The notes under the pieces are model-generated. The model had not been told where the DNA came from, did not search any database, and saw nothing but the letters and a program-made list of their open reading frames with translations. Both the position numbers and the translations under genes were made by a program. Shown here in pieces: positions 1 to 64,000 of a DNA stretch of 64,000 nucleotides. Origin of the DNA: an uncultured Candidatus Rokubacteria bacterium (GTDB taxonomy: Bacteria; Methylomirabilota; Methylomirabilia; Rokubacteriales; DASRDR01). The stretch spans positions 160,001 to 224,000 of the forward strand of contig CAVPSB010000002.1 in the NCBI GenBank assembly GCA_963708025.1. The letters run 5' to 3'. The stretch's first letter is position 1, and each line of letters opens with the position of its first letter.

Positions 1-67
1 GATCCCCTGGTTACTCGACGGATGCGCTCGCTCGGCCTCCAGTAGCCGATGTACGCGGTCTACGCGC

Positions 68-1057
68 TCAGGCTGCGGGGTCTCCCCGGACCCCAGGGCG
101 CGGGCGGCGGCGCGGGCGGCGGGGAGCGGGCCGGCGTCCGTCGAGGGCGGCCTGGACGCGGCTCTGCAGCGTCTCGTCGTGGGGAAACATCCGGAGTGCC
201 TCGACGGCGGCCTTGGAATCGTCCGCCTCTCCGCGGGCGACCAGCTCGAGCAGGCCGGCGAATGCCTCGTCGTGGCGCGACGTGGCCAGCGCGAGGACGA
301 TGGCGTGCCGGACGTCGGGCCGGCGCTCGACTGGCAGCCGCCCGCAGAGCGCGGCGATGGCCTCGCGCCGGCGGGCCTCCCCCAGCGCCATGGCCGCGGC
401 CCGGGCGACGTCAACGTCGCCCGCAGCCAGACGCTCGGCGACGAAGGGCGCCGCGTCGTCGGGAGAGAGCGTGAGCAATCCGACGAACGCCTCGCCGAGG
501 ACGTCGGGATCGGCGTCACCCCGGAGCGCGAACAACCGCAGGAGGAGGGCGACGTCGGGGCGACCGCTGGCGGCCAGCGCGCGAAGGCCCCCCGCCCGGG
601 CGGCCGGCTCGGGATCGACGAGCAGGCCGACGCAGGTGGTGAGCGCCGCGGGGTGCTCGGTCAACACCAGCGCCATGGCGCTGGTCGCCCGCAGCTCCGC
701 CGCCGTGTCAACCGGCGGGCCGAAGGCCGGCTCCCGCTGGACATGGGTGCCCCCGCGCAAGTAGACGTCGGGGGCGGGGTGGGTGAACGACAGCAGGGCG
801 TGGACGATCTCCGTCTTGGCCGCGCAGCCCGGATCGCGCTGGATCGGATCCTCGAGAAAGCGGGGAAACGCCGCGATCAGGGCGGGGGCCAGCGCGGTGA
901 GCTGGGCCTCCCGGGTGGCCCGGGCCGCCCGGGCGACCACGTGGTTGCTGCGGTGGGCGAGCGAGTCTCGGACCAGCGCGAGGGTCTGCCCGTCCTGAGG
1001 CCGGCGCGCCGCCTCGGCCAGCGCCTGCAGGGCCTCCCGCACCGGATCGCGCTTCAT
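68..1057 (-). CDS. HEAT/PBS-lyase-like repeat protein
   Basis: ORF 68..1252; likely start ATG at 1057 (MKRDPVREAL). Ala/Leu-rich helical repeats (e.g. VARAAAMALGE, VRHAIVLALA). Confidence 0.65.
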   Translation of the reverse strand: MKRDPVREALQALAEAARRPQDGQTLALVRDSLAHRSNHVVARAARATREAQLTALAPALIAAFPRFLEDPIQRDPGCAAKTEIVHALLSFTHPAPDVYLRGGTHVQREPAFGPPVDTAAELRATSAMALVLTEHPAALTTCVGLLVDPEPAARAGGLRALAASGRPDVALLLRLFALRGDADPDVLGEAFVGLLTLSPDDAAPFVAERLAAGDVDVARAAAMALGEARRREAIAALCGRLPVERRPDVRHAIVLALATSRHDEAFAGLLELVARGEADDSKAAVEALRMFPHDETLQSRVQAALDGRRPAPRRPRRRPRPGVRGDPAA

Positions 1058-1269
1058 GAACGAGGGAGAACCCGGCGGAGGCCGGCGAGCGCAGCACGGT
1101 CTTCTCGGCAACGAGGCCAGCCCGACGGCCCGGGCCTGAACCGGGCCTCCGCGCCCCTGACGGTGGTGCGCATGCGTGCACCCTAGCATGCGGCGCAACG
1201 CGATCGCGCCGCCAGGTCTTCGGCCCGCCGGGGTATGATAGCGGCACCCCACCTTGAGAGGAGTGACCC

Positions 1270-3354
<2,085 letters not shown>

Positions 3355-3468
3355 CCCCGCCGGGGGCGCCGGCCGGGCCCCCGGGCGCCGCCTGACCGGT
3401 GCGACGACCACCCGGGTAGAACCCCCGTCAGGGTGTTGTAACTCATGGGCGCCGGGTCCGGTCGGACT

Positions 3469-3489
3469 CTGTCAGGGTTTTCCTGACAG
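3469..3489. promoter_or_regulatory. Perfect 8-bp inverted repeat CTGTCAGG-N5-CCTGACAG, a candidate transcription-factor site
   Basis: Seen directly; a related half-site CCGTCAGGGT lies at ~3425. Confidence 0.4.
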
Positions 3490-3535
3490 CGGACGGCGCG
3501 GTAGACTCACGGCCTGAAGCGATCCCGGCGGGTTC

Positions 3536-3796
3536 GTGTTCGATCAGGAGATGATGGTCGCGGCCCGGATCCTCGGCCTGCGCATCGTTGACCTGCCGAT
3601 TCCCACGCGATACGCCGGGGAGGTGTCGCACCTCAGGCCGATTCCGTACGGCATCGCGGTGCTCAGGCTGATGGCCCGGTACCTGCGGGGCGACTATCAC
3701 CGGCTGATCGCCGGCCAGGGTCCGGCCGCGACAGGACCCGCGCCCTCACCCGGCTTCGTGACTGATCAGGCTAGGACAGGCTGTCGCCGTAGGTGA
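3536..3796 (+). pseudogene. C-terminal remnant of a GT2 (DPM1-like) glycosyltransferase
   Basis: FDQEMMVAARILGLRIVDLPIPTRY resembles the GT2 C-terminal FDxE...EVPI.Y motif; no N-terminal catalytic domain upstream. Confidence 0.6.
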
Positions 3797-4601
3797 CGAC
3801 GCCCATTCCGGTCACCCAGGGCGCGATGGGCTCGTAGGCCAGGACGCGGGCGGCCTTCCCGGGCACGGCGCCGGCGACGGTGAGCCAGCTCCGGATCTCG
3901 TGGGCGCCGTTGCCGGCGCGCTCCAGCTCGGCGTCGCTGAGGGCCAGCACCTCCTCGACGCGTCCCGCGGCCAGCCGGTCGAGGAACCAGCGGTCGAAGT
4001 CGGCGTCGATCCGGCCCATGCCCGGCATGCCGACCCAGTGGGACAGGCCCCCGGCGCCGATCAGGGCGATGCGGGCGGGGCTCGGCCACGCCTCGATGGC
4101 GCGGCGGAGCGCGCCGCCGAGCCGGTAGCAGCGGCCGAGCGACGGCATGGGCGCCACCCCGCAGTTCTGGACGATGGGCACCACCGGGACCCGCCAGCCG
4201 GGGCTCAGGAAATGGAGCACGGTCATGATGCCGTGGTCGAGGCACAGGTCCTCGGAGAAGGCCGGGTCGAACTCCTCGGCGTACGCCCGCTCGACCAGCC
4301 AGCGGCCCAGCGCCGGGTGGCCGGGGAGCCGGCCGCGGGGGATCCGGATCCAGTCCTCGGCGGGGCCCACGTGCTGCTCGCCGACGCCGATGCAGAAGGG
4401 CGGGAAGTTGTCGAGGAAGAAGTTGGTGAAATGCTCGTTGGAGCAGATGATCAGGGCGTCGGGCCGGGCGCGCTCGAGCTCCTGCCGGAGCGCGGCCATG
4501 CCGGCGTAGACCCGCTCCCGCTGGCCGGGGTCGGCGCTCTCGGGGGCGGCGGTGATCAGGGGCGCGTGGGAGGCCGCGACCGCCGCGACCAGCTCAGCCA
4601 C
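3771..4601 (-). CDS. Class III extradiol ring-cleavage dioxygenase, LigB/DesB-like large subunit
   Basis: Motifs SHAP, NEHFTNF, LDHG, GGLSHW, HEIRSW. Confidence 0.9.
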   Translation of the reverse strand: MAELVAAVAASHAPLITAAPESADPGQRERVYAGMAALRQELERARPDALIICSNEHFTNFFLDNFPPFCIGVGEQHVGPAEDWIRIPRGRLPGHPALGRWLVERAYAEEFDPAFSEDLCLDHGIMTVLHFLSPGWRVPVVPIVQNCGVAPMPSLGRCYRLGGALRRAIEAWPSPARIALIGAGGLSHWVGMPGMGRIDADFDRWFLDRLAAGRVEEVLALSDAELERAGNGAHEIRSWLTVAGAVPGKAARVLAYEPIAPWVTGMGVVTYGDSLS

Positions 4602-4863
4602 GGCCGGCCTCCCGCTCCAGCTCGGCCAGCGCGGCCCGGTAGCGCTCGCGCGGCACGTGGGCCCGGCAGTAGCCGTTGAGGAGCACGGGGTGGACGCCCA
4701 GCCGGTAGAGCGCGGCCACGTCGCCCTCGAGGATCGCCCGCAGCTCCGCCTCGCTCAGCTCGTAGCGGGCCCGGAGCTCGTTGGGGTCGAGCGCCGGGGC
4801 GCCGGGCCGGCCCCGCGGGTTGAGGTAGTCGTAGATGGCGCGCTGGAGAGCGTAGGCGCTCAC
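4594..4863 (-). CDS. LigA-like small subunit of the ring-cleavage dioxygenase
   Basis: 89 aa with YELSEAELRAILEGDVAALYRLGVHP; overlaps the start of the LigB-like gene. Confidence 0.8.
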   Translation of the reverse strand: MSAYALQRAIYDYLNPRGRPGAPALDPNELRARYELSEAELRAILEGDVAALYRLGVHPVLLNGYCRAHVPRERYRAALAELEREAGRG

Positions 4864-4898
4864 GGGGCCGGCCTATCCCCGGCCGGAACCGTACGGCG

Positions 4899-4952
4899 TT
4901 GACAGACCGCTACTCACGCGCTTAATTAGAGCGGTCGGACCGGCAGTGTCAA
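4899..4952. promoter_or_regulatory. Bidirectional sigma70-type promoter: TTGACA-N18-TAATTA-N18-TGTCAA
   Basis: TTGACA at 4899-4904, palindromic TAATTA at 4923-4928, TGTCAA at 4947-4952, between divergent ligA-like and ABC genes. Confidence 0.6.
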
Positions 4953-5011
4953 GCCTCTTCTGCTGCGGCCATTCACCACGTCCCGGACGGAAGTCCAGGG
5001 AGGAGGACGCG

Positions 5012-6217
5012 ATGCGACGACGGGGGGGTTTCGCGGCTGTCATCGTCCTGCTGCTCGCGGTCGGGCTCGGCGCCTGGCCGGCGGTGGCGGCCGCCCAGAC
5101 CATCAAGGTCGGGGCGGTGGTGCCGCTGACCGGGCGGTACGCGGCGCTGGGGGCCCAGGTGCGGCCCGGCTACGAGATCGCGATCGAGGACATCAACAAG
5201 GACGGCGGGGTGACCGTCGCCGGCAAGAAGATGCCGATCGAGCTGATCTTGCTGGACGACGAGTCCGACGCGACCAAGACCGTCGCCCGCCTCGAGACGC
5301 TGGCTGCGCAAGGCGTCGTGGCCTACCTGGGGGGGGCCGGCTCCGATCTCCACGCGGCGGCCGCCTCGGTGGCCGAGAAGAACAAGGTCCCCTATCTCGG
5401 GATCGCCTTCGCCCTCAACAAGATCCACCAGCAGGGCTTCCGCTATCTCTTCTCGCCGTTCTGGAAGTCCCCCGACATCGGCCAGCAGCTCGCCCCGCTC
5501 CTCTCCTCGATCCCCGCCGCCGAGCGGCCGAAGCGGGCGGCCATCTTCCAGGAGAAGACGGACTGGGGCCGGGAGATGGCCGCCGCCTATGCCGACGCCG
5601 GCAAGGCGGCGGGCTTCGAGGTGGTGGTGCAGGGCGAGTACGCGCCGGGCGCCAAGGACTACTCGGACCTGATCCTCAAGGCCAAGGCGGCTCAGGTCGA
5701 CTCGGTCTATGGCCTCCCGACACCGCCCGACGGGATGGCGATGATCAAGCAGATGAAGGAGCTGGACTTCAACCCGAAGCTGGCGCTCCTGATCCGGGCG
5801 CCGGACGGTCCGGTGTGGGTCCAGAACCTGGGCAAGGACGGCGACTACGTGATGCTGGCGCCGGGCTGGCACAACGGGGTGAAGTACCCCGGGGTCGCCG
5901 AGCTCAACGCCGCGTACACCAAGCGCGTGGGCCGGCCGGCCGACCCCCTGACCGGCCCGAGCTACGCCTGCGTGCAGATCCTGGCGGCGGCCCTCACCAA
6001 GGCCGGCGCCGCCGACCGGGAGAAGGTGCGCGACGCCATCGCCGCCACCGACCTGACCGGCACGGTGATCGGGCCGGTCAAGTTCCGGCCGGACGGGACC
6101 GGGATCGTCCAGTCGGTCTTCATCCAGTGGCAGAACGGCAAGCAGGAGCTGGTCTGGCCCAAGGAGTTCGCGACGAAGCCGCTGGCCTACCCAGCACCAC
6201 CGTTCTCCAAGCGCTAG
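5012..6217 (+). CDS. Branched-chain amino acid-type ABC transporter substrate-binding protein
   Basis: Signal peptide, IKVGAVVPLTGRYA, LDDESD; RBS GGAGGAGG before ATG 5012. Confidence 0.9.
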   Translation: MRRRGGFAAVIVLLLAVGLGAWPAVAAAQTIKVGAVVPLTGRYAALGAQVRPGYEIAIEDINKDGGVTVAGKKMPIELILLDDESDATKTVARLETLAAQGVVAYLGGAGSDLHAAAASVAEKNKVPYLGIAFALNKIHQQGFRYLFSPFWKSPDIGQQLAPLLSSIPAAERPKRAAIFQEKTDWGREMAAAYADAGKAAGFEVVVQGEYAPGAKDYSDLILKAKAAQVDSVYGLPTPPDGMAMIKQMKELDFNPKLALLIRAPDGPVWVQNLGKDGDYVMLAPGWHNGVKYPGVAELNAAYTKRVGRPADPLTGPSYACVQILAAALTKAGAADREKVRDAIAATDLTGTVIGPVKFRPDGTGIVQSVFIQWQNGKQELVWPKEFATKPLAYPAPPFSKR

Positions 6218-6219
6218 AG

Positions 6220-6400
6220 CCTCGGGGGCGGTCTCGGAAGGCCTCGGCCTGCGGATGTCGCCGCCGCGTACTCGGAGGCCGCGGCGAAGCCGCGGCTCGG
6301 AGCGGCACGCCAGGGCCGCGAGCCTCGAGCCGCCCGGGAGGTTGCGCGCAGCCGATGGGCGGCGGAGCTAAGCACCAGGGTCTGCCGAGACCCCCCGAGA
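6220..6400. repeat. Intergenic REP-like composite palindromic element
   Basis: Bounded by GGGGGCGGTCTCGGAAGGCCTC (6224) and GGGTCTGCCGAGACCCCCC (6378), variants of the GGGGGTCTCGGAAGACCCCC hairpin family. Confidence 0.55.
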
Positions 6401-6437
6401 CCAGGAGCCGAGGGATTGCGAGAAGCTACGGGGACCG

Positions 6438-7208
6438 TTGCTGACGGGCGCTGAGCCGCCGCCGCTCCTCAGCCTGGAAGGCGTTTCCAAGGCCTTCGCT
6501 GGGGTCCGGGCGGTCTGGGACGTCAGCCTCGAGGTGCCGGCCGGGGCCGTCCTCGGCGTGATGGGGCCGAACGGCTCCGGCAAGACCACCCTCTTCAACC
6601 TGATCAGCGGCGCCATCCGGCCCGACCGGGGCCGGATCCGCATCCGGGGCGCGGAGATCACCGGCCTCCCGCCGCACCGGGTGTGCGCCCACGGGATCGC
6701 CCGGACGTTCCAGCACGTCCGTCCCTTTCCCGGCCTCTCGGCGCTCGACAACGTTCTCGTCGGGCAGCTGTACGGCCGCCGGCGGGGGCGCGACGCCGCG
6801 GCGGGCGAGGCCGAGCGCCTCCTGGCCCTGGTGGGGCTGGCCGGCAAGGCCGACGTCCCGTGCGCGCGGCTGAGCCTGCTGGAGCGGCGGCGCCTCGAGC
6901 TGGCCCGAGCCCTCGCCACCGGCCCCGAGCTCCTCCTGCTCGACGAGTTCATGGCCGGCCTGACCCCGAGCGAGACCGCGGAGGCGATGGCCGTGATCCG
7001 GCGGGTCCACGACGCGGGCGTGACCCTCGTGATCGTGGAGCACATCGTCTGGGCGCTCCTCGACCTCTCGGACCGCATCCTCGTGCTGAGCGCCGGCGAG
7101 AAGATCGCCGACGGGCCGCCGGCCGCCGTGGCGGCCGACCCGGCGGTCGTGGACGCGTATCTCGGCAGCTGGGGCAGCTCGGAGAGCGGACCGCGTGCTC
7201 GAGGTTGA
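6438..7208 (+). CDS. livG: Branched-chain amino acid ABC transporter ATP-binding protein
   Basis: GPNGSGKTT, ARTFQ, LLLDE. Confidence 0.9.
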   Translation: MLTGAEPPPLLSLEGVSKAFAGVRAVWDVSLEVPAGAVLGVMGPNGSGKTTLFNLISGAIRPDRGRIRIRGAEITGLPPHRVCAHGIARTFQHVRPFPGLSALDNVLVGQLYGRRRGRDAAAGEAERLLALVGLAGKADVPCARLSLLERRRLELARALATGPELLLLDEFMAGLTPSETAEAMAVIRRVHDAGVTLVIVEHIVWALLDLSDRILVLSAGEKIADGPPAAVAADPAVVDAYLGSWGSSESGPRARG

Positions 7209-7914
7209 AGGGCTCGACGTGACCTATGGCGAGCTACGCGCCCTCTCCGGCGTCTCGGTCCGCGTCGGCCCCGGCGAGATCGTCGCCCTCGTCGGCTCGA
7301 ACGGCGCCGGCAAGACGACCCTCCTCCGCGCGATCGCGGGGCTGGTGCGCCCGCGGGCCGGCCGGACCCGGTGGGAGGGCGACGACGTCACGGGCCGGAT
7401 GGCCCACTGGCTGGTCGAGCGGGGCATCGCGATGGTGCCCGAGGGCCGGCGGCTCTTCGGGCGGATGACCGTGGAGGAGAACCTCGGGCTCGGCGCCTTC
7501 ACGGCCCGCGCCCGGGCGGAGCGCGAGGCGACCCTGGAGGCGGTGTACGGCACGTTCCCGCGCCTCCGGGAGCGGCACCGGCAGCGCGCCGGCTCGCTCT
7601 CGGGCGGCGAGCAGCAGATGGTGGCGATCGGTCGCGCGCTCATGACCCGGCCGCGACTCCTGATGCTGGACGAGCCCTCGCTCGGCCTGGCCCCCCGGAT
7701 GGTCGAGGCGATCTTCGGCGTGTTCGGCGAGATCAACCGCGCCGGCGTCGCGGTCTTCCTGGTGGAGCAGAACGTCCGGGCGGCGCTGGCCCTCGCCCAC
7801 CGCGCCTACCTCCTCGAGCACGGCCGGATCGTGGGCGAAGGGCCGGCGGCGGCGCTCCTCGACGATCCCCAGGTGCGCCGGGCGTACCTGGGGCCCCTCG
7901 CGGTGGCCCGGTGA
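7195..7914 (+). CDS. livF: Branched-chain amino acid ABC transporter ATP-binding protein
   Basis: GSNGAGKTT, VPEGRRLF, LSGGEQQM, LDEPSLGLAP, VEQN. Confidence 0.92.
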   Translation: MLEVEGLDVTYGELRALSGVSVRVGPGEIVALVGSNGAGKTTLLRAIAGLVRPRAGRTRWEGDDVTGRMAHWLVERGIAMVPEGRRLFGRMTVEENLGLGAFTARARAEREATLEAVYGTFPRLRERHRQRAGSLSGGEQQMVAIGRALMTRPRLLMLDEPSLGLAPRMVEAIFGVFGEINRAGVAVFLVEQNVRAALALAHRAYLLEHGRIVGEGPAAALLDDPQVRRAYLGPLAVAR

Positions 7915-8783
7915 GGATCCTCCTCCAGCAGCTCATCCTCGGGCTCCTGCTGGGCGGCCTCTACGGCCTGGCGGCCGCCGGACTGTCCCTGATCTTCGGC
8001 GTCCTGAAGGTCCTCAACGTCGCCCACGGCGAGCTGATCATGCTCGGCGGCTACGCGGCCTACTGGCTGGCGGCCGGCCTGGGGTTCGACCCGTTCGTCG
8101 CCCTCCTGGGCGTGATCCCGATGATGGCCGCCCTCGGCCTCGCGCTCTATGCGGGTCTCTTCGCGTTCGTGGTCCGCTTCGACGAGGAGACGCGGATCAA
8201 GAACTCGCTGCTGGTCGGCTTCGGGCTGGCGCTGGCGCTGCACGCTCTCGCCGTCCGGCTCTGGACCGCCGACGAGCGCGCGATCCCGACCACCTACGGG
8301 GGCCAGCCGATCGTGGTGGGCGGGCTCGTCATCCCGCTGGCCCGCCTGGCCAGCGTGGCGATTGCCCTCCTGCTGATCGGGCTCACGCACCTGTTCCTCG
8401 TCCGGACGCGCTGGGGTCACGCCATCCGGGCGGCGGCCGAGGACTGGGAGGCGGCGTGTCTGCAGGGGATCGACGTGCGCCGCGCGTACCTGCTGGCGTT
8501 CGCGCTGGGGACGGCCCTGGCCGGCGCCGCCGGCTGTCTGGTCGCGGTGGGCTACTCGATCAGCCCCGCCATCGGGTTCGAGTGGACCTTCAAGGCTCTC
8601 ATCGTGGTCGTGCTGGCCGGGCTCGGCTCCCTGTTCGGGACCTTCGTGGGGGGCCTCGTCCTCGGCGTGGCGGAGGCGGCCAGCGCGATGACGTTCGGCG
8701 GGCCGTACCGCGAGGTCGTGGGGCTCCTGCTCTTCTTCTGCGTGCTGATAGCCCGGCCGCAGGGCCTCTTCAACCGTGGATGA
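7911..8783 (+). CDS. livH: Branched-chain amino acid ABC transporter permease
   Basis: GTG start overlaps the livF stop; GLSLIFGVLKVLNVAHGE, ARPQGLF. Confidence 0.9.
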   Translation: MRILLQQLILGLLLGGLYGLAAAGLSLIFGVLKVLNVAHGELIMLGGYAAYWLAAGLGFDPFVALLGVIPMMAALGLALYAGLFAFVVRFDEETRIKNSLLVGFGLALALHALAVRLWTADERAIPTTYGGQPIVVGGLVIPLARLASVAIALLLIGLTHLFLVRTRWGHAIRAAAEDWEAACLQGIDVRRAYLLAFALGTALAGAAGCLVAVGYSISPAIGFEWTFKALIVVVLAGLGSLFGTFVGGLVLGVAEAASAMTFGGPYREVVGLLLFFCVLIARPQGLFNRG

Positions 8784-8850
8784 ACGGCCCGGGGCGGGGC
8801 CCGGGGCCGTGCCGGGCCGGCGCTGCGGTGTCTGACCGCAGGCGGGGAGA

Positions 8851-9807
8851 GTGAGGGCGAGGCGGAGGGTCGATCTGCGGGCGCCGGCTGCCACCGTGGT
8901 CGGGCTGGCCGCCCTGGGCGTGGTGCCGCTCCTCGTCCGGCGGGAGGACGTGCTGAACGTCGGGGTCGTCTTCCTCCTCTCGGTGGCGCTCGCCCAGAGC
9001 TGGAACATCGTGGCGGGGCTCGCCGGCCAGGTCAACCTCGGTCACGCCGCCTTCTTCGGCCTGGGCGCCCTCGTCGCCCGCACCCTGTGGGTGGCGGGGA
9101 CGCCCATCGCGCTCGCGATGGCGGCCGGGGCGGCGGTGGCGATCGCGGCCGGCGTCGCGGTCGGGCTGGTGGCCTTCCGGCTGCGCGGCGCCTACTTCGC
9201 GATCGGCACCCTGGCCCTGGCCGAGATCCTCCGCGTGAGCGTCGGCAACGTGCTGCCCGAGATCTCGACGCTGCCGGCGGCGACGATCGCCGGCTACCGG
9301 CTGACCGCCCGCTACTACGTGGCGCTGGCCCTCGCGCTCGGCTCGGTCCTGGTGGTGACGGCGCTCGTCGCCTCGCGGCTCGGCCTCGGCATGCAGGCCG
9401 TGCGCGAGGACGAGGCGGCGGCCGAGGCCTCCGGGGTCGGCGCGCTCGCGGTGAAGCTCCGCGCCGTCGCCCTCTCCACCGGGCTGGCCGGGCTGGCCGG
9501 CGGGGTCTTCGCCTACTACCACATCAGCTACTACCCCCAGCACGCCTTCAACCCGGCGTGGACGTTCGACGCGCTGCTGATCACCTTCATCGGCGGCGTG
9601 GGGACGGTCCACGGGCCCGTGCTCGGCGCCCTCTTCTACGTGCTGGTGAAGGAGTACCTGGCGGTGCGCTGGGTCGATTTCCACCTGCTCATCTTCGGCC
9701 TGCTCTTCATCGCCATCGTCCTGCTCCTGCCCGGCGGGATCGTGGAGGCCGCCGCCCGCCTGCGCCGGCTGAGACGGCCGGTCGCCTCCGCCGGGCCTCT
9801 GCCTTGA
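8851..9807 (+). CDS. livM: Branched-chain amino acid ABC transporter permease
   Basis: SWNIVAGLAGQVNLGHAAFFG, LRGAYFAIGT, LPGGIV. Confidence 0.9.
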   Translation: MRARRRVDLRAPAATVVGLAALGVVPLLVRREDVLNVGVVFLLSVALAQSWNIVAGLAGQVNLGHAAFFGLGALVARTLWVAGTPIALAMAAGAAVAIAAGVAVGLVAFRLRGAYFAIGTLALAEILRVSVGNVLPEISTLPAATIAGYRLTARYYVALALALGSVLVVTALVASRLGLGMQAVREDEAAAEASGVGALAVKLRAVALSTGLAGLAGGVFAYYHISYYPQHAFNPAWTFDALLITFIGGVGTVHGPVLGALFYVLVKEYLAVRWVDFHLLIFGLLFIAIVLLLPGGIVEAAARLRRLRRPVASAGPLP

Positions 9808-9934
9808 CGCACCATCGCGAGGTCCACGTTCGGAACGGATGGTGAGCGGACCACGGGCGAGGCCGCCCGGTCCGTGGGGAGTATGGTAGGGTAAGGTTTC
9901 CATCGAGAAAAGGACCGTGGCCACGGAGGCGCGC

Positions 9935-10933
9935 ATGCGAGGGATGACGGCCGTCCTCGTCGGATTGCTCGCGCTGCTGGCGTCGATCGGCGCCGGCGCC
10001 CAGACCCCGGCGACGCTGCAGGTGATCGTGTTCCCCGGTGGCTTCAACTGGCCCATCTGGGCGGCCCAGGAGAAGGGCCTCTTCGCCCGCGAGGGGCTCG
10101 ACGTCAAGCTCACGCCGACGCCCTCGTCCGTCTTCCAGCTCCAGAACCTGATCGAGGGCAAGTTCGACATCGGGAGCACCGCCTTCGACAACGTGGTGGC
10201 CTACCAGGAAGGCCAGGGCGAGGCCCCGGTGTCGGGGACGCCCGACCTCTTCGCCTTCATGGGCGGGGACAACGGCTTCCTCCGGCTCGTGGTCGTGCCC
10301 GAGGTGAAGAGCTACGCCGACCTCCGGGGCCGGGAGCTCTCGGTCGACGCGCTCACCACCGGGTACTCCTTCGTGCTCCAGAGGATGCTCCAGGCGGGCG
10401 GTCTGCAACAGGGCGACTACGCCCTGGTCCGCGCCGGCGGCGTCCTGCAGCGCTGGGAGGCGCTCCGCGAGAAGAAGCACGCGGGGACGATGCTGATCAC
10501 GCCGTTCGAGGTCATGGCCGAGGCGGCCGGGTTCCACCGGCTCGGCAACGCCGTGGACGTCCTGGGCCGCTACCAGGGCCTGGTGGGCGCGGCGCGCCGG
10601 TCGTGGGCGCGGGACAACCCGGACCGGCTGGTCGGCTACATCCGCGCCTATCGGGCGGCCCTGGCCTGGCTCTACGACCCCGCCAACCGGGCCGAGGCGC
10701 TCCAGATCTTGCAGAAGAACGTGCGCGGGATGACGCCCGAGCTGGCGGGCAAGACCCACGAGGTCCTGCTGGCGCCCGCCGGCGGGTTCGAGCGGAGCGC
10801 CGCGCTCGACCTGGAGGGGGCGCGCACTGTCCTCAAGCTGCGGAGCGAGTACGGGCAGCCCCGGAAGGAGCTGACCGACCCGACCCGCTACGTCGACCTC
10901 TCGTACTACGAGCGAGCATCCAGGCCTCGTTGA
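9935..10933 (+). CDS. NMT1/THI5 (SsuA/TauA-like) ABC substrate-binding protein
   Basis: Signal peptide; WPIWAAQEKGLFAREGLDV, VKSYADLRG. Confidence 0.85.
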   Translation: MRGMTAVLVGLLALLASIGAGAQTPATLQVIVFPGGFNWPIWAAQEKGLFAREGLDVKLTPTPSSVFQLQNLIEGKFDIGSTAFDNVVAYQEGQGEAPVSGTPDLFAFMGGDNGFLRLVVVPEVKSYADLRGRELSVDALTTGYSFVLQRMLQAGGLQQGDYALVRAGGVLQRWEALREKKHAGTMLITPFEVMAEAAGFHRLGNAVDVLGRYQGLVGAARRSWARDNPDRLVGYIRAYRAALAWLYDPANRAEALQILQKNVRGMTPELAGKTHEVLLAPAGGFERSAALDLEGARTVLKLRSEYGQPRKELTDPTRYVDLSYYERASRPR

Positions 10934-10951
10934 GCCAGTAGGAGGACCATC

Positions 10952-11864
10952 ATGCCAGTCCGAGCCCTGCTCCATTACGCGCTCGAGATTCCCGATCAGA
11001 CCGTCGGCGAGACCTTCTACCGGACGTTCGGGCTCGTCGGCGAGTCCGCGCGGGACGACGCGGTGCACCTCCGCCCCGCCTCGCTCGGAGCGGGAGTGCA
11101 CCCTCCTCTACCCGGGCCCGCGCAAGCGCCTCCATCACCTCGCCTTCGGCGCCCCCGGGGACGAGTTCGCGGCGGTGCGGGAGTCGATCCGCCGGGCCGG
11201 CGTCCGCGAGGTCGATCCGCCCCGGGGCGCGCCGGAGGGGGGCGTGTGGATCCGCGACCCGGACGGCAACCTCGTGAACGTCCGCCCGGAGGGGGGCCAG
11301 GAGCCGCCGGCCGACCCGCCGCTGGCCGTCAACACCCCGGGGCACATCCTGCGCGAGGTGGTGCGCGGCTACCCTGATCGGGGCCTCCAGCCGGCGCCCC
11401 GCAAGCTCGGCCACGTGCTCTTCTTCACCCCGGACGTGGACCGCCAGATCGACTTCTACATGCGCGTCCTCGGCCTCAAGCTCTCCGACCGGGTGAAGAG
11501 CCTCATCGCGTTCCTCCGCTGCACCACCGATCACCACAACCTGGCATTCCTCACATCGAAGGGGCCGGGGTTCCACCACGCCTCGTTCCAGGTCGGCTCG
11601 GTGGACGAGATCGCGCTCGGCGCCGGCCGGATGCGGGACGCCGGCTGGCAGATGGGGTGGGGCCTGGGCCGCCACGTGATCGGGTCGAACTACTTCTACT
11701 ACACGCGCGACCCCTGGGGCAGCTTCGCCGAGTACTACCACGACCTCGACTTCATCCCCGAGCAGTGCGCCTGGACCCCGCGCGACTTCCCGGAGGAGGA
11801 CTCGCTCTACGTCTGGGGCCCGCCGCTGCCCCCGGAGTTCGTCGAGAACACCGAGCTGACCTGA
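10952..11864 (+). CDS. Two-domain VOC/glyoxalase protein (catechol 2,3-dioxygenase-like), frameshift near 11095
   Basis: N-part LLHYALEIPD in one frame; C-part KLGHVLF, DHHNLA, FHHASF, GLGRH, YTRDPWG..AEY in another. Confidence 0.8.
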
Positions 11865-11865
11865 G

Positions 11866-12585
11866 ATGGTGCGTCGTCTGCTCCTGACGCTCCTCCTCCT
11901 GGCCGGGGCGGCGGCCGCCTCGGCCGAGCCGATCCTCGACGCCTTCGAGGCGGCCGCGCTCGGACCGCTCTGGACGGCCCGCGCGGTGCCGGGGCGCGTC
12001 ACCATCCAGGGGGACATCGTCCGCTCGGGCGCCTCCGCGGTACGGCTCGAGGTGAACGAGGGCGACATGGCCCAGGTGGGCGGTGACAGCGAGGCGACAG
12101 AGCGGGCGGAGATCCGGGAGGCGCGCGGACTCGAGGCGCGCTTCGGCGAGACTCACGAGTATCAGTTCAGCATGTACGTCCCGGTCGACTTCCCCATCGT
12201 CGACACCCGGCTCGTCACCAGCCAGTGGAAGCAGGACTGCGACGTCTGCTCCAGGAACCGGAGCCCGATCGTGGCCCAGCGCTACCGTCGGGGGGTGCTC
12301 CTCGTGACCATCGAGACGCTGAACGGCCGCTCCACGATCTACCGGCATCCCGAGACGATCCAGGGACGGTGGCTCGATCTTCGCTACCGCATCCGGTTCG
12401 GATGGACCGATGGCGCCGTGACGGTCTGGGTGAACGGGGCGCGCGTGGTCGACTACAAGGGGCCGCTCGGCTACCCGGACGACCCACCGCTGGTGCGCTT
12501 CGGGATGGGCCCCTACCGGAACCGGATGAGCCAGCCGATGGTCCTCTACTTCGACGACTACCGGAGGGAGCGCGTGACCGAGTAG
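11866..12585 (+). CDS. Secreted polysaccharide-lyase-like (jelly-roll) protein
   Basis: Signal peptide; ERAE, YQFSMYVP, SQWKQ, G.V.VWVNG..VVDYKG, GPYR, YFDD pattern. Confidence 0.65.
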   Translation: MVRRLLLTLLLLAGAAAASAEPILDAFEAAALGPLWTARAVPGRVTIQGDIVRSGASAVRLEVNEGDMAQVGGDSEATERAEIREARGLEARFGETHEYQFSMYVPVDFPIVDTRLVTSQWKQDCDVCSRNRSPIVAQRYRRGVLLVTIETLNGRSTIYRHPETIQGRWLDLRYRIRFGWTDGAVTVWVNGARVVDYKGPLGYPDDPPLVRFGMGPYRNRMSQPMVLYFDDYRRERVTE

Positions 12586-12679
12586 CGCCGGCCGGCGCCG
12601 ACCTCACGCCGGCCGGCCCCCGTGCCCGCTTCTGGGGCTGCCACCGGGCCTTCGTGGTACCCTTCAGGTCGAGCGCCGC

Positions 12680-13150
12680 ATGGAATTCGAGCGGTTCCTG
12701 GCGGTCTTACGGGCCCTCGAGCGCGAGGGGGTCGAGTACGTGCTCGTCGGCGCGACCGCGCTGGGCCTCCACGGGATCATCCGCGCGACGGAGGACATGG
12801 ACCTGTTCGTCCGCCCGGCCGCCGACAACGTCGAGCGCCTCCGGCGAGCGCTCCGCTCCGTCTGGGACGACCCCGACATCGACCAGATCAGGACGGAGGA
12901 CCTCGCCGGGGAGTTCCCGACGATCCGGTATGGCCCGCCGGGTGAAGACTTCGTCATCGACCTTCTGTCCCGCCTGGGCTCGGCGTTCGGGTTCGACGAT
13001 CTCGAGGCCGAGATCGTGATGGTCGAGGGGATCGGAGTGCGCGTGGCGACCCCCTCGACGCTCTACCGGATGAAGAAGGACACCGTGCGGCCGATCGACC
13101 GGGCGGATGCCGCCGCGCTCAGGGAAAAGTTCGGGCTGCGGGACGGGTAG
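12680..13150 (+). CDS. Minimal DNA-pol-beta-superfamily nucleotidyltransferase
   Basis: YVLVGATALGLHG..RATEDMD motif and K....R.ID..D C-terminus. Confidence 0.75.
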   Translation: MEFERFLAVLRALEREGVEYVLVGATALGLHGIIRATEDMDLFVRPAADNVERLRRALRSVWDDPDIDQIRTEDLAGEFPTIRYGPPGEDFVIDLLSRLGSAFGFDDLEAEIVMVEGIGVRVATPSTLYRMKKDTVRPIDRADAAALREKFGLRDG

Positions 13151-13151
13151 G

Positions 13152-13391
13152 ATGCCGGTCGAGCGCTTCCGGGACCTCGATGCGGCGCGACGGGCGCTGT
13201 GGGCGGCCCGTGACGACCCGAACCTGACCGCCCGCATCCGCCGGCTGTGGAGCATCGCGTCGCGCCTGGTGCCGCTCGGGATCCCGCGAGGCGTCAGGAA
13301 GTTCCGGCGGATCGAGGATGCCAACCGCGAGCGTGAGGCCTGGGTCGAGCGGCGCGTCCGCGGGCTCCGCCGGGAACGGGCTTCGGACTGA
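13152..13391 (+). CDS. Small basic hypothetical protein, partner of the nucleotidyltransferase
   Basis: ATG 1 nt after the NTase stop; internal repeat VERFRDLDAA / VRKFRRIEDA. Confidence 0.6.
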   Translation: MPVERFRDLDAARRALWAARDDPNLTARIRRLWSIASRLVPLGIPRGVRKFRRIEDANREREAWVERRVRGLRRERASD

Positions 13392-13401
13392 GGGCCCCCA
13401 G

Positions 13402-14334
13402 TCAGCCACGCTTCCCGCGTCGCGGCGGCGGGGAGAGGCGTCCCGAGGGCGAGACGACGACCGTCTCGAAGTGCGCGGGCACGGCCACTTCGCTCCTCGG
13501 TGCCACCGCCTTGACCTCGGCGACGAACGACCGCGTCCCCTCCCGGGCCTCGGCCTGGGACGCCCCGAACGGGAGCCCCTGCTCGTCCCAGTGCGTCGCG
13601 ATCACGACTCGGGGCCGACCGAGGGCGCGCAGGAGCCGTCCGGTGTAGTCGTGGATCTCCAGGCGCGGCCACGCGGCCGCGATCAGGACGATCCCCGGTC
13701 GGAGCCCCTGGACCTCGCGCTCGATGTAGTTCATCGAACCGAAGACGAGGATCTGGTGTCCGCCGAGGCGGATCAGGTACGCCAGGGTGCCTCCCTCCAC
13801 GTAGTCGCGGAGCCTGAGGGGCGGCACGACGTCGCGCGATACGATGCCGGAGCTGGAATAGTGCTTGGCGCTCAGGGCGGAGTGGAGACTCGGGACTACC
13901 GCGATCGAGAGGCGTTCGAACTCGTAGTCCTCGCCGCCGCGCACCGTCAGGATCTGCACGTCGGGAACCCCACCGGCTCGGGCGACGTTCGCCGTGCTCT
14001 CGGTGCCGATCACGGTTGCCCCGGTCTTTCGGGCGATGTACGGCATGTCCATGCAGTGATTGAAGTGGGAGTGGGACAGCAGGATGAAGTCGGCCCGCGG
14101 GACGCGGGCGTCGATCGTCGCCGCGTCGGTCGCCGGCACGTCGTCCATGGTGAGCAGCGGGCGGGTGTCGCCGGGAACCGCGACCGCATCCGGCGCACCG
14201 AACGTTCGCCCACTGAAGCGGATGCGCGATAGGTACGGATCGAGGAGCACGGTGTTCCGCCCGTCGCTGATGATCCAGCCGGCGGCGCCCAGGTGCGTGA
14301 GGTGCAATCGCGCTCGGCCGCGCCCCGTTCCCAT
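13402..14334 (-). CDS. MBL-fold metallo-hydrolase
   Basis: HLGAAGW, LLDPYLSR, SHSHFNH (HxHxDH variant), ATHWD. Confidence 0.8.
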   Translation of the reverse strand: MGTGRGRARLHLTHLGAAGWIISDGRNTVLLDPYLSRIRFSGRTFGAPDAVAVPGDTRPLLTMDDVPATDAATIDARVPRADFILLSHSHFNHCMDMPYIARKTGATVIGTESTANVARAGGVPDVQILTVRGGEDYEFERLSIAVVPSLHSALSAKHYSSSGIVSRDVVPPLRLRDYVEGGTLAYLIRLGGHQILVFGSMNYIEREVQGLRPGIVLIAAAWPRLEIHDYTGRLLRALGRPRVVIATHWDEQGLPFGASQAEAREGTRSFVAEVKAVAPRSEVAVPAHFETVVVSPSGRLSPPPRRGKRG

Positions 14335-14354
14335 CACCGACGCCCCGGACGGAC

Positions 14355-15498
14355 CTACCAGAACTCGCGCGAGGCCAGCCGGGCGCCCTCGGCCATGCTC
14401 GCCAGCTTGGCCCAGACCACCCCGGGATCCACGGCGGCCTGACCGACCCAGGTGCCGTAGCCGCAGTCGGTCCCCGCGATGACGTTCTCCCGGCCCACCA
14501 GCTTCGCGTAGCGCCCGATCCGCTGCGCCACCAGCTCGGGGTGCTCGATGAAGTTGCTCTTCGACTCCAGGACCCCGGGGATGAGGACCTTGCCCTCGGG
14601 CAGCCGGACGCGCTCGAACAGCCGCCACTCGTGGGCGTGGCGGGGGTTGGCGGCCTCGAACGAGATGCCGCTCGGCCGGGCGGCGAGCACGATGTCGATG
14701 ATGTCCGCCAGCGGCACGTCGTGGTGGTGCGGACCCTCGTAGTTGCCCCAGCACACGTGCATGCGGACCCGGTCGGGCGGGACGTTGGCCAGGGCGTGGT
14801 CGAGGGCCTCCACGTGCAGTCGCGCCATCTTTCGGAACTGCTCGAGGCTCAGGTCGGCGAACTGGATGTGCCGGCCCATGGCGAGGTCCGGGCAGTCGAC
14901 CTGCAGCACGAAGCCGGCCTCGACCACCGCCTCGTACTCGTGACGCATCGCGTCCGCGATGCCGGCCAGGTAGGCTTCGTGGCTCGGGTAGTGGTCGTTG
15001 CGGAAGAAGAGGGAGATGACGCCCGGCGAGGCCGCCGTCAGGAAGGCCTCCTCGGCGCGGGTGGCGGCCAGCGCCGCCCTCAGGTTCTCCGCGTCGGCGA
15101 CCGCGGCCTGCGGATCGCGCACGCTGATCGGCCCGTCGCAGGCCGGGGTCCGGCGCCGCGACCGTCCGGGATCGCCGAAGACCCGCTTGGCCAGCTCGGG
15201 GAAGTCCACCAGGTCGCGGTACCGGAGCGACTGGCTCGCGCCGCCGAACCCGGCCAGGCGATCCTTGACGTAGGTGGCATAGCTCGGCTTGCTGAGCTCG
15301 CCGTCGCTGACGATGTCCACGCCGGCCTCGGCCTGCTTGCGGACGACCTCGGCGACGGCCGAGCGGATGCGCGCGGCCAGGGCCCCGCGGTCGACGGGCA
15401 CGCCCTCCTCCCGGGCGAACATCATGCGGACCAGGTCGTCGGGCCGCGGCAGGCTGCCCGGCGTGCGTGGTGAGGAACCGATCCGTGCTGCGCTTGAT
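14355..15498 (-). CDS. Cobalamin-independent methionine synthase II-family (MetE-like) Zn enzyme, frameshift near 15458
   Basis: TTHAG/SLPRP N-terminus split across frames; SDGE, MHVCWGN, GTDCG Zn ligands. ATC sits where the paralog at 54766 has ATG. Confidence 0.85.
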
Positions 15499-15603
15499 TG
15501 GGACCTCCCGCCTACCCGATCGTCCGACGGCCTTCGGCCTTTGGCCCCCCTCCCCCACCCATGGACGGCCTTCGGCCTTTGGCCGGGGGGGAGGGGGGGG
15601 TCG
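15499..15603 (-). repeat. Family A element (C-tract/G-tract hairpin ending in GGGAGGTCCC RBS), copy 1
   Basis: Reverse complement matches the copies at 48160, 54681, 55911 and 58941. Confidence 0.8.
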
Positions 15604-15628
15604 GAAGGGGCTTCACTTGACTCGGCTC

Positions 15629-16787
15629 TCAGCCGGCGAGGGTGAAGCGGGGGTCGGCGGCGGGGATCGGCACCTCGGGGAGCTTCAACTCACGGCGGAC
15701 GAGGTTGGCGCCGAGGTTGATCGCCACGCACTTGTAGAAGGCGATCCGCCGGGCGAGCCCCTCCCGGCCGAACCCGCAGTCGGTGGAGAGGATGAGCCGC
15801 TCGGGCGGCACGTACTCGAGCGCCTTCCGGATCAGGCCGGCCACCACCTCCGGCGGCTCCACGGCCGCGCTGGTGTGGCTGACCACGCCGATCGCGATCT
15901 TCTTGTCGGTGCGGTACCGGCCGAGGAGCGGGAGGTCGCGCCCGCCCGTCGAGGCGCACTCGAGCGTGAGGACGTCGGCGGTGGTCTGCAGGAGATACGG
16001 GAGCGCGCGCTCGTAGGACGGGCGCTCCCAGTAGAGCGGCTGCTGGTTCGGGTTGCCCCAGCAGGTGTGGAGCCAGACCTCGGTCTCCACGCCCCGGATC
16101 TCGCGGTTGACGGCGTCGGTGAAGAACTGGAGATCGGCGTCGGTGGTGCTCGCGTCGACGGTGGCGCTGTGGTGGCGGGGCTCCTCGACCTGGATGACGC
16201 GGCATCCGGCCGCCGCCACCGCCCGGAGCTCGGCGTTGAAGACGTCGGCGACGTCGAGGATCAGCTCGCGCTCGGAGGCGTAGTGCCGGTTCACCAGCAT
16301 CTTGGCCAGCGTCTGGGCGCTGATGGCCCCGAACTTCACCGGCCGGTCGGTGAGCCGCTGGGCCATGCGCCAGAGCGCCGCGTACTGGAGGGGGCCGGCC
16401 CCGATCTTCTCGCCCACCAGGGCCGGCTGGTAGGCCTCCATCACCTCGTAGAGGATGTGGCCCGGCTGGAGCGTCCACCCCGAGGCCCGGGTCCGGTCCA
16501 CGTGACCGGTGATCCCGGTGAGCCGCTCGATCGGGTAGTAGAACCAGGACTTCCCCCCGACGGTGAGGTCGAAGCGGGAGTCTCCGTCGGTCACGATGTC
16601 AAGGCCGGCCCGGACCTGCTCGCCGATGCAGGCACTGCACGGCGTCGAGGTACTGCTCGCGGAAGACGCTGTCGCCCAGCGCCTCCTTGAACGGCCGGCC
16701 GCGCAGCCCCTCGGTGAACCAGGACGGTCGCGGGTAGGAGCCGGTGATCGTCGTCGGCAGCACGAGGTCGCGGGTCGCGTTCAGCAC
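15629..16787 (-). CDS. Second MetE-like (Meth_synt_2) Zn enzyme, frameshift near 16630
   Basis: TTITGSYPRP N-terminus; TDGD, WLHTCWGN, STDCGFG. Confidence 0.85.
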
Positions 16788-16883
16788 GCGGCTAACGCTA
16801 CCAACAGCCGGACGGGGAGGCAAGGGCCCTTCCCCCGCGGGCCGCGCTGGTATAGAGTCGTGGCCCAGGAGAGGAGGCCCTTC

Positions 16884-18094
16884 ATGACGCCGACCGCGCC
16901 CCGCCCTGACCGCGCTCGCCCTCGTCCTCCTGCTGTCGCTGGCCGTGTCCCAGCCGGTGCTGCCGGCGCCGGCCGGCCCGCCGGTCCGCGTGGGCAGCAC
17001 GCTGGCGCTCACGGGGCCGCTGGCGGCGACCGCCCTCGTGCACAAGATCGTGGGCGAGATCTACGTCGAGGAGCTGAACAAGAAGAACGGCCTGCTGGGC
17101 CGTCCGGTGGAGTGGGTGCTGCTGGACGACCAGTCCAAGCCGGACCTCGCCCGCACGCTGTACGAGAAGCTGATCACGGTCGACAAGGTGGACCTCCTCC
17201 TCGGGCCGTACGCCACCGGGGCGATCCTCTCCGCCATGGGGGTGGCCCAGCGGTACGACAAGCTGCTGGTGCACCACACCTTCGGCATCCCCCACCTGGC
17301 CAAGTACGAGCGACAGTTCCCGACCTGGGCGATCGGGCCCGAGCCGGGCCGGACGTTCCCGAACCTGCTGTTCGACGCGCTGGCGGCCAGCGCCAAGCCC
17401 CCCAAGACGATCGCCGTCGTGACCGACAAGTTCCCGTCGGTGCACTTCATGTCAACCGGGGCCCGCGAGGTCGCCCAGAAGCGCGGCCTTCGCGAGGCGC
17501 TCTATCTCGAGTTCGAGTTCGGCACCCGGGACTTCGGGCCGATCGCGGCCCGGATCAAGGACGCCAATCCCGGACTTCCTGTGGGTGGGCGCCATCGGGC
17601 TCGACGGCAACATGATCCTGGAGGCGCTCCGGAAGATCGACTACACGCCGCGCAGCCACTTCTACCTCTACCCCGCCCCCGGGCCGCTGGCCAAGGCCCC
17701 CGACGGCAAGTTCGCCCTGGCGACGACGGTGTTCGAGGAGCATCCGCCGTTCACCAACAACCCGGTCGCGGCCGAGTTCGTCAAGCTCTTCCGCGAGCGG
17801 GCGGCCAAGGCCGGGCTGCCCTACCAGGCGGTCGACGTCCAGGCCGCCGCCTCGTACACCGCCTGGCAGCTCCTGGAGGCCTCGGTGACCGCCACCAAGA
17901 GCCTGGACGACAAGGTCCTGGCCCAGTGGCTCAAGACGAACCGCGTCGACACGATCCTCGGCAAGCTGCGCTTCGACGGCCCGAACAACTACGGCGACGA
18001 CCTGTCGAAGGTGAAGCAGGTGCAGGACGGGAAGTGGGTGGTGGTGTGGCCGAAGGAGTATGCGGCGCCGGGCGTCCAGCTCGTCGTCCCCTGA
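16884..18094 (+). CDS. Branched-chain amino acid-type ABC substrate-binding protein, frameshifts near 16905 and 17570
   Basis: RBS GGAGAGGAGG with ATG 16884; VRVGSTLALTG, LLDDQS, VDLLLGPY; C-terminal half in ORF 17585..18094. Confidence 0.8.
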
Positions 18095-18109
18095 GCCGAC
18101 CGGGCCGAT

Positions 18110-18235
18110 GGCCGTCGCCCCGGGTCGTCCTCGGCGCGAGCCGCGCCTCGACGTATGCGGCATACGCCTCGGCGCGGCTCGCGCCTGCGTCCTACCGGTG
18201 CTCGGCCCTCGGCCCGGTCGGACGCCCCGGGTCGC
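18110..18235. repeat. Family C palindromic element (GTATGCGGCATAC core)
   Basis: CTCGACGTATGCGGCATACGCCTCGG matches the core at ~25074. Confidence 0.6.
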
Positions 18236-18291
18236 TGCCCGGCCAGCGCGCCGGTACCGGTTGAACGCAGCCGACGGCTAACCGGCGACGC

Positions 18292-19149
18292 GTGCCCGTG
18301 CCGAGCCTGACGCTCCTCGGGCAGTCGGTCCTGTCCGGGATCTTCATCGGCGGGCTCTACGGGCTCCTCGGGCTCGGGCTCAGCCTGTCCTGGGGCCTGC
18401 TGCGTCTCATCAACCTCGCGTACTTCGCCCTGGCCTTTCTGGGCGCCTACCTCACGTACGCGCTGGCGTCCGGCCTCCACCTCGACCCGCTCCTGACCCT
18501 GCTGCTCATCGTGCCCGCGTTCTTCGTGATCGGCGTGGCCCTCCAGGCGCTCTTCGCCCGCTTCGGCGTCACCCAGTTCACCTCGCTGCTCGTCACCTTC
18601 GGGATCACGGTGGCCATCGAGAGCCTGATCCAGTGGATCTGGACGGCCGACTTCCGACGGCTGGAGACCCCGTACGGCACCACCTCCCTGCGCGTGGGCG
18701 GGCTCTTCCTTCCGGTGGCCGAGCTGCTCGCGCTCCTGACCGCGGTGGCCCTGGCCGGACTCACCTGGGCCTGGCTTCGCTTCACCTGGGTGGGCAAGGC
18801 CATGCGGGCCAGCGCCGAGGATCCCCAGATCGCGGCCGCATTCGGGGTGAATCACCGCCGGCTGGCCTTGCTGCTGTCGGGGATCGGCGCCGCCTACGCC
18901 GGCGTCGCCGGCGCCTTCGTCGCGCTGATCTACACGCTGGCGCCGGCCCAGATCTACACGTGGATCGGCGTCGTGTTCGCGGCCGTGATCATCGGCGGGC
19001 TGGGCAACCCGCTCGGCCCCCTGGTGGCCGGGGTGGTGATCGGCGTCAGCGAGGCGGTGACGATGGCGGTCACCGCCCCCGCCTGGGCCCCCCTCGTCTC
19101 GTTCTCGCTGCTGATCCTGGTGCTGCTACTCCGCCCGGAGCGGCTGTAG
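18292..19149 (+). CDS. livH: Branched-chain amino acid ABC permease
   Basis: GLSLSWGLLRLINLA, GKAMRA, IIGGLG. Confidence 0.88.
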   Translation: MPVPSLTLLGQSVLSGIFIGGLYGLLGLGLSLSWGLLRLINLAYFALAFLGAYLTYALASGLHLDPLLTLLLIVPAFFVIGVALQALFARFGVTQFTSLLVTFGITVAIESLIQWIWTADFRRLETPYGTTSLRVGGLFLPVAELLALLTAVALAGLTWAWLRFTWVGKAMRASAEDPQIAAAFGVNHRRLALLLSGIGAAYAGVAGAFVALIYTLAPAQIYTWIGVVFAAVIIGGLGNPLGPLVAGVVIGVSEAVTMAVTAPAWAPLVSFSLLILVLLLRPERL

Positions 19150-19160
19150 CGGGCGAGGCC

Positions 19161-19350
19161 GATGAGCTTCGCATCGTCGATCTCGGTCGTGACGCGCTCG
19201 GCCTACGGCCTCGCGTCCGTCCCGACCTATGGTCGTCCTCGGTCGTCGCCGATCCTCGGCGTACTCGGAGTACGCCTGCGGTCGGCGACTCCCTGCGTCG
19301 ATTGGACGGCCTTCGGCCTGTGGGCGCTGCTCGCTCCTCGGCCTCGCCCG
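19161..19350. repeat. Family C palindromic element
   Basis: 19241-19350 is nearly identical to 25060-25169; contains GCGTACTCGGAGTACGC and GGCCTTCGGCC hairpins. Confidence 0.8.
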
Positions 19351-19399
19351 AGTACTTGACCCTTCTGTCATGACTTCGGCGATTCGAGGAACCTAGCGC

Positions 19400-21145
19400 A
19401 TGGGACGTCTTGGTCCGCTGGCGGGGTTCGCGGCCGCTGGCCTCGGACTCGCCCTGCTGCCCGTGCTGAAGCCGCCCGCCTTCTACGAGTCGTTCCTCTA
19501 CCTCGTGTTCCACTGGGTGGCGCTGGCGACGAGCTGGACGATCCTGAGCGGGTACTCCGGCTACTTCAGCTTCGGCCACGGCGCGTTCTTCGGGGCCGGG
19601 ATGTACACGACCGCCACGCTGGCCGCCGCCGGGAGCGTGCCGTTCCTCGCGACCCTCCCGCTGGCCGGGCTCGCGGCCGCCGCCTTCGGCGTGGGCGTGG
19701 GCGCGGTGGTCTTCCGGGTGCGGCGGCTCCGCGGCGAGCTGTTCGCGCTCGTCACCCTCGCCGTGACGTTCGTCCTGGCGACGATCGTCCTCAACACGCG
19801 GATCGACGGCGGCCCCGGCGTGTACCTGAGCGGGGTGCCGCTGCCGCGCGTCGCCGGGTCGGCCACCACGACGCTCTACCTGCTCGCGCTGGGCGTCGCG
19901 CTGGGCACGGTGGCGACCGCCTACGCGGTCTTCCACGCGCGCTGGGGAGTGGGGCTCTTCGCCATCCACGACGACGAGGACGTGGCGGAGGTCATGGGCG
20001 TCCCCGCCTATCGCTACAAGCTCGCCGCCGTCGGGCTGTCCTGCGGCCTGGCCGGCGTGGCGGGCGGCATCCACGCCATGTTCGTCAGCTACGTCACGGT
20101 GGCCGAGACGTTCTCGATCATCGTGCCGCTTTACGTCGTGCTGATGAGCGTCCTGGGTGGGGCGCGGCACTGGCTGGGCCCGGCGGTGGGGGCGACGCTC
20201 ATCACGGTCCTCATGTACGCGTTCACCGGGAGCCAGATGGCGGTGGCCGGGCGAGCGGTGGTGGGGCTCACCCTGACCCTGGTCATCCTGTTCCTGCCCG
20301 GCGGCGTGACCGGTCTCGCCACCCGGTGGCGGCGGCGGGCGGCACCGCGAGTGGAGCCGCCAGCCGAGCCGGCGTCGTCCGCCGGGCGAGCCGCGTCACC
20401 GCCACGGCGAATGCCGGAGGGGCCGCTGCTCGTCTGCGCCGACGTGCAGAAGGCCTTCCGCGGCCTGCAGGCGCTGGACGGCGTGAGCCTCGAGGTCCGC
20501 TCCGGGGAGATCGTCGGGCTCGTCGGCCCGAACGGCTCCGGCAAGTCCACGCTGATCAACGTCGTGAGCGGCCACTACCGGCCCGACGGCGGCCGCATCC
20601 TCCTCGGCGGCGTTGACATCGCCGGGCACGAGGCGCACCGGATCGCCCGGCTCGGCGTCTCGCGCACCTATCAGATCCCGCGGCCCTTCGCCCACCTGAC
20701 GGTCCGGGACAACGTGGCGGTGGCCGCCATGTTCGGACGCACGGCCCACGATCGGCGAACCGCCGAGCGCGAGGCGGCTCGCTGGCTGGAGTTCACGGGC
20801 CTCGCCGGCCGGGCGGACGTGCTGCCGGCCGCGCTCAACCTGCACCAGCGGAAGTTCCTGGAGCTGGCCCGAGCGCTGGCCTCCGAGCCCGGGCTCGTCC
20901 TGCTCGACGAGGTGCTGTCGGGGCTGACGCCGTCGGAGATGAGCGACGCCACCCGGCTGGTCCGTGAGATCCGGGATCGCGGGGCGACCGTCGTGTTCGT
21001 CGAGCACATCATGCGGGTCGTGATGGACCTGGCCGACCAGGTGGTCGTGCTCGACCACGGCCAGGTCATCGGGCGCGGCGCGCCAAGGGAGGTCATGCGG
21101 CACGCCGACGTCGTCCAAGCGTACCTGGGGAAGGCCCATGCTTGA
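19400..21145 (+). CDS. Fused LivM permease / LivG ATPase
   Basis: N-terminal SGYSGYFSFGHGAFFG permease; C-terminal GPNGSGKST, SRTYQ, LLDE in a single ORF. Confidence 0.9.
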   Translation: MGRLGPLAGFAAAGLGLALLPVLKPPAFYESFLYLVFHWVALATSWTILSGYSGYFSFGHGAFFGAGMYTTATLAAAGSVPFLATLPLAGLAAAAFGVGVGAVVFRVRRLRGELFALVTLAVTFVLATIVLNTRIDGGPGVYLSGVPLPRVAGSATTTLYLLALGVALGTVATAYAVFHARWGVGLFAIHDDEDVAEVMGVPAYRYKLAAVGLSCGLAGVAGGIHAMFVSYVTVAETFSIIVPLYVVLMSVLGGARHWLGPAVGATLITVLMYAFTGSQMAVAGRAVVGLTLTLVILFLPGGVTGLATRWRRRAAPRVEPPAEPASSAGRAASPPRRMPEGPLLVCADVQKAFRGLQALDGVSLEVRSGEIVGLVGPNGSGKSTLINVVSGHYRPDGGRILLGGVDIAGHEAHRIARLGVSRTYQIPRPFAHLTVRDNVAVAAMFGRTAHDRRTAEREAARWLEFTGLAGRADVLPAALNLHQRKFLELARALASEPGLVLLDEVLSGLTPSEMSDATRLVREIRDRGATVVFVEHIMRVVMDLADQVVVLDHGQVIGRGAPREVMRHADVVQAYLGKAHA

Positions 21146-21317
21146 GACCGAGCGGCAGCCGCGCTCCCCGTCGAGCTCGCGGGGGCAGGCCGTCGAGCGT
21201 GCGCCGGGCCGCTGCTCGCCGAGCCCCGAGACCAGGAGGACCCGAGGCGCGGATGCTGGACGGCCGGAGCGGCCTCTGGTAGTGTGCCAGACGAGGGTCG
21301 GAGTGGGAGGGGCGACG

Positions 21318-21533
21318 ATGCGGAACGAGTTCACCGCGGTGATCGAGCGCGACGGTGAGTGGTACGTCGCCTACTGTCTGGAGATTCCCGGCGCGAACGG
21401 GCAGGGGCGGACGAAGGACGAGGCCCGGGAGAGTCTGGCCGAGGCCATCGCCCTGATTCTCGAAGACCGCCGCGAGGAAGGGCTGCGCGGCGTCCCGCCC
21501 GATGCCATCCGGGAGACCGTCACGGTCACGTGA
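21318..21533 (+). CDS. hicB: HicB-family antitoxin (short, no DNA-binding domain)
   Basis: FTAVIERDGEWYVAYCLEIPGANGQGRTKDEARESLAEAI; RBS GGGAGG. Confidence 0.9.
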   Translation: MRNEFTAVIERDGEWYVAYCLEIPGANGQGRTKDEARESLAEAIALILEDRREEGLRGVPPDAIRETVTVT

Positions 21534-21727
21534 AGCGAAGCAGCCTGCTCCGGCACCTCCGGAGGCACGGCTGCTTCCTCAAGCGGGAGGGCCGGGCGCA
21601 CTCCCTCTGGTCCAACCCAGCCACGGGAGCCGTCGAGGCCATCCCCCGCCACACCGAGATCGCCAACCTGCTGACTCGGAAGATCTGCCGGAATCTCGGC
21701 GTGCCCGAGCCCGGGGGCGAGGAGTAG
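21530..21727 (+). CDS. hicA: HicA-family mRNA interferase toxin
   Basis: GTG overlaps the hicB stop; LRRHGCFLKREGRAHSLW...IPRHTEI...ICRNLG. Confidence 0.9.
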   Translation: MKRSSLLRHLRRHGCFLKREGRAHSLWSNPATGAVEAIPRHTEIANLLTRKICRNLGVPEPGGEE

Positions 21728-21841
21728 CGCGGCAGGCTTCGCAACGGCGGATCCGGCGACCTGGCCAGGTCATCGCGCACGGCGCGCCGGGGGAGGTCAT
21801 GCGGCCCGCCGACGTCGTCCAGGCGTATCTGGGGAAGGCCC

Positions 21842-22573
21842 ATGCTTGAGACCGAGCGGCTCGAGGTCGCCTACGGCGACGCCCCCGCGCTGTGGGACGT
21901 CTCGCTCACCGTAGGCGAGGGGGAGCTGGTGTGCGTCGTCGGGCCGAATGGCAGCGGCAAGACCACCCTGATCAACGCGATCGCCGGCCTCCTGCCCGCC
22001 CGGAGCGGCCGGGTCCGCTTCCGCGGGGAGGAGCTGACGCGCGTCGCCCCTCACGAGATCTGCCGGCGTGGCATCGCGGTGGTGCCCGAGGGTCGCCGGC
22101 TGTTCACCGGCATGACGGTGGAGGAGAACCTCGAGATCGGCTGCTACGTGCCGTCGGCCCGGGCGGCGCGCCCCGAGCGCCTGGGGCGCGTCTACGGCAT
22201 CTTCCCCCGGCTGTACGAGCGCCGGCGGCAGCTGGCCGGGACCCTGTCGGGCGGCGAGCAGCAGATGGCGGCCATCGGGCGCGCCCTCATGGCCGGCCCG
22301 CGCCTGTTGCTGCTCGACGAGCCCTCGCTGGGCCTGGCCCCCGCCATCGTGGACGCGCTGTTCGGGGTGATCGACGCCGTCCACCGGGACGGCGTGGCCG
22401 TGCTGCTCGTCGAGCAGAACGTGGGCAAGGCGCTGGGCCTGGCGACCCGCGCCTACGTGCTCGAGGAGGGCCGCATCGTCTCGGCCGGCACGCCGGCGGA
22501 GCTGCGCGCCCAGCCGCACATCCGGAGCGCCTACCTCGGCTACGCGGACGGCCCGGAGACCGGCGCCGACTGA
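21842..22573 (+). CDS. livF: Branched-chain amino acid ABC ATP-binding protein
   Basis: GPNGSGKTT, LSGGEQQM, LDEPSLGLAP, VEQN. Confidence 0.92.
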   Translation: MLETERLEVAYGDAPALWDVSLTVGEGELVCVVGPNGSGKTTLINAIAGLLPARSGRVRFRGEELTRVAPHEICRRGIAVVPEGRRLFTGMTVEENLEIGCYVPSARAARPERLGRVYGIFPRLYERRRQLAGTLSGGEQQMAAIGRALMAGPRLLLLDEPSLGLAPAIVDALFGVIDAVHRDGVAVLLVEQNVGKALGLATRAYVLEEGRIVSAGTPAELRAQPHIRSAYLGYADGPETGAD

Positions 22574-22804
22574 GGGTCCGTGAGGCCCCATCCCCCGCTG
22601 GCCGCGAGGCCGGGCGGAAAGCCACGGGGCGGGAAGCCGCTTGACAGGCAGTCGGGCGATCGGCCACGCTGCCCCGGGACCGCGTGGATGCGCGGCGCCG
22701 CCGTGGGACCCCACGGCGAGCCGGCCGGGGAGGATGGCGCGATGAGGCAGCGGCTCGGATTCCGCGGGTATGCGTCGGAGTCCGGATCCACGATCTGAGA
22801 GCCG

Positions 22805-23722
22805 ATGCCCACGCTCGGGTTCGTCGGGCTCGGGGCCATGGGCGGCCGGATGGCCAGGCGGCTGCTGGATGCCGGCCACCCGGTGGTCGGCTACAACCGG
22901 ACGCGGAGCCGGGCCGAGTGGCTGGTCGGGGCCGGGATGCGGGCGGCGGCCTCCCCGCGCGCCGTCGCCGAGGCGGCCGAGGTGGTCTTCAGCATGGTGA
23001 GCGACACCGAGGCGCTCGGGGCCGTGACCGCCGGCCCCGACGGGATCCTGGCCGGCCTGCGCCCCGGCGCCGTCTACGTGGAGATGAGCACGGTCAGCCC
23101 GGCCGCGGCCCGCGCCCTCGGGGCGGAGGTGGCGGCGCGGGGTGCGGATATGATCGACGCCCCGGTGTCGGGCAGCGTCGCCACGCTGGAGGCCGGCCAG
23201 CTCGCATTCATGGTCGGCGGCGACCCGGCGGTGCTGGAGCGCGTGCGGCCGTACCTCCTCGCCATCGGCCCCACGATCACGCACGTCGGCGCCCTGGGGC
23301 TGGCGGTGACGATGAAGATCGCCATCAACCTCGGCCTGGCCACCCAGATGCTCGCCTTCAGCGAGGCGGTGCTGCTCGCCGAGAAGGCCGGCATCACCCG
23401 CGAGCGTGCGGTCGAGGCGCTGCTCCGGAGCGTGACCGCCTCCCCGATGGTGAAGTACCGGGGGCCCTTCGTCCTCGGCATGCCGGCGGAGCCGTGGTTC
23501 GACGTGGGCATGATGCAGAAGGACCTGAGGCTGGCCCTCGACCTCGGGCGGGCGGTGGGGGTGGTCTTGCCCAGCACCGCGCTCACGAACCAGCTCCTGA
23601 CCGCCGCCCGGGGGCTCGGCCTCGCCCACGAGGACTTCGCGGTCGTGTTCGACGTCCTGGCGGAGATGAGCGGGCTGCCCCCGAGCTTGAAGCCCGGGGG
23701 GCCCCGCGCGGGAGACGCGTGA
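22805..23722 (+). CDS. NAD(P)-dependent beta-hydroxyacid dehydrogenase (3-hydroxyisobutyrate DH family)
   Basis: GFVGLGAMG, DAPVSG, MVGG, catalytic K..N, KDL. Confidence 0.9.
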   Translation: MPTLGFVGLGAMGGRMARRLLDAGHPVVGYNRTRSRAEWLVGAGMRAAASPRAVAEAAEVVFSMVSDTEALGAVTAGPDGILAGLRPGAVYVEMSTVSPAAARALGAEVAARGADMIDAPVSGSVATLEAGQLAFMVGGDPAVLERVRPYLLAIGPTITHVGALGLAVTMKIAINLGLATQMLAFSEAVLLAEKAGITRERAVEALLRSVTASPMVKYRGPFVLGMPAEPWFDVGMMQKDLRLALDLGRAVGVVLPSTALTNQLLTAARGLGLAHEDFAVVFDVLAEMSGLPPSLKPGGPRAGDA

Positions 23723-25017
23723 TGGCGCTACCGACGTACGGCACCATGGGGGTCGACTGGGAGGAGCGGGTCAACTTCGATCGGCTCCGGCGGGACCGCC
23801 TGGCGCGGGTGACGGCCGAGCTGGGTCGCTCGGAGCTGGGGGCGCTCCTCTGCTTCGACATGTACAACATCCGCTACATCACGAACACGACGATCGGGGA
23901 GTGGGCCCGCGACAAGCTCTCCCGCTTCGCCCTCCTGCCGCGCGGCGCCGAGCCGATCATGTGGGACTTCGGCTCCGCCGCCCGCCACCACCAGCTCTAC
24001 TGTCCCTGGCTCGGCGAGCGGTCGCGGGCCGGCATCTCCCTCCTGCGGGGGGCGATGACGCCGGAGATGGGGCGGGCCGAGGACCTCGCCCGCAAGATCA
24101 AGCGGGAGCTGGAGGCCCGGGGCCTCCACCGGGCGCCGCTCGGCGTGGACGTGATCGAGCTGCCGATCCTGGCCGCGCTCCAGAAGGAGGGGCTCCAGGT
24201 CGTGGACGGCCAGCAGCTCATGCAGACCGTCCGCCGCATCAAGACCTGGGACGAGATCGTCCTCCTCAACAGCGCCGCCATGATGGTGGACGCGGCCTAC
24301 GAGGAGCTCTACCGGGCCCTCCGCCCGGGGATCCGGGAGAACGAGCTGGTCGGCATCGCCGCCAAGACGCTCTACGACCTGGGCTCCGAGGACGTGGAGG
24401 CGGTCAACGCGATCGCCGGCGAGCGCTGCAATCCGCACCCCCACGTCTTCTCCGACCGGGTGCTGCGGCCGGGCGATCCGGCCTACTTCGACATCCTCCA
24501 CTCCTACATGGGCTACCGCACCTGCTACTACCGCTCCTTCGCGGTGGGCAGCGCCTCCCACGCCATGGTGGACGCCTACAAGCGCTGCCGGGAGCTGCTG
24601 GACGTCGCGATCTCGATGGTCAAGCCCGGGATCACGACGGCGGACATCGTGGCCACGTGGCCGCGGGCCCAGGAGTTCGGCTTCCCGGACGAGGAGGCGT
24701 GCTTCGGCCTCCAGTACGGCCACGGCGTCGGGCTCTCGATCTGGGAGCAGCCGGTCATGAGCCGGCTGGTGTCGCTCGAGCACCCGGTGGCGCTCGAGCC
24801 CGGCATGGTCTTCGCCCTCGAGAACTTCTGGCCGGCCTCGGACGGCTGGTCGGCGGCGCGCATCGAGGAGGAGGTGCTGGTCACCGAGACGGGGCACGAG
24901 ATCCTGACCCGCTTCCCGGCCGAGACCCTGATCGTGGCCGGCACCCGGTACTGGACGGCGACCGGCCCCCTCCCGGGCACCCGCGAGCTGGACCCGACGG
25001 CCGGGCAGGGCCGATGA
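23722..25017 (+). CDS. M24 (Xaa-Pro peptidase/creatinase fold) family enzyme
   Basis: NIRYIT, RRIKT..EI, GHGVG, ALE, RIEE; start overlaps the upstream stop. Confidence 0.85.
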   Translation: MALPTYGTMGVDWEERVNFDRLRRDRLARVTAELGRSELGALLCFDMYNIRYITNTTIGEWARDKLSRFALLPRGAEPIMWDFGSAARHHQLYCPWLGERSRAGISLLRGAMTPEMGRAEDLARKIKRELEARGLHRAPLGVDVIELPILAALQKEGLQVVDGQQLMQTVRRIKTWDEIVLLNSAAMMVDAAYEELYRALRPGIRENELVGIAAKTLYDLGSEDVEAVNAIAGERCNPHPHVFSDRVLRPGDPAYFDILHSYMGYRTCYYRSFAVGSASHAMVDAYKRCRELLDVAISMVKPGITTADIVATWPRAQEFGFPDEEACFGLQYGHGVGLSIWEQPVMSRLVSLEHPVALEPGMVFALENFWPASDGWSAARIEEEVLVTETGHEILTRFPAETLIVAGTRYWTATGPLPGTRELDPTAGQGR

Positions 25018-25240
25018 GCGTCGCATCGCGTCGTCGATCGGACGGCCTTCGGCCTTTGGGGTCGTCGCCCATCCTCGGCGTATGCGGCATACGCCTGCGG
25101 TGGGCGACTCCCTGCGTCGTTCGGACGGCCTTCGGCCTGGGGGCGCTGCTCGCTCCTCGGCCCTGCCCGGGCACCATGGCTCGCCCGAGAGTTGTTCAGG
25201 GAGACGAGCCGAGGCATCGGGAGGGTCTTCAGAGACCTCA
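25013..25240. repeat. Family C element followed by a family B hairpin
   Basis: Near-copy of 19161-19350; GGGAGGGTCTTCAGAGACCTC at 25219. Confidence 0.75.
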
Positions 25241-25277
25241 CCGAATGATCCGGTAGCCCGAGCCTGCGGCGCCGCCC

Positions 25278-25820
25278 GTGTCCGCCTCGCCGCGTCCGTC
25301 CCTCCCGGAGCTCGTCCGGGCGTTCGCGTGGATCGGGGCCATCAGCTTCGGCGGGGGACGGGCGGCTTACTTCCAGGACGAGCTGGTGGCCCGTCGCCGC
25401 TGGCTCACCAACGAGGAGTTCCTCGAGTCGATCGCGCTGAGCCAGATGCTGCCGGGACCGGGGATCGGGAACCTGGCCGCCTGTCTCGGCCAGCGCCTCG
25501 GCGGCTGGCGCGGGGCGTTGCTGGCCGTGGCGTGCCTGACGCTGCCCGGCGGGGCCATGACCCTCGGCGTGGCGTGGCTCTACTTCCGTGGGCTGCCGGC
25601 CACGCTGACGGGCGCGGTGGGGATGGGCGTGAGCGCCGCCTCGGTGGGGCTGGCCCTCGGCTCCGTGGTCCGCCTCCGGACCGGCATTCGCGATCTCGGC
25701 GGGTTCGCCATCGTGGCGATCACGTTCGTGCTCTTCGGCCCGCTCCACTGGCCGATCCACTGGGTGCTGCTGGCGTGCCTGCCGCCCGCCCTGGTCCTGG
25801 CCTGGCGGCGACGACCGTGA
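25278..25820 (+). CDS. chrA: Short-chain chromate ion transporter, subunit 1
   Basis: GAISFGGG, WLTNEEF, SQMLPGP. Confidence 0.85.
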   Translation: MSASPRPSLPELVRAFAWIGAISFGGGRAAYFQDELVARRRWLTNEEFLESIALSQMLPGPGIGNLAACLGQRLGGWRGALLAVACLTLPGGAMTLGVAWLYFRGLPATLTGAVGMGVSAASVGLALGSVVRLRTGIRDLGGFAIVAITFVLFGPLHWPIHWVLLACLPPALVLAWRRRP

Positions 25821-26339
25821 CGGAGCTCGGCGCCCTCGCGCGGGTCTTCGGGCGGCTCGGCCTCCTCGCGTTCGGCGGGGGCCTGGGGATCCTCCCCGAG
25901 ATGGAGCGGCAAACGGTTGAACATCCACGGCTGGGTCACGCATCGCGAGTTCGTTGACGCCTTCGCGTTCTCGCAGGTGACGCCGGGCCCCGGCATGCTC
26001 ATGGTCGTCGTCATCGGCTTCCGGGCGGCGGGGCTCGCCGGCGCCCTCGTGGCCGGGCTCGCCATGTTCGGCCCGACCTCGCTGCTCACGGCGTTCGTGG
26101 CGGACCGGTGGGCGCGCCTGGGCGACTGGGGGCTCATGGAGCTCCTGCGAGGCACGCTGGCGCCGGTCGCGCTCGGGCTCCTGGCGGCCGGGTGCTACAC
26201 GCTGGCCCGGCTGGGGGTGCACGGCCCCCTCACCGCCGGGATCGCCCTCGTCGCGCTCGTCGCCGTCGGCTGGCGGGGGTGGAGCCCGGCCCTCGTCGTC
26301 GTGGCCGGCGGGCTGATCGGCCTCGCGTCGCTCCGCTGA
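25817..26339 (+). CDS. chrA: Short-chain chromate ion transporter, subunit 2, frameshift near 25920
   Basis: GLLAFGGG then, after the shift, WVTHREFVDAFAFSQVTPGP. Confidence 0.8.
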
Positions 26340-26469
26340 GAACCCGCGGCCACCATCGTTCCACTCCTGCCGTCCATTGGCTTCTCGCAACCCGCGGGAA
26401 CCGGCCTGGCGGCCATGGCGTTCCGCTTCGAGCCGCGGCTCCGCCGCGGCCTCCGAAGGGGAGGCAGTC

Positions 26470-26491
26470 GGGGGGTCTTCCGAGACCCCCC
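26470..26491. repeat. Family B hairpin GGGGGGTCTTCCGAGACCCCCC
   Basis: Reverse complement of the 38513 copy; lies just after the stop of the TauD-family gene. Confidence 0.7.
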
Positions 26492-26496
26492 GAAGC

Positions 26497-27564
26497 TTAG
26501 GCCGTGGTGACCTGGCCGATCCCGCCCCGGAGGGTGCCCGGCTCGATGCTGCCCCACAGCACCTCGTGGCCGGCCGGCAGCGCCCGGCTGTTCGGCATCG
26601 AGAGCCAGAGCCGGTAGAGCAGGCGCACCGCGCCCGTTCCCGCGTCGTCCTCGAAGGCCGTGCGGGCGTGGTAGACGACGTGGTTGTTGAGGAGCTGCAT
26701 GTCGCCCGCCTCGAACCGCATCTCGAAGGACAGCTCGTCGGCCAGCGCCATGAGCAGCTCGATGCCCTCCCGCTGGGCGGCGCTGAGCGGCGGCACCCCC
26801 GGCACCATCTGGGCGATCTCGATGAAGGTGAGCGAGTAGTGGCTCGTGAACTTGCCGTCGCGCACCCCGAAGATGGGAAGCGGGTACACGCCGTCGGGGC
26901 GCTCCGCCTCCTCGCCGAAGCGGCTGCGATGGACGTCCCGGTAGAGCGCCTCGGCCAGGTCCGGCCGGCGCCGGATCATCTCGTTGTGGACGGCGACGGA
27001 GCTGGCCAGCTTGCTGACCCCGCCCGCCCGCGCCTGGCCGACGCAGAGGAGGCCGACCACGTCGCAGCGGTCGGTGTGGAAGCGGAGCGGTCCGTTCGAG
27101 AGCGTGCGCGCGTAGGAGGAGAGCACCGCGCCGCTGCCGCCGCCCGGGGCCGGGATCTGTCCATAGCGCTCGCCGACGCCGCGCCCCTCGTCGCGGATCT
27201 CGCGCATCAGCTCGCCCCGCCGGTTCTGGAACACGGGCCGGCCGAGGTGGCTGCCGAGGCCGAACCAGATCCGGCGCAGGTCCTCGGGGGTGTAGCGCTC
27301 GACCGGGAGGCCGCGCAGGGTGACGACCCCGCCGCCGTCCTCCAGCTCGCCGGCGACCTCGGCCAGCGTCGCCGGGAGCGTGCGGAGCGGGAAGCGCTCG
27401 CGCGTGGTCTCGTGCCACGCCACCCCCTGCGACCGGGCCGCGCGAAGGGCGGCGTCGATCTCGTCGCAGGCGTCGCGATCGAGCGTGCGGACCCAGCGCG
27501 TCGAGCGGGCCATCTCCTCGCCGCGCCAGGCACAGGGGCCGGAGATCGGCTGGAGGGTGGTCAT
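26497..27564 (-). CDS. TauD/TfdA-family 2-oxoglutarate/Fe(II) dioxygenase
   Basis: FHTD facial-triad motif, LLNN...HAR, RLLYRLWL; alternative start at 27618. Confidence 0.88.
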   Translation of the reverse strand: MTTLQPISGPCAWRGEEMARSTRWVRTLDRDACDEIDAALRAARSQGVAWHETTRERFPLRTLPATLAEVAGELEDGGGVVTLRGLPVERYTPEDLRRIWFGLGSHLGRPVFQNRRGELMREIRDEGRGVGERYGQIPAPGGGSGAVLSSYARTLSNGPLRFHTDRCDVVGLLCVGQARAGGVSKLASSVAVHNEMIRRRPDLAEALYRDVHRSRFGEEAERPDGVYPLPIFGVRDGKFTSHYSLTFIEIAQMVPGVPPLSAAQREGIELLMALADELSFEMRFEAGDMQLLNNHVVYHARTAFEDDAGTGAVRLLYRLWLSMPNSRALPAGHEVLWGSIEPGTLRGGIGQVTTA

Positions 27565-27675
27565 GCCGGCGGCTTCCTTCCTCGCCACGCGATCGGCCGT
27601 GGCGGCGCCGTCGAGCATAGCAGAGCAGAGCCGGCGTGATAAGCGGCGGACCGAGGCAGGGGCCTGCGCCTGGCG

Positions 27676-28674
27676 TCAGCGCGCCTGAAGCACCGAGACG
27701 TTGGCGCCGAACCGGGTGGCGCCTCCCTTCGGAATCCGGATGAGATAGCGGCCCTTCGGGAGGTAGTCCTGGATGATCCCGGGGTTCAGCTCCCGGATCT
27801 CTCGATAGAACGAGCCGCCGGCTCTGGCGAGATCGGCCACGAGGATCCGGTTTTGCACCGAGACCTCGACGGTGTCCGCCTCGTGGGGCCGGTAGAGCTG
27901 CTCCGTCTGGACCTGGAGCCCGTAGCGCTCCGGGTGGGAGAGGATCAGCTTGGCGGCGAGCGCCCGGAAGACGTATCGCTCGGTCTCCGACGGCAGGGCG
28001 AGCTGGTAGTAGCTCGAGACCCCCTGGCGTCGGAGCGCATCCTCGACCCGGCCCTCCCCGGCGTTGTACCCGGCCAGGGCCAGCGGCCAGCTCCGGAACC
28101 GGGCGTGGAGGTCTTTGAGATACGCGAGCGCCGCAGCCGTGGACGACTCGGGGTTTCGCCGCTCGTCCCACCACGGGGTCACGGTGAGGCCATAGCGGCG
28201 GCCGGTCGAGGCGATGAACTGCCAGATCCCCAGGGCACTGGCCGAAGAAGTGGCCGTGGGCAGGAGGGCGCTCTCGATCACGGACACGTACTTCAAGTCG
28301 CCGGGCATCCCGGCCTTCTCCAGCTCGTACTCGATGTACGGAAAGTACCGTGCGCTCCGCTTCAGCCACAGGACCACCTGGGCGGGATTTCCCAGGGAGA
28401 GAAGGAATTCTCGTTCCAGGCGCTCGCGCACGTCCCAGCGGTCGAGCGGCACGGGCTCGCTCGCGAACGCCATCGTCTCGGGCAACACGTAGACGTGGAG
28501 CGCCTGGAGCGCGGCGGCCAGGCTCGCCTCGAGGCGTTCGACCCGCTCCCTCAGAACGCGCACCTCCTTCCTCAGATCGGCGGGCTCGCCGGCGGCGTCG
28601 GTCTGGGCCAGGCTGTTGGACTCGCTGGACACCACCGCCGCGCACGTCAGAGCGATCAGCAAGGGTCGCCGCAT
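27676..28674 (-). CDS. Lytic transglycosylase (SLT/MltD-like)
   Basis: Signal peptide; IES, ALGIWQF, LALAGYNAG, ET..YV. Confidence 0.9.
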   Translation of the reverse strand: MRRPLLIALTCAAVVSSESNSLAQTDAAGEPADLRKEVRVLRERVERLEASLAAALQALHVYVLPETMAFASEPVPLDRWDVRERLEREFLLSLGNPAQVVLWLKRSARYFPYIEYELEKAGMPGDLKYVSVIESALLPTATSSASALGIWQFIASTGRRYGLTVTPWWDERRNPESSTAAALAYLKDLHARFRSWPLALAGYNAGEGRVEDALRRQGVSSYYQLALPSETERYVFRALAAKLILSHPERYGLQVQTEQLYRPHEADTVEVSVQNRILVADLARAGGSFYREIRELNPGIIQDYLPKGRYLIRIPKGGATRFGANVSVLQAR

Positions 28675-28998
28675 CGGTCCCTCCTGACCGGCAATTCAAG
28701 CAACGCTGGTGCCAGACGGAGGGTCTTCCAAGCGCACGTCGAAGGCGGCCGAGAACGCCCGGAAATCCAGAACGTTAGAATCCCGCCGCTGACGGTGGTG
28801 ACGACGGGTGCCTCGACGGATCGGAACCAGACGGTGAGGAAAACGCTAGCGGCTTGCGGGGGGGGGGGATCATCCGATCTTCCTCATCCACCCGGGGAGG
28901 CTCCCCACCCGACCCCGGATGTCCGCTCGGATCCGGCGCGATCGTCTGCGGCGGACTGGCCGTACGGTCGCACGCGCCGGCCGCAGCGGCCCGGCGTG

Positions 28999-29550
28999 CT
29001 ACTCGGTGGCCTTCGCCTGGGAGCTCCACTCCCAGGCGAGCTTCTGACGGAAGGCGGCGAGCTCCTCGACCGGCGCCGGGTGGTCGCCGCGGCGGGCCAG
29101 CTCGATCATCTTGCCGTCCATCAGCACCAGCCGGCGGGCGAGAACCTCCGCGAGCGTGGCGACGAGCTTGTAGACGGCGACATTCTCGCTCTCGAGCATC
29201 TGGACGAAGTCGGTCTTCGGGAGGATCCACAGCTCGCAGTCGGTCCCGGCGCGGACGGTCGCGGTGTATTTCCCCCGGAGCAGGAGGAGGCTCACTTCCC
29301 CGAGCACCGTCGGCGCCTCGACCTTCGCCAGCGGCTGGGCGCTGGCGGGATCACGGCCGCCTTTCGACACTTCCGCCGTGCCACGGAGCAGGATCATGAG
29401 CCCGGCCGTCTCGTTGCCCTCCCGGCAGATGAGCCCCCCCGCCGGCACCTTCCGGGGCACCATCGCCGAGACCAGCGTCGCCGCCTCTGTCGCGTTGAGC
29501 CGCCGGCAGAGAACCGAGCGGATCACCCTGACCAGCTCTTGATCGACCAT
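28999..29550 (-). CDS. Stand-alone cyclic nucleotide-binding domain protein
   Basis: ICREG, ILLRG, GEVSLL...YTATVRA; RBS GGAGG. Confidence 0.8.
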   Translation of the reverse strand: MVDQELVRVIRSVLCRRLNATEAATLVSAMVPRKVPAGGLICREGNETAGLMILLRGTAEVSKGGRDPASAQPLAKVEAPTVLGEVSLLLLRGKYTATVRAGTDCELWILPKTDFVQMLESENVAVYKLVATLAEVLARRLVLMDGKMIELARRGDHPAPVEELAAFRQKLAWEWSSQAKATE

Positions 29551-29753
29551 CCTGGACCTCCCGCACCAAGGGGCCCGACGTGGGCGATCCCGACCGACCG
29601 CAGGTGATTATAGCGGGAAGGGGTCACTGTGGCCGCGAAATCATCACCGTCCGATCGAAGACCCCGCTGGCGAGCTGTCGGGCCGAGCCCAGTCCCCGGG
29701 CCTTCAGGATGTCCGGTTGCCCGCCCGCGAGCGGTCGTCTATCATCGGCGATC

Positions 29754-31586
29754 ATGTCGCACCAGGACCGGCTGATCCGCCTCTCGCCCAACCTCTTCTG
29801 GTACCGGGACACCTGCAACGTCTACCTGCTGAAGCACGGCTCGCGCGGCCTCCTCGTCGACTTCGGCTCGGGGGCCGTGCTCGAGCACCTGGCCGAGGCC
29901 GGCGTGGACGAGGTGGAGTGGGTGCTCCACACCCATCACCACCGCGACCAGTGCCAGGGGGATCCGCTCCTGAACGAGCGCGGCATCCCCATCGCGGTGC
30001 CCGAGCGCGAGGCCGCGCTCTTTGCCGAGGCCGACGCCTTCTGGCGGCTCAAGCGCATCTACGACAACTACGACGTCTCCAGCATCGGCAACACGCTGGC
30101 CCGGCCGGTCCGGATCGACGGAGTCCTCCGCGACTACGCGACCTTCGCCTGGCGCGGTCACGACATCCGCGTCCTGCCGACCCCTGGCCACACCAAGGGC
30201 TCCGTCACGCTCCTGGCCGAGGTGGACGGCGTGCCCTCCGCGTTCTGCGGCGACCTGATCGCCGAGCCGGGTCACGTCACCTCGATCCACGACCTCCAGT
30301 GGCAGTACGGGCTGCCCGACGCCGTCGGCGCCGCGCTCCACTCGGTCACGCTGCTCGCCTCGCTCCCGCTCCAGCGCCTGCTCCCCTCCCACGGCCACCC
30401 CATGGACGACGCGCCGGCCGCGCTTCGTCTCCTGGAGCCGAAGCTGCGGGAGCTGTATGGCCTCCAGGCGGAGATGCGGAAGAACCGGGTGTGGCCCATC
30501 TGGCCGCACGCGGTGGACCAGCCCAAGGCCCACGTGCTCCCCCACCTCTGGGCCAACCCGCACTCGGTCGCCAACTGCTACGCGCTCCTGACCGACGACG
30601 GGCGCGCCCTCCTCCTGGACTACGGGTTCCCCAGCTGGGACCACATGGCGGCGGACCTGCGCTTCGTGGAGCACTCGCTCGACGAGCTGAAGGCGCTGGC
30701 CGGGCTCCGGTCGGTCGAGGCCGTCATCCCGAGCCACTACCACGACGACCACCTGGCGGGCCTGCCCTGGCTCCAGCAGACGCAGGGGACGCAGGCCTGG
30801 ATCTTCGAGAACTTCGCCGAGATGGTGGCGGACCCCGCCGGGTACAACGTCCCCTGCCTCCTGCCCCATCCGATCCGCGTCGACCGGACGCTGGCGGACC
30901 GGGGCAGCGTGTCGTGGGACCGCTGGCGCTTCGACGTGTTCCACATGCCGGGCCACACCTGGTGGGCGCTGGGGCTGTTCGGCGAGGTCGACGGGACCCG
31001 GGTGGCGTTCACCGGCGACAACCTGCTCGCCGGCGCCGTCAGCCCGCTCCGGGCGGCGGCGCCCGTCTACCGGAACAAGATGCTGGTCGACTCGATCGCG
31101 GTGGGAGTCCGCCGCCTGATGGAGTTCGAGCCGGAGCTCCTGCTGACCGGCCACACCGGGGCGCTCCGCGTCGATCGGCGGATGCTGGAGGACTTCCACG
31201 CCTGGGCCCGGCAGCTCGAGGGGGTGTTCACCCGGCTGGTCGCCGTCCCCGCCGAGGTCAACTTCGCCCTCGACCCCAACTTCGCCACGCTCTATCCCTA
31301 CCGGAGCGCGCGGAAGCCCGGCGAGCGCCTCGACCTGGAGCTCCGCGTCACCAACCACGGCGCGCGCGCCGCCGAGGCGCGGGCGGCGCTGGCCCTGCCG
31401 CCGGGCTGGGCGGCGCTCCCCGCCGAAGCGACGGCGGAGATCGGCCCCGCCGAGACCGGACGGCTCCGCTTCGTCGTCACGGTTCCTTCCGGCGCGGCTG
31501 GCCGGGCCGTGCTCTGCGCCGACCTGACGCTCGGCGACCGCCGCCTCGGCCAGGTGTGCGAGGCGCTGGTCGACGTCGCGCCCTGA
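29754..31586 (+). CDS. Tandem double MBL-fold hydrolase with C-terminal Ig-like domain
   Basis: THHHRDQ + PGHT + GD, then SHYHDDH + PGHT + GD; C-terminal LELRVTN...LPPGW. Confidence 0.8.
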   Translation: MSHQDRLIRLSPNLFWYRDTCNVYLLKHGSRGLLVDFGSGAVLEHLAEAGVDEVEWVLHTHHHRDQCQGDPLLNERGIPIAVPEREAALFAEADAFWRLKRIYDNYDVSSIGNTLARPVRIDGVLRDYATFAWRGHDIRVLPTPGHTKGSVTLLAEVDGVPSAFCGDLIAEPGHVTSIHDLQWQYGLPDAVGAALHSVTLLASLPLQRLLPSHGHPMDDAPAALRLLEPKLRELYGLQAEMRKNRVWPIWPHAVDQPKAHVLPHLWANPHSVANCYALLTDDGRALLLDYGFPSWDHMAADLRFVEHSLDELKALAGLRSVEAVIPSHYHDDHLAGLPWLQQTQGTQAWIFENFAEMVADPAGYNVPCLLPHPIRVDRTLADRGSVSWDRWRFDVFHMPGHTWWALGLFGEVDGTRVAFTGDNLLAGAVSPLRAAAPVYRNKMLVDSIAVGVRRLMEFEPELLLTGHTGALRVDRRMLEDFHAWARQLEGVFTRLVAVPAEVNFALDPNFATLYPYRSARKPGERLDLELRVTNHGARAAEARAALALPPGWAALPAEATAEIGPAETGRLRFVVTVPSGAAGRAVLCADLTLGDRRLGQVCEALVDVAP

Positions 31587-31794
31587 CGCGGCCCGGCACT
31601 AGACCAGCCGGGCCAGTCTGCGCTCGAGGACGGCGTCGGCGTTTCCGCGGGAACGTCCCCGGCGCCAGCCGGCTGCGCCCCGGCCCGGGTGTTGGTGCAA
31701 TAGGCGGCTCGGGGCTTCTGCAACCCGGAGCACTTCAGACACGGGATGCTCCGCGCCGGGAACGGGCCCCGGCGCCACCCGCGGCTCGCAGGAA

Positions 31795-32976
31795 TCAGTC
31801 GGCCGGGGCCGGGCGGAGGCGGGCCGCCGGGAAGCGGTCGAGGCGGTAGCCCTCGATCGTGGGCACCAGCGTCGTCCGGCCGCTCGTGATCAGGTCCGCG
31901 ACGATGGCGCCGATGGCCGGCGAGGTCTGCACGCCGACCCCGCCGGCGCCGATCGCCTGGTAGAAGCCCGGCAGTCCGGGCGTCTCCCCGATGATGGGCT
32001 CCGAGTCGGGCGTCAGGGGGTACAGGCCGGCCCACCCGCCCTGGACCGTGAAGCGGCCGGCGGCCGGATAGCGAGCGGACAGGAGCTCCGACACCCGGGC
32101 GGCGTAGTCCCAGTCGGAATCCAGGCGGAAGGCGTCCGCGATCTCCGGGCGCTCCCAGTCGCCGTGCCCTTCCCAGTGGAGCCCCGCGATGAGGCGGCGC
32201 GGGGTGTCGTCCCGGAAGTAGAGGCCCTCGCGCTCGATCCCCGGCACGTAGTCCATGGTCATGGGGACGGGCCGCGCGAAGGGCTCGGGGGGCTCGAAGA
32301 TGACGATCTGCCGCCGGTACCCGTCCACGGGCAGCTCGACGTCGGCCAGCCGGCCGATCGACCGGGCCCACGCCCCCGCCGCGTTGACCACGGTCTCGCA
32401 GGCGATCTCCTCGTCGCCACAGACCACGCCGGCGACCCGGCCGCTCCGGACCCGGATGCCGGTCACGCGGCGTCCCAGCCAGGCCTGGCCGCCGCCCTCC
32501 CTGCCGAGCTGCACGAACAGCTCGCACAGCCGGACGGGGTCGATGTACCCGTCGGAGGGGCCGAACAGGGCGCCGGCGAGATCCTCGACATGGAGGTCCG
32601 GCACCTGCCGCCGGACATCCGCGCGATCGAGGACGAGGGCATCGGCGACGCCGTACTCGCGCTGTATCTCGACGCTCCGCTGGAAGCGACCGAGGTCCTC
32701 CGCCGAGTGGCCGAGCCGCATGTACCCGTGGTGCACGAACGGCAGGCCGTGGTCCCGCTCGAAGCGCCGGAACAGCGCCATCGACCGGCCGCACAGCGCG
32801 ATCTTTTCCGGGGCGAGATACTGGGTCTCCGCGACCGCCGCCGAGCGGCCGGAGGACCCGGCGGCGAGCCCGGCCTGCTCCACGAGGACGACGTCCCGGA
32901 GCCCCCGCTGAACCAGATGATAGAAGCAGCTCGTCCCGATGGCTCCGCCGCCGATCACGACCGCGCTGGCGTGCAT
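31795..32976 (-). CDS. FAD-dependent oxidoreductase (DAO/sarcosine oxidase beta family)
   Basis: VIGGGAIG, VVNAAGAW, WAGLYPLTPD..PIIG. Confidence 0.9.
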   Translation of the reverse strand: MHASAVVIGGGAIGTSCFYHLVQRGLRDVVLVEQAGLAAGSSGRSAAVAETQYLAPEKIALCGRSMALFRRFERDHGLPFVHHGYMRLGHSAEDLGRFQRSVEIQREYGVADALVLDRADVRRQVPDLHVEDLAGALFGPSDGYIDPVRLCELFVQLGREGGGQAWLGRRVTGIRVRSGRVAGVVCGDEEIACETVVNAAGAWARSIGRLADVELPVDGYRRQIVIFEPPEPFARPVPMTMDYVPGIEREGLYFRDDTPRRLIAGLHWEGHGDWERPEIADAFRLDSDWDYAARVSELLSARYPAAGRFTVQGGWAGLYPLTPDSEPIIGETPGLPGFYQAIGAGGVGVQTSPAIGAIVADLITSGRTTLVPTIEGYRLDRFPAARLRPAPAD

Positions 32977-32995
32977 ACCTTCTCCCGGGCCCCGG

Positions 32996-33832
32996 CTAGG
33001 GCGATGCCGGCATGGTCAGGCCGTGCATCCCGCGGTAGTCGGAGGGCGACGGGGAGCGCCAGCCGTCCAGCAGGGTGGCGGCCGGCTGGTAGATCTCGAC
33101 GCCCAGCGGGCGGCAAACCGAGATGGGGTCTCCGGCATCCGGGCCCCAGATCGGAATGGAGAGATCGCCCCCCGGACAGGTCGAGATCGCGCAGAGCAGG
33201 TCGATCTCGGCGAAGAACTCGAAGAAGTCGCCTTTCCGCGCCGGACTGGCCTTCATGAAGTAGCGGTCGTCCACGAGGCCCGTGACCTGGAAGATGTTGA
33301 GGACGTCGTGGACGTCGAGCTCGGTGAGGCCGTAGGGGAGGATCGCGCGGGTCAGGTTCGAGTGGCAGTGGAGGTCGAAGTCCTGCCCGGTCAGGAGCTT
33401 GTTGACGTAGGGGTCGCAGCGGGTCCCCAGGAGATCGTGGCACCGCCCGCCGTCCGCATCGACCCCGTACTGGACGGTGTCGTTCGTGATCGTGAGCAGG
33501 GGACGCAGGTACGGGAGCGTCGACCACAATCGATCGAACGTCGTCACGTGGGCGCGGTGGAGCTGCTTGGTCCGGGCGGCCCAGAACCGCTCACGGGGGT
33601 TGTGGAGGCTCCAGCAGTTGAAGTCGGCGACCTGGGGGCCTTCCACCACGACGATCCGGCAGAGCTGGCCGGCCCTGACCGGCCACGCCCGGCCCGAGCG
33701 GATCGGCACGACGAACCGATCGACCGTCGTGCGCTGGTCGGTCTCCCGGGCCAGGCGTCCGTAGAACGCGCGGTCCGCTTCCAGGGGTCCACCCGGAGTC
33801 GTCGGCAGATAGGTCCAGAGGCTCGAGGACAT
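32996..33832 (-). CDS. DUF1989 / urea-carboxylase-associated family protein
   Basis: EGPQVADF, HDLLGTRCD, CHSNL, HDVLNIFQ, ISTCPGGD. Confidence 0.85.
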   Translation of the reverse strand: MSSSLWTYLPTTPGGPLEADRAFYGRLARETDQRTTVDRFVVPIRSGRAWPVRAGQLCRIVVVEGPQVADFNCWSLHNPRERFWAARTKQLHRAHVTTFDRLWSTLPYLRPLLTITNDTVQYGVDADGGRCHDLLGTRCDPYVNKLLTGQDFDLHCHSNLTRAILPYGLTELDVHDVLNIFQVTGLVDDRYFMKASPARKGDFFEFFAEIDLLCAISTCPGGDLSIPIWGPDAGDPISVCRPLGVEIYQPAATLLDGWRSPSPSDYRGMHGLTMPASP

Positions 33833-33873
33833 CGGTGGCTCCCTCATCTTCCGGCTCGCCCGGAGGTGGACTC

Positions 33874-33943
33874 AGCGTAGCCTCGGGGAACCAGAGGGTC
33901 AAGGCGTGGTCCGCTTGACCCGCGCTCTCCCGCTCACTATGCT
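33874..33943. promoter_or_regulatory. Back-to-back sigma70 promoters: (-) TTGACC-N17-TACGCT and (+) TTGACC-N17-TATGCT
   Basis: GGTCAA at 33897-33902 and TTGACC at 33915-33920, each with a 17-nt spacer to a -10-like hexamer. Confidence 0.65.
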
Positions 33944-33979
33944 GGCTTCCACGCGCGATCGATGCAGGAGGACAACGCC

Positions 33980-34711
33980 ATGGACAAGTGGAACGTCGGC
34001 ATCCTGATCTTCGACGACGTCGAGATCCTCGACTTCGCCGGCCCCTACGAGGTCTTCTCGCGGACCCGCCTCGTGGCCGGTCCGGAATCGCGGCGCTCGG
34101 AGGACAGCGCGCCGTTCCACGTCTTCACCGTGGCCCGGACGGCGGCGCCGATCGTCACGACCGGCGGCCTCCGGGTCGAGCCCCACCACGGGTTCGCCGA
34201 CGCGCCGCCGATCGACCTGCTCGTCGTTCCGGGCGGGTGGGGGACCCGCCGGCTGATGCAGGATGCCGAGATGCTGGGGTGGATCGACCGGGTGGCAGCC
34301 CGGGCCCGCAAGGTCACCTCCGTGTGCACCGGCTCGCTCCTCCTGGCCCGGACCGGTCGACTGCAGGGGCGGCACGCGACCACCCACTGGGGGGCGCTCG
34401 ACACCCTCGCCTCGCTCCAGGAGGGCGTGACCGTCGAGCGCGAGCATCGCGTGGTCGACGACGGCATCATCACCTCGGCCGGGGTGGCGTCGGGGATCGA
34501 CATGGCCTTCTACGTCGTCGAGAGTCTGTTCGGCCCCGACGTCGCCGACGACACCGCCCACTACATCGAGTATCGCCGCGACGCCAAGCCGGCCCTCCGC
34601 GTTGAGAGGTCGACCGGCCCAGGAAGCCGACACCGCGGCTGTGGCATCAACCAGGTCGCGCGCCAGAGCCCGGAGGCCATACGCGAGTTCGGGAGGTCGC
34701 GAGCCCGGTGA
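33980..34711 (+). CDS. DJ-1/PfpI family protein
   Basis: LDFAGPYEV, VPGG, SVCTGS, ATTHW, TSAGVASGID; RBS AGGAGG. Confidence 0.9.
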   Translation: MDKWNVGILIFDDVEILDFAGPYEVFSRTRLVAGPESRRSEDSAPFHVFTVARTAAPIVTTGGLRVEPHHGFADAPPIDLLVVPGGWGTRRLMQDAEMLGWIDRVAARARKVTSVCTGSLLLARTGRLQGRHATTHWGALDTLASLQEGVTVEREHRVVDDGIITSAGVASGIDMAFYVVESLFGPDVADDTAHYIEYRRDAKPALRVERSTGPGSRHRGCGINQVARQSPEAIREFGRSRAR

Positions 34712-34717
34712 TGCGGA

Positions 34718-35279
34718 ATGGCGGACTCAAGGCTCGAGGCGTCGGCAAGGGCGGTGCGGGCGGTGGAACGTTGGAGGCTACGCCCTGCGGCTGTTTTATC
34801 GGTTCGTTGCGGCTGGTTTCGGCAGTCTTCGGCGCGGTGGGCACTCCTGCCTAGTTTTGGTTGTCGTTCTTCACGGTGTTCCTTACGAGCCTCGCGGTTG
34901 TCCCATCTCTCTGTTCGCTCTTCGCATCCGTCGGCGCTGTTTGGTTCCTTCGCAGATCGCCTGCCGTTGAATGGGACGAGGCGGGCCTGACCCTGGGGTT
35001 TCTGTTCCACACGGAAAGGGTGAGGTGGGACGAGATCGAGTCGTTTCAGCCGTCCGACGTGGATCCGGCAGGCGAGGATGGAGGGCCGACGCCGGAACGG
35101 TCTGGACCGTCATCACCTACACGCGCTCTGGCGATGCCCGGCGACCGCCGTATAAAGCGATCCTCGCGCTCCCCGGGGTAATCGAGAACTTTCTTCGTGT
35201 CCCGGACGAGTGGATCACCGTCTTGGATCGGCGGGTCCCACAGCGGAACCGAACACCTGGCAGAGCGAGGATGGAATAG
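34718..35279 (+). pseudogene. Degenerate, lower-GC membrane-protein gene
   Basis: Hydrophobic segments and VEWDEAGLTL...VRWDEIESF are spread over three frames; visibly T-richer composition. Confidence 0.4.
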
Positions 35280-35576
35280 AGACGAGGCCCTGCGCAGGCG
35301 GAGGCGAGGCGCACGGCCGTGATGTCTCACGACTGGGCTGAGCCGGGCGCCGCTGGGCTAGCCCGCGCCCCGCCGCTTTCTGACCGCCGCCCGCTTCCGC
35401 TCGTCCAGCCGGGTGATGGCCGCCGCGGGCCGGGCGGGCGGCGGCTCCGCCCGCCTGGAGGGTGTCGGCGGGGATCCGGCACCCCCCACCTGTGCGAATC
35501 GAGATCTCCGCGCCCCCCCGAGAGAGGAGGGGCGGGCCACCCACGGCATTCCACATACCCCGAACCGCCTCGCCGG

Positions 35577-35605
35577 TTGACGGCCTCGCCGAACGTTGCT
35601 ACCGT
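35577..35605 (+). promoter_or_regulatory. Candidate sigma70 promoter TTGACG-N17-TACCGT
   Basis: Upstream of the SMP-30 gene. Confidence 0.4.
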
Positions 35606-35690
35606 TTGCGGCGCGGGCGGCGGGGGGGCTGTGGTCGCCTGGCAGCGCACGTCTTCGTTCTCGCCCATCCCTTTCTGAGGAGGACCAGTC

Positions 35691-36923
35691 ATGACGCGAG
35701 AAGCGTCCGATCCCGAGAACGGCCGCCACATGTCGCGGCGGGCAGTCATCACGGCCATGGGGGCGATCGCCGGCGCCGCGGTGCTCGCGCCCCGTATCGC
35801 CGCCGCCCAGCCCCCGGGCGGACCCGTCGCGCCGCCGAGCACCGTCACCAGCCCCCCGCGCGACTTCGGCCCCGGCGGGGCGCCCACCACCTACTTCTGG
35901 GACCCGGACATCATCGCCGTCGACCCGATGTTCGAGGGCCTGGCCCAGCCCAACAGCGCGATCAGGCGCCTGTGGACCGGCGCGCTCTGGTCGGAGGGGC
36001 CGGCCTGGAGCAGCCAGGGCCGCTACCTGGTGTGGAGCGACATCCCCAACAACCGGCAGCTCCGCTGGCTGGAAGACGACGGCGGCGTGAGCGTCTTCCG
36101 CATGCCGTCGAACAACAGCAACGGCAACACCTTCGACTTCCAGGGCCGTCAGCTCTCCTGCGAGCACCTCACCCGGCGCGTCGTCCGCTACGAGAACGAC
36201 GGCTCGATCACCGTCATCGCGGACGCCTACAACGGCAAGCGGCTCAACTCCCCGAACGACGTCGTCCCCCACCCGGACGGGAGCTACTGGTTCACCGACC
36301 CGCCCTACGGCGGGCAGCTCTACGAGGGGGCGCCGGACGCGGCCGGCGGGCCGAGCAACGCGGCGGGCCGGCTCAAGCCGCGGCTGGGCCAGGCCGCCGA
36401 GATCGGCGGCGCCAAGCGGGAGCTGCCGACGGCCGTGTATCGCGTGGATCCGAGTGGTCGCGTGGACATGGTCGCGGACGAGAGCCAGACCCCGGATCCG
36501 AACGGGCTCACGTTCTCGCCCGACTACAAGAAGCTGTACGTCGTCACCACCGGCAAGGGGCCGGGCGACACCGGGCCGGGCGGCAAGGGTGAGATGTTCG
36601 TCTTCGATGTCGGGTCCGACAACAAGCTCTCCGGCTACAAGCTCTTCAGCGACTTCATGGTCGACGGGGTGAAGTGCGGGCCGGACGGCGTGCGGAGCGA
36701 CGTCGACGGCAACCTGTGGTGCTCGAGCAACGCCGGCCGGGCCGTCGGCTACAGCGGCGTGACGGTGTGGACGCCGGAGGGCAAGCTCGTCGGGCGCATC
36801 CGGCTCCCGGAGATCTGCGGCAACGTCTGCTTCGGCGGCCCCAAGCGCAACCGCCTGTTCATGGCCGCCAGCCAGTCGCTGTACGCGGTGTACCTCAACA
36901 CCCAGGGAGCGGCCCCGGGCTAG
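35691..36923 (+). CDS. Tat-exported SMP-30/gluconolactonase family protein
   Basis: SRRAVI twin-arginine-like signal; WSEGPAW, LNSPND, PNGL.FSPD, PDG. Confidence 0.9.
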   Translation: MTREASDPENGRHMSRRAVITAMGAIAGAAVLAPRIAAAQPPGGPVAPPSTVTSPPRDFGPGGAPTTYFWDPDIIAVDPMFEGLAQPNSAIRRLWTGALWSEGPAWSSQGRYLVWSDIPNNRQLRWLEDDGGVSVFRMPSNNSNGNTFDFQGRQLSCEHLTRRVVRYENDGSITVIADAYNGKRLNSPNDVVPHPDGSYWFTDPPYGGQLYEGAPDAAGGPSNAAGRLKPRLGQAAEIGGAKRELPTAVYRVDPSGRVDMVADESQTPDPNGLTFSPDYKKLYVVTTGKGPGDTGPGGKGEMFVFDVGSDNKLSGYKLFSDFMVDGVKCGPDGVRSDVDGNLWCSSNAGRAVGYSGVTVWTPEGKLVGRIRLPEICGNVCFGGPKRNRLFMAASQSLYAVYLNTQGAAPG

Positions 36924-37044
36924 GCGCAGGTCCGCCCACGAGAGGTCCGGGAGGGGGCGTCGCCCCCCCCCCCGGGACTTCACCGACCGCCGGCGACGGC
37001 GCCCCGGCCGGGGCTCACCCGGGGAAGGGGCGGGAAGGAATCCC

Positions 37045-38505
37045 ATGGCCGACCAGCACCGCATGTTCATCGACGGGCAGTGGGTGGAAGGCCAGTCCGG
37101 CCGGACCTTCGCCGTGAGGGATCCGGCCACCGGCGAGGCGATCGCCGAGGTGGCCGACGGCGGCGCCGCCGAGGCGACCCGGGCGGTCGAGGCCGCCGCT
37201 CGGGCGCTCCCGGCCTGGGCGGCGACGCCGGCCCGCGAGCGCGCCCCCGTCCTCCACCGGATCCAGGCCCTCATGGAGGCGCGGCGGGACGACCTGGCCC
37301 GCCTGGTGACGCGCGAGAACGGCAAGCCCTTCGAGGAGGCGCGGCGGGAGGTCGCCTTCGCCCTGGGCTACTTCGGCTGGTTCGCCGAGGAGGCGCGGCG
37401 TGCGTACGGGGACCTCGTGCCCTCGCCGTTCCGGGACAAGCGGCTCTGGGTCGTCCACCAGCCGGTCGGCGTGGTGGCCGCCATCACGCCGTGGAACTTC
37501 CCGGCGACGATGGTGACCCGCAAGATCGCTCCCGCCCTCGCGGCGGGCTGCCCGGTGGTCCTCAAGCCGGCCTCGGCCACGCCGCTGACGGCCCTGGCCC
37601 TGGCCGAGATCACCGCCGAGGCGGGGCTCCCGGCCGGCGTCTTCAACGTCGTGACCGGCGCCAAGTCCCGTCCGATCGGCGACGCCCTGGTCGGTCACCC
37701 GCTGGTCCGGAAGATCGCCTTCACCGGCTCGACCGACGTCGGGAAGCAGCTCATGCAGGCGGCGGCGCGCTCCCTCAAGCGCGTGTCGTTCGAGCTGGGC
37801 GGCAACGCGCCGTTCGTCGTCTTCGACGACGCCGACCTGGACGCGGCCGTCGAGGGCGCGGTGGCCATCAAGTATCTGCGGGTCGGCGGCCAGTCGTGTA
37901 TCTGCGCGAACCGGATCTTCGTCCAGGACACCATCGCCGAGCGCTTCATCCCGCGCTTCGTGGAGGCGGTGCGGGCGCTCCGGGTGGGGCCGGGGTTCGA
38001 GCCCGGGGTGGTCGTTGGCCCCCTCATCAACGAAGAGACGCGCAAGCACGTCCACGGCCTCGTCGAGGACGCGGTGGCCCGGGGGGCGCGGGTGGCGCTG
38101 GGCGGCGGGGCGCTGAGCGAGGGGCCGCTGGCCCGGGGCTACTTTTACGCGCCCACCGTGCTCCTGGACGTCCGGGACGAGATGCGGGTCTGCCGGGAGG
38201 AGATCTTCGGCCCGGTGGCGCCGGTGCTGACGTTCGCGAGCGAGGCCGAGCTGATTGCCCGGGCCAACGACACCCAGTACGGGCTGGCGGCGTACCTCTA
38301 CGCCCGCGACCTCGGCCGGGTCACGCGCGTGGCCGAGGCCCTCCAGTACGGGCTGATCGGGGTCAATGACGCCGCCGGGTACACCCACGAGATCCCCTTC
38401 GGCGGGTTCAAGGAGTCCGGCATCGGCCGGGAAGGTGGGCGGGAGGGCATCCACGAGTACACGGAGGTCAAGTCGGTCGTGGTGAACCTGCCGGCGCCCC
38501 GGTAG
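37045..38505 (+). CDS. gabD: NAD(P)-dependent succinate-semialdehyde dehydrogenase-like aldehyde dehydrogenase
   Basis: ITPWNFP, FTGST, ELGGNAP, GQSCIC, EEIFGP, PFGGFKESG. Confidence 0.85.
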   Translation: MADQHRMFIDGQWVEGQSGRTFAVRDPATGEAIAEVADGGAAEATRAVEAAARALPAWAATPARERAPVLHRIQALMEARRDDLARLVTRENGKPFEEARREVAFALGYFGWFAEEARRAYGDLVPSPFRDKRLWVVHQPVGVVAAITPWNFPATMVTRKIAPALAAGCPVVLKPASATPLTALALAEITAEAGLPAGVFNVVTGAKSRPIGDALVGHPLVRKIAFTGSTDVGKQLMQAAARSLKRVSFELGGNAPFVVFDDADLDAAVEGAVAIKYLRVGGQSCICANRIFVQDTIAERFIPRFVEAVRALRVGPGFEPGVVVGPLINEETRKHVHGLVEDAVARGARVALGGGALSEGPLARGYFYAPTVLLDVRDEMRVCREEIFGPVAPVLTFASEAELIARANDTQYGLAAYLYARDLGRVTRVAEALQYGLIGVNDAAGYTHEIPFGGFKESGIGREGGREGIHEYTEVKSVVVNLPAPR

Positions 38506-38512
38506 ATCCTTC

Positions 38513-38665
38513 GGGGGGGTCTCGGAAGACCCCCCCGATGCCCCCCCGTCGTGGCGGCGGCTGTTGGACGGCCTTCGGCCTTTGGGCCGCCGCCCGGACG
38601 CTCTTCGTGGCTCACGTCGCACTGCAGCGACACCACCTGCTCCGATGAGCTCCCAGGGCGGCTCG
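38513..38665. repeat. Composite element: family B hairpin, GGCCTTCGGCC hairpin and family D motif
   Basis: GGGGGGGTCTCGGAAGACCCCCCC at 38513; GCTCTTCGTGGCTCACGTCGCAC at 38600 matches 45934 at 22/23. Lies between convergent gabD and lon. Confidence 0.7.
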
Positions 38666-38671
38666 CGCGCC

Positions 38672-41131
38672 TCACCGCGCGACCGGGCGCACCTCGGCGG
38701 CGGCGGGGGTGAGGGCGTGGCGCAGGACCTCGGCGGCGTCGTCCACGAAGACGAAGGCGAGCTGCCGGCGCAGCTCCTCCGGGACGTCCTCGACGTCCCG
38801 CTCGTTCCGCCCCGGCAGGATCACGGCCCGGATACCGGCCCGGTGCGCGGCCAGGACCTTCTCCTTGATCCCCCCGACCGGCAGCACCTTGCCGCGGAGC
38901 GTGATCTCCCCGGTCATGGCCACGTCGCTCCGCACCGGCCGCCCGGTGGCGAGCGAGGCCAGCGCCGTCATGATGGTCACCCCGGCCGAGGGCCCGTCCT
39001 TGGGGATGGCTCCGGCCGGCACGTGCACGTGGATGGTCTTGCCCTCGAAGAGCTTGGGATCGATGTCGAGCGCCTCGGCGTTGGACCGGACGTAGGAGAC
39101 GGCGGCCTGCGCGCTCTCGCGCATGACGTCGCCGAGCATCCCGGTGAGGAGGAGCCGCTCCTCGGTGCTCGGCATCATGGTGACCTCGACGAACAGGACG
39201 TCGCCCGCCGGTGGGCGTCCAGGCCAGGCCGGTGGCGACACCCGGGCGGGTGGTCCGCTCGGCCACCTCGTCGAAGAACCGCGGCCGGCCGAGGTACTCG
39301 GCCAGGTTGTCGGCGGTGATCCGGACCGGCTCCGCGCTGGCCCTCGGCCAGCCGGCGGGCGACCTTCCGGGCGACGGCGGCGATCTCCCGCTCGAGGTTC
39401 CGCACGCCGGCCTCGCGGGTGTACCCCCGCACGATCTGGCGGAGGGCGTCGGGCTCGAAGGACAGCTCGTCCGTCGCCAGCCCGTGGGCGGCGAGCTGCT
39501 TGGGGATCAGGTACTCTCGCGCGATCCCGATCTTCTCCTCGTCGGTGTACCCGGACAGCGTCAGGATCTCCATCCGGTCACGCAGCGGCCCCGGGATGGT
39601 GTCGAGCGTGTTGGCGGTGGCGATGAACAGCACCTGCGACAGGTCGAAGGCCACCCCGAGGTAGTTGTCGACGAAGGTGTGGTTCTGGGCCGGATCCAGC
39701 ACCTCCAGGAGCGCGGAGGAGGGATCGCCCCGCCAGTCCGCCCCGATCTTGTCGATCTCGTCGAGCATGAAGACGGGATCCCGGGTCTCGGCCCGCCGGA
39801 GCCCCTGGACGATGCGGCCGGGCATCGCGCCGATGTAGGTCCGCCGGTGCCCCCGGATCTCGGCCTCGTCCCGCACACCGCCCAGCGACATGCGGACGAA
39901 CCGCCGGCCCAGGGCCCGGGCGATGCTCTGGCCGAGGCTGGTCTTGCCCACGCCGGGCGGGCCCACGAAGCACAGGATCGGCTCCCGGGCCGGCGTGTCG
40001 CCGGTCACGCGCGGCGGCTCGGCCGGCACCGGGGCCTGGCCGGCGGTGGACGGTTTCGCCTGGCCCGCGCGCTCCTGGCGGAGCTTCTTGACGGCCAGGT
40101 ACTCGAGGATGCGATCCTTGATCTTCTCCAGGTCGAAGTGGTCCTCGTCCAGCACCTGGCGGGCCCGGCGGATGTCGATGGTCCCGCCGCTCAGCCTGCT
40201 CCAGGGCAGGCTCGCCATCCACTCGAGATACGTGTGGATCATGCCGTGCTCCGGCGAGGACGGGGGGATGCCCGCCAGCCGGCTCAGCTCGCGCTCCGCC
40301 TCCCGCCGGGCCTCGTCGGGCAGGCCCGCCTCCTCGATCCGGCGCCGCAGCTCGGCGACGTCGCCCTCGCCCCCTCCGTCCTCCCCGAGCTCCTGCTGGA
40401 TGGAGCGGAGCTGCTCGCGCAGGTAGTACTCGCGCTGCTTCTTGGAGAGCCGCTCCTCGGTGTCGGTCGTGATCTTCCGGCCCAGCTCGCGCACGGCGAG
40501 CTCGCGCTGCAGCAGGTCGATCAGTCGGCGGAGCTTGGCCGGGACCGGGTCCAGCTCGAGGAGCTCCTGCCGCGCCGCCATGTCGAGGGGGACCACCGAG
40601 GCGACGAAGTAGACGACGTGGCGGGGATCGGTGACGTTCTCCACGGCGGCCGCCAGCTCGTCGGGCAGCTCCGGGGACACCGCCACCAGCCGGCGGAAGA
40701 TGTCCACCACCGCCCGCCGCAGCGCGTCCACTTCCGTCGCCGGGGCCGTCAGCTCCCGGGCCACCTCGACCCGCGCGACCAGGTACGGCTCCGTACCCGA
40801 CCAGGTCCAGCAGCCGGACCCGTTCGATGCCCTGGACCATCAGGCGCACGCTGCCGTCGGGAACCCGGGCGAGCTGGTGGATCATGCCCACGGTGCCCAC
40901 CCGGTGGAGCTCGGCCAGCGTGGCCGGCTCCGCCTTCGGGTCACGCTGCGCCACCAGCGCCAGGAGCCGGTTGCCGCGCATGACGTCGTCGACGAGCCGG
41001 ACGGAGCGCGGCTGTCCCACCGCGAGCGGGACGGCCGTCAGCGGGAAGACGACCGCGTCCCGGAGCGGCAGGATCGGGAGCGCATCGGGAACGACGAAGT
41101 CGCCGGAGCCCGCAGCCGGCTGGACGGCCAT
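38672..41131 (-). CDS. lon: ATP-dependent Lon protease, frameshifts near 40795, 39335 and 39205
   Basis: LON N-domain [35 protein letters not shown] catalytic Ser, GGIKEK Lys. Confidence 0.92.
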
Positions 41132-41544
41132 CAGTCGGCCTCCCCCCGCTTCGGCAGCGTGATGCGGAGCAGGCCCCGCTCGTGGCGCACCTCGACCCGC
41201 TCGGGGTCCACGGACGCCCACAGGGGCACCTCGAGCTGGAAGGGCCCCTGGCGGATGCCGGCCTCCTGGTAGACGGTCCCGGCCTGGCAGGCGGGAAGCT
41301 GCCGGCGCCCCTCGACGACGAGCGCGTCGTCGAAGAGCTGGACCTCGAAGTCCTCCTCCCCGACCCCGGCCAGGTCCACGATGATCTCGATCGTGGTCGG
41401 GGTCTCGTACGCGTCCGCATCGGGCCGCCAGCGAGGCTGGACCAGGAGGCGCAGACGATCGCTCGACCAGACGTCGCCGAGCGGCCACGTGTGGCCGGAG
41501 CGCACCACCATCGCGTAGCGGTAACCCAAGCGTCGGTAGCGCAT
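41131..41544 (-). CDS. Hsp20/alpha-crystallin small heat-shock protein
   Basis: WRPDADAYET, VDLAGV, VEGRR, GLLRITLPK; stop overlaps the lon ATG. Confidence 0.88.
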   Translation of the reverse strand: MRYRRLGYRYAMVVRSGHTWPLGDVWSSDRLRLLVQPRWRPDADAYETPTTIEIIVDLAGVGEEDFEVQLFDDALVVEGRRQLPACQAGTVYQEAGIRQGPFQLEVPLWASVDPERVEVRHERGLLRITLPKRGEAD

Positions 41545-41721
41545 GGCCGGTGCCTCTCATTGTGCGCATCGAACGCCGTCGGGTCAATCCGGCGCGGGCG
41601 GCGGTCGTGGGTGGCCCGACGGGTCCCCCCTCGCGAGGGACCCCGCGGTGAGTTATCCTTGCGTCGGGCGCCCGGCCGGCGCGAACCCATCCGATGCGCC
41701 GCGGGCAGAAGGAGGCGAATC

Positions 41722-42201
41722 ATGGGTCTGCTCGATGAGCTTCTCGGCGGTCTGGCCCGAGGGGGCCTCGGTCAAGGGGTGGAACGGTCGCCGTCGCCGG
41801 CGGGCGGCGGAACGGCCACCGTGCTGATGGCGCTGCTGCCGGTCGTGCTGTCGATGCTCGCCAGCCGGCAGGGTGGCGGGTCGCCCGGCGCGGGAGCGGG
41901 CGGGCTCGGCGGACTGGGCGGGCTGCTCGATCAGCTCCGGCGCACGGGGTACGCGGAGCAGGCCGATTCGTGGGTCGGCACCGGCGACAATCTGCCGATT
42001 TCCCCCGACGTCATCTCGCAGGTGTTCGGCCGGGACGGCCTGTCGCGGATCGCCGCGCAGGCCGGGGTCACCGAGGACGAGGCCTCGGCGGGCCTGTCAC
42101 AGCTGCTGCCGAACGTCGTGGACCGGGTGACGCCACAGGGCCGGATGCCCGACTTCGATTCGCTCGTCGCCAGCGTCGACGACCTGCAGCGTCGGCTCTA
42201 G
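41722..42201 (+). CDS. YidB/DUF937 family protein
   Basis: MGLLDELLG, SWVGTGDNLPIS, LSQLLPNVVDRVTPQG. Confidence 0.85.
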   Translation: MGLLDELLGGLARGGLGQGVERSPSPAGGGTATVLMALLPVVLSMLASRQGGGSPGAGAGGLGGLGGLLDQLRRTGYAEQADSWVGTGDNLPISPDVISQVFGRDGLSRIAAQAGVTEDEASAGLSQLLPNVVDRVTPQGRMPDFDSLVASVDDLQRRL

Positions 42202-42269
42202 GCGCAGGAGGCGGCGGCCCGGGGATTCCGCCGCCACGGTCGGCACGAAGGCCGGGAAGGAGGAGAACA

Positions 42270-42368
42270 ATGGCCGAGGAGCCGAAGGATCAGTGGGACG
42301 CCACGCAGTGGCACGAGGTGAAGAAGGGCGAGACCCCCGCCCCCGGGAACTTGACACATCTGCCATGA
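42270..42368 (+). CDS. Putative 32-aa small protein
   Basis: Strong RBS AAGGAGGAG before the ATG; MAEEPKDQWDATQWHEVKKGETPAPGNLTHLP. Confidence 0.45.
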   Translation: MAEEPKDQWDATQWHEVKKGETPAPGNLTHLP

Positions 42369-42400
42369 CTTTGGCGCGCCGAGGAACCTCGGGCCGTTTC

Positions 42401-42432
42401 GGGGGGGTCTCGGGAGACGCCCCAAAGCCCCC
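42401..42432. repeat. Family B hairpin variant
   Basis: GGGGGGGTCTCGGGAGACGCCCC. Confidence 0.6.
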
Positions 42433-42489
42433 ATCGGAGGCTGCGGCAAGGTCGCGAGAAGCCAGCCGGCGACAGGAGGTCCCGAACCA

Positions 42490-42918
42490 ATGCGCATCGT
42501 TGCGGTGGTCGTCGCGATCGCGCTGATCGTCGCCGGCTACTTCTGGGCCGTCCTGAAGTGGAGCTACTCGAGCGGCGAGCGCGCCGGCTGGGTCCAGAAG
42601 TTCTCGCGGAAGGGCTGGGTCTGCAAGACGTGGGAGGGCGAGCTGGCGATGGTGTCGATGCCGGGCGCGATCCCGGAGAAGTTCTACTTCACGGTGAGGG
42701 ACGACGCGGTGGCCGAGCGGATCAACCGGGTGATGGGCAAGCGGGTGACGCTCCACTACGAGGAGAAGGTGGGGCTCCCGAGCTCCTGCTTCGGCGAGAC
42801 CCGACACTTCGTCAGCAGGGTGACCGTCGTCGACGAGATGCCGCTCGGGCCCGGCGGCCCCGGGCTCGCCCCGGCCACTCCGATCCCGCCGCCGGGCACC
42901 GCCGCGCCGAAGGGCTGA
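42490..42918 (+). CDS. Conserved membrane-anchored hypothetical protein
   Basis: N-terminal TM helix; YSSGERAGWVQKFSRKGWVCKTWEGELAM; RBS AGGAGG. Confidence 0.75.
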   Translation: MRIVAVVVAIALIVAGYFWAVLKWSYSSGERAGWVQKFSRKGWVCKTWEGELAMVSMPGAIPEKFYFTVRDDAVAERINRVMGKRVTLHYEEKVGLPSSCFGETRHFVSRVTVVDEMPLGPGGPGLAPATPIPPPGTAAPKG

Positions 42919-43041
42919 TCCGGGGACTCGACGGCGCGCATCCCGGCCTCCCGGCGCGGGCGTGACCGGCCGTCAGTCGACGCCGCCGTAGCCGCCGAAC
43001 CGGGACTGGTGCTCGCCCCGGGTCGGAGTAGAAGATTTGTA

Positions 43042-43084
43042 TTGATGATCAGGTCTTGACAAGAAAATGGGAATCCCCTAGGGT
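43042..43084 (+). promoter_or_regulatory. Sigma70 promoter TTGACA-N17-TAGGGT with upstream TTGATGATCAGGT motif
   Basis: 32/43 identical to 63802-63844. Confidence 0.75.
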
Positions 43085-43091
43085 CCGGGAG

Positions 43092-43916
43092 GTGGCAACC
43101 GACCCTCCCGATCCCCGCGCCCGGCGGACGCCGCGCTATCTCGCGGTCACCGAGGCGCTCCGCGCGCAGATCGCCGCCGCCGCGCCCAACACGCTCCTGC
43201 CCACCGAGCAGGAGCTGGCCCGCCACTTCGGTGTGAGCCGGCTGACGCTGCGGCGGTCGCTCGGGTTGCTGGAGCGGAGCGGGCTCGTGTCGCGCCAGCG
43301 AGGTCGGGGCACCATCGTCAGTCCGCCCAAGGTGACCCGATTGCTCGCGCCACTGTACACGCTCGAGGAGGATTTCCGGCGGCAGGGCCTCAAGCTCGAG
43401 ACTCGAGTCTTGAATTACGAGCGGGCGGTCGAGGCGCCGGGCCCCATCCGGGAGCGGCTCCGGCTGGGCCGCCGGCGACAGGCGGCGGTGCTGGCGCTGG
43501 TCCGGCTCGTCGAGGGCCGGATCATCGCGTACGACCGCGCGTACATCCCGACGTCCCTGGTCGGCCGCTTCCAGCCCGAGGAGGTCGGCGAGCACCCCCT
43601 GCTGGAGGTGCTGCGCGAGCATGCGGGGATCCGCATCGGGCGGCTGGACTGGGAGATCGAGATCCTGCCGGCGGGGCCGGACGCGGCGAGCGCGCTGGGA
43701 ATCACGCCGGGGGTCCTGGTGGTGGCCAGCCGGACGACGGCGTACGCGGACGACGGGTCGCCCGTCTCCAGAAGTGAGCGCTGCTACCGGATCGACCGGG
43801 TGAAGTTCCATTTCGCCACCGAGTACGCGCCTGACGCCGCGCCGGCGGAGCTGAGGCTGGCGACCGGGAAGCGACGGCCCGGGGCCGGGCGCCCGGCCCG
43901 GCCGAAGCGCAAGTGA
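43092..43916 (+). CDS. GntR-family (HutC/UTRA) transcriptional regulator
   Basis: LPTEQELARHFGVSRLTLRRSL...RGRGT wHTH plus UTRA domain. Confidence 0.92.
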   Translation: MATDPPDPRARRTPRYLAVTEALRAQIAAAAPNTLLPTEQELARHFGVSRLTLRRSLGLLERSGLVSRQRGRGTIVSPPKVTRLLAPLYTLEEDFRRQGLKLETRVLNYERAVEAPGPIRERLRLGRRRQAAVLALVRLVEGRIIAYDRAYIPTSLVGRFQPEEVGEHPLLEVLREHAGIRIGRLDWEIEILPAGPDAASALGITPGVLVVASRTTAYADDGSPVSRSERCYRIDRVKFHFATEYAPDAAPAELRLATGKRRPGAGRPARPKRK

Positions 43917-43979
43917 GCCGAGGCCGCCGCCGACGGCGGCCGGATTCCCTGGAACGCGCAGGCACGTGAGGGCGTCTCG

Positions 43980-44966
43980 ATGATCCGTCGGGTGCTGACG
44001 CTGGCAGTGGCGGTCCTGGTCGGAAGCCTGATGATCGCGGGTGGCGCGCACGCGCAGCCCCGGGCCGGCGACTTCCCCGCCGGCAAGCCGATCACGCTGA
44101 TCGTGCCGTACGCGGCGGGGGGCACCACCGACGCCGGCGCGCGCTTGCTGGCCGCCCGTCTGGAGGAGGAGCTGGCGACGAGGGTCCAGGTCGTCAACCG
44201 GCCCGGAGCGGCGTCCCAGGTGGGGATCTCGTCCCTGCTCAACGCGCCACCGAACGGGTACACGCTGTCGTACGCGGTGATCCCGACGATCATCACCCAC
44301 TACTCGGATCCGGGGCGCGAGGCCCCCTACGGGCGCAAGGATTTCCAGCCAGTGGCCCACCACCACCTCATCCCGGCCATGGTCGCGGTGCCGGCGGACA
44401 GCCCCTACAAGACGCTGGCGGAGTTCGTCGAGGCGGCGCGGGCCAATCCGGGCAAGATCAGCATCAGCGACAGCGCCCTGATGGGCAACCCTCACCTGGC
44501 CGTCCTGATGCTGCAGAAAGCGGCCGGGGTCCGGTTCGCCTCCGTGCACTTCGACGGCGGCGCCCCGTCGGTCACCGCGCTGCTCGGCGGGCACGTGAAC
44601 GGGCTGGCCGGTGGGATCTCGGACGCCGTGCCCCACGTCAGGTCCGGGAAGTTCCGGGTCCTGGGCATCGCCGCCGACCAGGAGAACGAGTTCCTGCCGG
44701 GAGTGCCCACGATGAAGTCGCAGGGCTTCAACGTGGTGTCGGTCTCGGCGACCGGCATCCTGGCGCGCGCCGGCACCCCCCGGGACGTGGTGGAGACCCT
44801 GGCCCGGGCCATCAAGAAGATCGTGGAGAGCGACGACCACCGGAAGAAGCTGAACGCCCTGGGTGTCTCGCCGCACTACCTCGATCCGGACGAGTACGCG
44901 GCGTTCTGGGCAAGCTCCGAGGCGCGGGTCGCCCCGATCGTGAAGGAGCTCAGGGCGTCTCAGTAG
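43980..44966 (+). CDS. tctC: Bug/TctC tripartite tricarboxylate transporter substrate-binding protein
   Basis: KPITLIVPYAAGGTTD, VVNRPGA, PNGYTL, ALLGGHV. Confidence 0.9.
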   Translation: MIRRVLTLAVAVLVGSLMIAGGAHAQPRAGDFPAGKPITLIVPYAAGGTTDAGARLLAARLEEELATRVQVVNRPGAASQVGISSLLNAPPNGYTLSYAVIPTIITHYSDPGREAPYGRKDFQPVAHHHLIPAMVAVPADSPYKTLAEFVEAARANPGKISISDSALMGNPHLAVLMLQKAAGVRFASVHFDGGAPSVTALLGGHVNGLAGGISDAVPHVRSGKFRVLGIAADQENEFLPGVPTMKSQGFNVVSVSATGILARAGTPRDVVETLARAIKKIVESDDHRKKLNALGVSPHYLDPDEYAAFWASSEARVAPIVKELRASQ

Positions 44967-45066
44967 GGACGAAGCCCGCCGGATGCCGGGGCGGGACCGG
45001 ATCGCTTGCCGCCGGATGTCGACGGAACCCCGAGCCAACACGCGACAAGAGGAGGCACGGTCGGAC

Positions 45067-45858
45067 ATGGCCAGCGACACGCTGAAATACTTCCGGATGG
45101 AGACGGACAGTCAGGGCATCACCGTCGTGACCTTCGACCGGCCGCCGGTCAACGCCGTCTCCTTCGACGTCTACCCCGAGATCCGGGCGGTGTGCGAGAT
45201 CATCGAGGCGACGGACCAGACCCGCGTGGTCGTGCTGACCGCTCCCCCGGGGAACCGGGCGTGGTGCGGCGGGGCGGACGTGCGGAACTTCCTCCCGCTC
45301 GACTACGAGAGCCGACTGGAGCGGTACGAGCTCATCAACCAGTGCATGCCCCGCTTCTACAACCTGGACCGGCCGGTGGTTGGCGCCATCAACGGTCATT
45401 CGGTGGGGGTGGGACTGGTGCTGGCGAGCTTCTGCGACATCCGGGTCGCCTGGAGCGACGCCTTCTTCGCCTGTCCGGAGATCGACCGGGGCGTGCTGGC
45501 GGGTGGGGGCGCCTTCCTCTCGCGGATCGGCGTGCCGCCCGGGATCATCCGGGAAATGATGTACACCGGCGGGAGGTTCACGGCCGAGCAGCTCCGCCAT
45601 ACCGGGATGTTCAACTACATCGTGCCCCGGGACCAGGTGCTGCCGAAGGCGATGGAGATCGCCCGGACCATCGCCAAGAAGAGCCTGCCGGCGCTGAAGG
45701 CGAACAAGCTCTGCACCAACGCCACGGAGTCCCTGTCCTGGAACGACGGCTACAAGATGACCCAGCAGTACAGCGCGAAGCTGACGGTCACCAAGGACGC
45801 CAAGGAGGGCATCCGGGCCTTCCTCGAGAAGCGGGAAGCGAAGTACACGGACCGCTAG
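45067..45858 (+). CDS. Enoyl-CoA hydratase/isomerase family protein
   Basis: DRPPVNAV, CGGAD, AINGHSVGVG, PEIDRG, EGIRAFLEKR. Confidence 0.88.
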   Translation: MASDTLKYFRMETDSQGITVVTFDRPPVNAVSFDVYPEIRAVCEIIEATDQTRVVVLTAPPGNRAWCGGADVRNFLPLDYESRLERYELINQCMPRFYNLDRPVVGAINGHSVGVGLVLASFCDIRVAWSDAFFACPEIDRGVLAGGGAFLSRIGVPPGIIREMMYTGGRFTAEQLRHTGMFNYIVPRDQVLPKAMEIARTIAKKSLPALKANKLCTNATESLSWNDGYKMTQQYSAKLTVTKDAKEGIRAFLEKREAKYTDR

Positions 45859-45864
45859 GATATC

Positions 45865-46000
45865 GGGGGGTCTGGGAAGACCCCCTCCGAGACCTCCAGG
45901 AGAGGGTTGCGGCGGCAAAGCCGCCGCTCGGCGGCTCTTCATGGCTCACGTCGCACGGCTCACTACACGACGTGCTTCGACGGGCTCCTACGACAGGGAC
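45865..46000. repeat. Family B hairpin plus family D motif
   Basis: GGGGGGTCTGGGAAGACCCCCTCC; GCTCTTCATGGCTCACGTCGCAC at 45934. Confidence 0.65.
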
Positions 46001-46032
46001 GGCGGCACCGCCTGCCAGACGACGCGCTCGCC

Positions 46033-48156
46033 GTGAGCTCCTTCGCGGACGTGTCCGGTCTTCTCGAGCCGAGATCGATCGCGGTGATCGGCGCCTCGGA
46101 TCAGCCGGGGAACCTCGGCGGGACCGCGGTCCGGTACCTGCAAAAGTTCGCCTACCCCGGTCCCGTCTGGCCCGTGAACCCGAGGCGGCAGACGGTGGCC
46201 GGGCTGCCGTGCTTCCCGAAGGTCGCGAGTCTCCCGGGCCCCGCCGACCTGGCCATCCTGGCCATCTCGGCCGACGCGATCGTGGACATGGTGCGCGAGT
46301 GCGCCGAGGCCGGGATCGCGCACGGCATCGTGTGGGCGGGCGGCTTCGCCGAGGTCGGCGGGGAAGGGGTCCGGCGCCAGCAGGCGCTCGTCGAGATGTG
46401 CCGCCGGACCGGCTTCAAGCTGTGCGGGCCCAACTGCATCGGCATCGTCAACACGCGGCTGCCGATGACCGCCAGCTTCGCCTCGTCGCTCCTCGAGGCG
46501 GAGCGGATGCTCCCGGGCAACATCTCCATGATCAGCCAGAGCGGCGGGATGGCCACGGTCGCCCAGGCCCTCGCCCAGCGGGCCGGCTTCGGGTTCCGGT
46601 ACGTCGTCAGCACCGGCAACGAGGCGGTGCTGACCACGGCCGACTTCATCCACGGGCTCGTCAAGGATCCGGAGACCCGGGTCATCGCCACGTACCTGGA
46701 GGGCGTCGACGACGGCGCGAAGTTCGTGACCGCGCTGGAGGAGGCTCGCCGGGCCCGCAAGCCGGTCATCGTCCTCAAGGGCGGCGTCACCGCGGCCAGC
46801 GCCCGGGCCGCGGTCGCCCACACCGGGGCGCTGGCGGGGGAAGACCGGGTCTGGAGCGCCCTGCTCCGGGAGCACGCCGTGATCCGGGTGCACTCCCAGG
46901 AGGAGCTCCTGGACGTGGCGATGCTCCTGAGCGGCACCGACCCCGACAAGCTGCCGGCGGGGAACGGCGTGGCGGCGGTGACGTTCGGGGGCGGCAGCGG
47001 CGTACTCTCGGCCGACCAGTGCGTGCAGCACGGCCTGACCACGCCGCCGCTGGCGGCCGCCACCGCGGAGCGCCTGAAGACCCTGGTCACGCCGCTCGCC
47101 TCCATCGCCAATCCCATCGACCTGACGCCCGACACCTACAACCAGCCGGACTGGCTCGCGCGGCTTCCGCAGGCGCTGGACGTCATCGCGGCCGACCCCA
47201 GCATCCACACGGTGTTCTTCCAGTTCGGGGCGATGGCTCACCGGGCGACGGAGATGATGGACACCGTCGGCGCCCTCCGGAGCCGGACCGCCCGGACCGT
47301 CTGCGTGGCGTGGCCGATGGCGTCGCGGGCGGTGCTGGAGCGGCTGCCGGCCGAGGGGGTCTATCCGTTCCCGGAGATCGCCCGCGGCCTCCGGGCCATC
47401 GGCCAGGTGGCCCGCTACCGGGCCGCGCTCGCGGAGCCGCCCCGGCTCGACGACGGCGAGGTGCCGGCGTTCGACTGGTCCGCCTTTCTGTCGGCACCAC
47501 CGGCGGCCGGCACGGTGGTCTCCGAGCCGCAGTGCCACCGCATCCTGGCCACCGCCGGTCTGCCGACGGCGGCCGGCCGGCTCGCCGGCTCTCCGGACGA
47601 GGCGATCCGGGCGGCGGCCGCGGTGGGCTATCCGGTGGCCCTCAAGGGCATCTCGCCGGCGGTGACGCATCGGGCGGCGGCGGGTCTCGTGGCCCTCGGG
47701 GTCCGCTCCGACGGGGAGACGCGTGAGGCCTTCGAGCGGCTCACCGCCCGGGCGACCGCGATGGGGTTGCGCCTGGAGGGGATCTACGTCCAGCACATGG
47801 TGGCCGGCGGGCTGGAGCTGCTGGTGTCGGCCTTCCGCGATCCGCTGTTCGGCGTGATGGTCTCCTGCGGCGCCGGCGGCAACCTGACCGAGGTGATCGA
47901 CGACGTGGTTTTGGAGCGCGCGCCCGTCGGTGAGGCCGCCGCGCTCCGCATGGTGGAGCGACTCCGGGTCGTCCGGCACGCGCGCCGGCTGAACCCGGAG
48001 CTGGACGGGGGCGCGGCGGCGCGATTCGTCGCGCGGTTCTCGCGCCTGGCGGCCACGGCGCCGTGGCGGCGGTTCGTCCTGGAGGTGAACCCCATCCGGG
48101 CGGGCCGGGACGCCGCGGTGGCGGTCGACGGGCTCCTGGTCGTGGAGGAGCCGTGA
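46033..48156 (+). CDS. Acetate-CoA ligase (ADP-forming) family acyl-CoA synthetase
   Basis: PRSIAVIGAS, GPNCIG, SQSGG, STGNEA, AHTG phospho-His, NPIDL, ATP-grasp EVNP; start uncertain. Confidence 0.88.
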   Translation: MSSFADVSGLLEPRSIAVIGASDQPGNLGGTAVRYLQKFAYPGPVWPVNPRRQTVAGLPCFPKVASLPGPADLAILAISADAIVDMVRECAEAGIAHGIVWAGGFAEVGGEGVRRQQALVEMCRRTGFKLCGPNCIGIVNTRLPMTASFASSLLEAERMLPGNISMISQSGGMATVAQALAQRAGFGFRYVVSTGNEAVLTTADFIHGLVKDPETRVIATYLEGVDDGAKFVTALEEARRARKPVIVLKGGVTAASARAAVAHTGALAGEDRVWSALLREHAVIRVHSQEELLDVAMLLSGTDPDKLPAGNGVAAVTFGGGSGVLSADQCVQHGLTTPPLAAATAERLKTLVTPLASIANPIDLTPDTYNQPDWLARLPQALDVIAADPSIHTVFFQFGAMAHRATEMMDTVGALRSRTARTVCVAWPMASRAVLERLPAEGVYPFPEIARGLRAIGQVARYRAALAEPPRLDDGEVPAFDWSAFLSAPPAAGTVVSEPQCHRILATAGLPTAAGRLAGSPDEAIRAAAAVGYPVALKGISPAVTHRAAAGLVALGVRSDGETREAFERLTARATAMGLRLEGIYVQHMVAGGLELLVSAFRDPLFGVMVSCGAGGNLTEVIDDVVLERAPVGEAAALRMVERLRVVRHARRLNPELDGGAAARFVARFSRLAATAPWRRFVLEVNPIRAGRDAAVAVDGLLVVEEP

Positions 48157-48159
48157 GGT

Positions 48160-48265
48160 CGTGTGAAGGAATGGATCCTCCGACTCCCCCCTCCCCCCGG
48201 CCAAAGGCCGAAGGCCGTCCATGGGTGGGGGAGGGGGGTTGGGGGGGTGGGCGGGCGGTCCCGAA
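48160..48265 (+). repeat. Family A element, copy 2, abutting the tctB ATG
   Basis: C-tract, GGCCAAAGGCCGAAGGCC, G-tracts, GGGCGGTCCCGAA-ATG. Confidence 0.8.
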
Positions 48266-48724
48266 ATGAAGCGGCCTTACCAGGTCACCGCGGTGCTCTG
48301 CCTCCTGTTCGCGGCGTTCGTCCTGCGGCAGTCGCTCGCCTTGAAGCTCTACACCTCGATGGGGCCCGGCCCCGGCTTCTTCCCGTTCTGGCTCGCCATC
48401 CTCTTCGCCGGCCTCGCGCTGATCATGCTCGGGCAGGCCACCCTCGCGCCCTCCACCCCGAGGCCGGCGGATTTCTTCGCCACCCGGACCGGCTACCTCC
48501 GCATCGCGACCATCGTCGGCTCGCTGGTCGGTACCGTCCTCCTGCTCGACCCGCTGGGATTCCGCCTCACCACGCTGGCGTTCTACCTCGTCCTGCTGAA
48601 CGTCCTCAGCCGGCAGAGCTGGCTGGTGACCCTCGTGATCGCTGTCGCGGGGAGCTTCGGCGTCTACTACGTCTTCGCCGAAGTCCTGAGGATCCCGCTG
48701 CCCGTGGGCCTGCTCGGAGTGTAG
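48266..48724 (+). CDS. tctB: Tripartite tricarboxylate transporter small permease
   Basis: GPGPGFFPFW, LGF, VFAEVLRIPLP.G. Confidence 0.88.
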   Translation: MKRPYQVTAVLCLLFAAFVLRQSLALKLYTSMGPGPGFFPFWLAILFAGLALIMLGQATLAPSTPRPADFFATRTGYLRIATIVGSLVGTVLLLDPLGFRLTTLAFYLVLLNVLSRQSWLVTLVIAVAGSFGVYYVFAEVLRIPLPVGLLGV

Positions 48725-48748
48725 GTCCGGAGCTGGTGAGGGACCGGC

Positions 48749-50245
48749 GTGGAGAGTCTCCACTTCCTGCTGGGCGGCTTCGCGACCGCGCTCGAGCCCA
48801 CCAACCTGCTCTTTGCGCTCATCGGCTGCGTGCTGGGAACGCTGGTCGGGATCCTGCCGGGCATCGGACCGGTGGCGGGCACGGCCATGTTGATCCCCGT
48901 CACCTTCGCGCTCAAGCCGACGCCGGCCATCATCATGCTGGCCGCGATCTACTACGGCGCCATGTACGGCGGCTCGACGACGTCGATCCTGGTCAACGTG
49001 CCGGGCGAGGCCGCCTCGGCCATCACCTGCCTGGACGGGTACGAGATGGCCAAGCAGGGCCGGGCGGGGCCGGCGCTGGCCGTCGCCGCCCTCGGGTCGT
49101 TCTTCGGGGGGACGGTCGCCACCCTGGGCCTGGTCCTGCTGGCGTTGCCGCTCACCGAGTTCGCGCTCCGGTTCGGTCCGCCGGAGTTCTTCTCGCTGAT
49201 GGTGCTGGGGTTGTCGCTGGTCACCGGGCTGGCCGGCCGGTCGCTGGTGCGGGCGCTGATGTCGGCGGTCTTCGGCCTCTTGATCGCCATGATCGGGATC
49301 GATCCCGTGATGGGCGCCCCCCGCTTCACGTTCGGGCGGACCGAGCTGCAGGACGGCCTGGGGGTGGTGCCGGTAGCGATGGGACTGTTCGGCATCGGCG
49401 AGATCCTGCTCAACGCCGAGCGCGGGGTGGGCCGGGTCTTCGAGACGACGCTCAGATCGCTGATCCCGTCGGCCCGGGATCTCCGCGACTCGTGGCGGCC
49501 CATCCTGCGGGGCACCGGGATCGGCTTCTTCATCGGCCTCATCCCGGGCATCGGGGCGGTAGTGCCGACCATGATCTCCTACGTCGCCGAGAAGCGTCTG
49601 TCCCGGACGCCCGAGCGCTTCGGGACCGGGATGATCCAGGGGGTGGCCGGCCCCGAGTCGGCCAACAACGCCTACGCCAACGCCGCGCTCATCCCGCTCT
49701 TCACGCTGGGGATCCCCGGCTCGCCCACCGTGGCCGTCATCATGGGGGCCTTCATGATGAACGGCCTGATCCCGGGTCCGTTCCTGTTCCGGGACCATCC
49801 CGACTTCGTGTGGGCGGTGATCGCCAGCCTGTACATCGGCAACCTGATGCTGGTGATCCTCAACCTGCCGTTCATCCCGCTCTGGGTGGCCGTCCTGAAG
49901 GTCCCCTACTCGATCCTCTTCACGGCCATCCTCGGCTTCTGCGTCCTGGGGGCGTACAGCCTCAGCGGCAGCGTCTTCGACGTCGGCGTGATGACCGTGT
50001 TCGGGGTGTTCGGCTATCTCCTGAACAAGCTGGACGTGCCGGCGGCGCCCATGATCCTGACGATGGTGCTGGGGCCGCTGATGGAGCGCGCTCTCCGGCA
50101 GTCGCTCGACCTCTCGCAGGGCGACATGACGATCTTCGTCACCCGGCCCATCTCGGCGGTGACGCTGGCCGTCGCCGCCCTGTTCGTGACCACGTCGCTG
50201 ATGCAGGTGGCCGCCCGTGTGAAGGGACAGGATTCTCAGGTGTGA
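48749..50245 (+). CDS. tctA: Tripartite tricarboxylate transporter large permease
   Basis: GTLVGILPGIG, YGGSTTSILVNVPG, PESANNA, LGIPG. Confidence 0.93.
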   Translation: MESLHFLLGGFATALEPTNLLFALIGCVLGTLVGILPGIGPVAGTAMLIPVTFALKPTPAIIMLAAIYYGAMYGGSTTSILVNVPGEAASAITCLDGYEMAKQGRAGPALAVAALGSFFGGTVATLGLVLLALPLTEFALRFGPPEFFSLMVLGLSLVTGLAGRSLVRALMSAVFGLLIAMIGIDPVMGAPRFTFGRTELQDGLGVVPVAMGLFGIGEILLNAERGVGRVFETTLRSLIPSARDLRDSWRPILRGTGIGFFIGLIPGIGAVVPTMISYVAEKRLSRTPERFGTGMIQGVAGPESANNAYANAALIPLFTLGIPGSPTVAVIMGAFMMNGLIPGPFLFRDHPDFVWAVIASLYIGNLMLVILNLPFIPLWVAVLKVPYSILFTAILGFCVLGAYSLSGSVFDVGVMTVFGVFGYLLNKLDVPAAPMILTMVLGPLMERALRQSLDLSQGDMTIFVTRPISAVTLAVAALFVTTSLMQVAARVKGQDSQV

Positions 50246-50409
50246 GCGGACCGGGCCGATACGCGTCGCGCCGGGTCGTCGGTCGGACGGCCTTCAGCCT
50301 GGGGGGCGCTCGCGTCTCGGCCCGGTCCGATGCTGGTATATCCCAGTGTGTTGAAGAGGGTGGGGCAATGAGGTGCACGTTCCACGCGCGAAACGGCAGG
50401 AGGTGCTGC

Positions 50410-51996
50410 ATGAGACGGATTCGAATTCTCGCGGTCTTGGCGTTGGTCGCCGCCCTGGTGGCTCCGGTGTCGGCGCAGGAGACGCCGAAGGCGGGAGGCG
50501 AGCTGGTGTATTCGGTCCTGGCCGAGCCGCCGTCGTTCGATGCCCACCAGGAGGCGACGTTCGCGGTGCCCCACACCACCGCGCCGTTCTACAGCCTGCT
50601 GGTGAAGATCGACCCGGTGGAGTATCCCAAGGTCGTGCCCGACCTGGCCGAGTCGTGGACCATCTCGGCGGACGGCCGGGTGTACGAGTTCAAGCTCCGT
50701 GACGGGGTGAAGTTCCACGACGGGGCCCTCCTCACCGCCCGGGACGTCAAGGCGAGCCTGGACCACGTCGTCTCCCCGCCGGCGGGGGTCACCAGCCCGC
50801 GGAAGGCGGTGTACTCGCAGATCGAGGCGATCGAGGCGCCCAACCCCCGGACGGTGCGCGTCCGGCTGAAGCGCGCCCAGCCGGGGATGCTCACGTTCCT
50901 CGCCTCGCCGTGGAACTACATCTACAAGGCCGAGCTGCTCGAGAAGGATCCGAGCTGGCACAAGAAGAACGTCATGGGGACCGGCCCCTTCAAGCTGGGT
51001 GAGTACGTGCCGGGCTCGCACGTCACCGGCAAGAAGAACCCCGACTACTTCGTCAAGGGGCTGCCGTATCTCGACGGCTTCCGGGCGCTGTTCATCGTGG
51101 ACGGCGCCGCGCGGGTGGCGGCGTTCCGGGGCGGGCGCGTCGCCGCCGACTTCGTTGGCGCCACCCCGCTCCTCGACCAGGCCAGCCTGAAGCAGGCGCT
51201 GGGAGACAAGCTGGTCATCCAGCGGAGCCCGTGGTCGTGCGTCCTGACCATCGCGTTCCACCACGAGAAGAAGCCGTTCGACGACCCCCGGGTGCGCCGC
51301 GCCCTCAGCCTGGCCCTCGACCGCCGGGAGGCCGCCCGCGTGCTGAACGAGTTCAGCGAGTACGGCACGGTGGCCGGGATCAGCCAGCCCGGGGCGCCGT
51401 ACGCCATGCCCGAGGCGGAGCTGGAGAAGGTGCCCGGCTACTGGCGGGACATCGAGCGGAGCCGCACCGAGGCGCGCCGCCTGCTGAAGGAGGCGGGGCT
51501 CCCCGACAACTTCTCGTTCGCCTTCAGCAACCGCGGCCTCACCGGCGCCCAGCGGGTCGGGGTGTACGTGATCGACCAGTGGCGGAAGATCGGGGTTCAG
51601 GCGACCCACCGGGTGCTCGAGACCGGGCCGTACTTCACGGCGCTGCGCTCCGGGGACTACGAGGTGTCGGTCGACTTCTCCTGCGACTTCGCCGACGAGC
51701 CGGACCTGCAGCTGACCAAGTACATCTCTTCGGACAAGAGCCCCATCAACTACGCCCGGTACTCGGACCCGGTCATCGACGAGCTGTTCGAGCGCCAGAG
51801 CCGGGAGCAGAACCCCGACCGGCGCAAGCAGCTCGTGTGGGAGTTCGAGCGGCGGATCCTGGGCGAGATGGCCCACCAGGTGATCATCCTCGGGCAGGTG
51901 CGGGCGGTGACGCTCTGGGACTACGTGAAGGGCTGGAAGGTGACGCCGTCCCACTACCTGAACCAGGACCTGGGAACGGTCTGGCTGGCGAAGTAA
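50410..51996 (+). CDS. Peptide/nickel-type (family 5) ABC substrate-binding protein
   Basis: Signal peptide; PDLAESWTIS, GVKFHDG, GTGPFK, PFDDPRVRRALSLALDR. Confidence 0.92.
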   Translation: MRRIRILAVLALVAALVAPVSAQETPKAGGELVYSVLAEPPSFDAHQEATFAVPHTTAPFYSLLVKIDPVEYPKVVPDLAESWTISADGRVYEFKLRDGVKFHDGALLTARDVKASLDHVVSPPAGVTSPRKAVYSQIEAIEAPNPRTVRVRLKRAQPGMLTFLASPWNYIYKAELLEKDPSWHKKNVMGTGPFKLGEYVPGSHVTGKKNPDYFVKGLPYLDGFRALFIVDGAARVAAFRGGRVAADFVGATPLLDQASLKQALGDKLVIQRSPWSCVLTIAFHHEKKPFDDPRVRRALSLALDRREAARVLNEFSEYGTVAGISQPGAPYAMPEAELEKVPGYWRDIERSRTEARRLLKEAGLPDNFSFAFSNRGLTGAQRVGVYVIDQWRKIGVQATHRVLETGPYFTALRSGDYEVSVDFSCDFADEPDLQLTKYISSDKSPINYARYSDPVIDELFERQSREQNPDRRKQLVWEFERRILGEMAHQVIILGQVRAVTLWDYVKGWKVTPSHYLNQDLGTVWLAK

Positions 51997-52004
51997 CTTT
52001 CTGC

Positions 52005-52093
52005 TCCCTCTTCCAGGGAGAGGGTCGGGGTGAGGGTTCATGGCGGCGCCGGTCGCCCCTCATCCTGGCCCTCTCCCCCGGTGGGGGAGAGGG
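52005..52093. repeat. REP-like double hairpin (CCCTCTCCC..GGGAGAGGG family)
   Basis: TCCCTCTTCCAGGGAGAGGGTCGGGGTGAGGG...CCCCTCATCCTGGCCCTCTCCCCCGGTGGGGGAGAGGGA; two inverted units. Confidence 0.7.
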
Positions 52094-52105
52094 AACTGGT
52101 ACTGG

Positions 52106-53059
52106 ATGCGCACGTACGTGCTCAAGCGCCTGCTGCTGGTGGTGCCGACGCTGCTGGGCGTCGCCACGATCGTGTTCGTGCTGCTCCGGGTGGTTCCCGG
52201 CGACGTCGTGCTGCTGCGCCTCGCCGGCGAAGGGGGGAAGGTGGCCGACGAGGTGCTGCGCGCGGAGCGAGCCCGCCTCGGGCTGGACCAGCCCCTCTGG
52301 CGGCAGTACGTGGGCTGGATCTGGGGCCTCGGTCACGGCGAGCTCGGGCTCTCGATGTGGACCGGCCGCCCCGTCACGCAGGAGATCCGGATCCGGCTGC
52401 CGCTGAGCCTCGAGCTGACGCTCCTGGCCACGCTGGTGGCCGTCCTGGTGGCGATCCCTCTCGGCACCCTGGCCGCGCTCCACCGCGCGACCTGGATCGA
52501 CTACCTGCTGCGCGTGCTCACGCTCGCCGGCCTGTCCATGCCGTCGTTCTGGGTCGGGGTCATGCTCGTCCTGGCGCTCCTGCTCCTGTTTCGCTGGAGC
52601 CCCCCGGTCACGTTCACCTCCTTCTGGGACGATCCGGTGGCCAACCTGGCCCAGCTGGTGTGGCCGGCCCTCGTGGTCGGATTGCGGAGCGTGGCCCTCA
52701 CCGCGCGGATGATGCGGTCGGCGCTGCTCGAGGTGCTGGGGGACGACTACGTCCGGACGGCGCGGGCCAAGGGGCTCCCCGAGCGCGCGGTCGTGCGGCG
52801 GCACGCCGTCCGGAACGCGCTGCTGCCGGTGATCACCGTGATCGGCCTGGAGTCGGCCGTGATCCTGGGGGGGCTGGTGGTCACGGAGCAGGTCTTCAAC
52901 CTGAACGGCCTCGGCAAGCTCCTGCTGGAGGCCGTCACCCGGCGCGACTACACGCTGACCCAGGCGCTGATCATGCTCTCCGCCTCCGCCTTCGTGGTCA
53001 TGAACCTCCTCGTCGACCTCTGCTACGCATGGCTGGATCCGCGTATCCGATACCAGTAG
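52106..53059 (+). CDS. Dpp/Opp-type ABC permease (DppB-like)
   Basis: LGLDQPLWRQY, DYVRTARAKGL, RHAVRNA, LDPRI. Confidence 0.9.
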   Translation: MRTYVLKRLLLVVPTLLGVATIVFVLLRVVPGDVVLLRLAGEGGKVADEVLRAERARLGLDQPLWRQYVGWIWGLGHGELGLSMWTGRPVTQEIRIRLPLSLELTLLATLVAVLVAIPLGTLAALHRATWIDYLLRVLTLAGLSMPSFWVGVMLVLALLLLFRWSPPVTFTSFWDDPVANLAQLVWPALVVGLRSVALTARMMRSALLEVLGDDYVRTARAKGLPERAVVRRHAVRNALLPVITVIGLESAVILGGLVVTEQVFNLNGLGKLLLEAVTRRDYTLTQALIMLSASAFVVMNLLVDLCYAWLDPRIRYQ

Positions 53060-53913
53060 CGCTTCCGGCGGGTCTCGGTCGGCGGCGGGTCGGGCGGCTG
53101 CTCCGAGCGTATCCGCTGGGCGTGTTCGGGGCGGTGGTCCTCGTCACGATGACGCTAGCCGCGGTCTTCGCGACCTGGCTCGCGCCCTACGATCCGCTGG
53201 AGACCAACTATGCCATGGTGGTCCGGCCCCCGAGCGCGAGCCACTGGCTGGGGACCGATCACTTCGGGCGGGACGTGCTGAGCCGCCTGATCTTCGGCGC
53301 CCGGACGGCGTTGCTGGTCGGCCTCGTCTCGTCGTTCGTCAGCGCGACGCTCGGCTCCCTGGTCGGGGCGACGACGGCGTACTTCGGCGGGAGGGTGGAC
53401 CTGATCGTCCAGCGGTTCACCGACATCCTCCTCTCCTTCCCGCTGGTGATCCTGGCCATCGCCGTGGTCGCCGCGCTCGGGGCCGGGACCGCCCAGGTCA
53501 TCGCGGCCATCGTCGTCCCCATGGTGCCCCGAGCCACGCGGGTGGTGCGGGCGAGCGCGCTGGCGATCCGGCAGATGCCGTACATCGAGGCCGCCCACGG
53601 CACGGGCGTGGGCGACCTGCGGGTCATCTTTCGCCATCTCCTGCCGAACGTGGTCGCCCCGTACCTCGTCCTGCTGACCGCGTTCCTGGCCGAGGTGATC
53701 GTGCTGGAGGCCAGCCTGAGCTTCCTGGGGCTGGGCGTCGTCGAGCCGACCCCGGCGTGGGGGCTGATGCTGCGGGATTTCGCGGGGTCCTACGCCGAGA
53801 GCGCGCCCTGGCTGCCGCTCGCCCCCGGCGTGGCGATCAGCCTGGGGGTCTTCGGCTTCAACCTCCTGGGGGACGCCGTGCGCGACGCCCTCGATCCTCG
53901 CCTGCGGGGCTGA
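53029..53913 (+). CDS. Dpp/Opp-type ABC permease (DppC-like)
   Basis: HWLGTDHFGRDVLSR, RHLLPN, LSFLGLG, GDAVRDALDP. Confidence 0.9.
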   Translation: MAGSAYPIPVALPAGLGRRRVGRLLRAYPLGVFGAVVLVTMTLAAVFATWLAPYDPLETNYAMVVRPPSASHWLGTDHFGRDVLSRLIFGARTALLVGLVSSFVSATLGSLVGATTAYFGGRVDLIVQRFTDILLSFPLVILAIAVVAALGAGTAQVIAAIVVPMVPRATRVVRASALAIRQMPYIEAAHGTGVGDLRVIFRHLLPNVVAPYLVLLTAFLAEVIVLEASLSFLGLGVVEPTPAWGLMLRDFAGSYAESAPWLPLAPGVAISLGVFGFNLLGDAVRDALDPRLRG

Positions 53914-54668
53914 TGGGACGCCTCGACGGCAAGGTGGTGCTGATCAGCGGCGGCGCCCGGGGCCAGGGCGCGGTCGAGGTCCGGCTCTTCGCCCGCGAGG
54001 GGGCCCGGGTGGTCTTCGGCGACCTCCTGGACACCGAGGGACGGCAGCTCGAGGCCGAGATTCGCGGCGCCGGTGGCGAGGCGACGTACCTCCACCTCGA
54101 CGTCACCCGCGAGGACGACTGGCGGGCCGCGGTGGGCGCGGCGGTGAATCGATACGGGCGCCTGGACGTCTTGGTCAATAACGCCGGCATTCTCCTGCGC
54201 AAGCGCACCGAGGACACCACCGCCGAGGAGTGGGACCGCGTTCTCGCCGTCAACGTCACCGGCGTGTTCTTCGGGACCAAGCACGCGCTCCCCGCCCTGC
54301 GACAGGCCGGCGGTGGCTCGATCGTCAACATCTCGTCCATCGCCGGCCTGGTGGGAAGCGTGTACGGCTCCTCGGCCTACACCGCGACGAAGGGCGCGGT
54401 GCGGCTCTTCACCAAGTCGATCGCGATCCAGCACGCCGGCGAGAACATCCGGTGCAACTCGATCCATCCGGGCCCGATCGACACCGAGATGATGCGCGAC
54501 GTGTTCGGGGATCCGGCGACGCGGGAGGAGCGGCGCAACCGGATCCCGCTGCGACGGATCGGGCGGGCCGAGGACGTCGCGTACGGGGCCCTCTATCTCG
54601 CCTCCGACGAGGCGTCGTTCGTCACGGGGGCCGAGCTGGTCATCGACGGCGGCATCACCGCGCAGTGA
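53913..54668 (+). CDS. Classical short-chain dehydrogenase/reductase
   Basis: SGGARGQG, NNAG, S, YTATK, TG...IDGG. Confidence 0.92.
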   Translation: MGRLDGKVVLISGGARGQGAVEVRLFAREGARVVFGDLLDTEGRQLEAEIRGAGGEATYLHLDVTREDDWRAAVGAAVNRYGRLDVLVNNAGILLRKRTEDTTAEEWDRVLAVNVTGVFFGTKHALPALRQAGGGSIVNISSIAGLVGSVYGSSAYTATKGAVRLFTKSIAIQHAGENIRCNSIHPGPIDTEMMRDVFGDPATREERRNRIPLRRIGRAEDVAYGALYLASDEASFVTGAELVIDGGITAQ

Positions 54669-54680
54669 AGGAACGGAGAG

Positions 54681-54765
54681 CGTGTGAAGGAACGGGGCCG
54701 TCCGGCCCCCCCCTCCCCCCAGTGGGTGGGGGAGGGGGGCTGGGGGGGTAGGCGGGAGGTCGCGA
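54681..54765 (+). repeat. Family A element, copy 3, abutting the MetE-like ATG
   Basis: CCCCCCCCTCCCCCCAGTGGGTGGGGGAGGGGGG...GGGAGGTCGCGA-ATG. Confidence 0.8.
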
Positions 54766-55905
54766 ATGAAGCGGAGCACGGATCGGATCCTGACGACGCA
54801 CACCGGCAGCCTGCCTCGGCCAGCCGAGCTGGTGGACATGCTGCGACGGGCCGAGGCGGGCGAGCCTGGGGACCGGGCGGCGTTCGACGCCGCGGTCCGG
54901 GCGGCCGTGGACGACACCGTCCGCAAGCAGGTCGGGGCCGGCGTGGACGTCGTCAACGACGGTGAGCAGGGAAAGCCGGGGTACGCCACGTACGTCAAGG
55001 ACCGCGTGACCGGCTTCGGGGGGCAGAGCCGGGTGACGACCGTGTGGGCCGAGGGGCGCGACTTCCCCGAGTACGTGGCGCGGCGGACCGGGAACACCCG
55101 GTCGAGCTTCCCGCGGCCCTACTGCGATGGCCCCATCGCCTGGCGGGACTTCGCCGCCGTCCAGCGGGACATCGACACCCTGAAGGCCGCCGTGAAGGGC
55201 GTCGAGGCCGCCGAGGTGTTCATGACCGCCGCCTCGCCGGGCGTGGTCTCGATCTTCCTGGCCAACGAGTACTACCCGAGCCGGGAGAAGTACCTGGAGG
55301 CCATCGCCCGCGTGATGAAGGACGAGTACGAGGCGATCCACGCCGCCGGGTTCGTGCTCCAGCTCGACTGCCCCGACCTGGCGATGAGCCGGCACAACCG
55401 GTTTCCGGACCTGAGCCTCCCGGAGTTCCGCAAGCTCGTCGGGCTCCACGTCGAGGTGCTCAACGAGGCCACCAGGGCGATCCCGCCGGACCGCATGCGG
55501 CTCCACCTCTGCTGGGGGAACTACGAGGGACCGCACCACCTGGACGTGCCGCTCCGGGACATCATCGACCTCGTCCTCCAGGCCCGGCCGGCCGGGATCT
55601 CGTTCGAGGGCGCCAACCCGCGGCACGAGCACGAGTGGAAGATCTGGAAAGAGGTCGAGCTGCCGCCCGGCAAGGTGCTGATTCCCGGCGTCATCGACTC
55701 GACGACCAACTTCATCGAGCACCCGGAGCTGGTGGCGGAGCGGATCGCCCGCTACGCGAGCGCGGTCGGCCGGGAGAACGTCATCGCGGGGACCGACTGC
55801 GGGTTCGGCACGTTCGCCGACAACGACAGCGTGGACGCCCGGATCGCCTGGGCGAAGCTGCGGGCCCTGGCCGAAGGCGCCCGCCTCGCTGGGAGAATGC
55901 CCTGA
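54766..55905 (+). CDS. Third MetE-like (Meth_synt_2) Zn enzyme
   Basis: TTHTGSLPRP, NDGE, LHLCWGN, GTDCGFG; clear paralog of 14355..15498. Confidence 0.9.
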   Translation: MKRSTDRILTTHTGSLPRPAELVDMLRRAEAGEPGDRAAFDAAVRAAVDDTVRKQVGAGVDVVNDGEQGKPGYATYVKDRVTGFGGQSRVTTVWAEGRDFPEYVARRTGNTRSSFPRPYCDGPIAWRDFAAVQRDIDTLKAAVKGVEAAEVFMTAASPGVVSIFLANEYYPSREKYLEAIARVMKDEYEAIHAAGFVLQLDCPDLAMSRHNRFPDLSLPEFRKLVGLHVEVLNEATRAIPPDRMRLHLCWGNYEGPHHLDVPLRDIIDLVLQARPAGISFEGANPRHEHEWKIWKEVELPPGKVLIPGVIDSTTNFIEHPELVAERIARYASAVGRENVIAGTDCGFGTFADNDSVDARIAWAKLRALAEGARLAGRMP

Positions 55906-55910
55906 GCAAT

Positions 55911-56020
55911 CGGATCCTCCGGCCCCCCCCTCCCCCCAGTGGCCACCGGAGGGGCGGGACGCCGCGAGGGCCGAAGGCCTGAGCCGTCCCGGCGATCCGA
56001 TCAAATGAGGGGGGCTGGGG
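55911..56020 (+). repeat. Family A element, copy 4 (divergent lead-in to the tandem array)
   Basis: GGATCCTCCGGCCCCCCCCTCCCCCCAGTGG...GAGGGGGGCTGGGG. Confidence 0.7.
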
Positions 56021-56638
56021 GGGAGGAGGGAGGTCCCGAATGACGGGCAAGGTGGCGGGGCGCGGGGGTCCGTTCCCTCCGGCTCCCCCTCCCCCCAGTG
56101 GGTGGGGGAGGGGGTTGGGGGGGAGGAGGGAGGTCCCGAATGACGGGCAAGGTGGCGGGGCGCGGGGGTCCGTTCCCTCCGGCTCCCCCTCCCCCCAGTG
56201 GGTGGGGGAGGGGGTTGGGGGGGAGGAGGGAGGTCCCGAATGACGGGCAAGGTGGCGGGGCGCGGGGGTCCGTTCCCTCCGGCTCCCCCTCCCCCCAGTG
56301 GGTGGGGGAGGGGGTTGGGGGGGAGGAGGGAGGTCCCGAATGACGGGCAAGGTGGCGGGGCGCGGGGGTCCGTTCCCTCCGGCTCCCCCTCCCCCCAGTG
56401 GGTGGGGGAGGGGGTTGGGGGGAGGAGGGAGGTCCCGAATGACGGGCAAGGTGGCGGGGCGCGGGGGTCCGTTCCCTCCGGCTCCCCCTCCCCCCAGTGG
56501 GTGGGGGAGGGGGTTGGGGGGGAGGAGGGAGGTCCCGAATGACGGGCAAGGTGGCGGGGCGCGGGGGTCCGTTCCCTCCGGCTCCCCCTCCCCCCAGTGG
56601 GTGGGGGAGGGGGTTGGGGGGTAGGAGGGAGGTCCCAA
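56021..56638 (+). repeat. Tandem array of six ~100-bp units plus a partial seventh carrying the RBS of the next gene
   Basis: Units start at 56021, 56121, 56221, 56321, 56421 (99 bp, one G fewer) and 56520; otherwise identical. Confidence 0.95.
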
Positions 56639-57763
56639 ATGACCACGGCTAAGGCGGCGGTGCTCGATCGCCCGCTGGGGACGTTCCGCGTCCAGGAATT
56701 CCGCGTGCCGGAGCCCGAGGCGGGGACGGTGCTGCTGCGCCAGGAGCTGGCGGGCTGCTGCGCCACCGATGCCCACACCTACCTGGGACAGTGGAAGGCC
56801 GAGTTCCCCGTCCTGCTCGGCCACGAGAACGTCGGGATCGTCGAGGCGATCGGCTCGGGCGGCGCGACGGATCTCCTCGGCCGGGAGCTTCGGGTCGGGG
56901 ACCGCATCGTGGCCCGGACCGGCTCCTGCGGCGCCTGCTACGAGTGCCGCGTGGCCCGGCTGCCCCGCCGCTGCCGGAACCTGGGGGTCCGCTACGGCTT
57001 CTCGAACCCCGAGCGGGCCCCGTTCGGCGGGGGCTTCGCCGAGTATCTCTACCTCGGCTCGCCCCGGACGACCTTCATGGTGAAGATCGACATGCGCCCC
57101 TCGATCGCGGCGCTGCACGAGCCGCTGGGCGTCGCGGCGCACGCCATCCGGCGGGCCCCGCCCCGCCTGGGCCACACGGTGGTGGTGCAGGGGAGCGGGA
57201 CGATCGGGCTGCTGACGCTCGGCCTGGCGCGGCGGGCCGGGGCGACGCGGGCCATCGTCGTCGGCGGCCCGGCGGAGCGCCTCGCCCTGGCCCGGGCGCT
57301 CGGCGCCCACGTCACGATCGACATCGGGGAGATCCGGGCCCCCGAGGATCGGATTCGCGCGGTCGTGGGCGAGACGCCGGGTGGGCTCGGCGCCGACGTC
57401 GTCTACGGCTGCGCCGGCAAGGCCGCCGCCTGGACCGAAGGCCTCCACTACCTGCGCGACGGCGAGGGACGCTTCGTCGAGGTGGGGCTCGCCGGCGACG
57501 ACGGGCCGGTGTCGTTCAACCCGGCCACGCAGCTCGTGGCCAGGAACCTGACGCTGATCGGCGCGCTCGGGGCGCTCGACGAGGATTCGGTCACCGCGCT
57601 GCGCGTGATGGAGGCCGGCGAGCTGCCGCTGGAGGGCATGGTGACGCACCAGCTCCCGCTGGAGCGGGTCGGCGACGCCATGGCGGCGCTGAACGGCGAC
57701 TACCGGCTCGACGGCCGCGCGGCCGTGAAGATCGCGATCGCCCCCAACGGTCCCGTCGCGTGA
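56639..57763 (+). CDS. Zn-dependent medium-chain alcohol dehydrogenase
   Basis: C.TD, LGHE, CGACYEC...C structural Zn, GSGTIG. Confidence 0.92.
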   Translation: MTTAKAAVLDRPLGTFRVQEFRVPEPEAGTVLLRQELAGCCATDAHTYLGQWKAEFPVLLGHENVGIVEAIGSGGATDLLGRELRVGDRIVARTGSCGACYECRVARLPRRCRNLGVRYGFSNPERAPFGGGFAEYLYLGSPRTTFMVKIDMRPSIAALHEPLGVAAHAIRRAPPRLGHTVVVQGSGTIGLLTLGLARRAGATRAIVVGGPAERLALARALGAHVTIDIGEIRAPEDRIRAVVGETPGGLGADVVYGCAGKAAAWTEGLHYLRDGEGRFVEVGLAGDDGPVSFNPATQLVARNLTLIGALGALDEDSVTALRVMEAGELPLEGMVTHQLPLERVGDAMAALNGDYRLDGRAAVKIAIAPNGPVA

Positions 57764-57876
57764 TCGCGGGGCACGGCGTCGCGTCGGTGTTCGACCGCAA
57801 CGGAGGCCCGGCCGCTGTCCGGGCCGTGCGAGGTGACGCTCGAAGCGGGGCGCATCCGCCCCGGGGAGGCAGAGCC

Positions 57877-58925
57877 ATGGAACAGTCGCGCGAGCGGACG
57901 GCGTCGCCGATGCGTCGGCGGACATTCCTCCAGACGATCGGGCTGGTCGGTGGGGCGGGGGTCCTGGCCGTGCTCGGGGCCGCCGGGGCCGCCGCCCAGC
58001 CGGCCCGCCCCGAGGTGACGATCAGGTTCGCGAGCCTCTTCAACCCGGATCACTCCGCCTCGCGGGCCGCCGATCGCTTCGCCGAGCTGGTCGCCCGGAA
58101 GACGGCGGGAAGGTGAAGGTCGAGGTCTTCCACAGCGCGTCCCTCGGCAGCGAGCGGGAGGTCGCCGAGGGTGTCCGGTCGGGGAGCATCGACATGGGCT
58201 ATTCCGGGCTGCCCGGCTACGGGAGCTTCGTGCCGGAGCTCCAGATCCTGGAGATGCCCTACCTGTACGAGGACCTGGACGAGGTCCGGTCCGTCGCCGA
58301 GAAGCTGTCGCCCGACCTGGAGCAGCTCCTGGCCGGGGGCGGGCTGCGGCTCGTCGGCTACGTGTTCGACGGCCCGCGGATGACGCTGGCGACCCGGCCG
58401 CTGCGCTCGATCGACGACTTCCGGGGGTTGAAGTTCCGGGTGCCGCAATCCCCGCTCTACGTGACGATGGCGAAAGCGTTCGGGGCCATCCCGACCCCGG
58501 TCGCGTTCCCGGAGGTCTACACGGCGCTCCAGACGAAGATCGCCGAGGCGCTGGAGGGCTCTCCGACCACCCTCTACACCGGCAAGTACTACGAGGTGGC
58601 GAAGAACCTGGTCCGGACGGACCACATCTTCTACGTCGCCTACGTGGCGATGAACCCCGAGCTCTTCAAGAAGCTCCCGGCCGATCACCAGCGGGCGATT
58701 CTCGAGGCGGGCCGCGAGAGCAGCGCGTACAACCTGGAGCTGGCCAAGAAAGGGATCCAGGAGGACCTCGACCGGCTCAAGGCCTCGGGGGTCCAGACCT
58801 TCACGCCGGACAAGGCGCCCTTCCGGATGGCGGTGAAGGACGCCAACGAGAAGTTCGCCGAGAGCCGGGGCGCGCGGGCGCTGCAGCTCTACCAGCGCGT
58901 GAAGGAGTTCACGAAGCGCCCGTGA
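57877..58925 (+). CDS. dctP: TRAP transporter substrate-binding protein with Tat signal, frameshift near 58112
   Basis: RRRTFL twin-arginine; SLGSERE, GLKFRVP, EVYTALQT. Confidence 0.85.
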
Positions 58926-58940
58926 CCCAACATCGCGCTC

Positions 58941-59049
58941 TTCCGGCCCCCCCCTCCCCCCGGCCAAAGGCCGCAGGCCGTCCAACGATGGGGGAGGGGG
59001 GCCAAAGGCCGAAGGCCATCGAAGAATCGGGTAGGAGGGAGGTCCCAAA
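58941..59049 (+). repeat. Family A element, copy 5, abutting dctQ
   Basis: Near-copy of the reverse complement of 15499-15603; ends GGGAGGTCCCAAA-CTG. Confidence 0.8.
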
Positions 59050-59541
59050 CTGCGCATCTACGACGAGGTGGTCCGGACCGCCGCCTTCGTGACCTTCAGC
59101 GTCATGCTCGGCGCCGCGCTGGTCGGCACCGTGACCCGCTACCTCACCTTTCTCCCCGTCGTCTCGTGGGGCGAGGAGGTCACGCGGTACGCGGGGATCT
59201 GGTCGGTGTTCCTCGTCGCGGGCCTCGGTCTCCGACACGGCGCCCACCTGGGCGTGGACCTCGTGACCAGCCGTCTCCCGCCCCGCGTCCGGCGGGGTGT
59301 CTATGTGCTCGTCTACGCCCTCGTCCTCGCCTTCGCCGGGCTCCTGCTGGTGGCGGGAGCCCGGCTGGCCCGCGAGAACATGGGACAGGTTTCACCGACG
59401 CTCGAGTGGCCGATGGGGGCCGTCTATCTCTGCATCCCGATCGGCGCCGGCCTGATGATCGTCGAGACCCTCCGGCTCCTGGGCCGGGCGCTCCGCGGCT
59501 TGCCGCCGCCGCGGCCACCGGTGGACGAGGTCGTCGAGTGA
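59050..59541 (+). CDS. dctQ: TRAP transporter small permease
   Basis: WGEEVTRY, HLGVD, SPTLEWP; start at CTG 59050 or GTG 59068. Confidence 0.85.
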   Translation: MRIYDEVVRTAAFVTFSVMLGAALVGTVTRYLTFLPVVSWGEEVTRYAGIWSVFLVAGLGLRHGAHLGVDLVTSRLPPRVRRGVYVLVYALVLAFAGLLLVAGARLARENMGQVSPTLEWPMGAVYLCIPIGAGLMIVETLRLLGRALRGLPPPRPPVDEVVE

Positions 59542-60819
59542 TCCTGCTCCTCTTCGGGCTCTTCCTCGTGCTCCTGGCGCTCGAGATGCCGATCGCCTTC
59601 GCGATCGGGGTGTCGTCGAGCGCCGTCGTCTTCCTGAGCGAGCGGCTGCCGCCCACCTTCATCGTCTCGAAGATCTTCGCCGGCCTGGACTCCTTCCCGC
59701 TGATGGCCATCCCGTTCTACGTCCTGGCCGGCAACCTGATGAGCGAGGGCGGGCTCACGCTGAAGATCGTCAACTTCGCGAACGCCCTGGTCGGCCACGT
59801 GCGGGGCGGGCTGGCCCACGTGTCCATCGTGGCCGCGGCCATCTTCTCGGGGGTCTCGGGGTCGGCCGCCGCCGACACGGCGGCGATCGGGTCCATCATG
59901 ATCCCTTCCATGAAGAAGCGCGGCTTCCACGCCGACTTCGCCGTCGCGCTGGTGGCCTCGGCCTGCACCATGGGCCCGATCATCCCCCCCAGCATCCTGT
60001 TCATCGTCTACGGCTCGCTGGCCCAGGTGTCGGTCGGGCAGCTGTTCCTGGCCGGCTTCCTTCCCGGCGTGCTCATGGCGCTGATGCTGATGGCCTTCGT
60101 CTACGTCATCGCGCGGCGGCGGGGGTACGCGCCGGCCCACGCCGCAGTTCTCGGGCGAGCGGGCGCTCCAGACCCTCGGCGGCGCCGGCTGGGCGCTGCT
60201 CGTCCCGGTGATCATCATCGGCGGCATCGTGGGTGGCTTCTTCACGCCCACCGAAGCCGGGGTGATCGCGGTCGTCTACGCGCTCTTCGTGGCGATGGTG
60301 ATCCAGCGCACGGTCCGGCCGCGGGACCTGCGGCGCATCTTCCTCGACTCGGCGATCGTGACGAGCATCGTCATGCTCATCCTTGGTCCGGCGACCGTGT
60401 TCGGCTCGCTGCTGATCCGGGCCCACTTCCCCGAGCAGGTCCTGGCCGTGCTCACCCGGCTCACCAGCGACGCGACGCTGTCGATCTTCCTCATGATGGG
60501 CTTCATCCTCGCCCTCGGCTTCTTCGTCAACGTCATGGTCATGATCATCATGTTCGCCCAGCCGTTCGCCGAGGTGGCGGCGCGCCTGGGCTACGACCCG
60601 ATTCACTTCGGCGTCGTGTTCACGCTGGCGGCCACGATCGGCGGGATCACCCCACCGGTCGGCTCGCTCCTCTTCGTCGCGTGCAGCATCGGGCGGATCG
60701 GGCTGGCCGAGGCGTCGCGGGCCATCTGGCCCTTCGTCCTGGCCCTGGTGCTGGTGACGGCCGTGCTGATCCTCTTCCCCTCGGTGAGCACGATCGTGCC
60801 CCGGCTGGTGTTCCAGTGA
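59538..60819 (+). CDS. dctM: TRAP transporter large permease, frameshift near 60145
   Basis: SFPLMAIPF, FSGVSGSAAAD, IIPPSI, TPTEA, DPIHFG, ITPPVG. Confidence 0.88.
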
Positions 60820-62969
60820 GAAAGGGCAAGTCGGGGCCGGGGCCGGCGGCGCCCCCGCGGGTCTCGTTCGCCGACGTGTCCGGCATCCTGCAGCCGGCCT
60901 CGATCGCGGTCGTCGGCGCGTCCGACCGGCCGGGCAACCTGGGCGGCGATACCGTTCGCCACCTGGTGCGGTTCGGGTACCCGGGGCCGGTGTGGCCGGT
61001 CAACCCGCAGCACGAGCGGGTCGGCGGGCTGCCCTGTTACCCGAGCCCCGCGCGGCTGCCGGGGGTGGCCGAACTGGTGGTGCTGGCCGTTCCCGCCGGC
61101 GCTGTCCTCGACGCCATCGCCGAGTGCGCCGCCGCCGGGACCCGGAACGGCATCGTTTACGCGGGGGGCTTCGCCGAGGCCGGCGGCGCCGGCGTCGGCC
61201 TCCAGGACGCGCTGGTGGACCTCTGCCGCCGGACCGACTTCCGGCTGTGCGGGCCCAACTGCGTGGGCGTGATCAACGCCGCCATGCCGATGACGGCGAC
61301 GTTCGCCACGGCGCTCCAGGAAGTCGACCGGCTCCTGCCCGGCGCGATCTCGATGGTGAGCCAGAGCGGCGGGATCGCCACCAGCACCCTGGCCCTCGCC
61401 CACCAGGCGGGATTCGGCTTCCGCCATCTGATCAGCACCGGCAACGAGGCCCGGCTCGACTTCGCCGACTACCTCCACGCGCTGGCCCACGACGAGGGCA
61501 CGCGCGTCATCGCGGGGTACCTGGAAGGGGTCGCCGACGGCGAGAAGCTGCTGGCGGCGCTGGCGGAGGCGCGCGACCGACGGAAGCCGGTGGTCCTGAT
61601 GAAGGCCGGCACCACCCGGGCCAGCGCCCAGGCCGCCCAGGCCCACACCGGCGCGCTGGTCGGGGAAGACCGGGTGTACGACGCCGTCTTCCGCGAGCTG
61701 GCGGTCATCCGCGTGTACTCGATCGAGGAGCTGGTGGACGTCGCCCTGATGGCCAGCGGGATCGATGACGGCCGGCTGCCGAGCGGCCCCGGAGTCGGCA
61801 TCGTGACGTTCGGCGGCGGCAACGGGGTCCTCGCCGCGGATCAGTGCGCCCAGCACGGGCTATCCACCCCCACCCTCCGGGGCCGATCGGTCAGGCGCCT
61901 GAAGCAGCTGCTCGTCCCCGTCGCCTCGGCCGCGAACCCCATGGACCTCACGCCCCAGACCGCGTTCCGGCCCGAGTGGATGGCCCGGCTGCCGGAGGCC
62001 CTCGACGTCGTGGCCGCCGAGCGGGACATCCAGGCGCTGCTGGTCATCGTGGGATCGCTGGCTTCCCGCGCCACCGAGATCTCGGACGTCATCGTCGGGC
62101 TCCGGAAGCGCGCGCCCAAGCCGGTCTGCGTGAGCTGGCCGAGCGCTCCCCGGGGCGTGACCGAGCGGCTGGCGGGCGAGGGGATCTACGCCTTCGCCGA
62201 GCCCGCGCGCGGCGTGCGCGCGCTCAGCCGGCTGGTCCGGTACCGGACGAACCTGGCGCGGCCCCGCCATCCGGCGCGGGTCCGGCTGCCGAGCCTCGAC
62301 TGGTCCGCCTTCGTCCCGACCGGGAGCACCCCGACGGTCGTCCCGGAGCCGCAGTGCCACCGGATCCTCGCGGCGGGCGGGCTGGCGGTGGCGCCGGGGC
62401 GGGCGGTGACCTCGGCGGCGGGCGCCGCCCGCGCGGCGGCCGCCCTGGGCTTTCCGGTGGCCCTCAAGGCCGTCTCCTCCGCCGTCACCCATCGCGCCGC
62501 CGCCGGGCTCGTCGCGCTCGACGTCCGCACCGGCGCGGAGCTGGCCGCGGCCTACCGGCGGCTGATGGCGCGCGCGCGCACGCTGCGCCAGGAGGTGGAC
62601 GGCGTCTACGTCCAGCGCATGGTGCCCGGCGGGGTGGAGCTCCTGGTGTCGGCCTTTCGCGACCCGCTGTTCGGGACCATGGTCACCTGCGGCGCCGGGG
62701 GGATCCTGACGGAGGTCCTCGACGACGTGATCGTGGAGCGGGCGCCGGTCGACGGCCGTCTCGCGCGCGATCTACTGGGCCGCCTGCGCGTGACGCGCCG
62801 GCCCGACGCGCGACTGGACCCCCGGGCGGCGGCGGAGTTCGTCGCGCGCTTCTCCCGGCTGGCCTCGGCCGCACCGTGGCGCCGGTTCGTCCTGGAAGTG
62901 AACCCCGTCAAGTGGACGCCGGAGGGCGCGACCGCTGTCGACGGCCTCCTGGTGATCGAGGAGTTCTGA
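60816..62969 (+). CDS. Second acetate-CoA ligase (ADP-forming) family acyl-CoA synthetase
   Basis: Paralog of 46033..48156: SIAVVGAS, GPNCVG, AHTG, EVNP. Confidence 0.88.
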   Translation: MRKGKSGPGPAAPPRVSFADVSGILQPASIAVVGASDRPGNLGGDTVRHLVRFGYPGPVWPVNPQHERVGGLPCYPSPARLPGVAELVVLAVPAGAVLDAIAECAAAGTRNGIVYAGGFAEAGGAGVGLQDALVDLCRRTDFRLCGPNCVGVINAAMPMTATFATALQEVDRLLPGAISMVSQSGGIATSTLALAHQAGFGFRHLISTGNEARLDFADYLHALAHDEGTRVIAGYLEGVADGEKLLAALAEARDRRKPVVLMKAGTTRASAQAAQAHTGALVGEDRVYDAVFRELAVIRVYSIEELVDVALMASGIDDGRLPSGPGVGIVTFGGGNGVLAADQCAQHGLSTPTLRGRSVRRLKQLLVPVASAANPMDLTPQTAFRPEWMARLPEALDVVAAERDIQALLVIVGSLASRATEISDVIVGLRKRAPKPVCVSWPSAPRGVTERLAGEGIYAFAEPARGVRALSRLVRYRTNLARPRHPARVRLPSLDWSAFVPTGSTPTVVPEPQCHRILAAGGLAVAPGRAVTSAAGAARAAAALGFPVALKAVSSAVTHRAAAGLVALDVRTGAELAAAYRRLMARARTLRQEVDGVYVQRMVPGGVELLVSAFRDPLFGTMVTCGAGGILTEVLDDVIVERAPVDGRLARDLLGRLRVTRRPDARLDPRAAAEFVARFSRLASAAPWRRFVLEVNPVKWTPEGATAVDGLLVIEEF

Positions 62970-62971
62970 GC

Positions 62972-63805
62972 GTGCGCGGATCGCTCGCCGCCGACTGCCA
63001 TGCCCACGCCTTCTGCGGCGCGGAGTACGCCTACTCGGCGGACACGGTGTACGTGCCGCACCCGAGCCAGGCGGGCACGACGGAGAAGTTCCTGGCCGTG
63101 CTCGACGCGCACGGCTTCACGCACGGCCTGCTGGTGGGCGCCGGGCCCTACGGGCCCGACAACCGGTGCTTGCTCCGCGGCCTGGCCACCGCGCCGGGAC
63201 GCCTGAAAGGCATCGCGCTGGTCCGGGCCGACATCGGCGACCGGGAGCTGGCGTCCCTGGCCGAGGGAGGCGTGGTGGGCATCCGGATCAACCTGTCCAC
63301 GCACGGCCTCTCCCAGCTCACGGAGCCGGGGGCCGATCGACTGCTCGCCCGGATGCGGGAGATGAAGTGGCTCGTCCAGGTCCACTGCGAGCGGGACGAG
63401 CTGGTCGAGGCGGCGCCCATCCTGTGCCGGGCCGGGGTGCGCGTGATGATCGATCACTTCGGCCGGCCGGACGTCGCGCGGGGCCCCGGCCAGCCGGGGT
63501 TCCGGACGCTGCTCGAGCTCGGCCGGTCGGGGGACGCGGTGGTGAAGCTCTCGGGGCCGTTCCGGTCGTCGGTGGAGGGCTACCCGTACCGGGACGTGGA
63601 TCCTTTCGTGGCGGCGGCGATCGAGGCGTTCACGCTGGACCGCTGCGTGTGGGGCTCCGACTGGCCCTTCGTCCGCCTGGACGAGCGCATGGACTACGGT
63701 CCGGGGCTCGCCTGCCTGCGGCGCTGGCTGCCGGATCCGGGGGACCGGGAGGTGGTGCTGTGGGACACCCCGGCGCGCCTCTTCGGATTCCGTGGCTCAT
63801 CTTGA
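62972..63805 (+). CDS. Amidohydrolase_2 family protein (LigI / 2-pyrone-4,6-dicarboxylate lactonase-like)
   Basis: DCHAH, YGPDN, GIR, IDHFG, VKLSG, WGSDWP. Confidence 0.85.
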   Translation: MRGSLAADCHAHAFCGAEYAYSADTVYVPHPSQAGTTEKFLAVLDAHGFTHGLLVGAGPYGPDNRCLLRGLATAPGRLKGIALVRADIGDRELASLAEGGVVGIRINLSTHGLSQLTEPGADRLLARMREMKWLVQVHCERDELVEAAPILCRAGVRVMIDHFGRPDVARGPGQPGFRTLLELGRSGDAVVKLSGPFRSSVEGYPYRDVDPFVAAAIEAFTLDRCVWGSDWPFVRLDERMDYGPGLACLRRWLPDPGDREVVLWDTPARLFGFRGSS

Positions 63806-63844
63806 TGTACAGGTATTGACATGAAAGTGGCAACCAAGTAGCGT
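63802..63844 (+). promoter_or_regulatory. Sigma70 promoter TTGACA-N17-TAGCGT, twin of the gntR promoter
   Basis: 32/43 identical to 43042-43084. Confidence 0.75.
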
Positions 63845-63951
63845 CGCCGGCAGGCGGCCGGCGGTCGGCTGCGCGCCGTCGCGACACCCCGGCCCGCCCG
63901 CGCCGCGCGACCTCCGGTCAACCGAAACCGATCGACGAGGGGGACAGACGC

Positions 63952-64000
63952 ATGCTTGGCGGGTACATCAGCGATCTGGAGGCGGGGGACGTCTTCGAGC
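63952..64000 (+). CDS. 5' fragment of a gene, possibly a MaoC/hot-dog dehydratase
   Basis: MLGGYISDLEAGDVFE resembles the Y.EDLEVG N-terminus of MaoC proteins; truncated by the window edge. Confidence 0.4.
   Translation, partial: MLGGYISDLEAGDVFE

Follow-up and report, generated by a model that had tools for sequence, protein, structure and literature searches.

The tandem array in front of an alcohol dehydrogenase gene of an uncultured Candidatus Rokubacteria bacterium is probably a minisatellite derived from a lineage-specific repeat that is dispersed between cistrons throughout the genome. The array lies within a stretch of 64,000 nt, hereafter the window. Each of its units contains a copy of this repeat, which is predominantly found in the sense orientation in gaps between co-directional genes and which also forms parallel arrays at other loci of the genome. 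An earlier note on this DNA, made from the sequence alone, had read the same units as an expression tuner; below, we weigh this and several further explanations against the minisatellite.

Architecture of the array and its surroundings

Tandem Repeats Finder delineated a tandem repeat at 56010-56643 with a period of 100, 6.3 copies, 99% matches, no indels and a score of 1240, and a repeat search yielded start-to-start spacings of 100, 100, 100, 99, 100 and 100 (Table 1). Six near-identical units of 100 bp, one of them 99 bp long, are thus borne out in the assembly, as the earlier note had described. The motif GGAGG-6 nt-ATGA occurs seven times, the seventh being the start of the dehydrogenase gene, which confirms that every unit carries a Shine-Dalgarno (SD) sequence with an ATG and that the last copy serves the real start at 56639. 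Between GGAGG and ATGA, the array reads TCCCGA at the decoys and TCCCAA at the real gene. A profile model of the dispersed element gave six matches in the array, covering model positions 13-90 (nhmmer). The spacers are mutually 96-100% identical rather than unique, and a CRISPR array was rejected on these grounds. Units 2-4 and 6 are identical in sequence, while the 99-nt unit differs solely in having G6 for G7, which could be a homopolymer error. The last unit carries TAGG and CCCAAA variants.

Table 1 Features of the array, its flanking genes and further element copies in the window.
Feature	Position	Strand	Details
Minus-strand element copy	15494..15609	-	nhmmer 32.3 bits; between two minus-strand gene calls (14355-15425, 15629-16594)
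Element copy with ~25-nt loop insert	48163..48275	+	nhmmer 65.4 bits; between an acyl-CoA synthetase gene (stop 48154-48156) and tctB (ATG 48266) (Pfam)
Single element copy	54684..54772	+	nhmmer 70.8 bits, model positions 2-90; in the gap between an SDR gene (53913-54668) and the MetE-like gene; GGGAGG 6 nt before ATG 54766
MetE-like gene upstream of the array	54766..55905	+	379 aa; weak Pfam match to Meth_synt_2
Long-variant element copy	55902..56039	+	Directly upstream of the first unit; from sequence
Parts of the long-variant copy			CTGAG; 5' arm with CCTCC 55916-55920 and C tract 55923-55937; ~65-nt loop insert 55943-56008; 3' G-rich arm with GGAGG 56009-56039
G4-related motif of the long variant	56009-56030	+	Regex scan
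Six head-to-tail units	56040..56638	+	Starts, each an ATGA: 56040, 56140, 56240, 56340 (99 nt), 56439, 56539; seventh ATGA at 56639
Layout of a unit			Decoy ATGA and 35-nt spacer, then ~65 nt of the dispersed element
Element part of a unit, in order			CCCTCC, C5TC6, loop AGTGGGT, G5AG5, TT, G7, AGGAGGGAGG, TCCCGA
G4 motif GGGTGGGGGAGGGGGTTGGGGGGG	56100..56123	+	Recurs at 56200, 56300, 56400, 56499, 56599
SD of the real gene and spacer	56628..56638	+	GGAGG 56628-56632 and TCCCAA, from the last element copy
Zinc-type alcohol dehydrogenase gene	56639..57763	+	374 aa; start ATGA; Pfam ADH_N, ADH_zinc_N
Weaker element copy	58937..59058	+	nhmmer 29.9 bits; between dctP (end 58925) and dctQ (start 59068)

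The count of six units derives from the assembly only: the public contigs listed for this locus, obtained from four of 22 sequencing runs including one of RNA, are short and bridge no unit junction, the array interior at 56162-56455 lies outside their cover, and cover from the RNA run is confined to 55749-55899. We consider it unlikely that the array is an artefact, with the number six arising from the path of the assembler through a repeat loop at a locus that holds the element and possibly one or two units. As they are identical, units 2-4 and 6 cannot be counted by short reads, and the sole internal difference is the length of a homopolymer. The genome has a contamination score of 8.18%, and the nearby dctM gene is split over two frames, which may reflect indel errors. 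However, the variants are ordered along the array, with the long-variant copy at the first unit, the G6 unit in fifth place and TAGG and CCCAAA in the last, and the assembly contains comparable arrays of 2-5 units elsewhere.

The dehydrogenase gene is followed by genes for DctP, DctQ, DctM and then an ADP-forming acyl-CoA synthetase (Pfam). Alignments of the dehydrogenase to its relatives start at residues 1-16, and the best relative outside its own genome shares 38% identity (genome G038; 40 related genomes searched). Metagenome contigs yielded no matches to the array spacer and none to a conserved 5' stretch of the dehydrogenase gene. On the upstream side, the TGA stop of the MetE-like gene (55903-55905) falls within the CTGAG that marks the left boundary of the element. 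Orthologues of this gene in the genus g5 are 81-86% identical; there, the gene overlaps through ATGA with a different downstream gene, whose start by our reading resembles a GntR-type regulator, and the element is absent. The echo between the decoy peptide MTGKVA and the dehydrogenase start MTTAKA, which the earlier note had pointed out, is weak at the DNA level. The spacer matches the 5' end of the dehydrogenase gene at 17 of 22 positions. Among 5948 gene starts, this places the dehydrogenase 107th, behind SDR-like starts that encode GKVA.

A dispersed family of intercistronic repeats

About 65-75 nt of each 100-nt unit represent one copy of a dispersed repeat, for which nhmmer returned 470 matches in the 8.17-Mb genome, 318 of them full length. 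At its full length of ~95 nt, the element consists of CTGAG, a 20-nt leader, an imperfect palindrome of a C tract and a G tract, GGAGG, TCCCGAA and again CTGAG. The stop codon, the C/G-tract hairpin, the G4 motif, GGAGG and often ATGA are features of the whole family. In BLAST searches of the genome, unit positions 1-32 and 65-100 alone recur elsewhere (366 HSPs), and no full-length match to the unit lies outside the array; the block shared with the family amounts to 65 nt.

As judged from gene calls made by our own codon-usage caller, 289 full-length copies are intergenic: 211 in sense and 25 in antisense orientation between co-directional genes, 40 in convergent and 13 in divergent gaps. As background, among all gaps of at least 60 nt, 2918 are co-directional, 483 convergent and 728 divergent. 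The element lies a median of 9 nt from the stop of the preceding gene and 19 nt from the start of the following one. Its left CTGAG boundary is conserved at 58-80% per position and the right one at 44-61%. At least 86 of ~250 copies provide the stop of the upstream gene with their conserved left TGA, and in 64 of ~224 a called start follows GGAGG at a distance of 3-13 nt. Genome-wide, GGAGG is found upstream of 1038 of the 5395 called genes, compared with 5.7% in a control window, with a spacing peak at 6 nt; the 16S tail of this genome reads CACCTCCTT. The strong sense bias suggests selection at the RNA level, and the family may therefore not be neutral.

Most copies stand alone (386 singles), next to 33 pairs, of which 16 are long variants, four triples and the one six-fold array. 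All 38 multi-copy loci, holding 2-6 copies, are arranged head to tail, and the array at the dehydrogenase gene is the largest. Sixteen further split matches show the layout of the long variant. In ~20 other clusters, head-to-tail copies are 1-9 nt apart and share one CTGAG. In the array at C25:162200-162600, the element is repeated along with the initial 26 nt of the gene that follows, at 100% identity, which gives two decoy ORFs of 15 aa; arrays at C44, C10 and C14 comprise 3-5 copies, each running up to a gene start.

These data bear on how the array grew. A small chance remains for serial insertion, in which the 100-nt unit would be a complete variant element that arrived in six successive insertions, each into the TGA/CTGAG that the end of the previous copy had recreated, without any growth by recombination. 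Both the CTGAG on either flank of the consensus element and the ~20 clusters with a shared CTGAG would agree with such a course. The 35-nt spacer, however, has no other occurrence in the genome, and hence there is no such variant family. In addition, the array units are 99-100% identical, as opposed to ~10% divergence among dispersed copies, and the array on C25 plainly duplicates sequence of its host gene. Growth of the minisatellite by tandem duplication remains our preferred reading.

The 24-nt core of the repeat (up to 2 mismatches) occurs 242 times in its own genome and twice in genome G003; the 249 other genomes of the phylum lack it. A variant core is found, with 1-4 occurrences each, in 5 of the 20 other genomes from its taxonomic family, and none of the 230 genomes from other families contains it. 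As judged from these sequence searches, the repeat core is family-restricted. At five loci in other MAG records, the core again adjoins a start codon. We also considered that the element splits NTGA stop/start overlaps; this fits all five of these loci but is unsupported in the genome itself, where NTGA starts are not enriched beside elements (21 of 64, compared with a background of 38%). A published description of the repeat in Rokubacteria or Methylomirabilota was not among the literature matches listed.

Decoy reading frames and predicted RNA structure

In the earlier note, an ORF opened in one unit was said to stop on the ATGA of the next unit but one, as the basis of a ribosome relay. This holds for two of the six decoys (56040 and 56140) and fails for the other four, whose ORFs stop at 56540-42, 56622-24 (twice) and 56650-52. 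Not one of the six ends on the ATGA of the dehydrogenase gene; ORFs 4-6 terminate either 15 nt ahead of the real ATG or 11 nt past it. Throughout the family, TGA-to-TGA lengths fall into frame classes of 37:24:38 (n = 99) without preference for multiples of three, and therefore no selection for a relay is visible. This irregular geometry, the lack of a frame preference in the family and the NTGA starts at background level weigh against the proposed tuner. That the repeats encode protein, either as G/P-rich ORFs of 61-100 aa or as a minus-strand ORF at 54655-56778, is extremely improbable. These ORFs are open, but the plus-strand ones are read from the repeat in shifting frames, and the minus-strand ORF has a codon-usage log-odds of -145.8 against +117 to +144 for its real neighbours.

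Folding of an 80-nt element predicts that the C tract pairs with the G tract at a minimum free energy of -50.1 kcal/mol, and four G-runs are found in every unit, in agreement with the earlier description. The fold is no better than expected from composition (z = -1.33), with 25 of 200 dinucleotide shuffles folding equally well or better. RNAalifold did not recover the stem from the model-based alignment because run-length indels misalign. Run lengths, compared in 113 of 236 copies, correlate weakly between paired runs (rho 0.28, p = 0.003; rho 0.20, p = 0.04) and show no correlation for unpaired combinations, a pattern that could arise from subfamily structure. Among Rfam families, the best hits were generic hairpin matches of 25 bits, compared with gathering scores of at least 55.

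A regex scan found seven G4 motifs in 55901-56700, one per full element and a related one in the long variant, and element matches hold 392 of the 2259 G4 motifs of the genome. Folding with the G4 option of ViennaRNA, a check proposed in the earlier note, lowers the predicted energy from -50.1 to -63.8 kcal/mol; the quartets added are only two-layered, and the stem is kept. At the decoys, the predicted probability of being unpaired is 0.43-0.60 for the SD and ~0.9 for the AUG, and by this predicted accessibility the decoy SD/AUG pairs may affect translation. Masking of the SD by the hairpin was rejected, as the mean predicted probability is 0.39 for GGAGG supplied by elements (n = 94) and 0.31 for other GGAGG (n = 80).

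It is unlikely that the array is an adaptive, copy-number-variable tuner that controls the output of the ADH-TRAP-ligase genes through decoy ribosome-binding sites, an ATGA ribosome relay and a hairpin/G4 switch. At the level of sequence, parts of the proposal are supported: each of the six decoys combines a well-formed SD with an ATG at the spacing preferred by the genome, both are predicted to be accessible, the C/G pairing and G4 motifs are present, and ORFs 4-6 end within reinitiation range of the real ATG. The review PMC12548453 treats short coupled ORFs within MIRUs as delivering ribosomes. A design for these particular genes is nonetheless unsupported, because every named feature is generic to a repeat with 470 matches between unrelated genes. 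The failure of the relay rule at four of six decoys and the two-layered G4s add to this, and a promoter/terminator scan of 53600-58200 returned no promoter-like site and one terminator-like site, outside the array. Our literature search on effects of VNTRs on translation returned nothing relevant. Judging by sequence, the copy number may plausibly change: head-to-tail clusters with 2-6 copies of the element are present at 38 loci, and Tandem Repeats Finder detects several further arrays.

Relation to known repeats and origin of the array

The closest analogue of the element is the MIRU/VNTR class, originally described by Supply et al. 1997 as summarised in PMC3184786 and PMC12548453. MIRUs are portrayed there as elements of 40-100 bp that reside in operons, overlap the flanking genes with their ends and occur in tandem copies. 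The likeness extends to tens to hundreds of copies, placement in intra-operon gaps in the orientation of the genes, internal inverted repeats rich in GC, and an arrangement in tandem at a subset of loci. In part of the copies, the ends also abut the stop and start codons of the neighbouring genes, with a junction of the ATGA type as in MIRUs. The comparison is one of anatomy and placement, not of sequence, and concerns another phylum. Relative to the 40-50 copies of MIRUs, the copy number is ~tenfold higher here. Moreover, the element has a C-tract/G-tract palindrome with a G4 motif as its core, brings GGAGG and, given its frame classes, shows no conserved in-frame internal ORF.

Other classes resemble the element less closely. 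REP2 of Neisseria and the IR of Borrelia also carry a promoter, as stated in PMC3184786, whereas no sigma-70-like site is predicted here and the element lies inside operons, directly after the stop codon. REP/BIME sequences of Enterobacteria and Pseudomonas are likewise high-copy, extragenic, GC-rich palindromes that are clustered and depleted from divergent gaps, but according to PMC2817692, PMC3733652 and PMC3116915, REPs measure 20-40 bp and alternate in BIMEs, while the element spans ~75-95 nt and 38 of 38 clusters are head to tail. The profile of the Y1/RAYT transposase (PF01797) found no match in the genome (99.67% complete), compared with matches in 6 of 14 control genomes.

Correia and ERIC are examples of MITEs. 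With this class, as PMC3184786 outlines it, the element shares small non-coding size, inverted-repeat ends, short flanking direct repeats, subfamilies and variants with internal insertions. Its terminal inverted repeats form an imperfect palindrome with arms of 22-23 nt that are 77-78% complementary. It differs in its sense:antisense bias of 211:25, and the flanking CTGAG may be its own. Left and right 5-mers are equal in 32 of 243 copies, a number attained by 0 of 2000 shuffles, which give 19.5 ± 3.2; the CTCAG flank variant tracks one element subfamily, and therefore the flank motif may be internal to the element. The CTGAG flanks could thus be target duplications or parts of the element. 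A limited search for a parent insertion sequence found pairs of half-elements only at 48-85 nt, corresponding to the 16 long variants, and none at distances up to 6 kb.

We propose the following origin for the minisatellite. Elements in sense orientation sit in short gaps between co-directional genes, with the left TGA often acting as the stop of the upstream gene and GGAGG often as the ribosome-binding site of the downstream gene. Originally, one copy would have stood in front of the dehydrogenase gene. This copy, together with ~35 nt opening with an ATGA start, would have been duplicated in tandem and amplified to six units, likely through unequal recombination or replication slippage between highly similar, hairpin-prone copies, and the last copy would still supply the SD of the dehydrogenase gene. 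Since the duplicated segment carried them, the decoy starts, ATGA motifs and G4 motifs would be by-products. The array would be nearly neutral; with its seven stable stem-loops and six translatable decoy ORFs, it would likely dampen or insulate the downstream cistrons to some degree.

A more far-reaching possibility, to which we give little credence, is that the family is a self-propagating intercistronic module of stop, stem-loop and SD, with a role in mRNA behind its 211:25 bias, and that tandem clusters are heritable, recombination-driven rheostats. If this were true, the amounts of transcription and translation that extend to the downstream cistrons would depend on how many decoy starts and stem-loops are present, making the array a contingency-type locus of a free-living soil bacterium.

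Taken together, what appears to be an engineered regulatory cassette is the ordinary anatomy of a repeat family, and the case for a dedicated tuner therefore loses its main argument. Such arrays could serve as strain markers; they also give rise to spurious ORFs and mark the least reliable places of an assembly. The family itself is a small, undescribed repeat of very high abundance from a soil lineage about which little is known. It has an unusually strict sense orientation and brings both a stop codon and a ribosome-binding site. It thereby strengthens the case that MIRU-like elements occur widely at cistron junctions.

The array and its repeat element

The earlier note had described six near-identical units in front of a dehydrogenase gene and read them as a copy-number-variable expression tuner. 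The assembly does contain this array: Tandem Repeats Finder (TRF) returned a 100-nt unit in 6.3 copies at 56010-56643 with 99% matches, and a repeat search of the window gave start-to-start spacings of 100, 100, 100, 99, 100 and 100 nt. Each unit has ATGA at its front and GGAGGAGGGAGG-TCCCGA at its end. All neighbouring genes lie on the plus strand: an ABC transporter, an SDR and a MetE-like gene 5' of the array, and dctP, dctQ, dctM and an ADP-forming acyl-CoA synthetase 3' of the dehydrogenase. dctM is split, with Pfam DctM positions 1-206 in the frame of 59166-60251 and 222-412 in that of 60208-60819 (window 60100-60260), so that either a frameshift or an assembly indel must lie near 60130-60210. 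Should an indel error be the cause, the array's one G6 unit may likewise be such an error.

A BLAST search of the window's genome (G000; 8.17 Mb in 49 contigs, the window being C2:160001-224000) with one array unit yielded 366 HSPs. Full-length unit matches were confined to the array, and elsewhere matches covered only unit positions 1-32 and 65-100, which form one 65-nt block. A profile of this dispersed hairpin repeat, hereafter the element, was built from 187 copies (the 192 copies that BLAST recovered in full length, less five of the six in the array) and found 470 matches in G000 at E<=0.001, of which 318 were full length. The consensus reads, in order, CTGAG, AGCGTGTGAAGGAATCGGG, TCCTCCGGCTCCCCCCTCCCCCC, GGTGGGT, GGGGGAGGGGGGTTGGGGGGGTGGGCGGGAGG, TCCCGAA and CTGAG. 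Thus, the C tract, the four-run G tract, GGAGG and the TGA of ATGA are features of the family, and only about 35 nt per unit, the spacer ATGACGGGCAAGGTGGCGGGGCGCGGGGGTCCGTT, is private to the locus.

Coordinates of the array, neighbouring element copies and further arrays (window positions unless a contig is named)
Feature	Position	Strand	Unit and copies	Source
Array unit starts, phased on start codons	56040, 56140, 56240, 56340 (99 nt), 56439, 56539	+		
Seventh ATGA, start of zinc-type alcohol dehydrogenase (374 aa)	56639	+		
Long-variant element copy directly before the six units	55902-56039	+		profile match
Element copies in four successive gaps of the array's gene row	48163-48275, 54684-54772, array, 58937-59058	+		
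Further array	C25:162231		138 nt x 2.4	TRF
Further array	C44:53037		110 nt x 2.6	TRF
Further array	C10:79990		102 nt x 2.2	TRF
Further array	C14:537589		147 nt x 3.2, then 92 nt x 2.2	TRF
Further array, related family	C32:131823		111 nt x 4.4	TRF

Placement, clustering and mobility

Genes were called with a codon-usage model made for this analysis (6927 calls, covering 78% of G000), and 289 of the 318 full-length copies proved intergenic. Among these, 211 lay in sense and 25 in antisense between co-directional genes, 40 in convergent and 13 in divergent gaps; as background, intergenic gaps of at least 60 nt number 2918 co-directional, 483 convergent and 728 divergent. The element takes up its gap almost wholly, with medians of 9 nt after the upstream stop and 19 nt before the next start. 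The TGA of the left CTGAG is the upstream stop in at least 86 of ~250 copies, and GGAGG lies 3-13 nt 5' of a called start in 64 of ~224. The window also holds one minus-strand copy.

Clustering of matches within 150 nt gave 386 singles, 33 pairs, 4 triples and a single six-fold cluster, the array, with head-to-tail orientation in all clusters. Sixteen of the 33 pairs represent a long variant, in which ~65 nt are inserted into the loop. This insert (window 55943-56008 and 16 other loci, e.g. C14:537560-538000) has its own stem, CGGGACG...CGTCCCG, and may be a nested small repeat.

A genome-wide TRF run for further arrays of this or a related element returned five loci (table), each ending at a gene start. 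The clearest precedent for the window's array is that on contig C25 (C25:162200-162600). Its 138-nt unit joins the element to a 100% identical copy of the first 26 nt of the gene downstream, a small membrane-protein gene, whose real start is thereby preceded by two 15-aa decoy ORFs (MTEMGKLLSCRCEHV). By analogy, the 5' end of the dehydrogenase gene may be the source of the spacer in the window's array. However, the two agree at 17 of 22 positions, which puts the dehydrogenase only 107th among 5948 gene starts, with SDR-like GKVA starts ahead of it. The minus-strand repeat at C32:131800-132340 is a related but distinct C/G-tract repeat, weakly matched by the main profile, whose array ends in GAATGA at the gene start.

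No Y1/RAYT transposase was found in G000, and no two element halves up to 6 kb apart enclosed a larger insert. The 5-mers on the two sides of the element were identical in 32 copies versus 19.5 ± 3.2 in shuffles, with 0 of 2000 shuffles reaching 32. A CTCAG flank variant accompanies one subfamily, so the flank motif may belong to the element itself. Identity with REP/BIME repeats, as described in PMC2817692 and PMC3733652, was rejected: no RAYT was found, the element is too long and its copies run head to tail rather than alternating.

RNA structure and decoy starts

Folding of the 80-nt element gives -50.1 kcal/mol for the sense and -43.8 kcal/mol for the antisense strand. Dinucleotide shuffles average -45.1 kcal/mol (z = -1.33; 25 of 200 fold as well), and its stability is thus due to composition. 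As the MFE structure makes up only 4% of the ensemble, the pairing register is slippery. With the G4 option of ViennaRNA the energy was -63.8, two-layer quartets being predicted in the loop region with the stem retained. Masking of GGAGG by the hairpin was rejected, since its predicted mean P(unpaired) was 0.39 (n=94) when supplied by the element versus 0.31 (n=80) for others; the decoy AUGs within the units are predicted to be ~0.9 unpaired. None of the Rfam families compared fits the element, and no sigma-70-like promoter was predicted over 53600-58200. Element matches contain 392 of the 2259 canonical G4 motifs of G000 (17%); G4 counts of this genome therefore largely reflect the element.

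GGAGG precedes 1038 of 5395 called genes versus 5.7% in a control window, most commonly 6 nt from the start, and the 16S tail is canonical. G000 thus uses Shine-Dalgarno sites, and the decoy sites of the array are well formed. The proposal that an ORF opened in unit n stops on the ATGA of unit n+2 holds for the ORFs from 56040 and 56140 and fails for the other four, which terminate at 56540-42, 56622-24 (twice) and 56650-52, shifted because of the 99-nt unit. No decoy ORF ends at the dehydrogenase ATGA. Across the family, ribosome read-through would favour left and right TGAs in frame; the TGA-to-TGA lengths fall into classes mod 3 of 37:24:38 (99 copies with both TGAs found), and 21 of 64 element-adjacent starts are NTGA versus 38% of start codons followed by A genome-wide. 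Neither measure supports a selected ribosome relay, and a tuner function of the array is possible but unsupported.

Relatives and known repeats

A 24-nt hairpin core, allowing <=2 mismatches, occurs 242 times in G000 (backwards-read control pattern, 0) and twice in G003, where the two copies form a tandem dimer at 69-nt spacing, and was found in none of the 249 other searched genomes of the phylum. With a variant core at <=1 mismatch, 5 of 20 other same-family genomes (G001, G002, G003, G006, G020) had 1-4 matches each, and none of 230 genomes from other families had any; one of the genomes without a match in these tallies is the unpublished G038, and, because MAGs often lack repeats, the tallies mean 'not found' rather than 'absent'. 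An exact scan of named genomes placed the variant core in six stretches: two from records titled as MAGs of Methylomirabilota or Rokubacteria, three from 'uncultured bacterium' records and one from an Acidobacteriota record, the last scoring weakly against the profile (9.9 bits). At the five good MAG loci, a start codon follows 5-7 nt past the element end (ATGA, ATGA, GTGA, TTGA, TTGA). The dimer of G003, which belongs to another genus, lies at C98:2150-2300 (L014, same DNA as L026) between a stop codon and a TTG start; the N-terminus of the gene, MIRIGVNPIGWTNDD, resembles on visual inspection that of a sugar-phosphate isomerase or epimerase.

None of the short public contigs from sequencing runs that were compared with the locus spans the array, and the array was not found in two metagenome contig scans queried with its spacer and with a conserved dehydrogenase 5' stretch, nor did 40 relatives hold a dehydrogenase orthologue above 38% identity. 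The relatives' MetE-like gene (81-86% identical) overlaps a different downstream gene by ATGA, with no element at the junction; by eye, the start of that gene resembles a GntR-type regulator. The window's SDR gene (53913-54668) separates the MetE-like gene from that of the ABC permease and has an element copy in the gap 3' of it; eight genus-g5 relatives lack this SDR gene at the orthologous locus, where the MetE-like gene comes directly after the permease.

MIRUs, as described in PMC3184786, measure 40-100 bp at ~40-50 per genome, sit inside operons, are transcribed polycistronically, have GC-rich inverted repeats and ORF ends overlapping adjacent genes, and show short direct repeats at filled sites. 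Their insertion at start codons couples an internal ORF at -4 (PMC12548453, crediting Supply et al. 1997). Compared with MIRUs, the element is alike in placement, orientation, junction motifs and tandem arrays, but differs in phylum, copy number, C/G-tract core, its own Shine-Dalgarno motif and the lack of a conserved frame. The favoured reading of the array is a minisatellite of a newly recognised, MIRU-like intercistronic repeat, and the distribution of the core implies a family that is old and low-copy within its taxonomic family and massively expanded in this genome.
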